Shown piece after piece: positions 1-64,000 of a DNA stretch of 64,000 bases. The position numbers and the translations under genes were made by a program. Each line of letters starts with the position of its first letter. Within the stretch, counting starts at the first letter, position 1. The notes under the pieces were generated by a model. That model was not told the origin of the DNA. It saw nothing but the letters and a program-made list of their open reading frames with translations, and did not search any database. The DNA is from Eukaryota sp. TZLM1-RC (Eukaryota; Protista; Metamonada: BaSk clade): the NCBI GenBank assembly GCA_040285825.1, contig JAUPSS010000004.1, forward strand, positions 1,455,485 through 1,519,484, in the 5' to 3' direction.

Positions 1-365
1 TCTAAAGTTTCAAATAAAAACACCATATCAGTAATTTTTATTCAAATCAAGAGTTTACTGGTCCACCAGTCTGTCATGTCAGAGTTTACGACAACAGTTG
101 ATGGCTTATTCCCATATTCTTTCAGCATCAATTTCACGTTTGGTTTTTGAAATTGACAACATAATGTTACCTGTACTTCAACCATTTGGTTCTATGGGTT
201 TAATTACTCTTGTTTTAGTGGAGCTGGTGGGACTTAAATAGACTCACAACAAAGTGATGTTACAGGTTACGTGTCAATTCTTTTGCTTTGGTTTGTAAAG
301 CGATTTAGATTGTAAATCAATCGTTTTTTGGTTATATACTATTGACACTATGAACCAATAAAATG

Positions 366-424
366 AACCCTAACCCCAACCAATATTGCCCTAACCCTAA
401 CCCTTCAACGAACTAACCTAGCCC
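366..424 (+). repeat. Degenerate interstitial telomere-like (CCCTAA)n tract
   Basis: aaccctaaccccaacc...gccctaaccctaaccc...aactaacctagccct: three exact CCCTAA units plus variants. Confidence 0.4.
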
Positions 425-1442
425 TTTATAATGACATTTTTTTTCAAATTGTTTTTTTTTTTTCAAATTTTTTCATTTGTCAAGCTGCTGAAGAAATTTG
501 GACTGTATTTGCTGGAGATTAATTTAAGTTCATCAAGTTTTTCTGGTATCTGATCACTGTCGATGATCGAAAAAAAATCCAAAAAATGAGATCCATTCCT
601 AATGTTGTATTTATAATGAACAATTAGTTAGGTTTTTCGGAAAGTCTTGCAGAATATTTCAAATGATTATAAAGCAAAGTTAGTTTGAACAATGACTCTG
701 CATTTGAGTTTAAAAGCAAAATTATTTATCACTCAATTTTTGGGTATTTCTAACCAGCAATGTAAAGTTCAAATTACAGTACAAAAGTACATTTGTTGAA
801 TATTTTTAGCTTTGAGATTTATTACTAAATAATTGAGACTATCCGAATTAGACTTCCAAAAATCTTCCATAATGTCTTTCTCAGCACATTTTATTATTGT
901 GTTTGACGAAGCAGATGGAGTCGTCACATACTTTAATCTCATTTTAATTGGATTTCTGTAGTTTTTGGTGGGTTTTTACATTGCAAAGTTTTATATAAGC
1001 AATTTGCTTTACATTAACTCTTGTTAAAACTATTTGGTTAGAGAGATTGTTCAACACCTTATACAATCGGAAACATTTCAACAAAAACAATTAAAAATAA
1101 ATAAAAAAATATTAAAAAAATTATTCCATTTATTAAATAAACTGAATTCACTACAATTATACAACTTACTAAACTTAAACCAAATCCTCACCAAAATTCT
1201 TGAAATAGACTCTGTTGCTGAGCCAACAACTTGCCCAATTCTGAAGTCTCACTTTTTTCCGCCCTTTTCTCCACATTTTCAACTTTTTCCGCCACTTTAT
1301 CCGCCATTGGAACCGTTTCTGGCTCTGTCAAAACCTCAGTTGTTTCCAATCTTGCAGCTCTATCTCTTGCTTGTTTTAAGCGTCGAAATTCCTCCTGAGA
1401 AGCCATTTTGGTTCTCTTGAGACCTAGAATTAGCACCAAATT

Positions 1443-2165
1443 TTAAAAATTTCGCAACACACGCTTTGAATAAGCCAAACCACAAGCATTACATAGAGTT
1501 TTAGGTCCATCCGGCCCTTTTCTCCATTCTGGAGTTTCAGTAGTTCCACAGCGATGGCAATAGTGACTCTCCATTGCCTTTTTTGGTCTTTTTAATGGTG
1601 GTTTTTCTGCAGAAACGGGCCTTCTCTTCTTTCTTGGCGAGGTTTCAATAAGCTCGTCGTAATCAATATCGGCTCCATAAATCTCTTCATCCGGCAAGTA
1701 CTCTTCTTCTTTCAATGCCGTCCCCACCGATGTTGCTTCTGATAATTCTTTGGTGACTCTTCCTTTTCTGGTTCTTTTGTAGGGTTCCGTGTAGATTTCG
1801 GTAATGTCGGTTTGAGTGGTGGTAGTCTCCAATCCTTCAGGTGAAATCAAGGAGAGTTCGTCATTGAGATTGTACAAGTTTCCCAGAAACTTATGCACGT
1901 GACCAATCAAATGATGACGTGAAGAGCTTCCATAGTTGCCAGACAACAACTGCTGAATTAATGAATTCAATACTTTGACATCTTCAATTATTTTGTTTGC
2001 ACTTGTGGTGGTCTCAAAAATGGTGCGCTGGTCTGAAAGAACTGGGGCAGTGGCAATACGAGATTTCTTTTTGATCGGTGAGGTATCCGGGGTGGTGTAG
2101 GCATTGGCTAGGTGAGTGAGAGCTTCAAAGGAAGTGAATGCGGAATGCGGAGAGGAAGATGACAT
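1443..2165 (-). CDS. GATA-type zinc-finger transcription factor
   Basis: 240-aa ATG ORF with C-terminal [27 protein letters not shown] (CX2CX18CX2C), preceded by basic NLS-like PRKKRR/KRPKK. Confidence 0.92.
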
Positions 2166-2701
2166 TGAGAATCGTGATCGATGATGTGATTTGATTGGTT
2201 AATTTGATTGAGGGAGGAAGTTAGTAGATTTCAATGAGATCTGGGCTTGATGTTTGGAAGATTTTTAGAGGCTAACCCAAAGTAGATATCAGAGTATAAG
2301 GTATCAGACGAAGATTTTATCCAAGTGAAAACGATAAGTTGCCAATAGAAGTTTGTAATGGATGAAGAACAGTCTAAACCACACAGTGGAAAAAACAAGC
2401 ATGGGCAAGGAGATTTGATAGTCAAGGTACGGAGACCAAAGAGAAGACGCAGTAATGGAGCCAAGGAGTCAAAGAAGGTAGCAACACCATGAGGACGTTG
2501 GCTTGTTTGAGATCAAATCTTCAAAATAAAACTGATGACCAAGAACTGATGATCTTCAGTCTTTTGTTTTTATTCTTTATTTTTTATTTTTTATTTTTAC
2601 TTTTTATTTTTAGTTTTTATTTTTCACTGGTCAAGACGAGTATGTGTAATGACCATTTTCACAGATTAAGTTTTTTAAGCTATATTTATTTATTAGAAAA
2701 C

Positions 2702-2887
2702 TTATAAATCAACATCTAAAAAAATCCATCTCTCCCAAAACAAAAACTCTAGATGCAACTCTCTCCTAGTGATTATTTTACATCAGAAACCATCTTCAAC
2801 ATCCCCTTAAAAATAGAAAACACAATTCTATTTTGCCAAAACAATCTGTTGAAATTTCTGTTAGTTCTTCTCTTTACAACCATTTCA
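2702..2887 (-). mobile_element. 3' end fragment of RLE non-LTR retrotransposon (same family as 7582-7778)
   Basis: 2795-2887 is nearly identical to 7685-7777 (FWQNRIVFSIFKG motif); A-rich tail on the minus strand at about 2560-2700. Confidence 0.7.
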
Positions 2888-3633
2888 AAATGTGTCAAAA
2901 ATACGAAATTATTTTATTTTTAAAATTATAATATTTCCAGAGGTGAAACCCGAGCAAAATTTAATCATTTGGTCATCCGTATCAGTCAGATAATGTCAGA
3001 TAGATGTTTGGGACCTGTTAATCAATAAGGCTATCAGATTTGCTTGAAAACGTTGATGTACTATCAGATTCTCTCAAAACATTGATCAATGGAATACTGC
3101 AATTAATTATAGCTAGATAAATAAATATTGTTGTGAACTTTGTCAACATTGAAAACTTAAATGTTTATTATCATTTTTCCAATTGTTGATGATAAGGGCA
3201 TTGAAGTTTGATTTCTTCAGATTCCACAAAACTCGACATCAGTAAAATGTATTTGGTGTATTTGGTGTGGTTGATACTGTTCATAATTAAAGGAGGTGCA
3301 TGATGATTGAGGACAATAATGTATTTATTAAAAGATTTAGCAAAGAAAGTCAGTGACAATGAGACTAATTTTGGTTCTTTTATCAGATAGAAACCATGAA
3401 AGTTCAATCCCACCTAATGATTAATTAATTAATGATTAATTCGGATGGGTAGTTGGATGGGTAGGTAATGGAATACTCTTTCAAAAACACATAATCTCTG
3501 TGATCTTGGTCAAACGAGGAATGATGGTTTCAACTCCAAAAAACCTTTAATAAATCCTGAATACATTATCAAAAAGTATCGTATTCAAGTTGTATAAGAT
3601 TAAAAGCAAGGTTGTCACTTTAAGGAACTCATA

Positions 3634-4536
3634 CTATAGATACACTTCGATTGTACGGCCGAGTCCTTCTAAATATTCTGCAATGTCCAAATCACCACAA
3701 TTATGGTCCAGCTTGATGGTTGTCAAGGTTTTATTTAACTTTAAAGAGTCAACAATTGCAATCAAACCATCATTCTCAATGCAGTTATGGCTCAGATCAA
3801 GAAATGTGAGGGATTGATTAACCATGAGAGATTCAGCAAGAGCCAATGCAGAGTTATTCGTGATCCCAGTTCCTCCAATTCCTAAGACGGTCAGCGACGT
3901 ATTGACCATTAGTGAATTGGCTATGGCCTCAACTGCCTTATCTCCTAAACAATTATTACCTAAATGCAAGGTTTCGAGTGTCTTATTATCTACTAGAGCC
4001 TCTGCAAACGCCAACCCTCCTTTACTTCCTATATCATTGTCATCTAGTCCAAGATAACTTATGGCTGAGTTGTATTTTAAGGAATTCGCAATGGCAATCG
4101 CTCCATTATCATTTGAGATTGTACTGATCAGATTAGCACTCAAAAATAACTGCTTCAATGTATTGTTGTTGAGAATCGACTGTGCGATTCCTTCTGCTCC
4201 AACAGGTCCAATATAATTCCCATAAAAAGCAAGACATTCAAGTGTGTGGTTCAATGCCAAACCATTAGCTATTGCCAGAGCACCTTCATGACCTATCTGG
4301 GTTGCACCTAGATTGAGAGAGGTCACAGGTAGGTTTAAAGACAACATCTGTTCAATGGCTCCAACTTCAGCTTTATTCAACTCTATCCAACTGAGATTGA
4401 GTTGAGAACATCCATCGAATATTTGATCAATTGCATCAAGTATGTAGTCATTGAGATCGGTGAGGGAAACAATAGACTTTAAGTGTTCTAGAAAAGATTC
4501 CTTTGATAATAAATGATTCACATGTGAAGAGAACAT
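3634..4536 (-). CDS. Ribonuclease-inhibitor-like leucine-rich-repeat protein
   Basis: 300-aa ATG ORF with 28-aa LRRs of the type LxxNxTLxxLxLxxNxIGxxGAxAIA. Confidence 0.92.
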   Translation of the reverse strand: MFSSHVNHLLSKESFLEHLKSIVSLTDLNDYILDAIDQIFDGCSQLNLSWIELNKAEVGAIEQMLSLNLPVTSLNLGATQIGHEGALAIANGLALNHTLECLAFYGNYIGPVGAEGIAQSILNNNTLKQLFLSANLISTISNDNGAIAIANSLKYNSAISYLGLDDNDIGSKGGLAFAEALVDNKTLETLHLGNNCLGDKAVEAIANSLMVNTSLTVLGIGGTGITNNSALALAESLMVNQSLTFLDLSHNCIENDGLIAIVDSLKLNKTLTTIKLDHNCGDLDIAEYLEGLGRTIEVYL

Positions 4537-4544
4537 GTTAATTA

Positions 4545-4665
4545 AAGGTACTGTGTGTAGTGCTCAGTTTTCAAAGTGTTGTTTGAATTGTGGGAAACAT
4601 TTGTTTATGTGGGACATTCCCATAATTGCACGATGTATTTTCGTGCGGAACAATTACATAGACTA
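4545..4665 (-). ncRNA. Candidate Fanzor omega-RNA scaffold / element right end
   Basis: Directly 3' of the Fanzor stop codon. Stems: GCACGA/TCGTGC (4628-33/4641-46) extended by TAATT/AATTA; TGGGA/TCCCA (4610-14/4618-22); TTCAAA/TTTGAA (4570-75/4582-87). The position matches where TnpB/Fanzor omega-RNAs are encoded; the RNA identity is inference. Confidence 0.4.
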
Positions 4666-5145
4666 ACTTTTACTCAAATAATGAGGCCTTTCTATACCTC
4701 TCATTCTCGCTTCAGCAATCGCAAACATATTCAGAAATACCAACTTATTTCTATTTAATAGGTTTCTTTCACCATTGTTACTTGATTTACAATTATCATT
4801 ATTGCAAGCTAATAAATCATGGCATGTAGTGCCGGCTTTTTTTTCTCTCTGATAAAATCCTGGATTTTTGACTTTCAAGAAAGCTCCCACTCTTTCAAAA
4901 CAAACAGGACATTTTGCTGAAGTTAATGCTTCATTGATCATCAATACTTCAAAACCATTTCTCTACAGAAACTGAATCCATCCAGTTCTTCTAGTAGGCC
5001 AATGACGTTTTAAATTCTTGGAACCATATTTACCATAATCACCCATTAGAATTAAAATGTCTTTGGGATGCCAAGCTTTTGAACAAAGCTGTTTAACAAC
5101 CAACTTTCATTCTGTTGCTTGTGAATAAAAGCTTGCATATTATGA
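4663..5145 (-). pseudogene. Fanzor1 (TnpB-like RNA-guided nuclease) C-terminal fragment
   Basis: Manual translation: NMQAFIHKQQNESWLLNSFVQKLG/fs/HPKDILILMGDYGKYGSKNLKRHWPTRRTGWIQFL*RNGFEVLMINEALTSAKCPVC...CHDLLACNNDNC...LLNRNKLVFLNMFAIAEARMRGIERPHYLSKS. Covers the bridge helix, RuvC-II (E in INEALTS), 4-Cys Zn finger, RuvC-III (NRD changed to NRN) and terminal RPxYL motif. Confidence 0.85.
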
Positions 5146-5383
5146 ATGCTCCACAAGTCAATTCTATATTCTATTGTCAAATATATATAAATATTGCCAA
5201 AGTTTGGCAACCACAAGGTTTGAGAACTCTGAAATGGTTGCGGAATTCTGTAGCTAAAACCTCACATTTATTCTTATCAAATTAGATTTGATTCGCCATA
5301 AGAACCCCTCTTTTTGAACTATTCGCCTTCAAGTAATGAAGAAACGGTTTCTGAAAAAATAACAAAAACAAAATTTATAGAGA

Positions 5384-6268
5384 CTATTGAGGAATATCTA
5401 CCAAATCTACAAAATCCAAACCTCTCAATTGATCTAGCATATCAACTATTCCAACATCCAAAACTTCAGCATCATCAGCCTTACACCAATCATAATACTC
5501 TTGGAGAAAGGCAATAATCCGGGATGCAGGAACCTGGTCAACATTGGAATCTACACAAACGGTGAGCATATACTCTTCTTCAAGGCAGGGCTTCTTGCGG
5601 TACTCCTGAGGAAGGTAATACTCGAAAGCGAGGCGGCGAAAACCCTTGGAACTCCAAAATCCACGAGCAGAACCACTATAGGGATCAAGACTTACTTCAG
5701 CGAAATAGAGAGGTTTCTCAGCAAACTTACCATCTACATGAATCATACTATCCTTCCATACTCTGGAGGCTAGTCCTTGACGCTTGTAATCAGAATGAGT
5801 GGCAAGATAACCAATGAGCACACATTCGTTATGAGGAAATACATCAATTGAAACACCACATACAACCTGGTTCTCCTCATTTGTAATGAGAGAAACATGG
5901 CAATGTGGCTGAGTTTCATCATAATGGCTGAGATGAACACACTCATTTTCAACAGGATCATCCTTAAATGTTGTCCGAAGCAAACTAATCCAGCCAGGCG
6001 CGAGTTCTTTACGCTGCGGAAGGGTAGCATACTTGTACTTGGCATCTGTGAGATCTAATGGCAATGAAACCTGCTTGTTTGGGAGTACCAATGTTGACCC
6101 AAACGTACTCGGTTTTTTCTTACGCTTCTTTACACCACGGGAACAGCCTGTGATTTCTGAGGAAGAAGAACCGTCATTCTGGAACATAAAACAGCTGGAG
6201 GTAGAGAGCAACAAGAGGAGAGTAAAATGGATTACTGGTTCGCATCTTTCAATTTGATGTCCTTTCAT
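5384..6268 (-). CDS. GNAT-family acetyltransferase
   Basis: 294-aa ORF with acetyl-CoA motif A YLATHSDYKRQGLAS and motif B ARGFWSSKGF; true start may be downstream (MFQND). Confidence 0.85.
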   Translation of the reverse strand: MKGHQIERCEPVIHFTLLLLLSTSSCFMFQNDGSSSSEITGCSRGVKKRKKKPSTFGSTLVLPNKQVSLPLDLTDAKYKYATLPQRKELAPGWISLLRTTFKDDPVENECVHLSHYDETQPHCHVSLITNEENQVVCGVSIDVFPHNECVLIGYLATHSDYKRQGLASRVWKDSMIHVDGKFAEKPLYFAEVSLDPYSGSARGFWSSKGFRRLAFEYYLPQEYRKKPCLEEEYMLTVCVDSNVDQVPASRIIAFLQEYYDWCKADDAEVLDVGIVDMLDQLRGLDFVDLVDIPQ

Positions 6269-6754
6269 GTTCAGTAATCATTTTGTTTCCTGAATTGTTT
6301 TGGTTTAAATTTTAATTATATAGTGCAAAATGTCTGAGTTAAATCATTCATAAAACAGTATTAGCTACATTACCATTAGTATCTGGGAATTCTTCTGGGA
6401 AACTTATTTCTAGCAAAAACCTATTTTATTCAAACGAAATTGTTAAAAACTAAAAATCAATTTTTACGATCTCCACGTCTACCATTGAAAATTTATCTAC
6501 AGCATTTTCTTCATAAAACAATACAGCAATAAGATTAGTGTATGAGTCAACAAATATTTAATCTCAATTATTCTCTATACCCTCAAACCAGACCATATAA
6601 CGACAAGTTACATTAACAAGACTAATGCAAACCCACATACTACAAGAGATCAGCTGCAATATGATCAGTTGCATAATGTTGATAACGCAATATATTGTGT
6701 GAAGATCAAAAATCTGAATAATTCTGTTGACTGCCAACTTCCAACCTCCATTTG

Positions 6755-7450
6755 ATGGATTCCCGAAAAAGGATATTGAGCTATGAAATCATAAGCCAAC
6801 ACTTCAACAAGCCTTTGCAACAGGCTGCCGCACTGCTTGGTATTGGCAGAACAACGCTGAAGCAACGTTGTCGTGAATTAGGAATCCCAAAATGGCCTTA
6901 TGTACGTCGTTACCGTAAGACTAGTGAGACATCCGAGAATCCCGCTCTATCGACACCTCCCCTGCAACCTGCTCCAGTTCGAATGTTTAACCCATACCAC
7001 AATGTTCCTTCCCATTGTTCTACCCCTGTAGTTAGCCCAGTACCGTCATGGGTGGTGAAGCCTCCCACGCCGACGTGTAACCTGGTGTTTACGGGAGACA
7101 ATGGACCTGTGGAGGTCGGGACGACCAACCATGTTGCTGCATACATCAGGGACCTGAACTATATATCCTTCTTCACTGTGTGTCATCTTAACGAACCAGC
7201 TTACTTTAGGAAGAACCGGGCTGTCCATTTCCTCATTACGGATATCGCTGTGCGTAGATGTCCAGTTTTATTGTGTTTATTGTCAAGTTATTGCCATTTG
7301 TTTGGCTTTTTTTGTAAATATTTATTTTTAGTGTTTTGTTGTGGTCAACAATATCCAACAGTTGCAACCTGTTCTTTTGAAACATATATCTTTTTGTTGA
7401 AACATACAATTCATCCTCATTGTGTGCAAACATTTGTTGATACAAGTTAG
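6755..7450 (+). CDS. RWP-RK domain transcription factor (3' end uncertain)
   Basis: LSYEIISQHFNKPLQQAAALLGIGRTTLKQRCRELGIPKWPYVRR is an RWP-RK signature; ATG at 6755; Pro-rich region follows. Confidence 0.85.
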   Translation: MDSRKRILSYEIISQHFNKPLQQAAALLGIGRTTLKQRCRELGIPKWPYVRRYRKTSETSENPALSTPPLQPAPVRMFNPYHNVPSHCSTPVVSPVPSWVVKPPTPTCNLVFTGDNGPVEVGTTNHVAAYIRDLNYISFFTVCHLNEPAYFRKNRAVHFLITDIAVRRCPVLLCLLSSYCHLFGFFCKYLFLVFCCGQQYPTVATCSFETYIFLLKHTIHPHCVQTFVDTS

Positions 7451-7484
7451 CTTATCTGTGTGATCATCAACTCAAAAGTGTCAC

Positions 7485-8958
7485 AGTTTCTTTTTTTTCC
7501 TTTTTTTTCACAAAAGTTTCTTTTTTTTTCATTTTTTTTCACAAAAGTTTCTTTTGTTTACATTACATTATTTATTAAAACTTATAAATCAACAGCCAAA
7601 TAATCCGTATCTCCCAAAACAATTCTAATAGATGTACCCCTCTCATAGTGAGATCCAAGAGAACGCAAAGCATCAGAAATCGACTTCAACATCCCCTTAA
7701 AAATAGAAAACACAATTCTATTTTGCCAAAACAATCTGTTGAAATTTCTGTTAGTTCTTCTCTTTACAATCATTTCAAGCTCTGCCAAAAAACGTATAGT
7801 CGTTTGAGCAAGTGAACCAAAAAGAGAAAAAAGAAATTGATACAAACTGAATTTTGCATGCTGTTGACTGGACAATTGAGACAATGGTTCTTTGTATTGT
7901 TTGATTTTAAAATTCTCAGCATTTGAAAGATGATTAAGAATTTCAGAATTCGCAAGTTTTTAATTTGAAACATTACAAGGATCAACAGACATTACATCCA
8001 ATAAAATGAAGCTTTCATCTAATTTAGGTTATATTAAATCACCTCAATTATTCTTGTGAAAATTATCTTCAGAATCAAACAAATTTGACAACAGAGGTTC
8101 CAAAAAAAGATTCAATTCTATGAGACTTGCACATACAATATAATGGGTCTCTAACAGCAGCATGAACCTTGCTTCTAAAAGTAATAAAATGTTTACAATT
8201 TAACAAATGAGTAATTGTAATCTTTCGAGAACATTTACAAATTTAATTATGAGGTATAATATCTGGCCAGATAAAGGAACGAACTTTCTTATTCAAAATC
8301 CAAGCAGAATCAGTTAAGAGAGTGCCATAAACTTTAGGAATTGTTGTTACTTAGGCAGAAGAAGTACTGTCACACATATCTTGTAAAAGATTTGCAAAAG
8401 CGGGATTCTGTTTCTTGGCCATGCCAAATCTAACATCAAATTTCAAGCTTTCAAATATCTTGGACAACTTTTGTTGAAGGTTTTTACAACAAAACTGTCA
8501 ATTCAAACGAGATCAGTTGGGAATTTTTTGAATTGATTAGGAAAAACATTTAATATAGTTCAACTTTTCAAACAAATCTATGGTGATTTCAACATTATTT
8601 CTTAAAAACGGACCCAAATGACGGATAAAATTAAATGAATATAACTTGGCTTGAATTTGCTTTTCAATACCATCAACTATTTTAGGAACTGTAGAATTCA
8701 ATAGTAAAACACATTTAGTTAAGTAAAGTCGAAGGCCTACTTTGTTATATAAATCTGTAAAAAACATACAATTGCTTCCCTAAAAATCTGTAAGCCATCT
8801 AACAACATCATCATGGAAGAACAACATCATCCATATAAGCAATCATTATTAACGAAGGAAACATCTCATGAATTTGTGATAAAATAGGATGAATTGCGAA
8901 ACAACACAAAAGGAGTCCTAAAGGATCTACTTGCTTTAAACCACTTGATGAACACAAA
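7485..8958 (-). mobile_element. Degenerate, internally deleted CRE-like non-LTR retrotransposon (RT + RLE)
   Basis: SSSGLKQVDPLG and AYMDD RT motifs (8811-8958); C-terminal FSLFGSLA...FWQNRIVFSIFKG; A-rich tandem tail at 7485-7560; many stops. Confidence 0.85.
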
Positions 8959-9819
8959 ATGGCATTACAAAAACGCAAGTTAGAATTTGTGCTACATGTT
9001 GAACGGAAATACGGTAATTGGATTAATAATTGCATAAAACATTTAAAAATAGAAAATCCTACTAGTCAACAAATTGTTGATTCTGTAATTCAAAGACGAA
9101 AATCAAAAATAATTTTAATCAATTTTCATCACCTCTTATCCGAAGAATATATATAAGTTTCATGATGCTAGTTCATTCGCTAGTTATACTATTTTTGATC
9201 AATCTGTTGAGTTTCCAGCAATTGACATCATCTATATCATCAAAAAGTGTCATTTAGAATAACATGATTTTGAAAGAAAAATTGTAAATATTATGTTGGA
9301 ATATGATTATCCTTTTCCCAACCATCATTAATTTTAACAACCAATGATGTAAAATAGTGTTCCAATTTGGGTAAGATGAAACTGAAATGTTTAATCAATT
9401 ATGTATCTGATTGGGAGATTTACTTCAAAAGGCACCACTTGATATATTAATCAAATTCAGCAATACATTTGATAGATTTTATAGTATTTGCGAAATATTA
9501 AATCAAAAACAATTTGAATTATTGCATAAATGTTGTTTTAACAATAGAACATTAATCAATGTATATGATTTACCTGATGATGATTTTGTTGAATTATTAT
9601 TGAAATTTAAAAATTCTATTTCAAATTAATAAATATAAAGCAAAGAATGATGTCACTATTCGAGTATTGAGAAAAATAAACATAAATAGATATTGAATGA
9701 AAATGGCTGGGAATAAAATTCCATTTGCAGATAAATTAATTGAACAATTAACAAAGAATATAAATGTAAAAGTTCAAAATTAAAGTTTATCTGAACGATT
9801 GTTGAATCAAATGATATTC

Positions 9820-9898
9820 TGTTGGCGCCCTAAGGCTTATATAATACGAATAGAAAATAATTCAGACTTTTCTTTACTACAATAGACTTTAGCCAACA
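9820..9898 (+). repeat. Candidate 79-bp 5' LTR of gypsy element
   Basis: Begins TGTTGGC and ends GCCAACA (perfect 7-bp terminal inverted repeat, TG...CA); internal TATATAA; gag ATG at 9935; no 3' LTR in the window to confirm. Confidence 0.6.
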
Positions 9899-9934
9899 AT
9901 AATTATTGGCCATTTTAAAGTCAACAGGTATTCC

Positions 9935-12900
9935 ATGACTTCAGCATTAGTGAACATCCACAGACACTTTTACAGCATGTCAGACATCTTCCAGCAAGAT
10001 ATCTCTGACTCTAATCCCCCATCTAACATGCAGCAGGTACCAGCGACATATATACATAATATAGAGGGTAACGAGGCAACGGACCTGGATCCCACCTCCC
10101 CCTCCCTTAAAGTAGAAGAAGATGAAAGGTTGGACGAGGTCCCTCCTTCTTCAGCAATAGAAAAGGTAACGAGAACGGACCCGGCTCCCTCTCCCCTCAG
10201 GAAAAAAGAAACAGATGAGGTTACGAGAACGGACCCAGCTCCCTCTCCCCTCAAAGCAATGGAAGAGGCAACGAGAACGGACCCGGCTCCCTCTCCCCTC
10301 AAGTATACAGAATTACCCTCGGAGGCAACGAAAACGGACCCGGCTCCCTCTCGCCTCCCAATTCTAGAACCTGTTTTAAAGAGAACGGATGGAAATCCCA
10401 CCTTAGACACGTCTTCCCCATTAGGAGAATATGAAGAAATTCAATCTCAACTGGATGAAATGGAGGGAGAAGACGACTCTTCCGAGGGGTTCTAAAAGTT
10501 ATTAAGAGAGGATGCGGAGGCTTACCTCGAACCAACAGATTTCTGTCTGTTCGAGCAGCTTCGCCCTTTATGGAGTTACATTCAAAAAAGAGGCAGAAAC
10601 GTTGGTTTCCAGATCCTCGGAATGATTGGGGATACCCAAAAGGTATTGGAAATTCCCCTCAATGAAAGGAATGAACTCATAAAGGCACTTGACAAACTGA
10701 GTAGAAAAAAATTCGGGATTAACGCAGAGCGCCGCCCCAGAATCTCTGGAATGGACAAGAGAATCTATGAAATGATGTCTCTTCCCATCAAAGATAGATT
10801 GGATTGGAAGGCCTCCTTCCTAGATCAACATGGCAGGAGAATAAGGTTTCTCTCCATCGAGCAGAGAAGTAGGACCGACTCGGAAGACATCCTACAATCC
10901 AAATTGCCTGCCTGGTTTGATCCTAACTTTGATACGGAAATCCATAATTACACGGAGCTGACAGAGGGTGCTCCCACATATTCTAGGGAATTTATGGAGC
11001 AGGAGGATAGTAGTGAACAAGACAAGTTTGAACCAGTAACACCCTGGTTTGATGCAGACGCTTTAAATAACATTCATACGGAACGATCAGCTGTATCCAC
11101 GTATAGGAGCCGTCCTAACAACTACATCCAACAACATGGTAACTCGTTCACAAAACAACGAGAGTCTAGACAATGGGTAACGGGAGATCCATCCACATCT
11201 CTCCATCTTCCCAAACTGCCTGTTGTAGCCCCTATAATTTCTGAACAAAGCCAATCAATACAGGTCTGCTCTATTGACAGCATACCCAAACATGTTCCAA
11301 CAGTGAATGTCCCGGAACCTGTAACTAGACAAGACGTTGCTCCTCAGGAAAAACCAACTTCCTCCCAACCTATGGAACGTGAAATCGGAGAAGACATAGA
11401 GTTGAACGGGCCAGTCGTTGGAGAAACGGCTCGTCCTCAACCCTCAGTAAGAAACTCTTCTTCCGACAGATCTATGCGTATTGAGGACCTAGAATCCTCA
11501 AGAAGAGCTATTGACATGAGCATAGCGAGTAGCCTTCATAGACAGATTGATCCACGGTCTAGGATATCGATTATAAAAAACCTCGATTATCCGCTGATGA
11601 CCCTATCAACAAAATGTCTATCATAGTTTTTCTTTTAAAATATCAAACTTGGGATAAATACGGGCGAAAGATAGCTAATAGAAGCTTTGAAGCCCCAGGT
11701 CAATCAGATTGGACCAGAGCCTTTATGATAGCTACCCAGCTATTTGGAGAAGGCCAAGCAGAAATAACCCAAGATAGGATTAAAGATTTCCCCAAACATA
11801 TACGCGACGAGATCACCAGGGATACAACACAGCCTTTGATAAGGATTGACCCAGCTATAACAGATAAGCTCGAACCCCCAATCCACCATTATGATTTATT
11901 TAGGAGCATGATGATGAGCACTTGCCCTACAGGAATATCCAGCATGATTGACCCTAGCCTTTTATCCAGATGGCAAAGTCAAGGTTTACTCGGTGTTGAT
12001 TATACCGACGCCGACGTCATGGTATTTCTGTTAAAAAGAACACAATTCACATCATATCATAAGGCTTGTACAGTCCTAATGAAGCCTAAAATAAACTGGA
12101 GAAAAATCCACAATAGGCATGAGGCTGACAACGAGTTTGGTCGTTATGTAGAAGAATTTGGAGACGTCTTGAGAATGAGCACCTACATCACCGACCTAAC
12201 CATCCCCGATTTAATTAGAGGAAGCAGTGGGCTGATAACCATATCTCTCGCTCTAATAGCCGAGTACTTCCTTATGGGTTTGGATAACTTTGCTATATCG
12301 AGCGAACTCCTCCTAGTATGGACTAGGGAATCCTTGTGGGACTCACCGAACAGAACAACTCTACCCGATTTAATATCGACAAAGAGAAGACACTTCCTCG
12401 CTTAGTGTTACACAGCAGGAAACAAGCCCACAATGGACGTACTAAGGAACAAGGCTAACGAAGAAGATATTCCTTTGGGACTCACGGCGATGAGAACTTA
12501 CTCAAGAGGAGTAACATCATCAACCCAGGCTCCATCAAAACGAGCAAGACGATCAGGAGGAAAGCCAAGAGGAACCCCTCAACACAAATACATCCCTGAA
12601 AAGCATGAACGAGAAGGGTCAAAATTCTGTACATTCTGCAGCAACGTCGAAGGTAACAATCCTGTCGGCCACACTGTATTCGAATGCAAAGACCCTCGTT
12701 GTGCTAGAAGCAGAGTTCCCAAAAAAGAAAGATTCAGATTAGGAGAACAGGAGGCGCCTGCTAGTAGAGGCAGTGTAGAAAGGGGCCGAGGTGGCCGTGG
12801 TAGATGTGTACATAGATTCAAATTGAGAGGCCGTGGAGGCCGCTTTAGAGGTCATAAAGGAAGAGGTCAGTACAGACCTATTTATAACATCAACAATACA

Positions 12901-13236
12901 GAGGATATATCATCAAACGCATCCCCTACTGATTCAAAACCGACCCGTTTGAGTACGGTTCCTCACAGACGGATCAACAACAGCAACCGGAACAGCAGGA
13001 CAGGCAACTTACCTAATCGAGTACACATCAACGCAATCAATCCCAATCAATCATCAACCGATTTAGGAAACCCGGTCAACAACTTTCCAACAGCTCAACA
13101 AACTCTTTTAATTCCTCTACAAATTCACCAAACCAGCTCTGATATCAATAGTATTCTTGATATTAATTTTACGGTTAGTGAAAACGACATCAGGTCCCAG
13201 CGTTCTCCTTTTCTAAGACTGAAAAGATATCAATAA
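9935..13236 (+). pseudogene. gag-like ORF (about 1100 codons, broken by 2 stops and 1 frameshift)
   Basis: ORFs 9935 and 10622 are in frame, as are 11614 and 12433; Zn-knuckle-like CTFCSNVEGNNPVGHTVFEC followed by an RGG-rich region. Confidence 0.75.
10076..10400 (+). repeat. Coding tandem repeat in gag (TRTDPAPSPL-like x4 plus degenerate units)
   Basis: acggaccc(g/a)gctccctctc recurs four times between 10176 and 10352. Confidence 0.9.
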
Positions 13237-13575
13237 ATTATAATAAATTGATTGCGACTATAGATTCGGCTGCGTTTTGTTCAGTTATTACTGCTGATTT
13301 AGCTGAACAATGCCATATGTCAATCAATAGCAAGGATACCATTATTCCTCTACAAATTCACCAAACCAGCTCTGATATCAATAGTATTCTTGATATTAAT
13401 TTTACGGTTAGTGAAAACGACATCAGGTCCCAGCGTTCTCCTTTTCTAAGACTGAAAAGATATCAATAAATTATAATAAATTGATTGCGACTATAGATTC
13501 GGCTGCGTTTTGTTCAGTTATTACTGCTGATTTAGCTGAACAATGCCATATGTCAATCAATAGCAAGGATACCAT
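13110..13575 (+). repeat. 233-bp tandem duplication at the gag/protease boundary
   Basis: 13110-13342 is repeated at 13343-13575, with identical translations in the ORF track. Confidence 0.92.
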
Positions 13576-16245
13576 TAGGTTCTTACCAGCTAATAACGTA
13601 TCCACAACTTCGCTAGGGAGTGCAACTGGTATTCTGTCGTTCAACGTAGGAAGCATTGTGCAACAAGCTCATTATAAACATACTCTTCCCATAATCCCGG
13701 GTTCGAACAAATTATTAATAGGGACAGACATGTTAAAAGCACTTGGGCTTCAGATGGATGATAATCTTTTCATTAGAATAGACAAAGAACACCGCACTTT
13801 GCTAAATGCAGAATCAGAATTCGACTCTAGAATCGCTCAACATTCGATTGGGAACTTAGATAACCAATCACCAAGTCCTCCTGATTTTGAGAAGCATTTA
13901 GCAAGATCTGGATGTGAGATAAATTTAAATGATAGTAATAATAAATTAAAATTAACGAGTCTACTAAAATTATTCAGCGATGTTTTTAGTGAAACTCCTA
14001 ATAGAAAAGGAATCGATTGTAATCCTCTAACAATCCTCTTTAGAGATGAGAATGCTATAGTACACAAGCCTGCTAGACGGTTACATTCCAGCAAAATGGA
14101 AATAGCAAACAAAATATTTGATGAACTGATCGAAATGGGCTATGCAGTTGAATCTAATTATAAATTCAGCTCTCCTATTGTCTTAGTTTTATATCCTGAC
14201 GGCAAGAAACCCAGGTTAACTGGAGACTTTAGTGGTAAAGATGGAGTTAATGCCCATACGATTTCAGTAGAGCCTGATCTACCTAGGATTAGTGATATTT
14301 TAGAATTTTTGAGTAAAGCAAATTACATCGCCACGCTTAATTTACCAAAAGCTTTCTGGCAGATGAATGTAGCTGAGAAGGATATTGAGAAAACATCAAT
14401 CTCATTTCCTGGAAGGTCAATCATGTTTAAAAGAGCTTGCTTCGGATTAAAGAACATCCCAGCAGTTTTCCAAAACGTAATAACGAAAATTTTCCAAATA
14501 GACGGCGTTTTCATATACATTGACGATATCATAATAGTTGGAACGACATTCGAAGAATTTTATAAGAGATTACAAAGAGTCCTCCAATGCGCCAGAAATA
14601 GACGTGTAAATATAGGCTTAGGTAAATGTAAATTCGTAACATCAAAACACCCTATCGACATTTTAGGAAGTACCTTCCAGGATAAAACTAGATTTATTAG
14701 TAAGAAAAAAATCGAAGCCTTGATGAGAATGCCTAGACCAAAAACAGTGAAAGAAGTTCGCTCATTGGTAGGATCCATCAATTATATTAGAGATTGGCTT
14801 CCAGGTATTTCTGAATTAATTGCTCCAATTAACGAGCTAATTAAAGGAAAACCCAGAATAATTAAATGGACTAGCAAGCATGACGATTACTTGAAACAAA
14901 TAAAAGACTTAATAGTAAACCACATGCCCCTTGAATTACCAGCTCCGGGCAAGCGAGTATTGATAAGTACTGACGCTTCAGATGTAGCACTAGGAGGTGT
15001 TATTTGGCAAGAAATTGAACCCTACTCCCCTGCAGGAACCCCGCTAAATAAAAGGAAAGTAAAACCTTTGTCATTCTATAGTAGATTACTCACAGAAACA
15101 CAAAGAAAATAGTCCACATTACAAAAAGAATTATATGCAATACTTTTGATTTTAACTGAAAGTTGTTTAGAAAGCTACTTGTTAACTAGACATTTAACAA
15201 TTTTCACAGATCATAAAAACATTGCATTCCTGGCTACAGCCCCAGAGTAAAATAGAATTGTAAAGAGATGGCTGCCGATACTATCTGAATTCGACTTTGA
15301 CATAGTCCACTAACCTGGTAAAGACAACCATTGGGCAGATATGTTATCGAGGAATATTGATTTGGATCAAAACGAGGAAACTCCTTCTATTTGTAGCATA
15401 AATATACCAGATACTTTACTTTCAAATTACGAGATACCTCCACTAGACGATCCCATCAATCTCATCTCTAAGTAGACACCAAGACCTACCTATTTTTTTG
15501 GTTCTCTAAAATAAGATCTGAACAACAAATAGCCAAAAACAACAACGACTCGTCATTTGAAAATGCAATTCTAGATGAAAATACTCAAATTTAGAAAAAT
15601 AATAAAAACAAAATTTTGATTCCAAAGAGCCTCAGAAAACAGGCACTACTATTAATTCATAGTTTGGTGCAATCTGGTCACCCTAGCAAAAACCATAGTT
15701 TACATAAACTATCCAAAAGCGATTTCTACTGGCCCAATATGAGAAAGAACCTCATTAATCATGTCAAAACATGCCCAACTTGTCAAAAAACGGCTCCAGT
15801 TAAAAGATCAAAAACACCTTACACAGGATCTTTATGGGCAGATCGTCCTTTTGCCAGATTAAACGTCGATACAATTGGACCCCTAAATTCTGACAACGAA
15901 GGAAATAAATATCTATTAGTATTTGTAGACTCTTTTAATGGATATACAATCTTAGTCCCTCTAAAAGAACTCAATGCCTTAGAAACCGCAGATGCCTTAA
16001 TTTGGAATGTTTGCGCAATCTTTAGCATACCTATGTTAATTCATAGCGATAATGGACCTGAGTTCGCCAATGAGACTTTCAAAATAGTGTGTAACAGATT
16101 AGCGATTGAGATGAGTAACTCAATTCCCCACTATTCAAAAAGTAATGGGCTTGTAGAACGTAAACATAGAGACGTTCTTCAATGCTTAAGAAAACTATTA
16201 ATAGATTTTGATTTTCACAGAAATTGGTCAACCAATGCAACCTAA
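13481..16245 (+). pseudogene. pol: aspartic protease, RT, RNase H, integrase
   Basis: IDSAA (PR); LNLPKAFWQ and YIDD (RT, first Asp replaced by Asn); TDASDVALGG, ELYAI and TDHKN (RH); H..GH..CPTC, VDTIGPL, SDNGPEF and NGLVER (IN); in-frame stops from 15110. Confidence 0.93.
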
Positions 16246-17499
16246 AACAGTGGCAGATACACTGTTTGATCAATTTTGCGTTTGTCATTATGAAGATAAC
16301 AATTATTAATTTTTCTAATTTAATTTAAAAACCTGTATCACACTGTTCTTTGTAAAGAGGTTGAGGAAATAAACAGCGTTATTGCCATCTATGAAATTGA
16401 TTTAGGGAAAAATAGTTTAATTTTTTAAACAAATTATTAAGAAGAAGTTTATCTTTATTTGGTCCAACCAAGATTCATTTGAACTAAGAACACATGTTGA
16501 TTCTTCCAAACTATCAAATTATGTTTCAAAGGTAGTCAATAAGTATACTTTTTATATTAATAACCTTAATTATGATTTAGATTTCAAATCGCTTAAGAGT
16601 TTGACTTCTTGTTTTATGGTTAATCGTGGTACACCTGCATCATCCATTGATAGATATAAATGAAAAGAAATATACTTGTCTAAATGTCATACTATGTCAT
16701 TTTATATACGATGGAGTAATCAAATTATCTTTTCAATTTATCAAATTTGAATATTTAATTTAAGTATTTAAAAACCTTCAAGCTTTGAAACCTTAGAGCG
16801 TTAAACGGTTTTAGATTTTAACAATTTTGAAAACATCATCAATTAATTTTTTTATGTAGATTTAAAATATCTTTCAAAATAAAAAACACTGACTTCCTTG
16901 ACTATTGATTGTGGATATTCAACTACCGGATCGTTATTGATAATTATTGAATTAACCAATTAAAAACATCTAACTTACCACTCATATAATAGATATGATT
17001 TGGAGAAATTATTTGAATTTAAGCAGGTATTAGAAGGAAATAAATGAATATATATTTTAGGTTTCAAAATGTCAAACACTGAAGAAAAAAATAAAGTTTT
17101 AATTTATTTAATTTTTATATCCATTCAGGAAACAATACTTTATATTATGTTATTTAAAAAGCTAAAGATCAAAAATAGAATAATCGAAAACACAAGCATC
17201 TTGATCATCTATTTTCTGGCGAAAAGAGATCTTAAAACGATGAAAAAAATGAAATTTCTGTTTTTGACAGCTAAAATTGTGCCAAAATAAATAAAAATAA
17301 AATAAAATTTTATTTATTTCTTCCGAATTCTGAATTTAATAAACAATCATTAGATATATCATTTCCTGCGTCTGACTTTAGTATTATAATCCCATTTATT
17401 GAATCTTTAAAAGAGTAATCATTTAATTATTTACTGTTTAGTTTTATTTGTCATTAGTGATATTCGACTGCTTAAAATTACGTCAGATCTAGATTGTAT

Positions 17500-20250
17500 T
17501 TTATTCAAGCAAAATTTCTTAAAACTAGAAACTATTCAAACTTCACTTCCACTATTGAAAATTTGCCTTCAGCTGTTTTCAGAAAATCTTCCTAGTGATA
17601 ACAAGGAGCTAAAAACAAATCTATACATTCCATTAGAAATAAAAACATCAATTCTGCTTTGCCAAAAGGTTCGGTCTAATAATCTTCTAGTTCCATTTTT
17701 GAAATTAGATCAAAAGTCGTCCAAAAAAGATAATGCAATTTTACCCAAGGTTCCAAATAAAGAAAAAGCAATATGACAAAGAAGGTGTTGAGTATGTTGA
17801 GTTAGAATTCAAGTTATTGATTATTTCTGTATACTTGATAATTTCGCTTCTTCAGCACTACGGATAGGTCAATTATGAGATGGTGCCAGTTTTTCATTTG
17901 AGGTGTTTATTACATCAGTAGATCTGACATCAATAACGATCATTGATCGATTAAGTCCGGGAACTAGCACATCGCCACAGCTGCCACCAAACAAATTTCT
18001 TTTTTTGACTATTTTTTTATTTTTTCCAATAAAAAACAAACTATACGACCAGCTTAAAATTTTATGTCTTCATAACCCCAGTCAGCCAAGAAGAATTGAC
18101 TGGAGGTTTTTCTTTCGTAAACGCGTCCAAGAGTGACAAAGCTGAAGATAATAAGGGAACAACACCTTTGAAAATTGAAAATACAATTCTGTTTTGCCAA
18201 AAACTCTTGTCAAAAACTCTTCCAGTACGCTGTTTCACAATTAAACAAAATCATCCAGAAAAGACAAAGCAAGAGGTCCAAGCGTCCCATGAAGGGAAAC
18301 CGCAAATGGACAGATGACATAATGAGTATGCGATTCTGCATTCAAGGATAACAATTTTGCTTTGTATTTGCTAATTTTGGCTTTTTCGGAAACAGTTAAG
18401 GGGTCCCTATATTTTGATTGAGCCATCGGAATAAAAGAATCATTAAATACATCATTTGATCTCACATCTGCAATAATGGCAGTACCTCCAAGACCTTCAA
18501 GCATTAAATCACCTCTATTTCGACCAAACAAATTCAAAGTATCTTCATCAACCAAACGAAAAAAGTAATACTTCTAAACAGGAAACAATTCTATGACATT
18601 TTGACAAACAATTGAGTTGATCTTTTACCGCATCATGAATTTTTGATCGGAAAGTAATAAAATGTTTACAATTGAAGAAATGATCTGGAAAAATTTTTGA
18701 TCCACATTTATAAATCAAATTATGAGGCACGTTATCAGGCCAAATACAACAACGAAGGCGTATTGTACAAAAAAATTCGGTATCATATAAAAGAAGACCA
18801 TAAATTTGAGGAATCTGAGTAAGTATACACGAAGAGGAATTGTTTTGGGCATCTAACAAAAAATTTTCGACAGGGGGATTATTTTTTTGGCCGAGCCAAG
18901 ACGAACATTAAAATCCATGCCTTCAAAAATTATTGTTAACTTTTGTTGCAATTTTGTAACAAAATACCTCAAATTAACTAGTGTTCTAGATGGTGTTTCC
19001 TGTACGTTGTCGGGAAAATATTTACTCCAAATCTCAGAGGGCAAACAATCGAGAGCATTTTGTAGGTCTCTAAGAAAGGTATTGCTTGTAAAATTTAGTA
19101 TATAAATATCATTGGGAACACGGTTGAAAAATTCAAAAACAAAATTTTTCCTTCCACCAAGAAAAGCTCCACCAAAAGAATTTCTGTCAGATTCATCAGC
19201 CAAATTTGCAAGCAAAGGTTCTAAAAAAGATTCAATCTTGTAGGACTTAAACATACAATAAAGCTGATCACAAACTGCATCATGCACTTTTGATCTAAAA
19301 GTAATAAACCATTACAATTCAATAAATGGGTTGGAGTGACAGTCTTTCCACATTTACAAATTAATCCATGTGGAAGATTATCAGTCCAAATAAAAGATCG
19401 GAGACCCGTAGATAATAAAAAGCAAGGGTTATTGAGAAACAAATCATAAATTCTTGGTAATTGATTCATAGAACTATCAAAAACAACCGGTGAAAAATTT
19501 GCAAAAGAGGGATTGTTTTGCTTGGTCACGCCATGACGTCCTTCATAATCCAAGCCTTCAAATATTACTGTCAGTTTTTGTTGAATCTTCTTCACACAAT
19601 ACCTTAAATTAACTAAATTTCGTGGAGGAATCTCTTGAACTGAGTCGGGAAAAGATTGACACCAATTTTCTGGTGCAATTTTATCACTAGCAACATCAAG
19701 TTCATACAAATGTTTGGACAATGACTGATTAAGCAAAGCAAATGATTGTCATCAGGGAGATGATTAGGAAAATTCGAAATAAAAAACCAAGATTTTTGCC
19801 AACAAAAGCTGCGTGACAAAAAATTGAAAATTTAGTAAAGCCAACACCACCAAATTGTGAAGATGAGAACAAGTGGGCACGAATTAGCTCAGGATTCACT
19901 TTTAATAGGGAAGCAAAAATAGTTGCACGGGTTGATTAAGTTTTCGGCAAAAATCGAGAAAAAAGGTGCCGTCGACGTCATTAAGTGCATATTTTTTCCG
20001 AAGCAAATTTTCAAAATAATAAATTTGATAAGTTTTTCTATTTTAAATTCTGAAATTCAGTAAAGCTCAGTACCAAAATTTAGCAACAATTTCATCAAGA
20101 TTTCAAGTTATTTCATCAACATTTCCTAACCAACAACTTAAAAAAAACTTTTTGTGAATAATTGGTAAACGGAATTTGGCAATTAATAATTTTAAACTCC
20201 TTGGAATCATTACCAATTAATAAACATTTTTTGGGATTCAAGTGAAAATG
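17500..20250 (-). mobile_element. Stack of several truncated CRE-like RLE non-LTR retrotransposon fragments
   Basis: Repeated C-terminal modules (CKCG..HLLNC, HDAVKDQL/HDAVCDQL, RGDL...ADVRS, EKAKISKY, FWQNRIVF) recur at least three times with different sequences, all on the minus strand. Confidence 0.85.
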
Positions 20251-20279
20251 ATCTTTATAGTAATATATGCAGCTCATAA

Positions 20280-21140
20280 ACTATCACCATTCAGTAAGTT
20301 CTGGGTTAGCGGCTCTCAATTTATCCATTTCCGTGTTCTTGAATGCTTTTCGCTCTTGTTCCTTAGTATATTTGTCAAAACACGAGCCTGTGGTGCAACT
20401 TTTACTTGGAAGATAAAGTGATGAGTTGAGGCAAAATTCAAGATCTAGGTCTTAAGCGTTTCCGTAGTTCCAAAGCCGAAGTTTGAAGGGATTTTGTACA
20501 CCACGTGGAAGTATTTGTGCTCAGGGTAGTGAAAGACCTGTATATTTGCAAAGAGCAAAGTCTGAAGAGGAAGGTGGTAAGAAGAATCATTATAGTAAAA
20601 GAAAAGCTACCCCAAGATGATAAGAAATCAGTCTTTCTACATCGGCAGAGAGACCACTTTCATAGTTCTTTATCAAACTATGACAAACCCTATATCTGTG
20701 CACATTGTGAAAAGCCACTTGTGAAGAAACATATTCAAAAACAAAGTTTATTAAAAATCCATGTTGGAAATGAATTTTCACACAATGACATCATCAAAAA
20801 TTCAATATAAACAAAAAAATTTTTAAAAATAGATTTAACGGTAACGAGCTGCTTTTGACATTTGAAGGAAAAAATAATGATTGAGAAAACACAATTAAAC
20901 CAAACGAATTGCCGAAAAGGAAAAGAAGAACAAAAAAAGACATAAAGACCGACCCTGATAAAAACAAAATTAATGTTTTGTTGAATAAATGTACTAAAAA
21001 ATAATTTGTCGAAGACGCAGGCAATCACTCGAAATAATATCTGATAGGCCTCTCATCGGCGTTGATCTGGGCCAATCTAGGTAAAGTGGTTATTTCTTAA
21101 ACGATATCCAATGTGAAGTTATCCCTTGTCCAACAAGGTT
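20280..21140 (+). pseudogene. Degenerate Fanzor1-like relic, copy 1 (to RuvC-I)
   Basis: FNGNELLLTFE...K-rich linker...LIGVDLGQSR (21055-21081); about 20700-21135 is a diverged paralog of about 22185-22620; left boundary uncertain. Confidence 0.5.
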
Positions 21141-21199
21141 GAGATTGATTTATAGACTATTTTAAAAGAAACTAATGTTTCGGTCTGGACAAATTCATG

Positions 21200-22815
21200 C
21201 TTAAAGAAGGTCATATCACATCACAGCAGCGGAAAGACTCATGAAACTTGTAATTCTTAAACAATTTGTCCATTTTTACGAAAATCATTCTAAGATGAAG
21301 TAGACCACTTCTAATGGTGGACTATATGAAGATGGTACTCTGTTCTGGCGAGGAAGAGAACATCAGGCTATACGGAAGGAATATTCCAAGGACTGCAGTG
21401 ATTCACTAGTCAACAGAATGTTACTTAGAGTGTTCAATCCGAAAAAGTGAGTTACGACAGCAACTAGTAGTTTTGGTGTCAAATCAGCCCTTTTAGACAG
21501 TTCCCCGAGACTGAAAAATTGATGTGTGAAGTCCACAATGTTTGTGAAAGAAATGAACCCTTAGCCCAACCCGAAGAAGTAGTTTAGAGTTGGACAAAGA
21601 TCGACTCGAAATTTCGAGTTGCGACTTCACTCGAACTTGACTCCAGTTGAGTCCAGTTCAAGTCGAGTTCAAGTTGTGATTTTTCCAGACTCGAGTTCGA
21701 GTTGAGTTCGAGTTTTAGTAGACTCGAAATCTGGTATCAAATTTAGTTTTTTTTCAATGCATTTTCCCTGGAATAAAAGAGGTTCACTTAGACACCGTCT
21801 TGATAAGCTTTTTGAGGGTTTTATTACAGTGTTCGAGTTGAGTTCGAGTTTTGCCCAACTCTAAAGTAGTTGTTGATTCTGTTCTTGAACACTACATCAA
21901 TTTCAATCTGAATAATTCAAGAGAAAGATTCTTTTTATTAAATGCATGTAATTTTATCTTGAATCTCCTTTAAAAATTTCCTCCCACTGCTTTCTCTACT
22001 GTCTTCACATGATAGAATCACCTTTTCATCAAAGGAAATTGGTGAGGTTTTTCTCTTTAGACTTAAACTTTCACAATACTTACTCACTTTCGTTTCTCAT
22101 ATGCATTGCTGGAAGAAATTTAGAATAATACCGTTAGCTTCTCATAAAAGTTCTAAATTTTTTGAGGTTCCTTGTCATGTTTTCCACTGTGTGAAAAAAT
22201 TTCCGCTTATTGAAGTTTCATCTTCCAAAACAAAGTTTATCAAAAATACATGTCTGAAACGAGTATTCAAACAATGTCCTTACCAAAAAATTAATATCAA
22301 CAGAAAATGTTTGAAAAAAAGATTTGAAATTTTTTTATTGGTAATGGTAATGAACTGCTTTTGACCTTTGAATGTAAAAATAATGAATCAGAAAGCACAG
22401 ATAAGCTGAATGAACCACCGAAAAAGAAACGAAGATTGAAAAAAGAAATAAAAAGTGACCCCGATGCCAACAAAACCAGAGAAACACAGTTGAAGGGCAC
22501 TAAAAAAATGTCCCGTCAAAATTGTACCTGAAAGGCTTCTTATTGGCATTGATCTGGGCCAATCTAGATTATGTGGTTACTTCTTAAATGATAACCAATG
22601 TGATTTATACCTTGTCCAACTGGCAGAAGATACATGACAAAACCTTCACCCAGTGAACACCCTCCCAACCAATATTCCGTTCAAAATTACAACCAATTTT
22701 TGAACAATTGGAATTTGTTTAGGAGTAAAGTGTACTTGGAAAGTAGTCGTCAGAAATGAAAAATTTAAATTTGATAACCGCAGATAAAAAGAGAGACGGT
22801 TCAGAGAGAGCCTCC
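21200..22815 (+). pseudogene. Degenerate Fanzor1-like relic, copy 2 (to RuvC-I and bridge helix), interrupted by MITE
   Basis: KKFRIIPLASHKSSKFFEV...FIGNGNELLLTFE...RLLIGIDLGQSRLCGYF (22542-22568)...SVQNYNQFLNNW...KFKFDNRR*KERRFRE, in Fanzor1 motif order; frameshifts and stops; left boundary uncertain. Confidence 0.6.
21585..21863. mobile_element. Non-autonomous hAT element (MITE), 279 bp
   Basis: TIRs TAGAGTTGGACAAA / TTTGCCCAACTCTA (13/14 match); perfect 8-bp TSD AAGTAGTT at 21577-84 and 21864-71; clustered TCGAG/CTCGA subterminal repeats. Confidence 0.93.
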
Positions 22816-23499
22816 ACAAACATCAAAGGCTGCTTAGACATCTTGAAAAACTCAACTTTGCTATGAGTTCAGCTGATTTCCCTTCTGACAGCCGAAAAAT
22901 CAATTCGAACGCATTTTGAACTACAGTTCACAATTACTGCTTCAACCTCACTAACATAGCTGATGACCTTCAGTTAGTTTCAAAACTGAATGCACTTTTA
23001 GAACAAGATTTCATCGAAACATCAAAAAGGGAGAGGAAGTTTGTGCACCCAGCCTCAGATCTCACTTATGAGTACTTTCCGAAAAACAGTCAGGACGGAG
23101 AACCCTGCAACAAAACGGACCTGATTAACCCATGCCAATAATATTGTCACAACATTTTAAGCAAAGGTGCTCGCTTCTAACATTAACAAACAAGACTACG
23201 AAAGAGAAGGAATTGGCTCAAAGTGGAATTCTCACTGTGACTCCGGAAGATCTTAAAGACTCTAACCCAAGTCTCATTGCAGCCGATGATGTATGGGAAA
23301 GATGGACTGAACTCTGCTCATCAGGTAAGTCAGAGTGTACAAGACATCTAGGAGAACTCGATGCTTTGTTTTCAACAACAACTAATTCCATACTTATGGA
23401 AGAAACTTTGGCAGAACACGACCTTACTGCACAGTTTCTTTCCATTGTAATACCATTGTAGAGTCTATTACCAAAGGACTAACAAAAGATTACCAACAA

Positions 23500-24545
23500 G
23501 AAGTAACTTATGTTCCAAGAATGTTAACCCATTCCAGCTTTTTTTTGATTCAGAAAACTTTAACTATAGTGTTTCCTTAAACCCCTTTTCAAAAATAAAC
23601 CCCTCTGAATATTGGAATATATCATTATTCTGACCATATTTTCCTGGACTCCGCTCCTTTGTAGAAACCATTAATTTGATTGGCTTCCCGCTGTTAGTGC
23701 TAAACTTGCACCATTAACAGAATTAATGAAAGGTATCCTGAACAGAATCTCACTGAAGGAAACCCAGAAAAGAAATTTTCGAAATATTATGAAGATGATT
23801 ATAAAAAGTACTCCACTTGAGCTCCCTGATGCAAACTCTGATATACTTGTATTTACCGATACCTCTGAGAAAGGCATAGCCGGACTTATTTGGAAAGACT
23901 TAACCCCATCTGAACCTGGAACTTGCTTATCTAAACGTCATGTAGCACCTATCTTGTTTTATTCCAGAATCGCAACTCCTGCTCAACAACATTGGTCCAC
24001 GATGCAAAAAGAACTATTTGCCATCGTTATGACTCTTAACCAACCGAATGTATCATCTTTCCTGCAAACGAAACATTTAACGTTATTCTGCGATCATAAG
24101 CACTTGTCAGGCGTCCATGTAGATAGACCAAGTAATAATTGGGATGATAAACCGGAAAAGAAGAAAAGAAAGACCAAAATACTAAAGCAAATCTCAAAGG
24201 GGAAGATTTTTGCATTTCACTTCATGAAGACAACAGAAGACATTATCATTCTGAAAAACACAAAGGCTTACCCGCTAGTCTTCGAAAAGCTTCCGCTTTA
24301 GTGAAGGCTTCCTACAACATTTCACGCTATTTTGGATATCTTTGATGGTCAAGCCATTATCTTATGGTCTGATGGAACTAAAACGACCCAGCCAAAAGCT
24401 ACAGTCAAGAAAACTACTGCTTATCAAAGTTATATGAAAATGATGAATTTCGACAAGCCCCGAAGAAGAGGCAGACGGAAGAAGAGGTAGTGTAGACTTT
24501 AAAACAAATTAACAACAAAGACACAGAAACATGTAGACATTACAG
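23500..24545 (+). mobile_element. Second gypsy family relic: RT end, RNase H, deletion, chromodomain-like integrase tail, PPT, LTR start
   Basis: DWLPAVSAKLAPLTELMKG; VFTDTSEKGIAG; WSTMQKELFAI; CDHK; then HAILDIFDGQAIILWSDGTKTTQP...KPRRRGRRKKR* with a purine tract abutting TGTAG at 24491. Confidence 0.8.
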
Positions 24546-24979
24546 ACACATGTAATCGGATCTTTCTTGACCATAATCAACATCAAACAGTTAAAAACTG
24601 AATAATTAATGATTACTCAGTCGTTTTGTGTTTATGAATAGAGACTCTAAATAAAGAGAATTACTCCCAATATTTGGTAGAGACACTTTTGAAAGTTGTG
24701 AATAACTAAACTATGACTGGGAAAAAACATGTTGTTGGAATAATGAATTAACATTGAAAATCAAACAATTCGTAAAAACTACAGAAAAATCAAATTTCCA
24801 AAAGTTAATCAAATAAGTAAAAGTTATTTCATTGAATTTTGGAAAAAAAATAAAACAAAAATAATTAGAATGTCATCACAAAATGCGAAAAGAATGCAAA
24901 TTAAGTTTGAACAACAGCAATTACTTGGAAATTTTCCAATAAAAACCCAATTTTGCTAGATTAACAATGAATTCAAAAA
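24182..24979 (+). repeat. About 0.8-kb dispersed duplication, copy 1 (copy 2 at 31350-32143)
   Basis: Direct sequence match; central part almost identical, flanks more diverged. Confidence 0.9.
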
Positions 24980-26304
24980 TTGGATTAAGTTTAAATTTAC
25001 CAAAAACAAAGATTTTTCAAAATAATGAGAATTTCATGTGTTTAGGTAGTCCGATTGGTACAAATGAATATGAAAGTCAGTTCTTTGATGATAAAATAAG
25101 GAATGACCTTATCCCCAAATTAAATTTACTAAAGGAACTACCAATTCAGAATCAATAATTACTTTTTAAGTATTGCATTAATTCTATTTTGATGTATTGG
25201 GCTTGTACCATTCCAATTGACAATACAGTTCTTGGTTTTCATCTAGAGAAAGCTGAATTTTTTAATTCTTTTAATCTTATTAGTTTCCAAGAAATTAAAT
25301 TTAAAAGTTTATTTTTTATTCCTTTGGAGTAGAGTGGACTAGGTTTTCAAGACCTTTCAGTTGTAGCTAACATTGCTTATTCATGTTCACTATATTCTTC
25401 TGTCAAAGATTTCAATTTGCTGCATTTTGTCACAAATTCCGACTTAGACCTCATCTATTCTACTTTAAATCCACAATTTGTAGGATATGAGTCTATTTGG
25501 GATGAAGACATAATAATTTCTCAATCAAAATTAACAAAGGAATTTTATAAAAATGAAATGAATTCTCTTCAAAAAACAATGTCTGATATGGAAAAATTAC
25601 AATTAGAAGCTAATTGTTCTGAACTTTCAGGTAGTTTTTGGAATGCATTACCTTTTAATGCAAATTTCACTTTTTCTGATGAATTCATGTCTTATTTTCT
25701 GAATCTTCGATTAATTTTTAATATTTTTTATCATCAGTGTCCCAGATGTGGGACATACAAATCTCGGTTTAGACCATAGTTTTCAATGTAAAGGTGTTTC
25801 ACGATGCATTAAAAACAGACATGATGAAGTCAGAGATTATTTATTAAATATCTCCAAATATGAAAAGGAAAAGGAATTTGAAATTGGTTTGAAAAAATTT
25901 TATTTAGATTTATTTGATCCCAAAACCAAAATTGCGTTTGATATTACAATAGTTGGTGGTTTTGGAAATAAATGGCAAGATGCTTACTCTCAAGCGTTTT
26001 CTACTAAAATAAGGAAATACAGTATTCTAAAAGAATACAATTTATTTTCAGAAATTGTTCCTTTAGTATTTAATGTCCATGGGGGTTGGTACAACAAAAT
26101 TAAAGAAACATTTAAACGTTTTGGTTGGATTGAGCTTTGTAGTGAAATTAGTTGTATAATTCAGAAAAATAGTTTTAGATGTAATCAAGCATTTAATTCT
26201 ATTCTTCAAAGAATTCATGAAGCTCGTAGGTTTTGGTAGTTTATGTTGTTTTATTATTTACTTTTATAGTCTTTTCGTTCTTTTTTTAGAAATTCAATAA
26301 AGAC
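24967..26304 (+). mobile_element. 5'-truncated CRE-like non-LTR retrotransposon (distinct family) with RLE
   Basis: IGLSLNLPKT and LGSPIG (RT thumb); CPRCG..HSFQC; RHDEVRD; YLDL..AFDITI; KIRKY; PLVFNVHGGW; AATAAA at about 26296. Confidence 0.85.
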
Positions 26305-26674
26305 CTAATCATACCAATGACCATTCAATCAATCATACCATTGACTACTGAAATTACCATAGCAAAGACTTTAACACCACAATTGTTATAATAATTGCCC
26401 CAAAATGGACTTTAAAGATTTAACCAATGATTGTAATAAACAACTATTGGTCAATGTACGAAACTAAGAACTTCATATGAGCCTCAGTAAATCGTATCAA
26501 AACGATACTCTTACACTTACAGCAGTGATTGTATTAGTTTGCAACATTCAATTATATACTTTTTGATTTTTTACTATTTTTACTATTTAATGGTTAAAAA
26601 CTAATACACTCAATTAATTCAAATATATACAAAATCAATTGAAAATGTAATCATGAGTTTGTACTGATCAAGTA
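26305..26674 (-). repeat. Orphan partial, diverged, inverted monomer of the 461-bp satellite
   Basis: Reverse complement aligns to about 370 bp of the unit at 52796-64000. Confidence 0.93.
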
Positions 26675-26680
26675 TGTACT

Positions 26681-29167
26681 GTGGATTATTTCACTTTCCA
26701 AACTTCGTTATCTGATTGTGAGATGCCCGACACTCCTGGTGCATTCGTAAATATTACCCCTGAACAACTTGAGCTTCTCTATCAACTGATTAAGAAACCT
26801 CACTTTGGATTTGCGATTGCACAAACATCAGGCACATCCACTGCTTCATCTTTTAGACAGCTATTAAACATTGTATCTCGGCACTTTTTGGACACTGAAA
26901 CTCCATGAGGGGAAATTTTAAGTGACTCTGAGTTACTTCTGCTCTGTGGTTCAGACGTTAGATGTAAAGTGGTGCTATAGAGACCAGATCCAATATCAAC
27001 ATCAGCCACCATATCGAACGATCCACTTTGGAGATATCCACACATCAAAGATAAATCTCCATATCATTCCTTGCTCAATTGTATTCATGAACTACAAGCA
27101 AATCAAGAACTGCTCAGCATGTATCATTCAAACGTGGTACCCTTTATTGGTTCAACCGGTGTTGGTAGGTTTTTAATCTATACTTATTCGAGGTAAGACT
27201 CGCACACTGTTAGAGATTTGTAGGAAAGAGATGGGCAATGGTTGTGTCACCACTTATGCTGCTTTTCGAAGAATTGATTTAGATGTAGTACTGACGTCTT
27301 GACCTTTATCTTCACAGAATTTGCTTCATTGGTTTCGCAGTGTTCTTGAAATGTCTTCCAGATTTTCATTCCCAATTGAAGATCTGTCTGTACCTCTTTG
27401 CCAAGTTTTTATAGTTTCTATATTCGAAGCAGGAACTATTCCCGGTCCAACTGAAACATGTGAAAGTTGGTTAAATTATCACGAATCACTTTCTTCTATC
27501 TGCTCTCACAATTGGGAAAAAGTTTCCAAGCAGTTTTCCAATAATTCTGATTGTTCATTTAGTAGAATGACTGACTTCGTTGTTGATAATTTTGCTCTTT
27601 CAGAAATTCAGTCGCCAAAGTATCTTTTACTGATGGATGAAGTCGGTAGCCTCGTTAAACTCCATATTAATCAATTACCAACTTGGAATTTATATAGAGC
27701 TTTTCGTCATACCGCCAGAAATCTTTTTACATTACTAATTCGAAAAAATTGTCATTTTGTTGTTGTTGTTGTTTCTGGAACTCATACATCTCTTTCGTTT
27801 CTATAACGTTTGAGTTTCTATCATTTCACCTCACGTGAAACGGGCAACCGACCAGAAGCTCTCCCATCATATGCAATCACCCAAGTTCTTCAAGGTGCTA
27901 CTATTCCCGCTGTTCCTGTCACTCTGCAGCAATTACATCCTCGACGCATTTTGGAAGGAAAGATTGAGATTAAAAGAAGTGATATATTTGATGATCTTCC
28001 ACTTGATTTGGCTTTATCCTTCAGACCACTTTGGATTAGTTACTATGCTGTTGATAAAATAAACTGGCTTCGTAATGTTTATAACAAGGTGGATTCTGCT
28101 CTCACCTTGTTTGGTAAAAAGTTTCCACAATTCTCGGTTCATGATGGTCCCTGTATTGCTGCCTGATTATTGATTTGCGGATCTGTTACCTCTATTCCTG
28201 AGGTATTCTCAGCCTCCTTGTGGAATGTTCCTTTGGGAATATTGAGGCGAAGCAGTATCAAGGTATTGGTAATTCTGATCTTCTTTTTTCTTTCTCGTCC
28301 AGTTTTAGATCCCTTGGTTTTTGCATCTTGTTGGGCCAAAGTTCTCAGTACTGTTGAGGAAGATTCTAATCTTTTTGATTCCAGTTAGAGGCAGTGTCTA
28401 AGATAATGTTGTTTAGTGGAATGGATTCCACTGCTTTGGATCATATTTTTGAATCATTATCTACTTGCGCCTTCCTAAGGTTGATTGCATCAAAACGTCC
28501 AAAGGTTAGTACATAACCCGTGCGATTAAATAATGCTCCACTGAAAGAGGTACTTTGTTCAGAACTAGTCAATTCCTTTGCATTTCCTGACCCTCAGCAT
28601 TGTAGTTTTAATTCCTTGTATAATTGGTGTATCAATGCTGATTGCCTTCTTCCTTTTCCACACCCTTGAAAATCTGGTCATGTAGATAAGCTGAAGAGAA
28701 AAGAGTCAGATACTAGACTTTATTTTGAAAAAGCCCTTAAGACATGGTGGACTCTGCGACACGCTTTTATTATGCCCCCTAGCTGGCCGAATGTGGATGT
28801 CATAGTTCCAATTGAAAGTTCTGCAGGAGAGTTAGGAATGCTGAAGATTCAAATCAAGTCCCATAAGCCGCGTTCTTTGTTGTCAGATTGTGCTAAATTC
28901 CAAGTGCCGGGAATCAAATCGGTCTCTCTAGGTATAAGTCGAATTGGTGTCAAAGGAATTGCTAATCCTGCATCATTTCGCATTTCCAATGACTGTGGTT
29001 TTGTGTTTTGTGTAGAGAATTTTAAGCGGTTTCGTTCTATTTTTGATTATTTGTATGATTTTCATAAGGGAAACAAAGCAAAAAATGTGAACTTTGTCCA
29101 AGAAGAGATCCATATTGACCTCATCACCAAACTCCAAATATATGAGAGAGTGAAAGATAAGTGTTAA
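26681..29167 (+). pseudogene. Crinkler/RHS-type P-loop NTPase + PD-(D/E)xK nuclease pseudogene
   Basis: Walker A GSTGVGKT (after removing 27165-27192); Walker B LLLMDEVG; YRAFRH; VVVSGT; C-terminal WPNVDVIVP...LKIQIK; many stops. Confidence 0.7.
27165..27192 (+). other. Putative 28-nt GT-AG intron inside Walker A
   Basis: Removing gtaggtttttaatctatacttattcgag restores GSTGVGKTRTLL, colinear with NSTGLGKTRFLL in the paralog. Confidence 0.55.
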
Positions 29168-29606
29168 TGGAGATGACTCTTTTTTGATGTCAACAACAAG
29201 TACATCAAAGAAGAATAGTTGATAGAAGATAGTCACAATTCTTTACGAGTGTTGTAAGAATCAAAGAAGATGGGCATGTAAGAAGGTTCTTGTAACTGTT
29301 ATCACATACATTCAAGACGCTCAGTGCTTCAGTCTTCCACTATGTGAGACCAAACGTAATGGATTCCAATCCTGGAAATTTGAGAATGAAGATACTTTAT
29401 CTGCAACGATGCTACCCAAGACATTGAGTCAAGAATCTATTCTATCACAGGACGACGAAAGTAATTCGTTCTCTGAGGCTTTATCTGTTGTCTCCCGCTC
29501 TGAAACCGATTCTTCTGTGACAGAACAGATTGAATCGTCTTCTTCAGAGTCGTCGGTTTCCGCGTCTTTCACTGATTGTTGTTGAGTTGATGGTGATCTT
29601 TACGAC

Positions 29607-31349
29607 ATGCTTTGTACAAAGGTTAAGGTAGGTCTGCAATATCAACCGGATGGACTACCCTATGATGGTATGATTTGGATGTTATTGGAGAGTTCACCTC
29701 ATCTGAACATATTCCGAGACACTTTTCCTCATGATTCTGTATTCTCCTTCCACGACGACTCACTATGGTATACCTCTGATGAAAAAACTGCCAGAATTGA
29801 ACCTATTCGCACCAAAACTGACAGTTCATCAACCAAATCCTCCACTGATCCACTACTTGAGCATAATTATCAGGAAGATTCCAGAGATTTTTTGTTTCAG
29901 AAAGCTGTACGTCAATTTGTGTCAAAAATTTCTGATGAAAAAGCAGATTTTCTAGACAAATACCATTCTCCTATTTTACCAGTTATAAATTCAACTGGAT
30001 TAGGTAAGACCAGATTTTTGCTGAATAACTTAAGACCTGGGCGTAAAATTTCTTCATACTTTTGTTTTCCTCGCTACGACGGTAATTTACAAGTCAACAC
30101 CTGGCTTCCAACAATTTCCTGGGAGGAATTTAATTTTGTTTTCAAAAGACACATTGACGAAGTGACCCAGGGTGTTCTTTTTTATCAATGCTTCTTACTA
30201 GCTCTTGCAGCTGATAAATTTTTTCACCCATCAAAAAAACAATCAGAGTCAGATTCGAAGACTTCTTTCTTTACCCAGATCATCAGAATGCGATTGGAAG
30301 ACCCAGTTTTCGAAAATTATAGAGACAACTCGTGAAGCACCTTTCACAGGGTTTTTATGCTGCTACTATGAAAGTATTTGAAATGTCTGCTATCGATCAG
30401 TTTAAAAATGATGTTGTAGCCTTGGATGAAGTAGGAACTTTGATTTCAAAATCCCTAACTGATTTTTATAATCATTATAGGATTCTTAGATATGCAGCTA
30501 GAAATCTGCTTTCTGCTTGTTTATTTTTGGCTGTGATAGTTACTGGTACTAATTTATCACTAAACTCTTTTGTTTTGGATCCAATTCAGGAACATTTTTA
30601 CAGAATCCAAGCCAGTAAACCTTATTTGTTACTTAATCTTAAAGCTGCAGCAACTTCGCCTCCTTTTCTAGATGTTTTCCATAGAACCAACCCTAAACAC
30701 ACTTTTGGGAAAAATTCTTATCTTTTGGATGGCAATATTGCTCCGCTACTTACCTTGAACCAATGTCTCTCAGCAAGAATCATTTGAACAGCATACGCCT
30801 TTCGCGTTTTGCGTGATTCCAAATGGACCATTAAGACAGTTTATGACTCAATTGGAAACAAAATTCAGTCTGGCCCACGTACGGATTTTTTAAGGAACCC
30901 ACTTCCAATGTTTTGCATTCTGCTCTGGGTCAGAGTGGGATTGTTCCTCTAATCATTCTTTCTGAGTCTGTTGAACATCAATTTACTATTATTCGAACAA
31001 CCAAGGATAATCCTAGAGACTATCCGTTTATGTTTTCCACCGTTGTTTTAATCGACCCTTTAATTATGGCTTATTGTTGGGTCACCATTATTCAACATAC
31101 CAAAGTCCACTTGGATGCTTTTGGTAAGCTACTCCATGTCAACCCGCTGATGTTTCTTTCTAATGATGTGACACCTGGCATATTGCTCGAGCCATTTGTT
31201 TGTCCATTTTTGATTTTCCTTTTAAGGGAGACAACTTCTGATGAAAGTGATTTTAACCTTGTCAAGAGTCTTGTTTATCCTGTACCTGTCACTAATTTAT
31301 TTAAATTTGATCAGTGTACAAGTTACCAGTTGAACACCACCGAGGAATG
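29607..31349 (+). pseudogene. Second Crinkler/RHS-type P-loop NTPase pseudogene, 3'-truncated
   Basis: YHSPILPVINSTGLGKTRFLL, VVALDEVGTL, YRILRYAARNL, VIVTGTN, LIDPLI; frameshifts and stops; cut by the gypsy-derived duplicate at 31350. Confidence 0.72.
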
Positions 31350-32143
31350 CTAAAGCAAACCCGAAAGCGGAAAAAGTTTGCAATTCACTTCATGAAGACT
31401 ACAACAAAAGACATTATCATTCTGAAGAACACAAAGGCTTACCAGCTAGACTTCTAGAAGCTTTCGCTCTAGAGAGCTTCCTACAATATTTGACGCTATT
31501 TTGGATATCTTTGATGGTCAAGCCATTATCTTATGGTCTGATGGAACTCAAACGACCCAGCCAAAAGCTACAGTCAAGAAAACTACTGCTTATCATAGTT
31601 ATATGAAAATGATGAACCTCGACAAGCCCCGAAGAAGAGGCAGACGGAAGAAGAGGTAGTGTAGACTTTAAAACAAATTAACAACAAAGGCACAGAAACA
31701 TGTAGACATTACAGACACATGTAATCGGATCTTTCTTGACCATAATCAACATCAAACAGTTAAAAACTGAATAATTAATGATTACTCAGTCGTTTTGTGT
31801 TTATGAATAGAGACTCTAAATAAAGAGAATTACTCCCAATATTTGGTAGAGACACTTTTGAAAGTTGTGAATAACTAAACTATGACTGGGAAAAAACATG
31901 TTGTTGGAATAATGAATTAACATTGAAAATCAAACAATTCGTAAAAACTACAGAAAAATCAAATTTCCAAATCTTATTCAAATGAGTAAAGGTTGTTTCA
32001 TTGAATATTGCAAATAAATAAAACAAAAAAACAGAATGCCGTCACTAAATGCGAAAAGAATGCAAATTAAGTTTGAACAACAGCAATTACTTGGAAATTT
32101 TCCAATAAAACCCAATTTTGCTAGATTAACATTGAATTCAAAA
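31350..32143 (+). repeat. Dispersed duplication copy 2 (gypsy chromodomain-like tail, PPT, LTR start and flank)
   Basis: Matches 24182-24979; TGTAG starts at 31660. Confidence 0.9.
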
Positions 32144-32989
32144 AGAAATACATTGATAGTAGATCCTAAACAAAAATGACCGTCACACTAAAAAAGGAAT
32201 TGGGGTAGACAAGAGGCAGAGAAAATCAAACACGTATAATAAACTTAGCAAGTATCGGACATTTCATAAAAACGAAATGGATAAACAAACTTAAATTAAA
32301 AGGTTTGAACAAATAGTAGATTAATAAAAACACTGTGGATTATTACAAAAATAAACTGAGTCAATAACCACCTTGATAGGAGGCAAATTAACAAGATTAT
32401 GATAAGATTATTGACCATTTAAATAATGAACAAATCAACCCATTTAGTAACGAACTGTAGCCTAGTCCAGCGTTCGATTCCCAGTGTGGGATAACAATTG
32501 AAAGTGAAGATATAGCAATGGATACAAACAAATCAGGGATTAAAGAACGTAACAAAAGATAAGACAGAAATAGAAGACAATGGATCAACAAGTGAGCTGA
32601 ATTCTGGAGTCAAGGGCCCCTGTAAAGAACGAAGATTAGAGGCAAGCTAAAAAGAAAGAGTGAATGACATAATGAGTAGGAAGAAAAGCGTGGTAAAGGA
32701 AGAATGATGGCATAGTAACAAGGATTTCATCTTTTAATGGAATCAATCAGGGATAACTAAAGAGGAAGGAGCATGTACCTTACTCACACAAGTCGCAAAG
32801 TAATTATGACGTAAATCTTTGTGAAGAAAAAGGAGACAACAAATGATCAAGACATTTGTATCAACCTAGACACGTCAAGCAAAGGTGAACCTAAAAGAGC
32901 GAATGTTGAAAAGTGAAAAGCGTTGATCAACCCTTACCCACCACACCTCTCCTTTATCCCCTATTGAGGACACCTTTTCCTCTGCATCA

Positions 32990-34702
32990 TTGCCATGTGG
33001 TGTTTGGCTCAAGGAGGCCTTGTCCAAACTTGTTTCCCTTCCTTGTGGGCATAACTTTTGCACCATTTGCTTCTTCAAATGGTGTGACGAAACATCCCGT
33101 TCCTGTCCTGTTTGCAGAGGGCTGGTTCCCGAAGTCCCATTCATGACGAACATTCTTTTGACAAATTGTTTTTCCTTTATGAAAAAACTTGAACATGAAC
33201 GATCTGATCTCTTATCGCAATTGACTTTAACCCAAGAACAATTCACGAGAAAATGTGCAGAAATAGAAGAAATAGAAGAAGAAAAGTTCATCTTAAAGGG
33301 AAAATTGAACGAAATGAGTAAAAAATTTGTTCAGTTCAAGAAAAACAATAATAATCAATCAAATAAATTAAAAGCTCAATTGGTTAATGTTCATCAACAA
33401 TTACGTTCAGCTCAAGCTCATCAAGATCAATTACAAGAACGTAATGAATTTCTTTCCACTGAACTTCAAAGAGCTCTTAAAGTTGCTAATTTTGAAGAAT
33501 TAAACCAACGAGAAGCAAAGATTAAGGAATTGGAAGCTGAATTTCAGTCTTTTAAAGCTTCAGTTTTCGAACTTCAAGGGGAATATTCTGGTCTTTGTGC
33601 TGTTTTACAAGCCAACGAAACTGAAATTTTGGATATAAGTAACAAATCAAAAGAAGAAATCAACAAACTTGATCAACAACGATTAGCTGAAATTTCTGTT
33701 TTAGATCACCGTAAACAAGAAGAAATTTCGCAACTAAAGAGTCTTTATGAGAAAAATCTTGACCAAGTTTTTCAACGTGAATCTGAAGGTGTTCAAAAGA
33801 TTTATCATTTAGAGACTGAATTATTAGAGGTTGGTAAATCATTTACGAACGTTAATCACGACTTAATTAATGCTCAAAAAGAACTTGAAAATACTAGAAA
33901 TCTACTCTATTTTTATGAATCAGAAGCAGAATCATTAAAAACCCAATTGGCTTATGTTAATCAACAATTACAAGCCCATCTTGATCATTCAAATCAACGC
34001 ATTAATATACTTCAATCAGAAATTCAAACAAAGATTCATTCTTCGAACTTTGGGGACAATCGGAAAAGAAGAATTGAGAGTGTTCAGTCAAGGAAAAGAA
34101 ACAATAATTCTTCGTTAACTGACATTAATAATAAGAAATTCAATGATTGTTATTTTGATGAGAATTTGGATGGTGGTTTTGAAAATTCGGTAAATGCAGT
34201 TACCTCTGCATGTGCGCCTGAACAAATGTGTCAGGAGGGGCAAAAAAGTTTCAATGATAAAGACCACCAGGAAGCATTTTGTTGGTTTCAAGGAGCAGCT
34301 GAAGCTGGTAATAGAGCTGCTATGTATTATTTAGGCTGTTGTATAAGAAATGGTAAATGTGTTGATCAAGATCATCAACAAGCTTTTCATAAGTTCAAAA
34401 AAGGTGCTGAAGCTGGTAATGCTCGTGCTATGGTTTGTTTAGGTCAATGTTATTGCAATGGTCATGGTGTTGAACAAGACTATTCTCAAGCAGTGTTCTA
34501 CTGCCAAAAAGCTGCTGAATTGGGTGATCGGGATGGAATGTGCAATTTAGGTGTTTTTTATGAACACGGATACAGTGTACCTAAAGACCTTCAGCTATTA
34601 AATGGTACGAAAAGGCCAAGAATGCTGGTTTTTCAAGTGCTACTGAAAGGTTAAAATATTGTAAAAGAAAGCTAGCCAGTTGTTCAAGAAGTAGAAGATT
34701 AT
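32990..34702 (+). pseudogene. RING finger + coiled-coil + SEL1-like repeat protein (probably disabled)
   Basis: PCGHNFCTIC...CPVCR RING with second Cys as Trp (CGVW); long heptads; SEL1 repeats (AMYYLG, AMVCLG, GMCNLG); the ATG at 32903 is followed by an in-frame TGA; last repeat frameshifted (AIKWYEKAKNAG in another frame). Confidence 0.75.
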
Positions 34703-35299
34703 AAAGTACTGTGGTCTATTCAATGAATAACTTTGCTTATTGATGTTACATTTATTTATTTTCAGTTTTAATCAAATATTGTACAAATTAAGAATGATGA
34801 TTAATTAGCATTCAAAAACCAACCAAGACAAACTAAATTGTTGAAAAGAAATGAAATCAAAAAATTGTTGAAAAGAAATTAAATCAAATGATCTCATGAA
34901 TTTAAATCGAGATGAGGCATGTTCTATTTTTGTTTCTTAAACTTTAAAAACATAACTGAAAATCATTGGATTATGGAACCTGCGATCTATTGGACGGTTG
35001 ACAAGTGAGAGTAAGAAGTAGAACACATGTACACCACATGGGAGCTCACCAGTTTTAATAAGGTTGAATTAGATTTAGATTTAGATTGAATAAGAAAAGT
35101 TTTCAATAGTTTACTAGATCTTGATATGCTAGAGTGAAAAGAACTTGAAATTTTGTCTGTGACAGAAACTCATTGTGTTTTGATATTGTTATTGAGATTG
35201 TGATGTCACTTGAACGCTCAAATTAGCAGCTGCGTTTAAATGAAGAGTAAATCCACTCTGAGGTTGTGGAAGAAATGTTTTATAATTTTTATTTCTATA

Positions 35300-35875
35300 T
35301 AGAGGCATTTATTGAGCCATTAGTACGTAAGCTGCCTTCAGATCAAACTGATGATTCCATTGGTAAAAGAAGGGTAGATTCAGTAGCTCCAGGGATCGAT
35401 GGTGTTCTCAATGTTGTAGATGTTGTCTCAGTTGATGTTTGAAAAAATTTTGCTGCTCGTTTAGTGTATTCCGCTAATTCGCCATTATCTAACGCCGAAA
35501 AAAGAAGATAAGAAAATATGAACAACCTTTGGCACAGTTAGATGGAGTGGAACATGTGAAATATCAGTTTGTGCCCTTTGCAATTTCTCTTTTTGGCAAT
35601 ATTGGGCCTTCAGGGTTACACTTTTTGAACATTTCAAAAAAGTGTTACTAAATAGGTCTGGTAAAACAATGAATTCCACTTTCTGGTTAAATAGAATTGT
35701 TTTTTGCATTTTCAACTCTTTCCAACAATGATTTCAAAGGCACTTTTAGCTATCGGTGTAGAATATGAACGTAATGATGTGAGTAGGTTTAGTAATAGTG
35801 ACGCTTGTTTGGAGGATATTGAATTCTAGATGGGTTTTTTTATCTCAATAATTATTCCAGTTTTAAAAATAAATA
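35300..35875 (+). mobile_element. Decayed 3' fragment of RLE non-LTR family A
   Basis: Reverse-complement match to 47004-47579; stops and frameshifts; A-rich end. Confidence 0.9.
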
Positions 35876-36746
35876 AAGAGTGAGGAAAAAAGGAAAAATG
35901 GGGGCCACTTTGTTAATGATGACTACTTACTTTCAAATTCACTAACACTTAACCCATTCAATGTTTTTGTTGGTGGAAACAACTTTTTTCTTTGGCATGA
36001 GGTCTGGTTGTTCAGCACTGTTTAAAGAAACTTTTTTATGTGAAACTCCTTTGGTTTGTTTTTGGGACGGATTTAAAAGAGGTTGACTGACAGCTTGTAA
36101 AGACTTTTCTGTATCATTTGAGCATTTGTGTTCAATTCTCAGTTTTTGAACCGAATATGGACAAAGTCTTTTGTTCCAATTTTTCATATTCACATTGTAA
36201 CAACCATTGAGGATGGAAATCTTCTATTGTCAGTCTTTTTCGCACTAAAAGAACATTTTATTTGAAATGATCGTCTTCCCTGTGTACTTAAACCATTATT
36301 ACCATTATCCAATTAGTCAGTGTGACGATAAATAAAATGATCCTCTCACATTGGTTTTCCTTCTCATTGGACCATGACAGCGTTCTGCATTATGGACAAC
36401 TCATTGATTAAGGGCATCATTGAAGAAGCGAAATTGCTGTGTATGAGGTAGGGGAAGGTTACTACGATCACATCTCCATAATTTTGGCATGTGAATCGAG
36501 TAGTGTAAGGAAAACTGTTTATGCCTCAAGTTTACAAATTCTGTGCTGAAAGGTTACAATATCCCCATTTTCCATGATTATTTGCAGCTAAATCTTTTCT
36601 TGTTGTTGTTGAGATTATCCAAAAGGTGCGAGATTCAAAAAATAAAGCAGAAACACCATAAAAATGAAGTTGTATTCAAAAATGTTCAATCCGAATCATT
36701 GAAAAGCAAACCGTAAACATCCCTGCTAATTCTACCTCTGTTTTCA

Positions 36747-37698
36747 CTATTTTCGGTTTTCCAGCAAATCAACATGTTTCCTATTTTCTTCTGCTGGACC
36801 TTCATCAAGTTCACTTATTTTCATTACATTGTTTTGAAGTAGAGATGGTAAAATTTCATAAGAATTTGTATTTGATGGCCGAGGTGTCTCAATTTTCGTT
36901 GATTTCCTGTGTTTTAACCCTTCCAAAATACTAGTTGCTTGTTTCTCAGCTTCAGCCTTATCTAAATTATTAACCAACTGATTGGAATTTTTGTTAAGAT
37001 TATATTGGTTGAATTCAAATGTAAATGAATTTCGTGAATACTGAATGGAAAACGGAAAACACAATAGTTCGACCAAATAACCTTCTTCCTTGTCTTTAAC
37101 AGATTTAATTAAACCGTGATTTGAAAAATAGTATGGTGATAATGGTGAATGTGTCAAATTTTCACCATCCGACTCAATAATTTGAATAAATTTCAAAGAA
37201 GGAAAGTTTTTTCAGTGATATTGGTAGGAATTGCTTCATGAATTACCAATTCCATAATGTTTGGTAATTGAATTTCAATATTAACAGAGTCATTCAACCA
37301 AATATCCAATCTTTTCTTTTTGATTTTATTTTATCTTTTGATTTGTCCTTTTAATAATTGTTCTGAATAAAGGGTAACAGTTCTCTGGAAACGGTCACAA
37401 GGATACTGAATACACCATGGAAAACAAGACAATTCAACTAAATATTCATTCTCGATTTGTTTAACAGATTTAATTAAACCTTGATTAATCAACTTTGTTG
37501 GGGAAAAAGGTGACTTTGACAGACTGCGTTCGTGAAATGTAATCAATTTAATAAACTTCAAAGAAGGAAAGTTTTGTTCAGTGATATTGGTAGGAATTGC
37601 TTCATGAATGATCAACTCCTTAATGTTTGGTAATTGAATATCAATATTCAGAGACTCTGCTAACAAAACTTCCAATCTAACTTGGGATTGAGGTAAAG
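36747..37698 (-). pseudogene. Two partial tandem duplicates of the C-terminal module of the RCC1/LRR gene
   Basis: IQLPNIKELIIHEAIPTNITEQNFPSLKFI...LVELSCFPWCIQYP repeated from the end of ORF 37699-40263. Confidence 0.75.
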
Positions 37699-40263
37699 CT
37701 ATTGTCCTTTTAAAATACTCTTTGACTCTTTGATTGCACAGTATCGGGGATAAACATCATTGAATTGGTCATAAGGATACTGAATACACCATGGAAAACA
37801 AGATAATTCAACTAAACATTCATTCTTAATAAGTTTAGCTGATTGAATTAAACCTTCATTAATCAACTTTGTTGGAGATAAAGGAGACATTGACAGACTG
37901 TGTTTATTAGCTTTAATCAATTGAATAAATTTCAAAGAAGGAAAGTTTCGTTCAGTGATATTGGTAGGAATAACTTCATGAATTATGAATTCCTTCAGGT
38001 TTGGTAATTGAATTTCAATTTTTACAGGGTCATTCAACCAAATAATTAACCGAACAATGGATCGAGGTAAAGGAATTTGTGCTTCTGATATACTTTGTGA
38101 AATATAACCAAATAAGACCAGCTCTTTTAATGATGTAAGATAGCTTAAATCAATGACCTCAATGTTAAGTTCATTAAGCACCAACTTCACTAGTGAAGGG
38201 GGTAATTGTTCTATATGGATATCACAGTCAAGTTCCAGGCATTTAAGATTTGATAAATGTGCCAAGTTTAAGGAAAACGTTCTAAAAGATCTCCAACATG
38301 CATTCAACTTAACAACCTTAACATTTGGGAAAGATGACAATAATTCTGGATCATAACCAACATTATGATAGAAAACATCAAGTTGTTTAATTCTAGTATT
38401 AATTACTTCGGGACCATTATAATGACTTGTTAGAATGAGTTGCAAATCACAAATATTTTCGTCTAAATTAAAATCTTGAGGATTTTTTAAAAATTCAAAA
38501 CCATTAATCACTTGTTTAGCAAATTTAGCCACTGTCTTGCTAATGATACATTTGGTTAAGAATCTGGCTTTTGTATAAGGATGGTTACCACAAAAATTTT
38601 TCAAATATTGTAAATATTCAAAGTAAATTAATTTGATTAGACCACTAAACATGCTATCCAAAGGTTGTATTGGATAATCAAAGGATCCAAGTATTTCTGC
38701 ACCAAATGATACTTTGACAGGTTGCGATCGATCTTTCAAATCACCTGTACCTAATTGACCTTCCTCGTTCCTTCCCCAAGCCCAAACAGTGTTTTTGTTG
38801 TAGGCAAAAAGGAAGTCATAACCTACTGAAATACCTTCTACATTAGTGAAAGCTTCAATCATTAGGGGTTTTGTAGTGTTCTTATAAAAATCACTGATTC
38901 TACTCAAAACACCCCAAACAAAAACTTTGCCATTGTTGTCAATGGCAGCACAAATATCATTATAACCACTAATAAAAACAATATTACTTAACCCTGGAAC
39001 TTTGGTGGGTTTTTCGATGAACGGAACATCACAATAAATCTTATCAAATTCCCAAACATCACCAGTTATATCTACAACATAAAGACGACCACGAATCAAG
39101 GAAAAAAAACACTGAAGTGATTCATTAGGGGTTATGTATTTGGATACTGGTATTTTGGTGATAAAGGGCTCTTCATCTGCGTCAGATTCACCATCAGATT
39201 CATAGCTTCCTTCCCTCCATGTACCTTGAAAGAAGAAATCACCATTCCCATCAACTGCTACAGATGAATCATCACACACAGAAAGACAAACGACATTAAC
39301 TAATTCTTCGATTAAATGATAGGAGGTGTGACAGCCCCATGCAACAACCCTGCCATCATGTGTCACAGCAAATGAATTAACAAGGGTTAGAGTCAATGAA
39401 TCCCCATCACCTCCATAAACTTCCTTAATGCTGAATGGAAGATTGATTGGCACAGGAAACAGTGCGTAAGCCATCTGATTTCGATGAACAGACCTTCGCA
39501 AACCCCATTCATATAACTTACCTTCAACAGAGAGGGCAAGTGAATGACGAAGACCAGCTGATATACTCTGAATACCGCGTAAGGGTAATTTGATTGGTAA
39601 TTTGATTATTTCAGGTCCATCGAGAAGAACTTCACCATAAAAATTCCACCCCCAACCATAAACCTCACCAGAATGGGTGAGAAGAAGTGTGTGGCTATGG
39701 CCCACAGAAATAGACTTAACACCAATCATAAGGAGGGATCGATCGGGGAAGTGTGCTAATTCTTGGTCAACTTGGGAGATGTTATCTATTGTAGGATGCG
39801 AGGAGGAAGGTTGTAAGAGATATCCATCATGTCCAATTGAGTCTGGTTTTACGTCGGGTTGTGGATCGGAAGGATGAGGAGGAGAGGGACATTGCAGAGA
39901 ACTACATGGCAAGTCTGACGGTGGGCAACAATCAAAGGAGCAATGAGAAGGAGATTGTGATTCGTCATCAACAGTGGTTGGGGAGGAGATATGTGGAACA
40001 CCGAGAACGGGTTGCCGGAAGCTATTTCGACGTCCCCCCGGTGGAAATGCAACTGGGACATCGAGCTCGTGATTGGTGGGAGGATTTGGGCAGCGTTGAT
40101 CATAACTCTTCTTTTCAAAACAGGAAGTGCTAGTGCTACCACTAGGTACCTTGGCATGATTTCGAGGCATTGTGAATCCAGATATAGAAGAAAAACAAAT
40201 AATAATTGGACTTGTAACATTGGAATACTGAATTTCAACAGATTCATATTCTGCATTGTCCAA
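37699..40263 (-). CDS. RCC1-repeat (beta-propeller) protein with C-terminal LRR/FNIP-like region
   Basis: 854-aa ATG ORF; ISVGHSHTLLLTHSGEVYGWGWNFYG, ISAGLRHSLAL, WAWGRNEEGQLGTGD; LPPSLVKLVL/LTSLKELVL repeats; Pro/Ser-rich N-terminus. Confidence 0.88.
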   Translation of the reverse strand: MDNAEYESVEIQYSNVTSPIIICFSSISGFTMPRNHAKVPSGSTSTSCFEKKSYDQRCPNPPTNHELDVPVAFPPGGRRNSFRQPVLGVPHISSPTTVDDESQSPSHCSFDCCPPSDLPCSSLQCPSPPHPSDPQPDVKPDSIGHDGYLLQPSSSHPTIDNISQVDQELAHFPDRSLLMIGVKSISVGHSHTLLLTHSGEVYGWGWNFYGEVLLDGPEIIKLPIKLPLRGIQSISAGLRHSLALSVEGKLYEWGLRRSVHRNQMAYALFPVPINLPFSIKEVYGGDGDSLTLTLVNSFAVTHDGRVVAWGCHTSYHLIEELVNVVCLSVCDDSSVAVDGNGDFFFQGTWREGSYESDGESDADEEPFITKIPVSKYITPNESLQCFFSLIRGRLYVVDITGDVWEFDKIYCDVPFIEKPTKVPGLSNIVFISGYNDICAAIDNNGKVFVWGVLSRISDFYKNTTKPLMIEAFTNVEGISVGYDFLFAYNKNTVWAWGRNEEGQLGTGDLKDRSQPVKVSFGAEILGSFDYPIQPLDSMFSGLIKLIYFEYLQYLKNFCGNHPYTKARFLTKCIISKTVAKFAKQVINGFEFLKNPQDFNLDENICDLQLILTSHYNGPEVINTRIKQLDVFYHNVGYDPELLSSFPNVKVVKLNACWRSFRTFSLNLAHLSNLKCLELDCDIHIEQLPPSLVKLVLNELNIEVIDLSYLTSLKELVLFGYISQSISEAQIPLPRSIVRLIIWLNDPVKIEIQLPNLKEFIIHEVIPTNITERNFPSLKFIQLIKANKHSLSMSPLSPTKLINEGLIQSAKLIKNECLVELSCFPWCIQYPYDQFNDVYPRYCAIKESKSILKGQ

Positions 40264-40521
40264 CGTTTCATTGAACTACAGCACACAACAAAATAAAATC
40301 AGAGCTAATAGGACTGAAATCGTGATTAACCAAGATTTGTTGCACAAAATCCTGATATTCTTGATTCTTTATCATATTTAAGCATTACGAAAACTCCATC
40401 TACGCTTACGAAATAGCACACTATTTTAGTGGCTCTTTTGAGGAAGTATTTGCCCATGAACCTCCTCTCAATCCTGCTCCACCTCCTGTTGCCTATTTGA
40501 CATTGTCTATTCAATGTTGTT

Positions 40522-43127
40522 ATACCAGACCTATTCAGTAACACTTTTTTGAAATTTTCCAAAAAGTGCAACCCTGAAGGTCCAATATTGCCAAAAAGAG
40601 AAATTGCAAACGGCACAAACTGATATTTCACATGTTCCACTCTACCTAACTGTGCCAAAGGTTCTTCATATTTTTTTATCTTCTTTTTTTCGGCGTTAGA
40701 TAACGGCGAATCAGCGGAATACATTAAACGAGCAGCAGAATTTTTGCAAACATCAACTGAGACAACATCTACAACATTGAGAACACCATCGATCCCTGGA
40801 GCTACTAAATCTGCCCTTCTTTTACCAAAGGAATCATCAGTTTGATCTGAAGACAGCTTACGTACTAGTGGCTCAATAAATGCCTCTGTATTGAAACTTT
40901 TGCACATAGCATATAATTGATCACGAACTGAGTCATGAACAATTGAGCGATAAGTTATAAAATACTTACAGTTTAAAATATGGGAAAGCGTAACAACACT
41001 CTTGCAGCGACAAATTAAATCATTTGGTAATGAACAAGGCCATAGAAAACATCTCATTCTCATTGCAGTGGTCCATTGGTGATCATTAAGTAGAAGGCCA
41101 TAAATGTTGGGAATTTGGGAGATTAAGCAACTTGAGCAACTGTCTTCAAGATCAATCAAAAAGTTTGCAAAAACGGGATTTTTTTCCTTATCCAAGCTAA
41201 GACGTACAATATAATCCAAGTTTTCTAAAACTTTCAAGATTTTTTTCTGCAATTTTGCAAAAGTCAATGGTAAGGAGAGCAAGCTTCTTGAAGGAAGTTC
41301 CACAATATCAGAGGGGAAACATTTAGCCCAAATATTGGGTGAAAGAGTTTCAATTTCCTGTTGCAAAGAAATAAGATAGGAGCTGCCACAATTTTTAATG
41401 AGATGAATTTTTCAGGAAAACGATTCAAAAATTCATAAATAAAATTCTTTCCACCTCCAATAAAGGCAGCTTTACAAAGGTAGCTTGATTTGTGAAAATC
41501 AACACCACCAAAATTTGTACCACAAAAAATGTGGCTTCGTAACTGAGATGCATCAATTTCCAATAATTTTGCTAAAAAATTGGTTCTTTGTTCATTAAAA
41601 ATGCGACAAAACTCCAAAGAAATTGATGGTGATGTTGATCTCAAAATATGAGTAAATTTTCCAGAATAACAGATTTTTAGGAAAAAGAATTTCAAATGTT
41701 TCTCAATAATTAAATTTTCTATTGATTCTAATTCATTTCCAAATTTTATTTATTTATTGAATTTGCACACTTGATTAAATTAAATCATAACTAATGGGGC
41801 GACTATCATTAAACCAAGATTTCCTCTACAAAATCTTGATTTGCTTGCTGTCTAGCAAAAGCTTCTCTAATTCGATTGAAAAACCGCGGTAATCTATTAA
41901 TAATGGCAAATTGAATCCGTAACGCCATAAAAAAATATCAAATCTTTTCATTGTTTTTTCTTTCACCATTTTTTGGAAGTCATCCAAAAAAGTTTCTGCT
42001 TCAACTGATAATCTTCCATTTATCGAAAATGGGAAAGCAATAAAAACCAGCTGTGTATTTCTATCGACATTTGCATCTTCAATTTCCTTATCATATTTTC
42101 TATGTTTTTCTTTTGCTTTAAAATCCAGAGCAGCCACAGGATTAAGTTTTCTTCTTCATTATTATTCATTTCCAACTTGAGTCAACATAGTCGAAAGTTG
42201 GCCTTTGACTTCTTCAATATTTCCGAGATAACAACCCAAAAAACGAAAACCAGACTGATCATAATTGATAAAGGGGACATTGACATCATTAATGAAAAAA
42301 ACAATTGGTTCATGGCCAATAATTAAACATTTGGAGATATTCAATGAGAGACCAATATCTTCATAACGCTGTTGAATAAAAGTTGCTATTTGTTTCAGAA
42401 TTGTAATAGGAGCAATTACAGAAATGTCATCCATATATGCCACAATATCTATTTCTGGGAATTTTTCTTTCAATTCGCACATTAATGGATGAATTGCCAG
42501 ACAAAAGAAAAAAGGACCAAGTGGATCACCTTGTTTTACACCTGAAGACGAAAACAGGCCAAGGTTTTCATAGACCAATGTGGATGATTTTCCATAAAAC
42601 CTGTCATTTAGAACAAATATATTTATTGAACATGCACACTGAATTAAATTAACTCATAACTAATGGGACGACTATCATTGAAGACATGATTTCCTCTACA
42701 AAGTCTTAATCTGCTTGCTGTCTAGCAAAAGCTTCTCTTATTCGATTAAAAAACCGAGGTAATCTATTAATAATGGCAAATTGAATCCGTCAATGCCATA
42801 AAAAAGTATCAAATCTTTTCATTGTTTTTCTTGCACCATTTTTTCGAAGTCATTCAAAAAAGTTTCTGCTTCAACTGATAATCTTCCGTTTATCGAAAAT
42901 GGAAAACAATAAAAACTAGCTGTGTATTTCTACCAGCATTAGCTTCTTCAATATCTTTATCATACTTTTTATGTTGATCATTTGCTTTAAAATCAAGAGC
43001 ACTCACAGGATTAAGTTTTCTTCTGTGAACCAAAGTATTATTTGCAACATTTCCAATTTTTAACATTGGAATTTTACCAACCCATCATCCAATAGATTTT
43101 GGTTTTGCTTTCCTGTTTTCTGCATGT
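40522..43127 (-). mobile_element. Composite CRE-like non-LTR cassette, copy 1 (family A with nested family C fragments)
   Basis: GVKQGDPLG and AYMDD RT; CRC..HILNC, HDSVRD, RRADL, VVD, EKKKIKKY RLE; 41215-43293 is nearly identical to 48466-50535. Confidence 0.9.
41743..42163 (-). mobile_element. 5'-truncated family C retro-fragment nested in family A with 12-bp TSD
   Basis: ATTCATTTCCAA at 41731-42 and 42164-75; empty site at 48423; ORF KEKHRKY...FPFSINGRL. Confidence 0.85.
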
Positions 43128-46100
43128 GTTTGTATATGGCAACGGTAACACTAATTTCTGTACGATTATCATTCTTTTGATTAGGTCAGTATCTTTTTCA
43201 AAAATTTTGAGCTTTATACATCATTAAAACCAATGTTCATGTCATTCATTTGATTTAAATTCCTTTGTTGTTAATCTTTTTACAACATTTGCGACAATTT
43301 ATACATGGTTATCTTGCCTTTGAAAAAATGGAAACGAATGGCGCATTTTACAAGAGAAGTTTTCAAGTTTATAAATACAGCATGTGTTCTTGGTCACATT
43401 TTTGGTGTAGAAAAACATTGTTGCCTGAACTTTTACATTGATAAAGAAAAAATTTTGAGCTTTATACATCATTAAAACCAATGTTCATGTCATTCATTTG
43501 ATTTAAATTCCTTTGTTGTTAATCTTTTTACAACATTTGCGACAATTTATACATGGTTATCTTGCCTTTGAAAAATGGAAACGAATGGCGCATTTTACAA
43601 GAGAAGTTTTCAAGTTTATAAATACAGCATGTGTTCTTGGTCACATTTTTGGTGTAGAAAAACATTGTTGCCTGAACTTTTACATTGATAAAGAAAAAAT
43701 TATTTTACTTTTGTTATTTGACAGAAACAATAAAATAAATTCCAAAAACAATTTACAGTTTCACTTTCATTTTGAATGTATTCTAGAAACAGATATTATT
43801 TGTTTGATTTGAATCAAAAGGTTATCGTTTGTATATGGCAACGGTAACACTAATTTCTGTACGATTATCATTCTTTTGATTAGGTCAGTATCTTTTTCAA
43901 AATTTATGAGCTTTATACATCATTAAAACCAATGTTCATGTCATTCATTTGATTTAAATTCCTTTGTTGTTAATCTTTTTACAACATTTGCGACAATTTA
44001 TACATGGTTATCTTGCCTTTGAAAAAATGGAAACGAATGGCGCATTTTACAAGAGAAGTTTTCAAGTTTATAAATACAGCATGTGTTCTTGATCACATTT
44101 TTGGTGTAGAAAAACATTGTTGCGTGAACTTTTACATTGATAAAGAAAAATTATTTTACTTTTGTTATTTGACAGAAACAATAAAATAAATTCCAAAAAC
44201 AATTTACAGTTTCACTTTCATTTTGAATGTATTCTAGAAACAGATATTATTTGTTTGATTTGAATCAAAAAGGTTATCGTTTGTATATGGCAACGGTAAC
44301 ACTAATTTCTGTACGATTATCATTCTTTTGATTAGGTCAGTATCTTTTTCAAAATTTATGAGCTTTATACATCATTAAAACCAATGTTCATGTCATTCAT
44401 TTGATTTAAATTCCTTTGTTGTTAATCTTTTTACAACATTTGCGACAATTTATACATGGTTATCTTGCCTTTGAAAAATGGAAACGAATGGCGCATTTTA
44501 CAAGAGAAGTTTTCAAGTTTATAAATACAGCATGTGTTCTTGATCACATTTTTGGTGTAGAAAAACATTGTTGCCTGAACTTTTACATTGATAAAGAAAA
44601 ATTATTTTACTTTTGTTATTTGACAGAAACAATAAAATAAATTCCAAAAACAATTTACAGTTTCACTTTCATTTTGAATGTATTCTAGAAACAGATATTA
44701 TTTGTTTGATTTGAATCAAAAAGGTTATCGTTTGTATATGGCAACGGTAACACTAATTTCTGTACGATTATCATTCTTTTGATTAGGTCAGTATCTTTTT
44801 CAAAATTTATGAGCTTTATACATCATTAAAACCAATGTTCATGTCATTCATTTGATTTAAATTCCTTTGTTGTTAATCTTTTTACAACATTTGCGACAAT
44901 TTATACATGGTTATCTTGCCTTTGAAAAAATGGAAACGAATGGCGCATTTTACAAGAGAAGTTTTCAAGTTTATAAATACAGCATGTGTTCTTGATCACA
45001 TTTTTGGTGTAGAAAAACATTGTTGCCTGAACTTTTACATTGATAAAGAAAAATTATTTTACTTTTGTTATTTGACAGAAACAATAAAATAAATTCCAAA
45101 AACAATTTACAGTTTCACTTTCATTTTGAATGTATTCTAGAAACAGATATTGTTTGTTTGATTTGAATCAAAAGGTTATCGTTTGTATATGGCAACGGTA
45201 ACACTAATTTCTGTACGATTATCATTCTTTTGATTAGGTCAGTATCTTTTTCAAAATTTATGAGCTTTATACATCATTAAAACCAATGTTCATGTCATTC
45301 ATTTGATTTAAATTCCTTTGTTGTTAATCTTTTTACAACATTTGCGACGATTTATACATGGTTATCTTGCCTTTGAAAAAATGGAAACGAATGGCGCATT
45401 TTACAAGAGAAGTTTTCAAGTTTATAAATACAGCATGTGTTCTTGATCACATTTTTGGTGTAGAAAAACATTGTTGCCTGAACTTTTACATTGATAAAGA
45501 AAAAATTATTTTACTTTTGTTATTTGACAGAAACAATAAAATAAATTCCAAAAACAATTTACAGTTTCACTTTCATTTTGAATGTATTCTAGAAACAGAT
45601 ATTATTTGTTTGATTTGAATCAAAAGGTTATCGTTTGTATATGGCAACGGTAACACTAATTTCTGTACGATTATCATTCTTTTGATTAGGTCAGTATCTT
45701 TTTCAAAATTTATGAGCTTTATACATCATTAAAACCAATGTTCATGTCATTCATTTGATTTAAATTCCTTTGTTGTTAATCTTTTTACAACATTTGCGAC
45801 AATTTATACATGGTTATCTTGCCTTTGAAAAAATGGAAACGAATGGCGCATTTTACAAGAGAAGTTTTCAAGTTTATAAATACAGCATGTGTTCTTGATC
45901 ACATTTTTGGTGTAGAAAAACATTGTTGCGTGAACTTTTACATTGATAAAGAAAAAATTATTTTACTTTTGTTATTTGACAGAAACAATAAAATAAATTC
46001 CAAAAACAATTTACAGTTTCACTTTCATTTTGAATGTATTCTAGAAACAGATATTATTTGTTTGATTTGAATCAAAAGGTTATCGTTTGTATATGGCAAC

Positions 46101-47003
46101 GGTAACACTAATTTCTGTACGATTATCATTCTTTTGATTAGGTCAGTATCTTTTTCAAAATTTATGAGCTTTATACATCATTAAAACCAATGTTCATGTC
46201 ATTCATTTGATTTAAATTCCTTTGTTGTTAATCTTTTTACAACATTTGCGACAATTTATACATGGTTATCTTGCCTTTGAAAAAATGGAAACGAATGGCG
46301 CATTTTACAAGAGAAGTTTTCAAGTTTATAAATACAGCATGTGTTCTTGATCACATTTTTGGTGTAGAAAAACATTGTTGCGTGAACTTTTACATTGATA
46401 AAGAAAAAATTATTTTACTTTTGTTATTTGACAGAAACAATAAAATAAATTCCAAAAACAATTTACAGTTTCACTTTCATTTTGAATGTATTCTAGAAAC
46501 AGATATTATTTGTTTGATTTGAATCAAAAGGTTATCGTTTGTATATGGCAACGGTAACACTAATTTCTGTACGATTATCATTCTTTTGATTAGGTCAGTA
46601 TCTTTTTCAAAATTTATGAGCTTTATACATCATTAAAACCAATGTTCATGTCATTCATTTGATTTAAATTCCTTTGTTGTTAATCTTTTTACAACATTTG
46701 CGACAATTTATACATGGTTATCTTGCCTTTGAAAAAATGGAAACGAATGGCGCATTTTACAAGAGAAGTTTTCAAGTTTATAAATACAGCATGTGTTCTT
46801 GATCACATTTTTGGTGTAGAAAAACATTGTTGCGTGAACTTTTACATTGATAAAGAAAAATTATTTTACTTTTGTTATTTGACAGAAACAATAAAATAAA
46901 TTCCAAAAACAATTTACAGTTTCACTTTCATTTTGAATGTATTCTAGAAACAGATATTATTTGTTTGATTTGAATCAAAAGGTGATCGTTTGTATATGGC
47001 AAC
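43128..47003. repeat. 452-bp tandem satellite, 7 full units plus 2 partial
   Basis: Unit starts gtttgtatatggcaac at 43827, 44279, 44730, 45181, 45633, 46085, 46537 and 46988; units nearly identical. Confidence 0.98.
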
Positions 47004-50000
47004 TTTTTTTTAAAAACTGGAATATTTATTGAGATAAAAATAACCATCTAGAATTCAATATCCTCCAAACAAGCGTCACTATTACTGAACCTACTTACAG
47101 CATTACGTTCATATTCTACACCAATAGCTCAAAGTGCCTTTGAAATCATTGTTGGAATAGACTTGAAAATGCAAAAAACAATTCCATTTAACCAGAAAGT
47201 GGAGTTCATTGTTTTACCAGACCTATTCAATAATACTTTTTTAAAATTTTCCAAAAAGTGCAACCCTGAAGGTCCAATATTGCCAAAAAGAGAAATTGCA
47301 AACGGCACAAACTGATATTTCACATGTTCCACTCTACCTAACTGTGCCAAAGGTTCTTCATATTTGTTTATCTTCTTTTTTTCGGCGTTAGATAACGGCG
47401 AATCAGCGGAATACATTAAACGAGCAGCAGAATTTTTGCAAACATCAACTGAGACAACATCTACAACATTGAGAACACCATCGATCCCTGGAGCTACTAA
47501 ATCTGCCCTTCTTTTACCAAAGGAATCATCAGTTTGATCTGAAGACAGCTTACGTACTAGTGGCTCAATAAATGCCTCTGTATTGAAACTTTTGCACATA
47601 GCATATAATTGATCACGAACTGAGTCATGAACAAGTGAGCGATAAGTTATAAAATACTTACAGTTTAAAATATGGGAAAGCGTAACAACACTCTTGCAGC
47701 GACAAATTAAATCATTTGGCAATGAACAAGGCCATAGAAAACATCTCAATCTCATTGCAGTGGTCCATTGGTGATCATTAAGTAGAAGGCCGTAAATGTT
47801 GGGAATTTGGGAGATTAAGCAACTTGAGCAACTGTCTTCAAGATCAATCAAAAAGTTTGCAAAAACGGAATTTTTTTCCTTAGCCAAGCTAAGACGTACA
47901 ATATAATCCAAGTTTTCTAAAACTTTCAAAATTTTTTCTGCAATTTTGCAAAAGTCAATGGTAAGGAGAGCAAGCTTCTTGAAGGAAGTTCCACAATATC
48001 AGAAGGGAAACATTTAGCCCAAATATTGGGTGAAAGAGTTTCAATTTCCTGTTGCAAAGAAATAAGATAGGAGCTGCCACAATTTTCAATGAGATGAATT
48101 TTTTCAGGAAAACGATTCACAAATTCATAAATAAAATTCTTTCCACCTCCAATAAAGGCAGCTTTACAAAGGTAGCTTGACTTATGAAAATCAACACCAC
48201 CAAAATTTGTACCACAAAAAATGTGGCTTCGTAACTGAGATGCATCAATTTCCAATAATTTTGCTAAAAAATTAGTTCTTTGTTCATTAAAAATGCGACA
48301 GAACTCCAAGGAAATTGATGGTGATGTTGATCTCAAAATATGAGTAAATTTTCCAGAATAACAGATTTTGAGGAAAAAGAATTTCAAATGTTTCTCAATA
48401 TTTAAATTTTCTATTGATTCTAATTCATTTCCAAATTGAGTCAACAGAGTCGAAAGTTGAGTCGGAGTTTTCTAAAACTTTCAAAAAAAATTTTCTGCAA
48501 TTTTGCAAAAGTCAATGGTAAGGCGAGCAAGCTTCTTGAAGGAAGTTCCACAATATCAGAGGGGAAACATTTAGCCCAAATATTGGGTGAAAGAGTTTCA
48601 ATTTCCTGTTGCAAAGAAATAAGATAGGAGCTGCCACAATTTTCAATGAGATGAATTTTTTCAGGAAAACGATTCACAAATTCATAAATAAAATTCTTTC
48701 CACCTCCAATAAAGGCAGCTTTACAAAGGTAGCTTGATTTGTGAAAATCAACACCACCAAAATTTGTACCACAAAAAATGTGGCTTCGTAACTGAGATGC
48801 ATCAATTTCCAATAATTTTGCTAAAAAATTGGTTCTTTGTTCATTAAAAATGCGACAAAACTCCAAAGAAATTGATGGTGATGTTGATCTCAAAATATGA
48901 GTAAATTTTCCAGAATAACAGATTTTTAGGAAAAAGAATTTCAAATGTTTCTCAATAATTAAATTTTCTATTGATTCTAATTCATTTCCAAATTTGATTT
49001 ATTTATTGAATTTGCACACTTGATTAAATTAAATCATAACTAATGGGGCGACTATCATTAAACCAAGATTTCCTCTACAAAATCTTGATTTGCTTGCTGT
49101 CTAGCGAAAGCTTCTCTAATTCGATTGAAAAACCGCAGTAATCTATTAATAATGGCAAATTGAATCCGTAACGCCATAAAAAAATATCAAATCTTTTCAT
49201 TGTTTTTTCTTTCACCATTTTTTGGAAGTCATCCAAAAAAGTTTATGCTTCAACTGATAATCTTCCATTTATCGAAAATGGGAAAGCAATAAAAACCAGC
49301 TGTGTATTTCTATCGACATTTGCATCTTCAATTTCCTTATCATATTTTCTATGTTTTTCTTTTGCTTTAAAATCCAGAGCAGCCACAGGATTAAGTTTTC
49401 TTCTTCATTATTATTCATTTCCAACTTGAGTCAACATAGTCGAAAGTTGGCCTTTGACTTCTTCAATATTTCCGAGATAACAACCCAAAAAACGAAAACC
49501 AGACTGATCATAATTGATAAAGGGGACATTGACATCATTAATGAAAAAAACAATTGGTTCATGGCCAATAATTAAACATTTGGAGATATTCAATGAGAGA
49601 CCAATATCTTCATAACGCTGTTGAATAAAAGTTGCTATTTGTTTCAGAATTGTAATAGGAGCAATTACAGAAATGTCATCCATATATGCCACAATATCTA
49701 TTTCTGGGAATTTTTCTTTCAATTCGCACATTAATGGATGAATTGCCAGACAAAAGAAAAAAGGACCAAGTGGATCACCTTGTTTTACACCTGAAGACGA
49801 AAACAGGTCAAAGTTTTCATAGACCAATGTGGATGATTTTCCATAAAACCTGTCATTTAGAACAAATATATTTATTGAACATACACACTTAATTAAATTA
49901 ACTCATAACTAATGGGACGACTATCATTGAAGACATGATTTCCTCTACAAAGTCTTAATCTGCTTGCTGTCTAGCAAAAGCTTCTCTTATTCGATTAAAA

Positions 50001-50376
50001 AACCGAGGTAATCTATTAATAATGGCAAATTGAATCCGTCAATGCCATAAAAAAGTATCAAATCTTTTCATTGTTTTTCTTGCACCATTTTTTCGAAGTC
50101 ATTCAAAAAAGTTTCTGCTTCAACTGATAATCTTCCGTTTATCGAAAATGGAAAACAATAAAAACTAGCTGTGTATTTCTACCAGCATTAGCTTCTTCAA
50201 TATCTTTATCATACTTTTTATGTTGATCATTTGCTTTAAAATCAAGAGCACTCACAGGATTAAGTTTTCTTCTGTGAACCAAAGTATTATTTGCAACATT
50301 TCCAATTTTTAACATTGGAATTTTACCAACCCATCATCCAATAGATTTTGGTTTTGCTTTCCTGTTTTCTGCATGT
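47004..50376 (-). mobile_element. Composite CRE-like non-LTR cassette, copy 2, with poly(A) and 16-bp TSD
   Basis: T8 at 47004-11; GTTTGTATATGGCAAC at 46988-47003 and 50377-50392; open RLE ORF 47129-47929; RT fragment 49411-49827. Confidence 0.92.
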
Positions 50377-50535
50377 GTTTGTATATGGCAACGGTAACAC
50401 TAATTTCTGTACGATTATCATTCTTTTGATTAGGTCAGTATCTTTTTCAAAAATTTTGAGCTTTATACATCATTAAAACCAATGTTCATGTCATTCATTT
50501 GATTTAAATTCCTTTGTTGTTAATCTTTTTACAAC
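50377..50535. repeat. Partial 452-bp satellite unit
   Basis: Matches the first about 160 bp of the unit. Confidence 0.95.
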
Positions 50536-50542
50536 CTGCAGA

Positions 50543-51654
50543 GGTAAATGCAGTTACCTCTGCATGTGCGCCTGAACAAATGTGTCAGGAGGGGCAAAAA
50601 AGTTTCAATGATAAAGACCACCAGGAAGCATTTTGTTGGTTTCAAAGAGCAGCTGAAGCTGGTAATAGAGCTGCTATGTATTATTTAGGCTGTTGTATAA
50701 GAAATGGTAAAGGTGTTGATCAAGATCATCAACAAGCTTTTCATAAGTTCAAAAAAGGTGCTGAAGCTGGTAATGCTCGTGCTATGGTTTGTTTAGGTCA
50801 ATGTTATTTCAATGGTCATGGTGTTGAACAAGACTATTCTCAAGCAGTGTTCTACTGCCAAAAAGCTGCTGAATTGGGTGATCGGGATGGAATGTGCAAT
50901 TTAGGTGTTTTTTATGAACACGGATACAGTGTACCTAAAGACCTTCAGCTATTAAATGGTACGAAAAGGCCAAGAATGCTGGTTTTTCAAGTGCTACTGA
51001 AAGGTTAAAAGATTGTAAAAGAAAGCTAGCCAGTTGTTCATGAAGTAGAAGATTATAAAGTATTGTGGTCTATTCAATAAATAACTTTGCTTATTGATGT
51101 TACATTTATTTATTTTCAGTGTTAATCAAATATTGTACAAATTAAGAATGATGATTAATTAGCATTCAAAAACCAACCAAGACAAACTAAATTGTTGAAA
51201 AGAAATGAAATCAAAAAATTGTTGAAAAGAAATTCAATCAAATGATCTCATGAATTTAAATCGAGATGAGGCATGTTCTATTTTTGTTTCTTAAACTTTA
51301 AAAACATAACTGAAAATCATTGGATTATGGAACCTGCGATCTATCGGACGGTTGACAAGTGAGAGTAAGAAGTAGAACACATGTACACCACATGGGAGCT
51401 CACCAGTTTTGATAAAGTTGAATTAGATTTAGATTTAGATTGAATAAGAAAAGTTTTCAATAGTTTACTAGATCTTGATATGCTAGAGTGAAAAGAACTT
51501 GAAATTTTGTCTGTGACAGAAACTCATTGTGTTTTGATATTGTTATTGAGATTGTGATGTCACTTGAACGCTCAAATTAGCAGCTGCGTTTAAATGAAGA
51601 GTAAATCCACTCTGAGGTTGTGGAAGAAATATTTTATAATTTTTATTTCTATAT
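50543..51654 (+). pseudogene. Duplicated SEL1 3' fragment and downstream intergenic DNA (copy of 34189-35300)
   Basis: Near-identical sequence including the same terminal frameshift. Confidence 0.93.
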
Positions 51655-52230
51655 AGAGGCATTTATTGAGCCACTAGTACGTAAGCTGTCTTCAGATCAA
51701 ACTGATGATTCCTTCGGTAAAAAAAGGGCAGATTTAGTAGCTCCAGGGATCGATGGTGTTCTCAATGTTGTAGACGTTGTCTCAGTGGATGTTTGCAAAA
51801 ATTCTGCTGCTCGTTTAGTGTATTCCGCTGACTCGCCGTTATCTAACGCCGAAAAAAATGAGATAAACAAATATGAAGAACCTTTGGCACAGTTAGGTAG
51901 AGTGGAACATGTGAAATATCAGTTTGTACCGTTTGCAATTTCTCTTTTTGGCAATATTGGACCTTCAGGGTTGCACTTTTTGGAAAATTTTAAAAAAGTG
52001 TTACTGAATAGGTCTGGTAAAACAATGAACTCCACTTTCTGGTTAAATAGAATTGTTTTTTGCATTTTCTAGTCTATTCCAACAATGATTTCAAAGGCAC
52101 TTTGAGCTATTGGTGTAGAATATGAACGTAACGCTGTGAGTAGGTTCAGTAATAGTGACGCTTGTTTGGAGGATATTGAATTCTAGATGGTTATTTTTAT
52201 CTCAATAAATATTCCAGTTTTTAAAAAAAA
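51655..52230 (+). mobile_element. Family A RLE 3' fragment with A8 tail
   Basis: Inverted copy of 47004-47579 with the same satellite junction. Confidence 0.93.
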
Positions 52231-52790
52231 GTTGCCATATACAAACGATCACCTTTTGATTCAAATCAAACAAACAATATCTGTTTCTAGAATACATTCA
52301 AAATGAAAGTGAAACTGTAAATTGTTTTTGGAATTTATTTTATTGTTTCTGTCAAATAACAAAAGTAAAATAATTTTTCTTTATCAATGTAAAAGTTCAC
52401 GCAACAATGTTTTTCTACACCAAAAATGTGATCAAGAACACATGCTGTATTTATAAACTTGAAAACTTCTCTTGTAAAATGCGCCATTCGTTTCCATTTT
52501 TTCAAAATCAAGATAACCATGTATAAATTGTCGCAAATGTTGTAAAAAGATTAACAACAAAGGAATTCAAATCAAATGAATGACATGAACATTGGTTTTA
52601 TTGATGTATAAAGCTCATAAATTTTGAAAAAAATTACTGACCTAATCAAAAGAATGATAATCGTGCAGAAAATAGCGTTACCGTTGCCATATACAAACGA
52701 TCACCTTTTGAGTCAAGTCAAACAAATGATATCTGTTTCTAGAATACATTCAAAATGAAAGTGAAACTGTAAATTTTTTAAGAATTTATT
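52231..52790 (-). repeat. Inverted 452-bp satellite, about 1.2 units
   Basis: Reverse complement of the unit at 43128-47003. Confidence 0.95.
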
Positions 52791-52795
52791 TTTTT

Positions 52796-55700
52796 TGGTT
52801 GTTTATTACAATCGTTGGTCAAATCTTTAAAGTCCATTTTGGGACAATTATTATAACAATTGTGGTGTTAAACTCCGTGCTATGGTCATTTGATTAGTCA
52901 TTGCTATGATTGGTTGAATGGTCATTGGTATGATTAGATGAGTTGCATGTAGTCCTTATGTACTAGATGTGACCAACTTGTGATCAAACTTTGTGTGAAA
53001 TTGTGTGTGAGTAGTGTTGGCTATGTGTTACTTGATCAGTACAAACTCTTGATTACATTTTCAATTGATTTTGTATATATTTGAATTAACTGAGTTATTA
53101 ATTTTTAAACATTAAATTGTAAAAATAGTAAAAAATCAAAAAGTATACAATTGAATGTTGTAAACTAATAAAACAATTGCTGTAAGTGTAAGAGTATCGT
53201 TTTTGATACGATTTACTGAGGCTCATATGAAGTTCCTAGTTTCGTATATTGACCAATGGTTGTTTATTACAATCATTGGTTAAATTTTTAAAGTCCATTT
53301 TGGGACAATTATTATAACAATTGTGGTGTTAAAGTCCGTGCTATGGTCATTTGATTAGTCATTGCTATGATTGGTTGAATGGTCATTGGTATGATTAGAT
53401 GAGTTGCATGTAGTCCTTATGTACTAGATGTGACCAACTTGTGATCAAACTTTGTGTGAAATTGTGTGTGAGTAGTGTTGGCTATGTGTTACTTGATCAG
53501 TACAAACTCTTGATTACATTTTCAATTGATTTTGTATATATTTGAATTAATTGAGTTATTAATTTTTAAACATTAAATTGTAAAAATAGTAAAAAATCAA
53601 AAAGTATACAATTAAATGTTGTAAACTAATAAAACAATTGCTGTAAGTGTAAGAGTATCGTTTTTGATACGATTTACTGAGGCTCATATGAAGTTCCTAG
53701 TTTCGTATATTGACCAATGGTTGTTTATTACAATCGTTGGTCAAATTTTTAAAGTCCATTTTGGGACAATTATTATAACAATTGTGGTGTTAAAGTCCGT
53801 GCTATGGTCATTTGATTAGTCATTGCTATGATTGGTTGAATGGTCATTGGTATGATTAGATGAGTTGCATGTAGTCCTTATGTACTAGATGTGACCAACT
53901 TGTGATCAAACTTTGTGTGAAATTGTGTGTGAGTAGTGTTGGCTATGTGTTACTTGATCAGTACAAACTCTTGATTACATTTTCAATTGATTTTGTATAT
54001 ATTTGAATTAACTGAGTTATTAATTTTTAAACATTAAATTGTAAAAAAATAGTAAAAAAATCAAAAAGTATACAATTGAATGTTGTAAACTAATAAAACA
54101 ATTGCTGTAAGTGTAAGAGTATCGTTTTTGATACGATTTACTGAGGCTCATATGAAGTTCCTAGTTTCGTATATTGACCAATGGCTGTTTATTACAATCA
54201 TTGGTCAAATTTTTAAAGTCCATTTTGGGACAATTATTATAACAATTGTGGTGTTAAAGTCCGTGCTATGGTCATTTGATTAGTCATTGCTATGATTGGT
54301 TGAATGGTCATTGGTATGATTAGATGAGTTGCATGTAGTCCTTATGTACTAGATGTGACCAACTTGTGATCAAACTTTGTGTGAAATTGTGTGTGAGTAG
54401 TGTTGACTATGTGTTACTTGATCAGTACAAACTCTTGATTACATTTTCAATTGATTTTGTATATATTTGAATTAATTGAGTTATTAATTTTTAAACATTA
54501 AATTGTAAAAATAGTAAAAAATCAAAAAGTATACAATTGAATGTTGTAAACTAATAAAACAATTGCTGTAAGTGTAAGAGTATCGTTTTTGATACGATTT
54601 ACTGAGGCTCATATGAAGTTCCTAGTTTCGTATATTGACCAATGGTTGTTTATTACAATCGTTGGTCAAATTTTTAAAGTCCATTTTGGGACAATTATTA
54701 TAACAATTGTGGTGTTAAAGTCCGTGCTATGGTCATTTGATTAGTCATTGCTATGATTGGTTGAATGGTCATTGGTATGATTAGATGAGTTGCATGTAGT
54801 CCTTATGTACTAGATGTGACCAACTTGTGATCAAACTTTGTGTGAAATTGTGTGTGAGTAGTGTTGGCTATGTGTTACTTGATCAGTACAAACTCTTGAT
54901 TACATTTTCAATTGATTTTGTATATATTTGAATTAATTGAGTTATTAATTTTTAAACATTAAATTGTAAAAATAGTAAAAAATCAAAAAGTATACAATTG
55001 AATGTTGTAAACTAATAAAACAATTGCTGTAAGTGTAAGAGTATCGTTTTTCATACGATTTACTGAGGTTCATATGAAGTTCCTAGTTTCGTATATTGAC
55101 CAATGGTTGTTTATTACAATCATTGGTCAAATTTTTAAAGTCCATTTTGGGACAATTATTATAACAATTGTGGTGTTAAAGTCCGTGCTATGGTCATTTG
55201 ATTAGTCATTGCTATGATTGGTTGAATGGTCATTGGTATGATTAGATGAGTTGCATGTAGTCCTTATGTACTAGATGTGACCAACTTGTGATCAAACTTT
55301 GTGTGAAATTGTGTGTGAGTAGTGTTGGCTATGTGTTACTTGATCAGTACAAACTCTTGATTACATTTTCAATTGATTTTGTATATATTTGAATTAATTG
55401 AGTTATTAATTTTTAAACATTAAATTGTAAAAATAGTAAAAAATCAAAAAGTATACAATTGAATGTTGTAAACTAATAAAACAATTGCTGTAAGTGTAAG
55501 AGTATCGTTTTTGATACGATTTACTGAGGCTCATATGAAGTTCCTAGTTTCGTATATTGACCAATGGTTGTTTATTACAATCGTTGGTCAAATTTTAAAG
55601 TCCATTTTGGGACAATTATTATAACAATTGTGGTGTTAAAGTCCGTGCTATGGTCATTTGATTAGTCATTGCTATGATTGGTTGAATGGTCATTGGTATG

Positions 55701-58700
55701 ATTAGATGAGTTGCATGTAGTCCTTATGTACTAGATGTGACCAACTTGTGATCAAACTTTGTGTGAAATTGTGTGTGAGTAGTGTTGGCTATGTGTTACT
55801 TGATTAGTACAAACTCTTGATTACATTTTCAATTGATTTTGTATATAATTGAATTAATTGAGTTATTGATTTTTAAACATTAAATTGTAAAAATAGTAAA
55901 AAATCAAAAAGTATACAATTGAATGTTGTAAACTAATAAAACAATTGCTGTAAGTGTAAGAGTATCGTTTTTGATACGATTTACTGAGGTTCATATGAAG
56001 TTCCTAGTTTCGTATATTGACCAATGGTTGTTTATTACAATCATTGGTCAAATTTTTAAAGTCCATTTTGGGACAATTATTATAACAATTGTGGTGTTAA
56101 AGTCCGTGCTATGGTCATTTGATTAGTCATTGCTATGATTGGTTGAATGGTCATTGGTATGATTAGATGAGTTGCATGTAGTCCTTATGTACTAGATGTG
56201 ACCAACTTGTGATCAAACTTTGTGTGAAATTGTGTGTGAGTAGTGTTGGCTATGTGTTACTTGATCAGTACAAACTCTTGATTACATTTTCAATTGATTT
56301 TGTATATATTTGAATTAATTGAGTTATTAATTTTTAAACATTAAATTGTAAAAATAGTAAAAAATCAAAAAGTATACAATTGAATGTTGTAAACTAATAA
56401 AAACAATTGCTGTAAGTGTAAGAGTATCGTTTTGATACGATTTACTGAGGCTCATATGAAGTTCCTAGTTTCGTATATTGACCAATGGTTGTTTATTACA
56501 ATCATTGGTCAAATTTTTAAAGTCCATTTTGGGACAATTATTATAACAATTGTGGTGTTAAAGTCCGTGCTATGGTCATTTGATTAGTCATTGGTATGAT
56601 TGGTTGAATGGTCATTGGTATGATTAGATGAGTTGCATGTAGTCCTTATGTACTAGATGTGACCAACTTGTGATCAAACTTTGTGTGAAATTGTGTGTGA
56701 GTAGTGTTGGCTATGTGTTACTTGATCAGTACAAACTCATGATTACATTTTCAATTGATTTTGTATATATTTGAATTAATTGAGTTATTAATTTTTAAAC
56801 ATTAAATTGTAAAAATAGTAAAAAATCAAAAAGTATACAATTGAATGTTGTAAACTAATAAAACAATTGCTGTAAGTGTAAGAGTATCGTATTTGATACG
56901 ATTTACTGAGGCTCATATGAAGTTCCTAGTTTCGTATATTGACCAATGGTTGTTTATTACAATCATTGGTCAAATCTTTAAAGTCCATTTTGGGACAATT
57001 ATTATAACAATTGTGGTGTTAAAGTCCGTGCTATGGTCATTTGATTAGTCATTGCTATGATTGGTTGAATGGTCATTGGTATGATTAGATGAGTTGCATG
57101 TAGTCCTTATGTACTAGATGTGACCAACTTGTGATCAAACTTTGTGTGAAATTGTGTGTGAGTAATGTTGGCTATGTGTTACTTGATCAGTACAAACTCA
57201 TGATTACATTTTCAATTGATTTTGTATATATTTGAATTAATTGAGTTATTAATTTTTAAACATTAAATTGTAAAAATAGTAAAAATCAAAAGTATACAAT
57301 TGAATGTTGTAAACTAATAAAACAATTGCTGTAAGTGTAAGAGTATCGTTTTTGATACGATTTACTGAGGCTCATATGAAGTTCCTAGTTTCGTATATTG
57401 ACCAATGGTTGTTTATTACAATCATTGGTCAAATCTTTAAAGTCCATTTTGGGACAATTAATATAACAATTGTGGTGTTAAAGTCCGTGCTATGGTCATT
57501 TGATTAGTCATTGGTATGATTGGTTGAATGGTCATTGGTATGATTAGATGAGTTGCATGTAGTCTTTATGTACTAGATGTGATCAACTTGTGATCAAACT
57601 TTGTGTGAAATTGTGTGTTAGTAATGTTGGCTATGTGTTACTTGATCAGTACAAACTCATGATTACATTTTCAAATGATTTTGTATATATTTGAATTAAT
57701 TGAGTGTATTAATTTTTAAACATTAAATTGTAAAAAAGTAAAAAAAATCAAAAGTATACAATTGAATGTTGTAAACTAATAAAACAATTGCTGTAAGTGT
57801 AAGAGTATCGTTTTTGATACGATTTACTGAGGTTCATATGAAGTTCCTAGTTTCGTATATTGACCAATGGTTGTTTATTACAATCATTGGTCAAATCTTT
57901 AAAGTCCATTTTGGGACAATTATTATAACAATTGTGGTGTTAAAGTCCGTGCTATGGTCATTTGATTAGTCATTGGTATGATTGGTTGAATGGTCATTGG
58001 TATGATTAGATGAGTTGCATGTAGTCCTTATGTACTAGATGTGACCAACTTGTGATCAAACTTTGTGTGAAATTGTGTGTGAGTAGTGTTGGCTATGTGT
58101 TACTTGATCAGTACAAACTCTTGATTACATTTTCAAATTGATTTTTGTATATATTTGAATTAATTGAGTGTATTAATTTTTAAACATTAAATTGTAAAAA
58201 TAGTAAAAAATCAAAAGTATACAATTGAATGTTGTAAACTAATAAAACAATTGCTGTAAGTGTAAGAGTATCGTTTTGATACGATTTACTGAGGCTCATA
58301 TGAAGTTCCTAGTTTCGTATATTGACCAATGGTTGTTTATTACAATCATTGGTCAAATCTTTAAAGTCCATTTTGGGACAATTATTATAACAATTGTGGT
58401 GTTAAAGTCCGTGCTATGGTCATTTGATTAGTCATTGCTATGATTGGTTGAATGGTCATTGGTATGATTAGATGAGTTGCATGTAGTCCCTTATGTACTA
58501 GATGTGACCAACTTGTGATCAAACTTTGTGTGAAATTGTGTGTGAGTAATGTTGGCTATGTGTTACTTGATCAGTACAAACTCATGATTACATTTTCAAA
58601 TGATTTTGTATATATTTGAATTAATTGAGTGTATTAATTTTTAAACATTAAATTGTAAAAATAGTAAAAAAATCAAAAAGTATACAATTGAATGTTGTAA

Positions 58701-61700
58701 ACTAATAAAACAATTGCTGTAAGTGTAAGAGTATCGTTTTTGATACGATTTACTGAGGTTCATATGAAGTTCCTAGTTTCGTATATTGACCAATGGTTGT
58801 TTATTACAATCATTGGTCAAATCTTTAAAGTCCATTTTTGGGACAATTAATATAACAATTGTGGTGTTAAAGTCCGTGCTATGGTCATTTGAGTAGTCAT
58901 TGGTATGATTGGTTGAATGGTCATTGGTATGATTAGATGAGTTGCATGTAGTCTTTATGTACTAGATGTGATCAACTTGTGATCAAACTTTGTGTGAAAT
59001 TGTGTGTTAGTAATGTTGGCTATGTGTTACTTGATCAGTACAAACTCATGATTACATTTTTCAAATGATTTTGTATATATTTGAATTAATTGAGTGTATT
59101 AATTTTTTTAAACATTAAATTGTAAAAAAAAAGTAAAAAAATCAAAAAAAGTATACAATTGAATGTTGTAAACTAATAAAACAATTGCTGTAAGTGTAAG
59201 AGTATCGTTTTTGATACGATTTACTGAGGCTCATATGAAGTTCCTAGTTTCGTATATTGACCAATGGTTGTTTATTACAATCATTGGTCAAATCTTTAAA
59301 GTCCATTTTGGGACAATTAATATAACAATTGTGGTGTTAAAGTCCGTGCTATGGTCATTTGATTAGTCATTGGTATGATTGGTTGAATGGTCATTGGTAT
59401 GATTAGATGAGTTGCATGTAGTCTTTATGTACTAGATGTGATCAACTTGTGATCAAACTTTGTGTGAAATTGTGTGTGAGTAGTGTTGGCTATGTGTTAC
59501 TTGATCAGTACAAACTCATGATTACATTTTCAAATGATTTTTGTATATATTTGAATTAATTGAGTGTATTAATTTTTAAACATTAAATTGTAAAAAGTAA
59601 AAAAATCAAAAAGTATACAATTGAATGTTGTAAACTAATAAAACAATTGCTGTAAGTGTAAGAGTATCGTTTTTTTGATACGATTTACTGAGGCTCATAT
59701 GAAGTTCCTAGTTTCGTATATTGACCAATGGTTGTTTATTACAATCATTGGTCAAATCTTTAAAGTCCATTTTGGGACAATTAATATAACAATTGTGGTG
59801 TTAAAGTCCGTGCTATGGTCATTTGAGTAGTCATTGGTATGATTGGTTGAATGGTCATTGGTATGATTAGATGAGTTGCATGTAGTCTTTATGTACTAGA
59901 TGTGATCAACTTGTGATCAAACTTTGTGTGAAATTGTGTGTTAGTAATGTTGGCTATGTGTTACTTGATCAGTACAAACTCATGATTACATTTTCAAATG
60001 ATTTTTGTATATATTTGAATTAATTGAGTGTATTAATTTTTAAACATTAAATTGTAAAAAGTAAAAAAAATCAAAAAGTATACAATTGAATGTTGTAAAC
60101 TAATAAAACAATTGCTGTAAGTGTAAGAGTATCGTTTTTGATACGATTTACTGAGGCTCATATGAAGTTCCTAGTTTCGTATATTGACCAATGGTTGTTT
60201 ATTACAATCATTGGTCAAATCTTTAAAGTCCATTTTGGGACAATTATTATAACAATTGTGGTGTTAAAGTCCGTGCTATGGTCATTTGATTAGTCATTGG
60301 TATGATTGGTTGAATGGTCATTGGTATGATTAGATGAGTTGCATGTAGTCCTTATGTACTAGATGTGACCAACTTGTGATCAAACTTTGTGTGAAATTGT
60401 GTGTGAGTAATGTTGGCTATGTGTTACTTGATCAGTACAAACTCATGATTACATTTTCAAATGATTTTGTATATATTTGAATTAATTGAGTGTATTAATT
60501 TTTAAACATTAAATTGTAAAAGTAAAAAATCAAAAGTATACAATTGAATGTTGTAAACTAATAAAACAATTGCTGTAAGTGTAAGAGTATCGTTTTTTTG
60601 ATACGATTTACTGAGGCTCATATGAAGTTCCTAGTTTCGTATATTGACCAATGGTTGTTTATTACAATCATTGGTCAAATCTTTAAAGTCCATTTTGGGA
60701 CAATTAATATAACAATTGTGGTGTTAAAGTCCGTGCTATGGTCATTTGATTAGTCATTGCTATGATTGGTTGAATGGTCATTGGTATGATTAGATGAGTT
60801 GCATGTAGTCTTTATGTACTAGATGTGACCAACTTGTGATCAAACTTTGTGTGAAATTGTGTGTGAGTAGTGTTGGCTATGTGTTACTTGATCAGTACAA
60901 ACTCATGATTACATTTTCAAATGATTTTGTATATATTTGAATTAATTGAGTGTATTAATTTTTAAACATTAAATTGTAAAAATAGTAAAAAATCAAAAAG
61001 TATACAATTGAATGTTGTAAACTAATAAAACAATTGCTGTAAGTGTAAGAGTATCGTTTTTGATACGATTTACTGAGGCTCATATGAAGTTCCTAGTTTC
61101 GTATATTGACCAATGGTTGTTTATTACAATCATTGGTCAAATCTTTAAAGTCCATTTTGGGACAATTAATATAACAATTGTGGTGTTAAAGTCCGTGCTA
61201 TGGTCATTTGATTAGTCATTGGTATGATTGGTTGAATGGTCATTGGTATGATTAGATGAGTTGCATGTAGTCTTTATGTACTAGATGTGATCAACTTGTG
61301 ATCAAACTTTGTGTGAAATTGTGTGTTAGTAATGTTGGCTATGTGTTACTTGATCAGTACAAACTCATGATTACATTTTCAAATGATTTTTGTATATATT
61401 TGAATTAATTGAGTGTATTAATTTTTAAACATTAAATTGTAAAAAAGTAAAAAATCAAAAAGTATACAATTGAATGTTGTAAACTAATAAAACAATTGCT
61501 GTAAGTGTAAGAGTATCGTTTTTGATACGATTTACTGAGGTTCATATGAAGTTCCTAGTTTCGTATATTGACCAATGGTTGTTTATTACAATCATTGGTC
61601 AAATCTTTAAAGTCCATTTTGGGACAATTAATATAACAATTGTGGTGTTAAAGTCCGTGCTATGGTCATTTGAGTAGTCATTGGTATGATTGGTTGAATG

Positions 61701-64000
61701 GTCATTGGTATGATTAGATGAGTTGCATGTAGTCTTTATGTACTAGATGTGATCAACTTGTGATCAAACTTTGTGTGAAATTGTGTGTTAGTAATGTTGG
61801 CTATGTGTTACTTGATCAGTACAAACTCATGATTACATTTTTCAAATGATTTTTGTATATATTTGAATTAATTGAGTGTATTAATTTTTTTAAACATTAA
61901 ATTGTAAAAATAGTAAAAAATCAAAAAGTATACAATTGAATGTTGTAAACTAATAAAAACAATTGCTGTAAGTGTAAGAGTATCGTTTTTTTGATACGAT
62001 TTACTGAGGCTCATATGAAGTTCCTAGTTTCGTATATTGACCAATGGTTGTTTATTACAATCATTGGTCAAATCTTTAAAGTCCATTTTGGGACAATTAA
62101 TATAACAATTGTGGTGTTAAAGTCCGTGCTATGGTCATTTGAGTAGTCATTGGTTTGATTGGTTGAATGGTCATTGGTATGATTAGATGAGTTGCATGTA
62201 GTCTTTATGTACTAGATGTGATCAACTTGTGATCAAACTTTGTGTGAAATTGTGTGTTAGTAATGTTGGCTATGTGTTACTTGATCAGTACAAACTCATG
62301 ATTACATTTTTCAAATGATTTTTGTATATATTTGAATTAATTGAGTGTATTAATTTTTAAACATTAAATTGTAAAAAAAAGTAAAAAAAATCAAAAAGTA
62401 TACAATTGAATGTTGTAAACTAATAAAACAATTGCTGTAAGTGTAAGAGTATCGTTTTTGATACGATTTACTGAGGCTCATATGAAGTTCCTAGTTTCGT
62501 ATATTGACCAATGGTTGTTTATTACAATCATTGGTCAAATCTTTAAAGTCCATTTTGGGACAATTAATATAACAATTGTGGTGTTAAAGTCCGTGCTATG
62601 GTCATTTGAGTAGTCATTGGTATGATTGGTTGAATGGTCATTGGTATGATTAGATGAGTTGCATGTAGTCTTTATGTACTAGATGTGATCAACTTGTGAT
62701 CAAACTTTGTGTGAAATTGTGTGTTAGTAATGTTGGCTATGTGTTACTTGATCAGTACAAACTCATGATTACATTTTTCAAATGATTTTGTATATATTTG
62801 AATTAATTGAGTGTATTAATTTTTTTAAACATTAAATTGTAAAAAAAGTAAAAAAATCAAAAAAAGTATACAATTGAATGTTGTAAACTAATAAAAACAA
62901 TTGCTGTAAGTGTAAGAGTATCGTTTTTTTGATACGATTTACTGAGGCTCATATGAAGTTCCTAGTTTCGTATATTGACCAATGGTTGTTTATTACAATC
63001 ATTGGTCAAATCTTTTAAAGTCCATTTTGGGACAATTAATATAACAATTGTGGTGTTAAAGTCCGTGCTATGGTCATTTGAGTAGTCATTGGTATGATTG
63101 GTTGAATGGTCATTGGTATGATTAGATGAGTTGCATGTAGTCTTTATGTACTAGATGTGATCAACTTGTGATCAAACTTTGTGTGAAATTGTGTGTTAGT
63201 AATGTTGGCTATGTGTTACTTGATCAGTACAAACTCATGATTACATTTTCAAATGATTTTTGTATATATTTGAATTAATTGAGTGTATTAATTTTTTTAA
63301 ACATTAAATTGTAAAAAAAAGTAAAAAAAATCAAAAAGTATACAATTGAATGTTGTAAAACTAATAAAACAATTGCTGTAAGTGTAAGAGTATCGTTTTT
63401 TTGATACGATTTACTGAGGCTCATATGAAGTTCCTAGTTTCGTATATTGACCAATGGTTGTTTATTACAATCATTGGTCAAATCTTTAAAGTCCATTTTG
63501 GGACAATTAATATAACAATTGTGGTGTTAAAGTCCGTGCTATGGTCATTTGAGTAGTCATTGGTATGATTGGTTGAATGGTCATTGGTATGATTAGATGA
63601 GTTGCATGTAGTCTTTATGTACTAGATGTGATCAACTTGTGATCAAACTTTGTGTGAAATTGTGTGTGAGTAATGTTGGCTATGTGTTACTTGATCAGTA
63701 CAAACTCATGATTACATTTTTCAAATGATTTTGTATATATTTGAATTAATTGAGTGTATTAATTTTTAAACATTAAATTGTAAAAAGTAAAAAAATCAAA
63801 AAGTATACAATTGAATGTTGTAAACTAATAAAACAATTGCTGTAAGCGTAAGAGTATCGTTTTTGATACGATTTACTGAGGCTCATATGAAGTTCCTATT
63901 TCTGCATATTGACCAATAGGTTGTTTATTACAATCATTGGTCAAACTTTAAAGTCCATTTCCGACACCAATATACCAAATTGTGGTGTTAAAGTCCGTGC
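52796..64000. repeat. 461-bp tandem satellite, about 24 units, runs off the window end
   Basis: tggttgtttattacaatc recurs at 52796, 53257, 53718, 54182, 54643 and onward; no ORFs of 60 aa or more. Confidence 0.99.

Follow-up and report, generated by a model that had tools for sequence, protein, structure and literature searches.

The question raised by the present locus is what occupies the interval between a gene for a GNAT acetyltransferase and a gene for an LRR protein in a protist genome, and whether that something is still a gene. The interval lies within a 64-kb stretch of DNA, called here the window, which is a part of the contig JAUPSS010000004.1 (6.9 Mb) of the assembly GCA_040285825.1. 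The NCBI organism name of the source is 'Eukaryota sp. TZLM1-RC'; TZLM1-RC is the strain that serves as the type of the free-living flagellate Skoliomonas litria (Metamonada; PMC11603281). An earlier note, made from the letters of the window alone, had proposed at this place an unannotated C-terminus of the eukaryotic nuclease Fanzor1, situated between two host genes.

As far as the surroundings are concerned, the proposal agrees with the annotation. No gene call is present in the NCBI annotation of the interval between the GNAT and LRR genes, and the two neighbours are supported as host genes by both Pfam and NCBI, all three features being oriented on the same, i.e. minus, strand. The stop codon of the GNAT gene is found ~130 nt upstream of the 5′ boundary of the relic, which fills the gap between the two genes. 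The start codon of the LRR gene, as read from the sequence, is the first ATG past an in-frame TGA at about 4564–4566. With a probability of about 0.9, the stretch 4600–5257 on the minus strand represents a dead, 5′-truncated Fanzor1 relic in the nuclear genome of S. litria TZLM1-RC. The coordinates of all the features concerned are collected in Table 1.

Table 1 Features of the Fanzor1 relic and its flanks; positions are those of the window
Feature	Position	Strand	Basis and remarks
LRR (RNI-type) protein, 300 aa; downstream host gene	3634..4536	-	Pfam LRR_6 5.6e-20; NCBI-annotated gene
Host flank, from the right end of the element to the LRR start codon	4537..4606	-	Unique to the locus; conservation in the alignment ends after TCCCA(C/T)A
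Whole Fanzor1 relic, ~650 bp; 3′-terminal part of an element of the exonuclease-Fanzor1 type, 5′ end cut off	4600..5257	-	blastn and tblastn
Conserved non-coding tail past the stop, ~56 nt; right end, candidate omegaRNA scaffold	4607..4662	-	Common to L002, L009, L010, L012 and the L001 solo copy; partly L003
Open 93-codon tail of the Fanzor ORF with TAG stop; RuvC-II Glu, TNB zinc finger, RuvC-III, RPxYL end	4663..4944	-	ORF; PDB, HMMER and clade-profile matches
RuvC-III position, Asn (AAT) in N-R-N, ORF N66; canonical Fanzor1 has Asp	4747..4749	-	Invariant, 12/12; WNRN of GtFz1 in the same column
TNB zinc-finger cysteines CxxC...CxxxxC (ORF C12, C15, C47, C52)	4789..4911	-	Near-invariant columns in the clade alignment; aligned to cysteines of PpFz1 and SpuFz1
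RuvC-II catalytic Glu, codon GAA, within LMINEALTSAKCPVC	4930..4932	-	Aligned to the Glu of LIDEFRTSSFCPKC in PpFz1 and to the SpuFz1 Glu; invariant in the clade alignment
Nonsense mutation, in-frame TAG; L002, the closest copy, has Lys (AAA) here	4963..4965	-	Alignment to L002
One-base deletion shifting the frame; cccaaag here vs cccgaaag in L002	5060..5066	-	Alignment to L002
Second frameshift; 4 extra bases in the window relative to L002	5185..5200	-	Alignment to L002; upstream of the range given in the earlier note
GNAT acetyltransferase, 267 aa as called; upstream host gene	5384..6268	-	Pfam Acetyltransf_1 6.7e-5, above the curated cut-off; NCBI-annotated gene

Assignment to Fanzor1

The open reading frame of 93 codons reads LMINEALTSAKCPVC...TTCHDLLACNNDNC...LLNRNKLVFLNM...GIERPHYLSKS up to its stop codon, and it carries the motif of Fanzor1 proteins, in which the RuvC-II glutamate is followed by TSxxCxxC. 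The order of motifs that had been read from the letters—the RuvC-II Glu, the cysteines CxxC...CxxxxC, N-R-N and the RPHYL end—is present in full.

Searched on its own against the PDB, the ORF was found to match two distinct sequences only: PpFz1, the Fanzor1 from Parasitella parasitica (PDB 9cf0; E=2e-7, residues 1162–1252), and SpuFz1 from Spizellomyces punctatus (PDB 8gkh; 4.5e-3). The alignment spans the ORF from end to end, including the Glu, the cysteines, the N-R-(D/N) triplet and the C-terminal RP motif. In an exhaustive HMMER search of 1.8 billion representatives, 54 matches were obtained, the best one coming from the same genome (a protein of 207 aa; 70% identity, E=3.4e-34). A profile was built from a clade of 12 sequences originating from two Skoliomonas genomes; against the PDB, it retrieved PpFz1 (4.9e-39), SpuFz1 (1.9e-32) and GtFz1 from Guillardia theta (PDB 9cer; 4.2e-6), with no entry of Fanzor2, TnpB or Cas12 at E≤1. 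No Pfam family was matched by the three ORF pieces of the relic, the relatives gave just weak matches to Cas12f1-like_TNB, and the 46-aa upstream piece had no match in the PDB.

Judged by these sequence comparisons, the relic is the C-terminus of a Fanzor1. The claim of the earlier note thus stands, all the structures matched being Fanzor1 and none of them Fanzor2, TnpB or Cas12; the check it had suggested, profile searches against structures, led to Fanzor1 proteins with the RuvC Glu and NR(D/N) positions aligned and not to unrelated zinc-finger proteins. The best structure matches of the clade profile, PpFz1 and SpuFz1, come from Mucoromycota and Chytridiomycota, respectively, and share with the relic the C-terminal succession of RuvC-II, TNB zinc finger, RuvC-III and RPxYL, both its order and its spacing being equal.

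Extent and decay of the copy

Comparison by blastn with six copies from the same genome gave 74–79% identity over a stretch that starts at 5247 (5257 with L009, 5220 with L010) and ends at 4599–4649. When the 54 Fanzor proteins, five of them carrying RuvC-I, were compared with the 64-kb window by tblastn, the sole stretch matched was 4669–5247. Neither blastn nor tblastn revealed any other Fanzor copy or any RuvC-I or REC-like sequence in the window, and the stretch 20280–22815 gave no tblastn match to these proteins even at E≤5. The relic thus retains the last ~195 Fanzor codons together with the non-coding tail of ~56 nt, while RuvC-I, WED, REC and the left end are absent; the RuvC-I motif, (C/I/V)DPGK, is present in the relatives P0003, P0004, P0006 and P0017. 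The range 4663–5145 given originally is Fanzor sequence, but its limits proved too narrow, since the homology extends from 5247/5257 down to 4600–4610 and takes in a second frameshift.

The reading frame itself bears several lesions. The 93-aa ORF, the upstream TAG and the one frameshift that had been pointed out before are all confirmed by the sequence and by the alignment to L002; upstream of the one-base deletion, which falls at about 5063–5066, the shifted frame gives ...HKQQNESWLLNSF... and ...HKQQNESWLLNSFVQKLGIPK. With RuvC-I and everything upstream of it lost, and with one nonsense mutation and two frameshifts in the remainder, the nuclease cannot be made. The locus is therefore, as far as can be judged from its sequence, a fragment of a member of the Fanzor1 family, i.e. 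a pseudogene and not a functional member. A peptide made from the 93-codon ORF may have retained some function, this being conceivable because the ORF is open and its dN/dS versus other copies is low.

Two other explanations of the interval have to be weighed against the one of a decayed Fanzor1 copy. It could be a zinc-finger ORF of unrelated origin that resembles the Fanzor motifs by chance, with which the lack of a Pfam match for the ORF would agree; yet the ORF has been aligned over its full length to the solved C-termini of Fanzor1, including the Glu, the four cysteines, N-R-(D/N) and RPxYL, and ~650 bp of the DNA are 74–79% identical to other Fanzor copies. The chance of such a resemblance is negligible, the matches in the PDB, HMMER and clade-profile searches refuting it. 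It could also be the exon set of an intact Fanzor gene, spliced or recoded, that was overlooked in the annotation; introns occur in this genome, and the last 93 codons are open. Six other copies as well as the relatives, however, read through at the TAG and at both frameshift sites; the homology ends at 5247/5257, with an intact GNAT gene ~130 nt further upstream; and the 64-kb window is elsewhere devoid of RuvC-I or REC-like sequence. A missed intact gene is contradicted by the lesions, by the limit of homology and by the absent RuvC-I and REC, and is thus very improbable, albeit slightly less so than a chance resemblance. The reading as a truncated Fanzor1 pseudogene is the one followed below.

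It is worth mentioning that, in the copy of the window and in the copy L003, the homology breaks off at one and the same place (AATTC[A/C]GCAAC), window position 5247 corresponding to 6046 in L002 and 5804 in L003. The lineages of these two copies diverged under selection, and the copies L009, L011 and L012 extend more than 600 nt further upstream. The limit common to the window and L003 may represent a recurrent point of truncation.

The asparagine at the RuvC-III position

The RuvC-III Asn had been taken in the earlier note for a lesion, one transition away from the Asp codon GAT. This part of the note has to be withdrawn: the Asn (N66 of the ORF) is invariant in all 12 sequences of the clade, covering two Skoliomonas genomes, and Asn also stands in the subfamily consensus, Asp occurring at this position in one copy and replacing the first Asn in one copy. 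The dN/dS between the window copy and L002 is 0.14 for the ORF (91 aligned codons) and 0.43 for the upstream pieces, which means that most of the divergence between the two arose while the gene was under purifying selection. In the alignment to the clade profile, the WNRN of GtFz1 falls on the same column. For GtFz1, the natural triad of which is D-E-N, it was shown that N658 supports DNA cleavage and that the substitution N658D lowers it, whereas the D606N mutant of SpuFz1 exceeded the wild type in activity (Xu et al. 2024, PMC11423790). The reading of the Asn as a decay mutation or as the mark of a dead nuclease is thus rejected by the invariance in the clade, by the subfamily consensus and by the biochemistry of GtFz1, and the asparagine is, by all indications from the alignments, a selected state of the family and not a lesion of the relic. 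It should not be taken as a sign of a dead nuclease; by analogy with GtFz1 and SpuFz1, the D-E-N clade from Skoliomonas would be compatible with DNA cleavage.

The non-canonical D-E-N triad links the Skoliomonas clade with GtFz1, the DNA cleavage by which is experimentally established (PMC11423790), although GtFz1 is much more distant from the clade (E=4.2e-6) than the Asp-type proteins from fungi (1e-32 to 1e-39). Since the clade is far closer to these Asp-type proteins than to GtFz1, its Asn was probably gained independently of that in GtFz1. Among the fungal relatives, Fanzor1-like proteins from Coemansia have Asn at the RuvC-III position, whereas their counterparts from Mucorales have Asp, so that the D-E-N triad, as aligned, recurs in no fewer than three lineages of eukaryotes distant from one another, namely Skoliomonas, Coemansia and Guillardia. 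The Coemansia spp. sequences (Kickxellomycotina; P0021, P0024, P0037 and P0047) carry this Asn in the segments FNRNEAAVMNF and YNRNLAAVLNF.

In a wider context, Fanzor, TldR and the TnpB of IS200/IS605 are distant descendants of a common ancestor; all of them combine a zinc finger and a split RuvC, and their guide RNA derives from the 3′ end. TldR has suffered losses in RuvC and is nuclease-dead, an implication that the Asn of the Skoliomonas proteins does not have.

The right end and the non-coding tail

Past the stop codon of the relic, the copies share a tail that is non-coding. From the alignment of the copies, the right end of the subfamily is located ~56–60 nt past the stop codon, and it is the relic that fixes this end relative to the stop. 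An element reaching as far as the ATG of the LRR gene was considered and rejected, because seven copies have no common sequence beyond about 4607.

The tail contains a hairpin, GCACGA-N7-TCGTGC, in which 4646–4641 pairs with 4633–4628, and a palindrome, GGGAAT(G/T)TCCC (GGGA..TCCC), at 4621–4611. Its divergence amounts to 18–23% of sites in comparison with 36–42% at the third codon positions of the last 45 codons, the difference reaching p of about 0.03–0.04 in three of the five comparisons and no significance in the other two, the comparisons being non-independent. Two pairs of the hairpin still pair after changes on both sides. RNAalifold, applied to six tails, gave many invariant pairs, just two double-sided changes and a positive covariation term, this being too little for a claim on structure; the z-score of the fold is −2.15. 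Rfam, run on 4300–5400, returned nothing but one chance snoRNA-like match (E=0.96).

[quoted passage not shown] By analogy, the tail of the relic would comprise both the right end and the scaffold of an omegaRNA, the parent having presumably been a nuclease that was guided by an omegaRNA and had a D-E-N triad in its RuvC. If an omegaRNA were made at the relic, its guide would be the first 15–20 nt of the host flank at 4537..4606.

Next to the window, at L001 15730–15853, i.e. ~1193–1316 nt before the first base of the window and on the strand of the relic, there is a solo Fanzor tail of 125 nt. It consists of the last ~23 codons, the stop codon and the non-coding tail, is 88% identical to 4733–4610 of the window, and has the same end point. 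This solo tail is the closest relative of the copy in the window, and its downstream neighbour is a convergent gene.

Some minor observations can be added on the end motif. In the window, it is repeated within the host flank (4616–4607 and 4599–4586), reading ATGTCCCACA at the end and ATGTTTCCCACA 7 nt later, and a similar local duplication, ATGGGATATTCTGAT / ATGGGATACTGAT, exists in L012. At 4037–4050 of L012, a degenerate tail is followed by a second motif resembling the right end, ATGGGAATTTCCCA. Perhaps this is one more solo right-end relic preceding a same-strand gene; the ATG of a gene for a P-type ATPase (4111) comes 74 nt later.

Position with respect to host gene starts

The right end of the relic (about 4607–4600) is situated 64–70 nt upstream of the LRR ATG, in the sense orientation. 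In the copies from the window, L002, L003 and L010, i.e. those of the subfamily in which the end could be placed, the right end precedes the ATG by about 29–75 nt and does not coincide with it. The next downstream gene is on the same strand in 7/8 copies from TZLM1-RC, the exception being the solo tail, and in five of the seven same-strand cases the distance from the Fanzor stop to the start codon of that gene is 71–137 nt, all these copies forming a sample biased to gene-called fragments. As for the sister strain TZLM3-RCL (GCA_040285805.1), three copies face convergent genes, and two have same-strand starts 40–51 nt past the stop.

The relic would be, at present, an inert spacer or, at most, a part of the upstream region of the LRR gene. 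A more active role is nevertheless conceivable, either as a 'ghost' locus producing an omegaRNA, the guide of which would come from the LRR flank and which an intact Fanzor would use in trans, or through inclusion in the LRR gene's promoter or leader. A promoter or leader role would explain why the 3′ part was kept and the 5′ part lost. In favour of an active role of either kind, there are the better conservation of the tail than of the third codon positions, its two hairpins with some compensatory change, the same-strand genes following 7/8 copies in TZLM1-RC, five of them at 71–137 nt, and the ghost omegaRNA loci of S. punctatus, which are functional without a Fanzor gene (PMC10432273). Against an active role, there is no intact Fanzor among the TZLM1-RC proteins found; an active ancestor alone can account for the conservation of the tail; the z-score of the fold is only −2.15; the solo tail, at a distance of 5.9 kb, has a convergent gene for its downstream neighbour; and the gaps between tandem genes elsewhere in L001 are 27–126 nt long, short spacers being apparently common. 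Where short spacers are common, any intergenic insertion would be expected to land near a start codon, and the placement observed here may reflect just the compact genome. An active relic is, on balance, unlikely.

Much the same degree of doubt applies to the family-wide version of this idea, according to which the sense, promoter-proximal placement would characterize the family and not result from a filter of survival, the relics supplying ghost omegaRNAs or regions of upstream control to host genes. It is because of the compact genome and the bias of the sample that targeting or exaptation is given a low probability. Should it be true, it would define a lineage of D-E-N Fanzors that carry an exonuclease in fusion and home to gene starts. 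The inert relic, which is the reading preferred here, resembles the ghost loci of S. punctatus (Saito et al. 2023) in that the region of the right end and omegaRNA has been kept with no working Fanzor ORF. The ghost loci, however, have both inverted repeats and a defined length of ~550 nt, while the relic has no left end, still contains ~195 decayed codons, and its omegaRNA is only a candidate.

The Fanzor family of Skoliomonas

The relic and the solo tail in L001 are not the only traces of the family in the genome. At least 25 fragments of the same subfamily, 115–351 aa long and annotated as 'hypothetical protein', were found in TZLM1-RC, in accordance with the expectation of the earlier note that this genome hosts, or hosted, a Fanzor family; taking the fragments, the relic and the solo tail together, the family is multi-copy in a eukaryotic genome. 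Many partial Fanzor copies are known also from S. punctatus (PMC10432273). Genes with a DNA-polymerase-B exonuclease domain precede L009 and L010, which are longer copies, and in P0006 (1281 aa) the DNA_pol_B_exo1 domain and Fanzor are combined in one protein. The full-length proteins found, 940–1846 aa long and belonging to clusters of several members, come from the sister strain TZLM3-RCL only, and all the full-length genes found there are exonuclease–Fanzor fusions, P0006 and P0077 being examples; among the proteins found, none from TZLM1-RC is a full-length Fanzor.

With regard to PpFz1 and SpuFz1, the Skoliomonas proteins thus differ in several respects: they have Asn instead of Asp at the RuvC-III position, their longer representatives either contain a PolB-type 3′–5′ exonuclease domain as a fusion or have one encoded upstream, and their host is a metamonad flagellate, the relic itself being a truncated pseudogene. 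In the literature searched, no paper was found that deals with Fanzor together with Skoliomonas or Metamonada, and the large Fanzor surveys do not mention metamonads. The relic, by itself an ordinary transposon fossil, documents Fanzor1 in the Metamonada, a host lineage for which the literature searched contains no Fanzor description. The intact exonuclease–Fanzor genes of TZLM3-RCL are the objects of greater interest.

Two of the gene models deserve a remark. P0068 (351 aa, TZLM1-RC) combines a phosphorylase domain, PNP_UDP_1 (PF01048), with a fragment of Fanzor, and is probably a merge made by the gene caller from a relic and the host gene downstream of it. In the chimeric model P0041, the non-Fanzor residues 42–121 match two repeats of the window (41985–43084 and 49255–50333, minus strand) with 62–80% identity, this being a repeated element unrelated to Fanzor.
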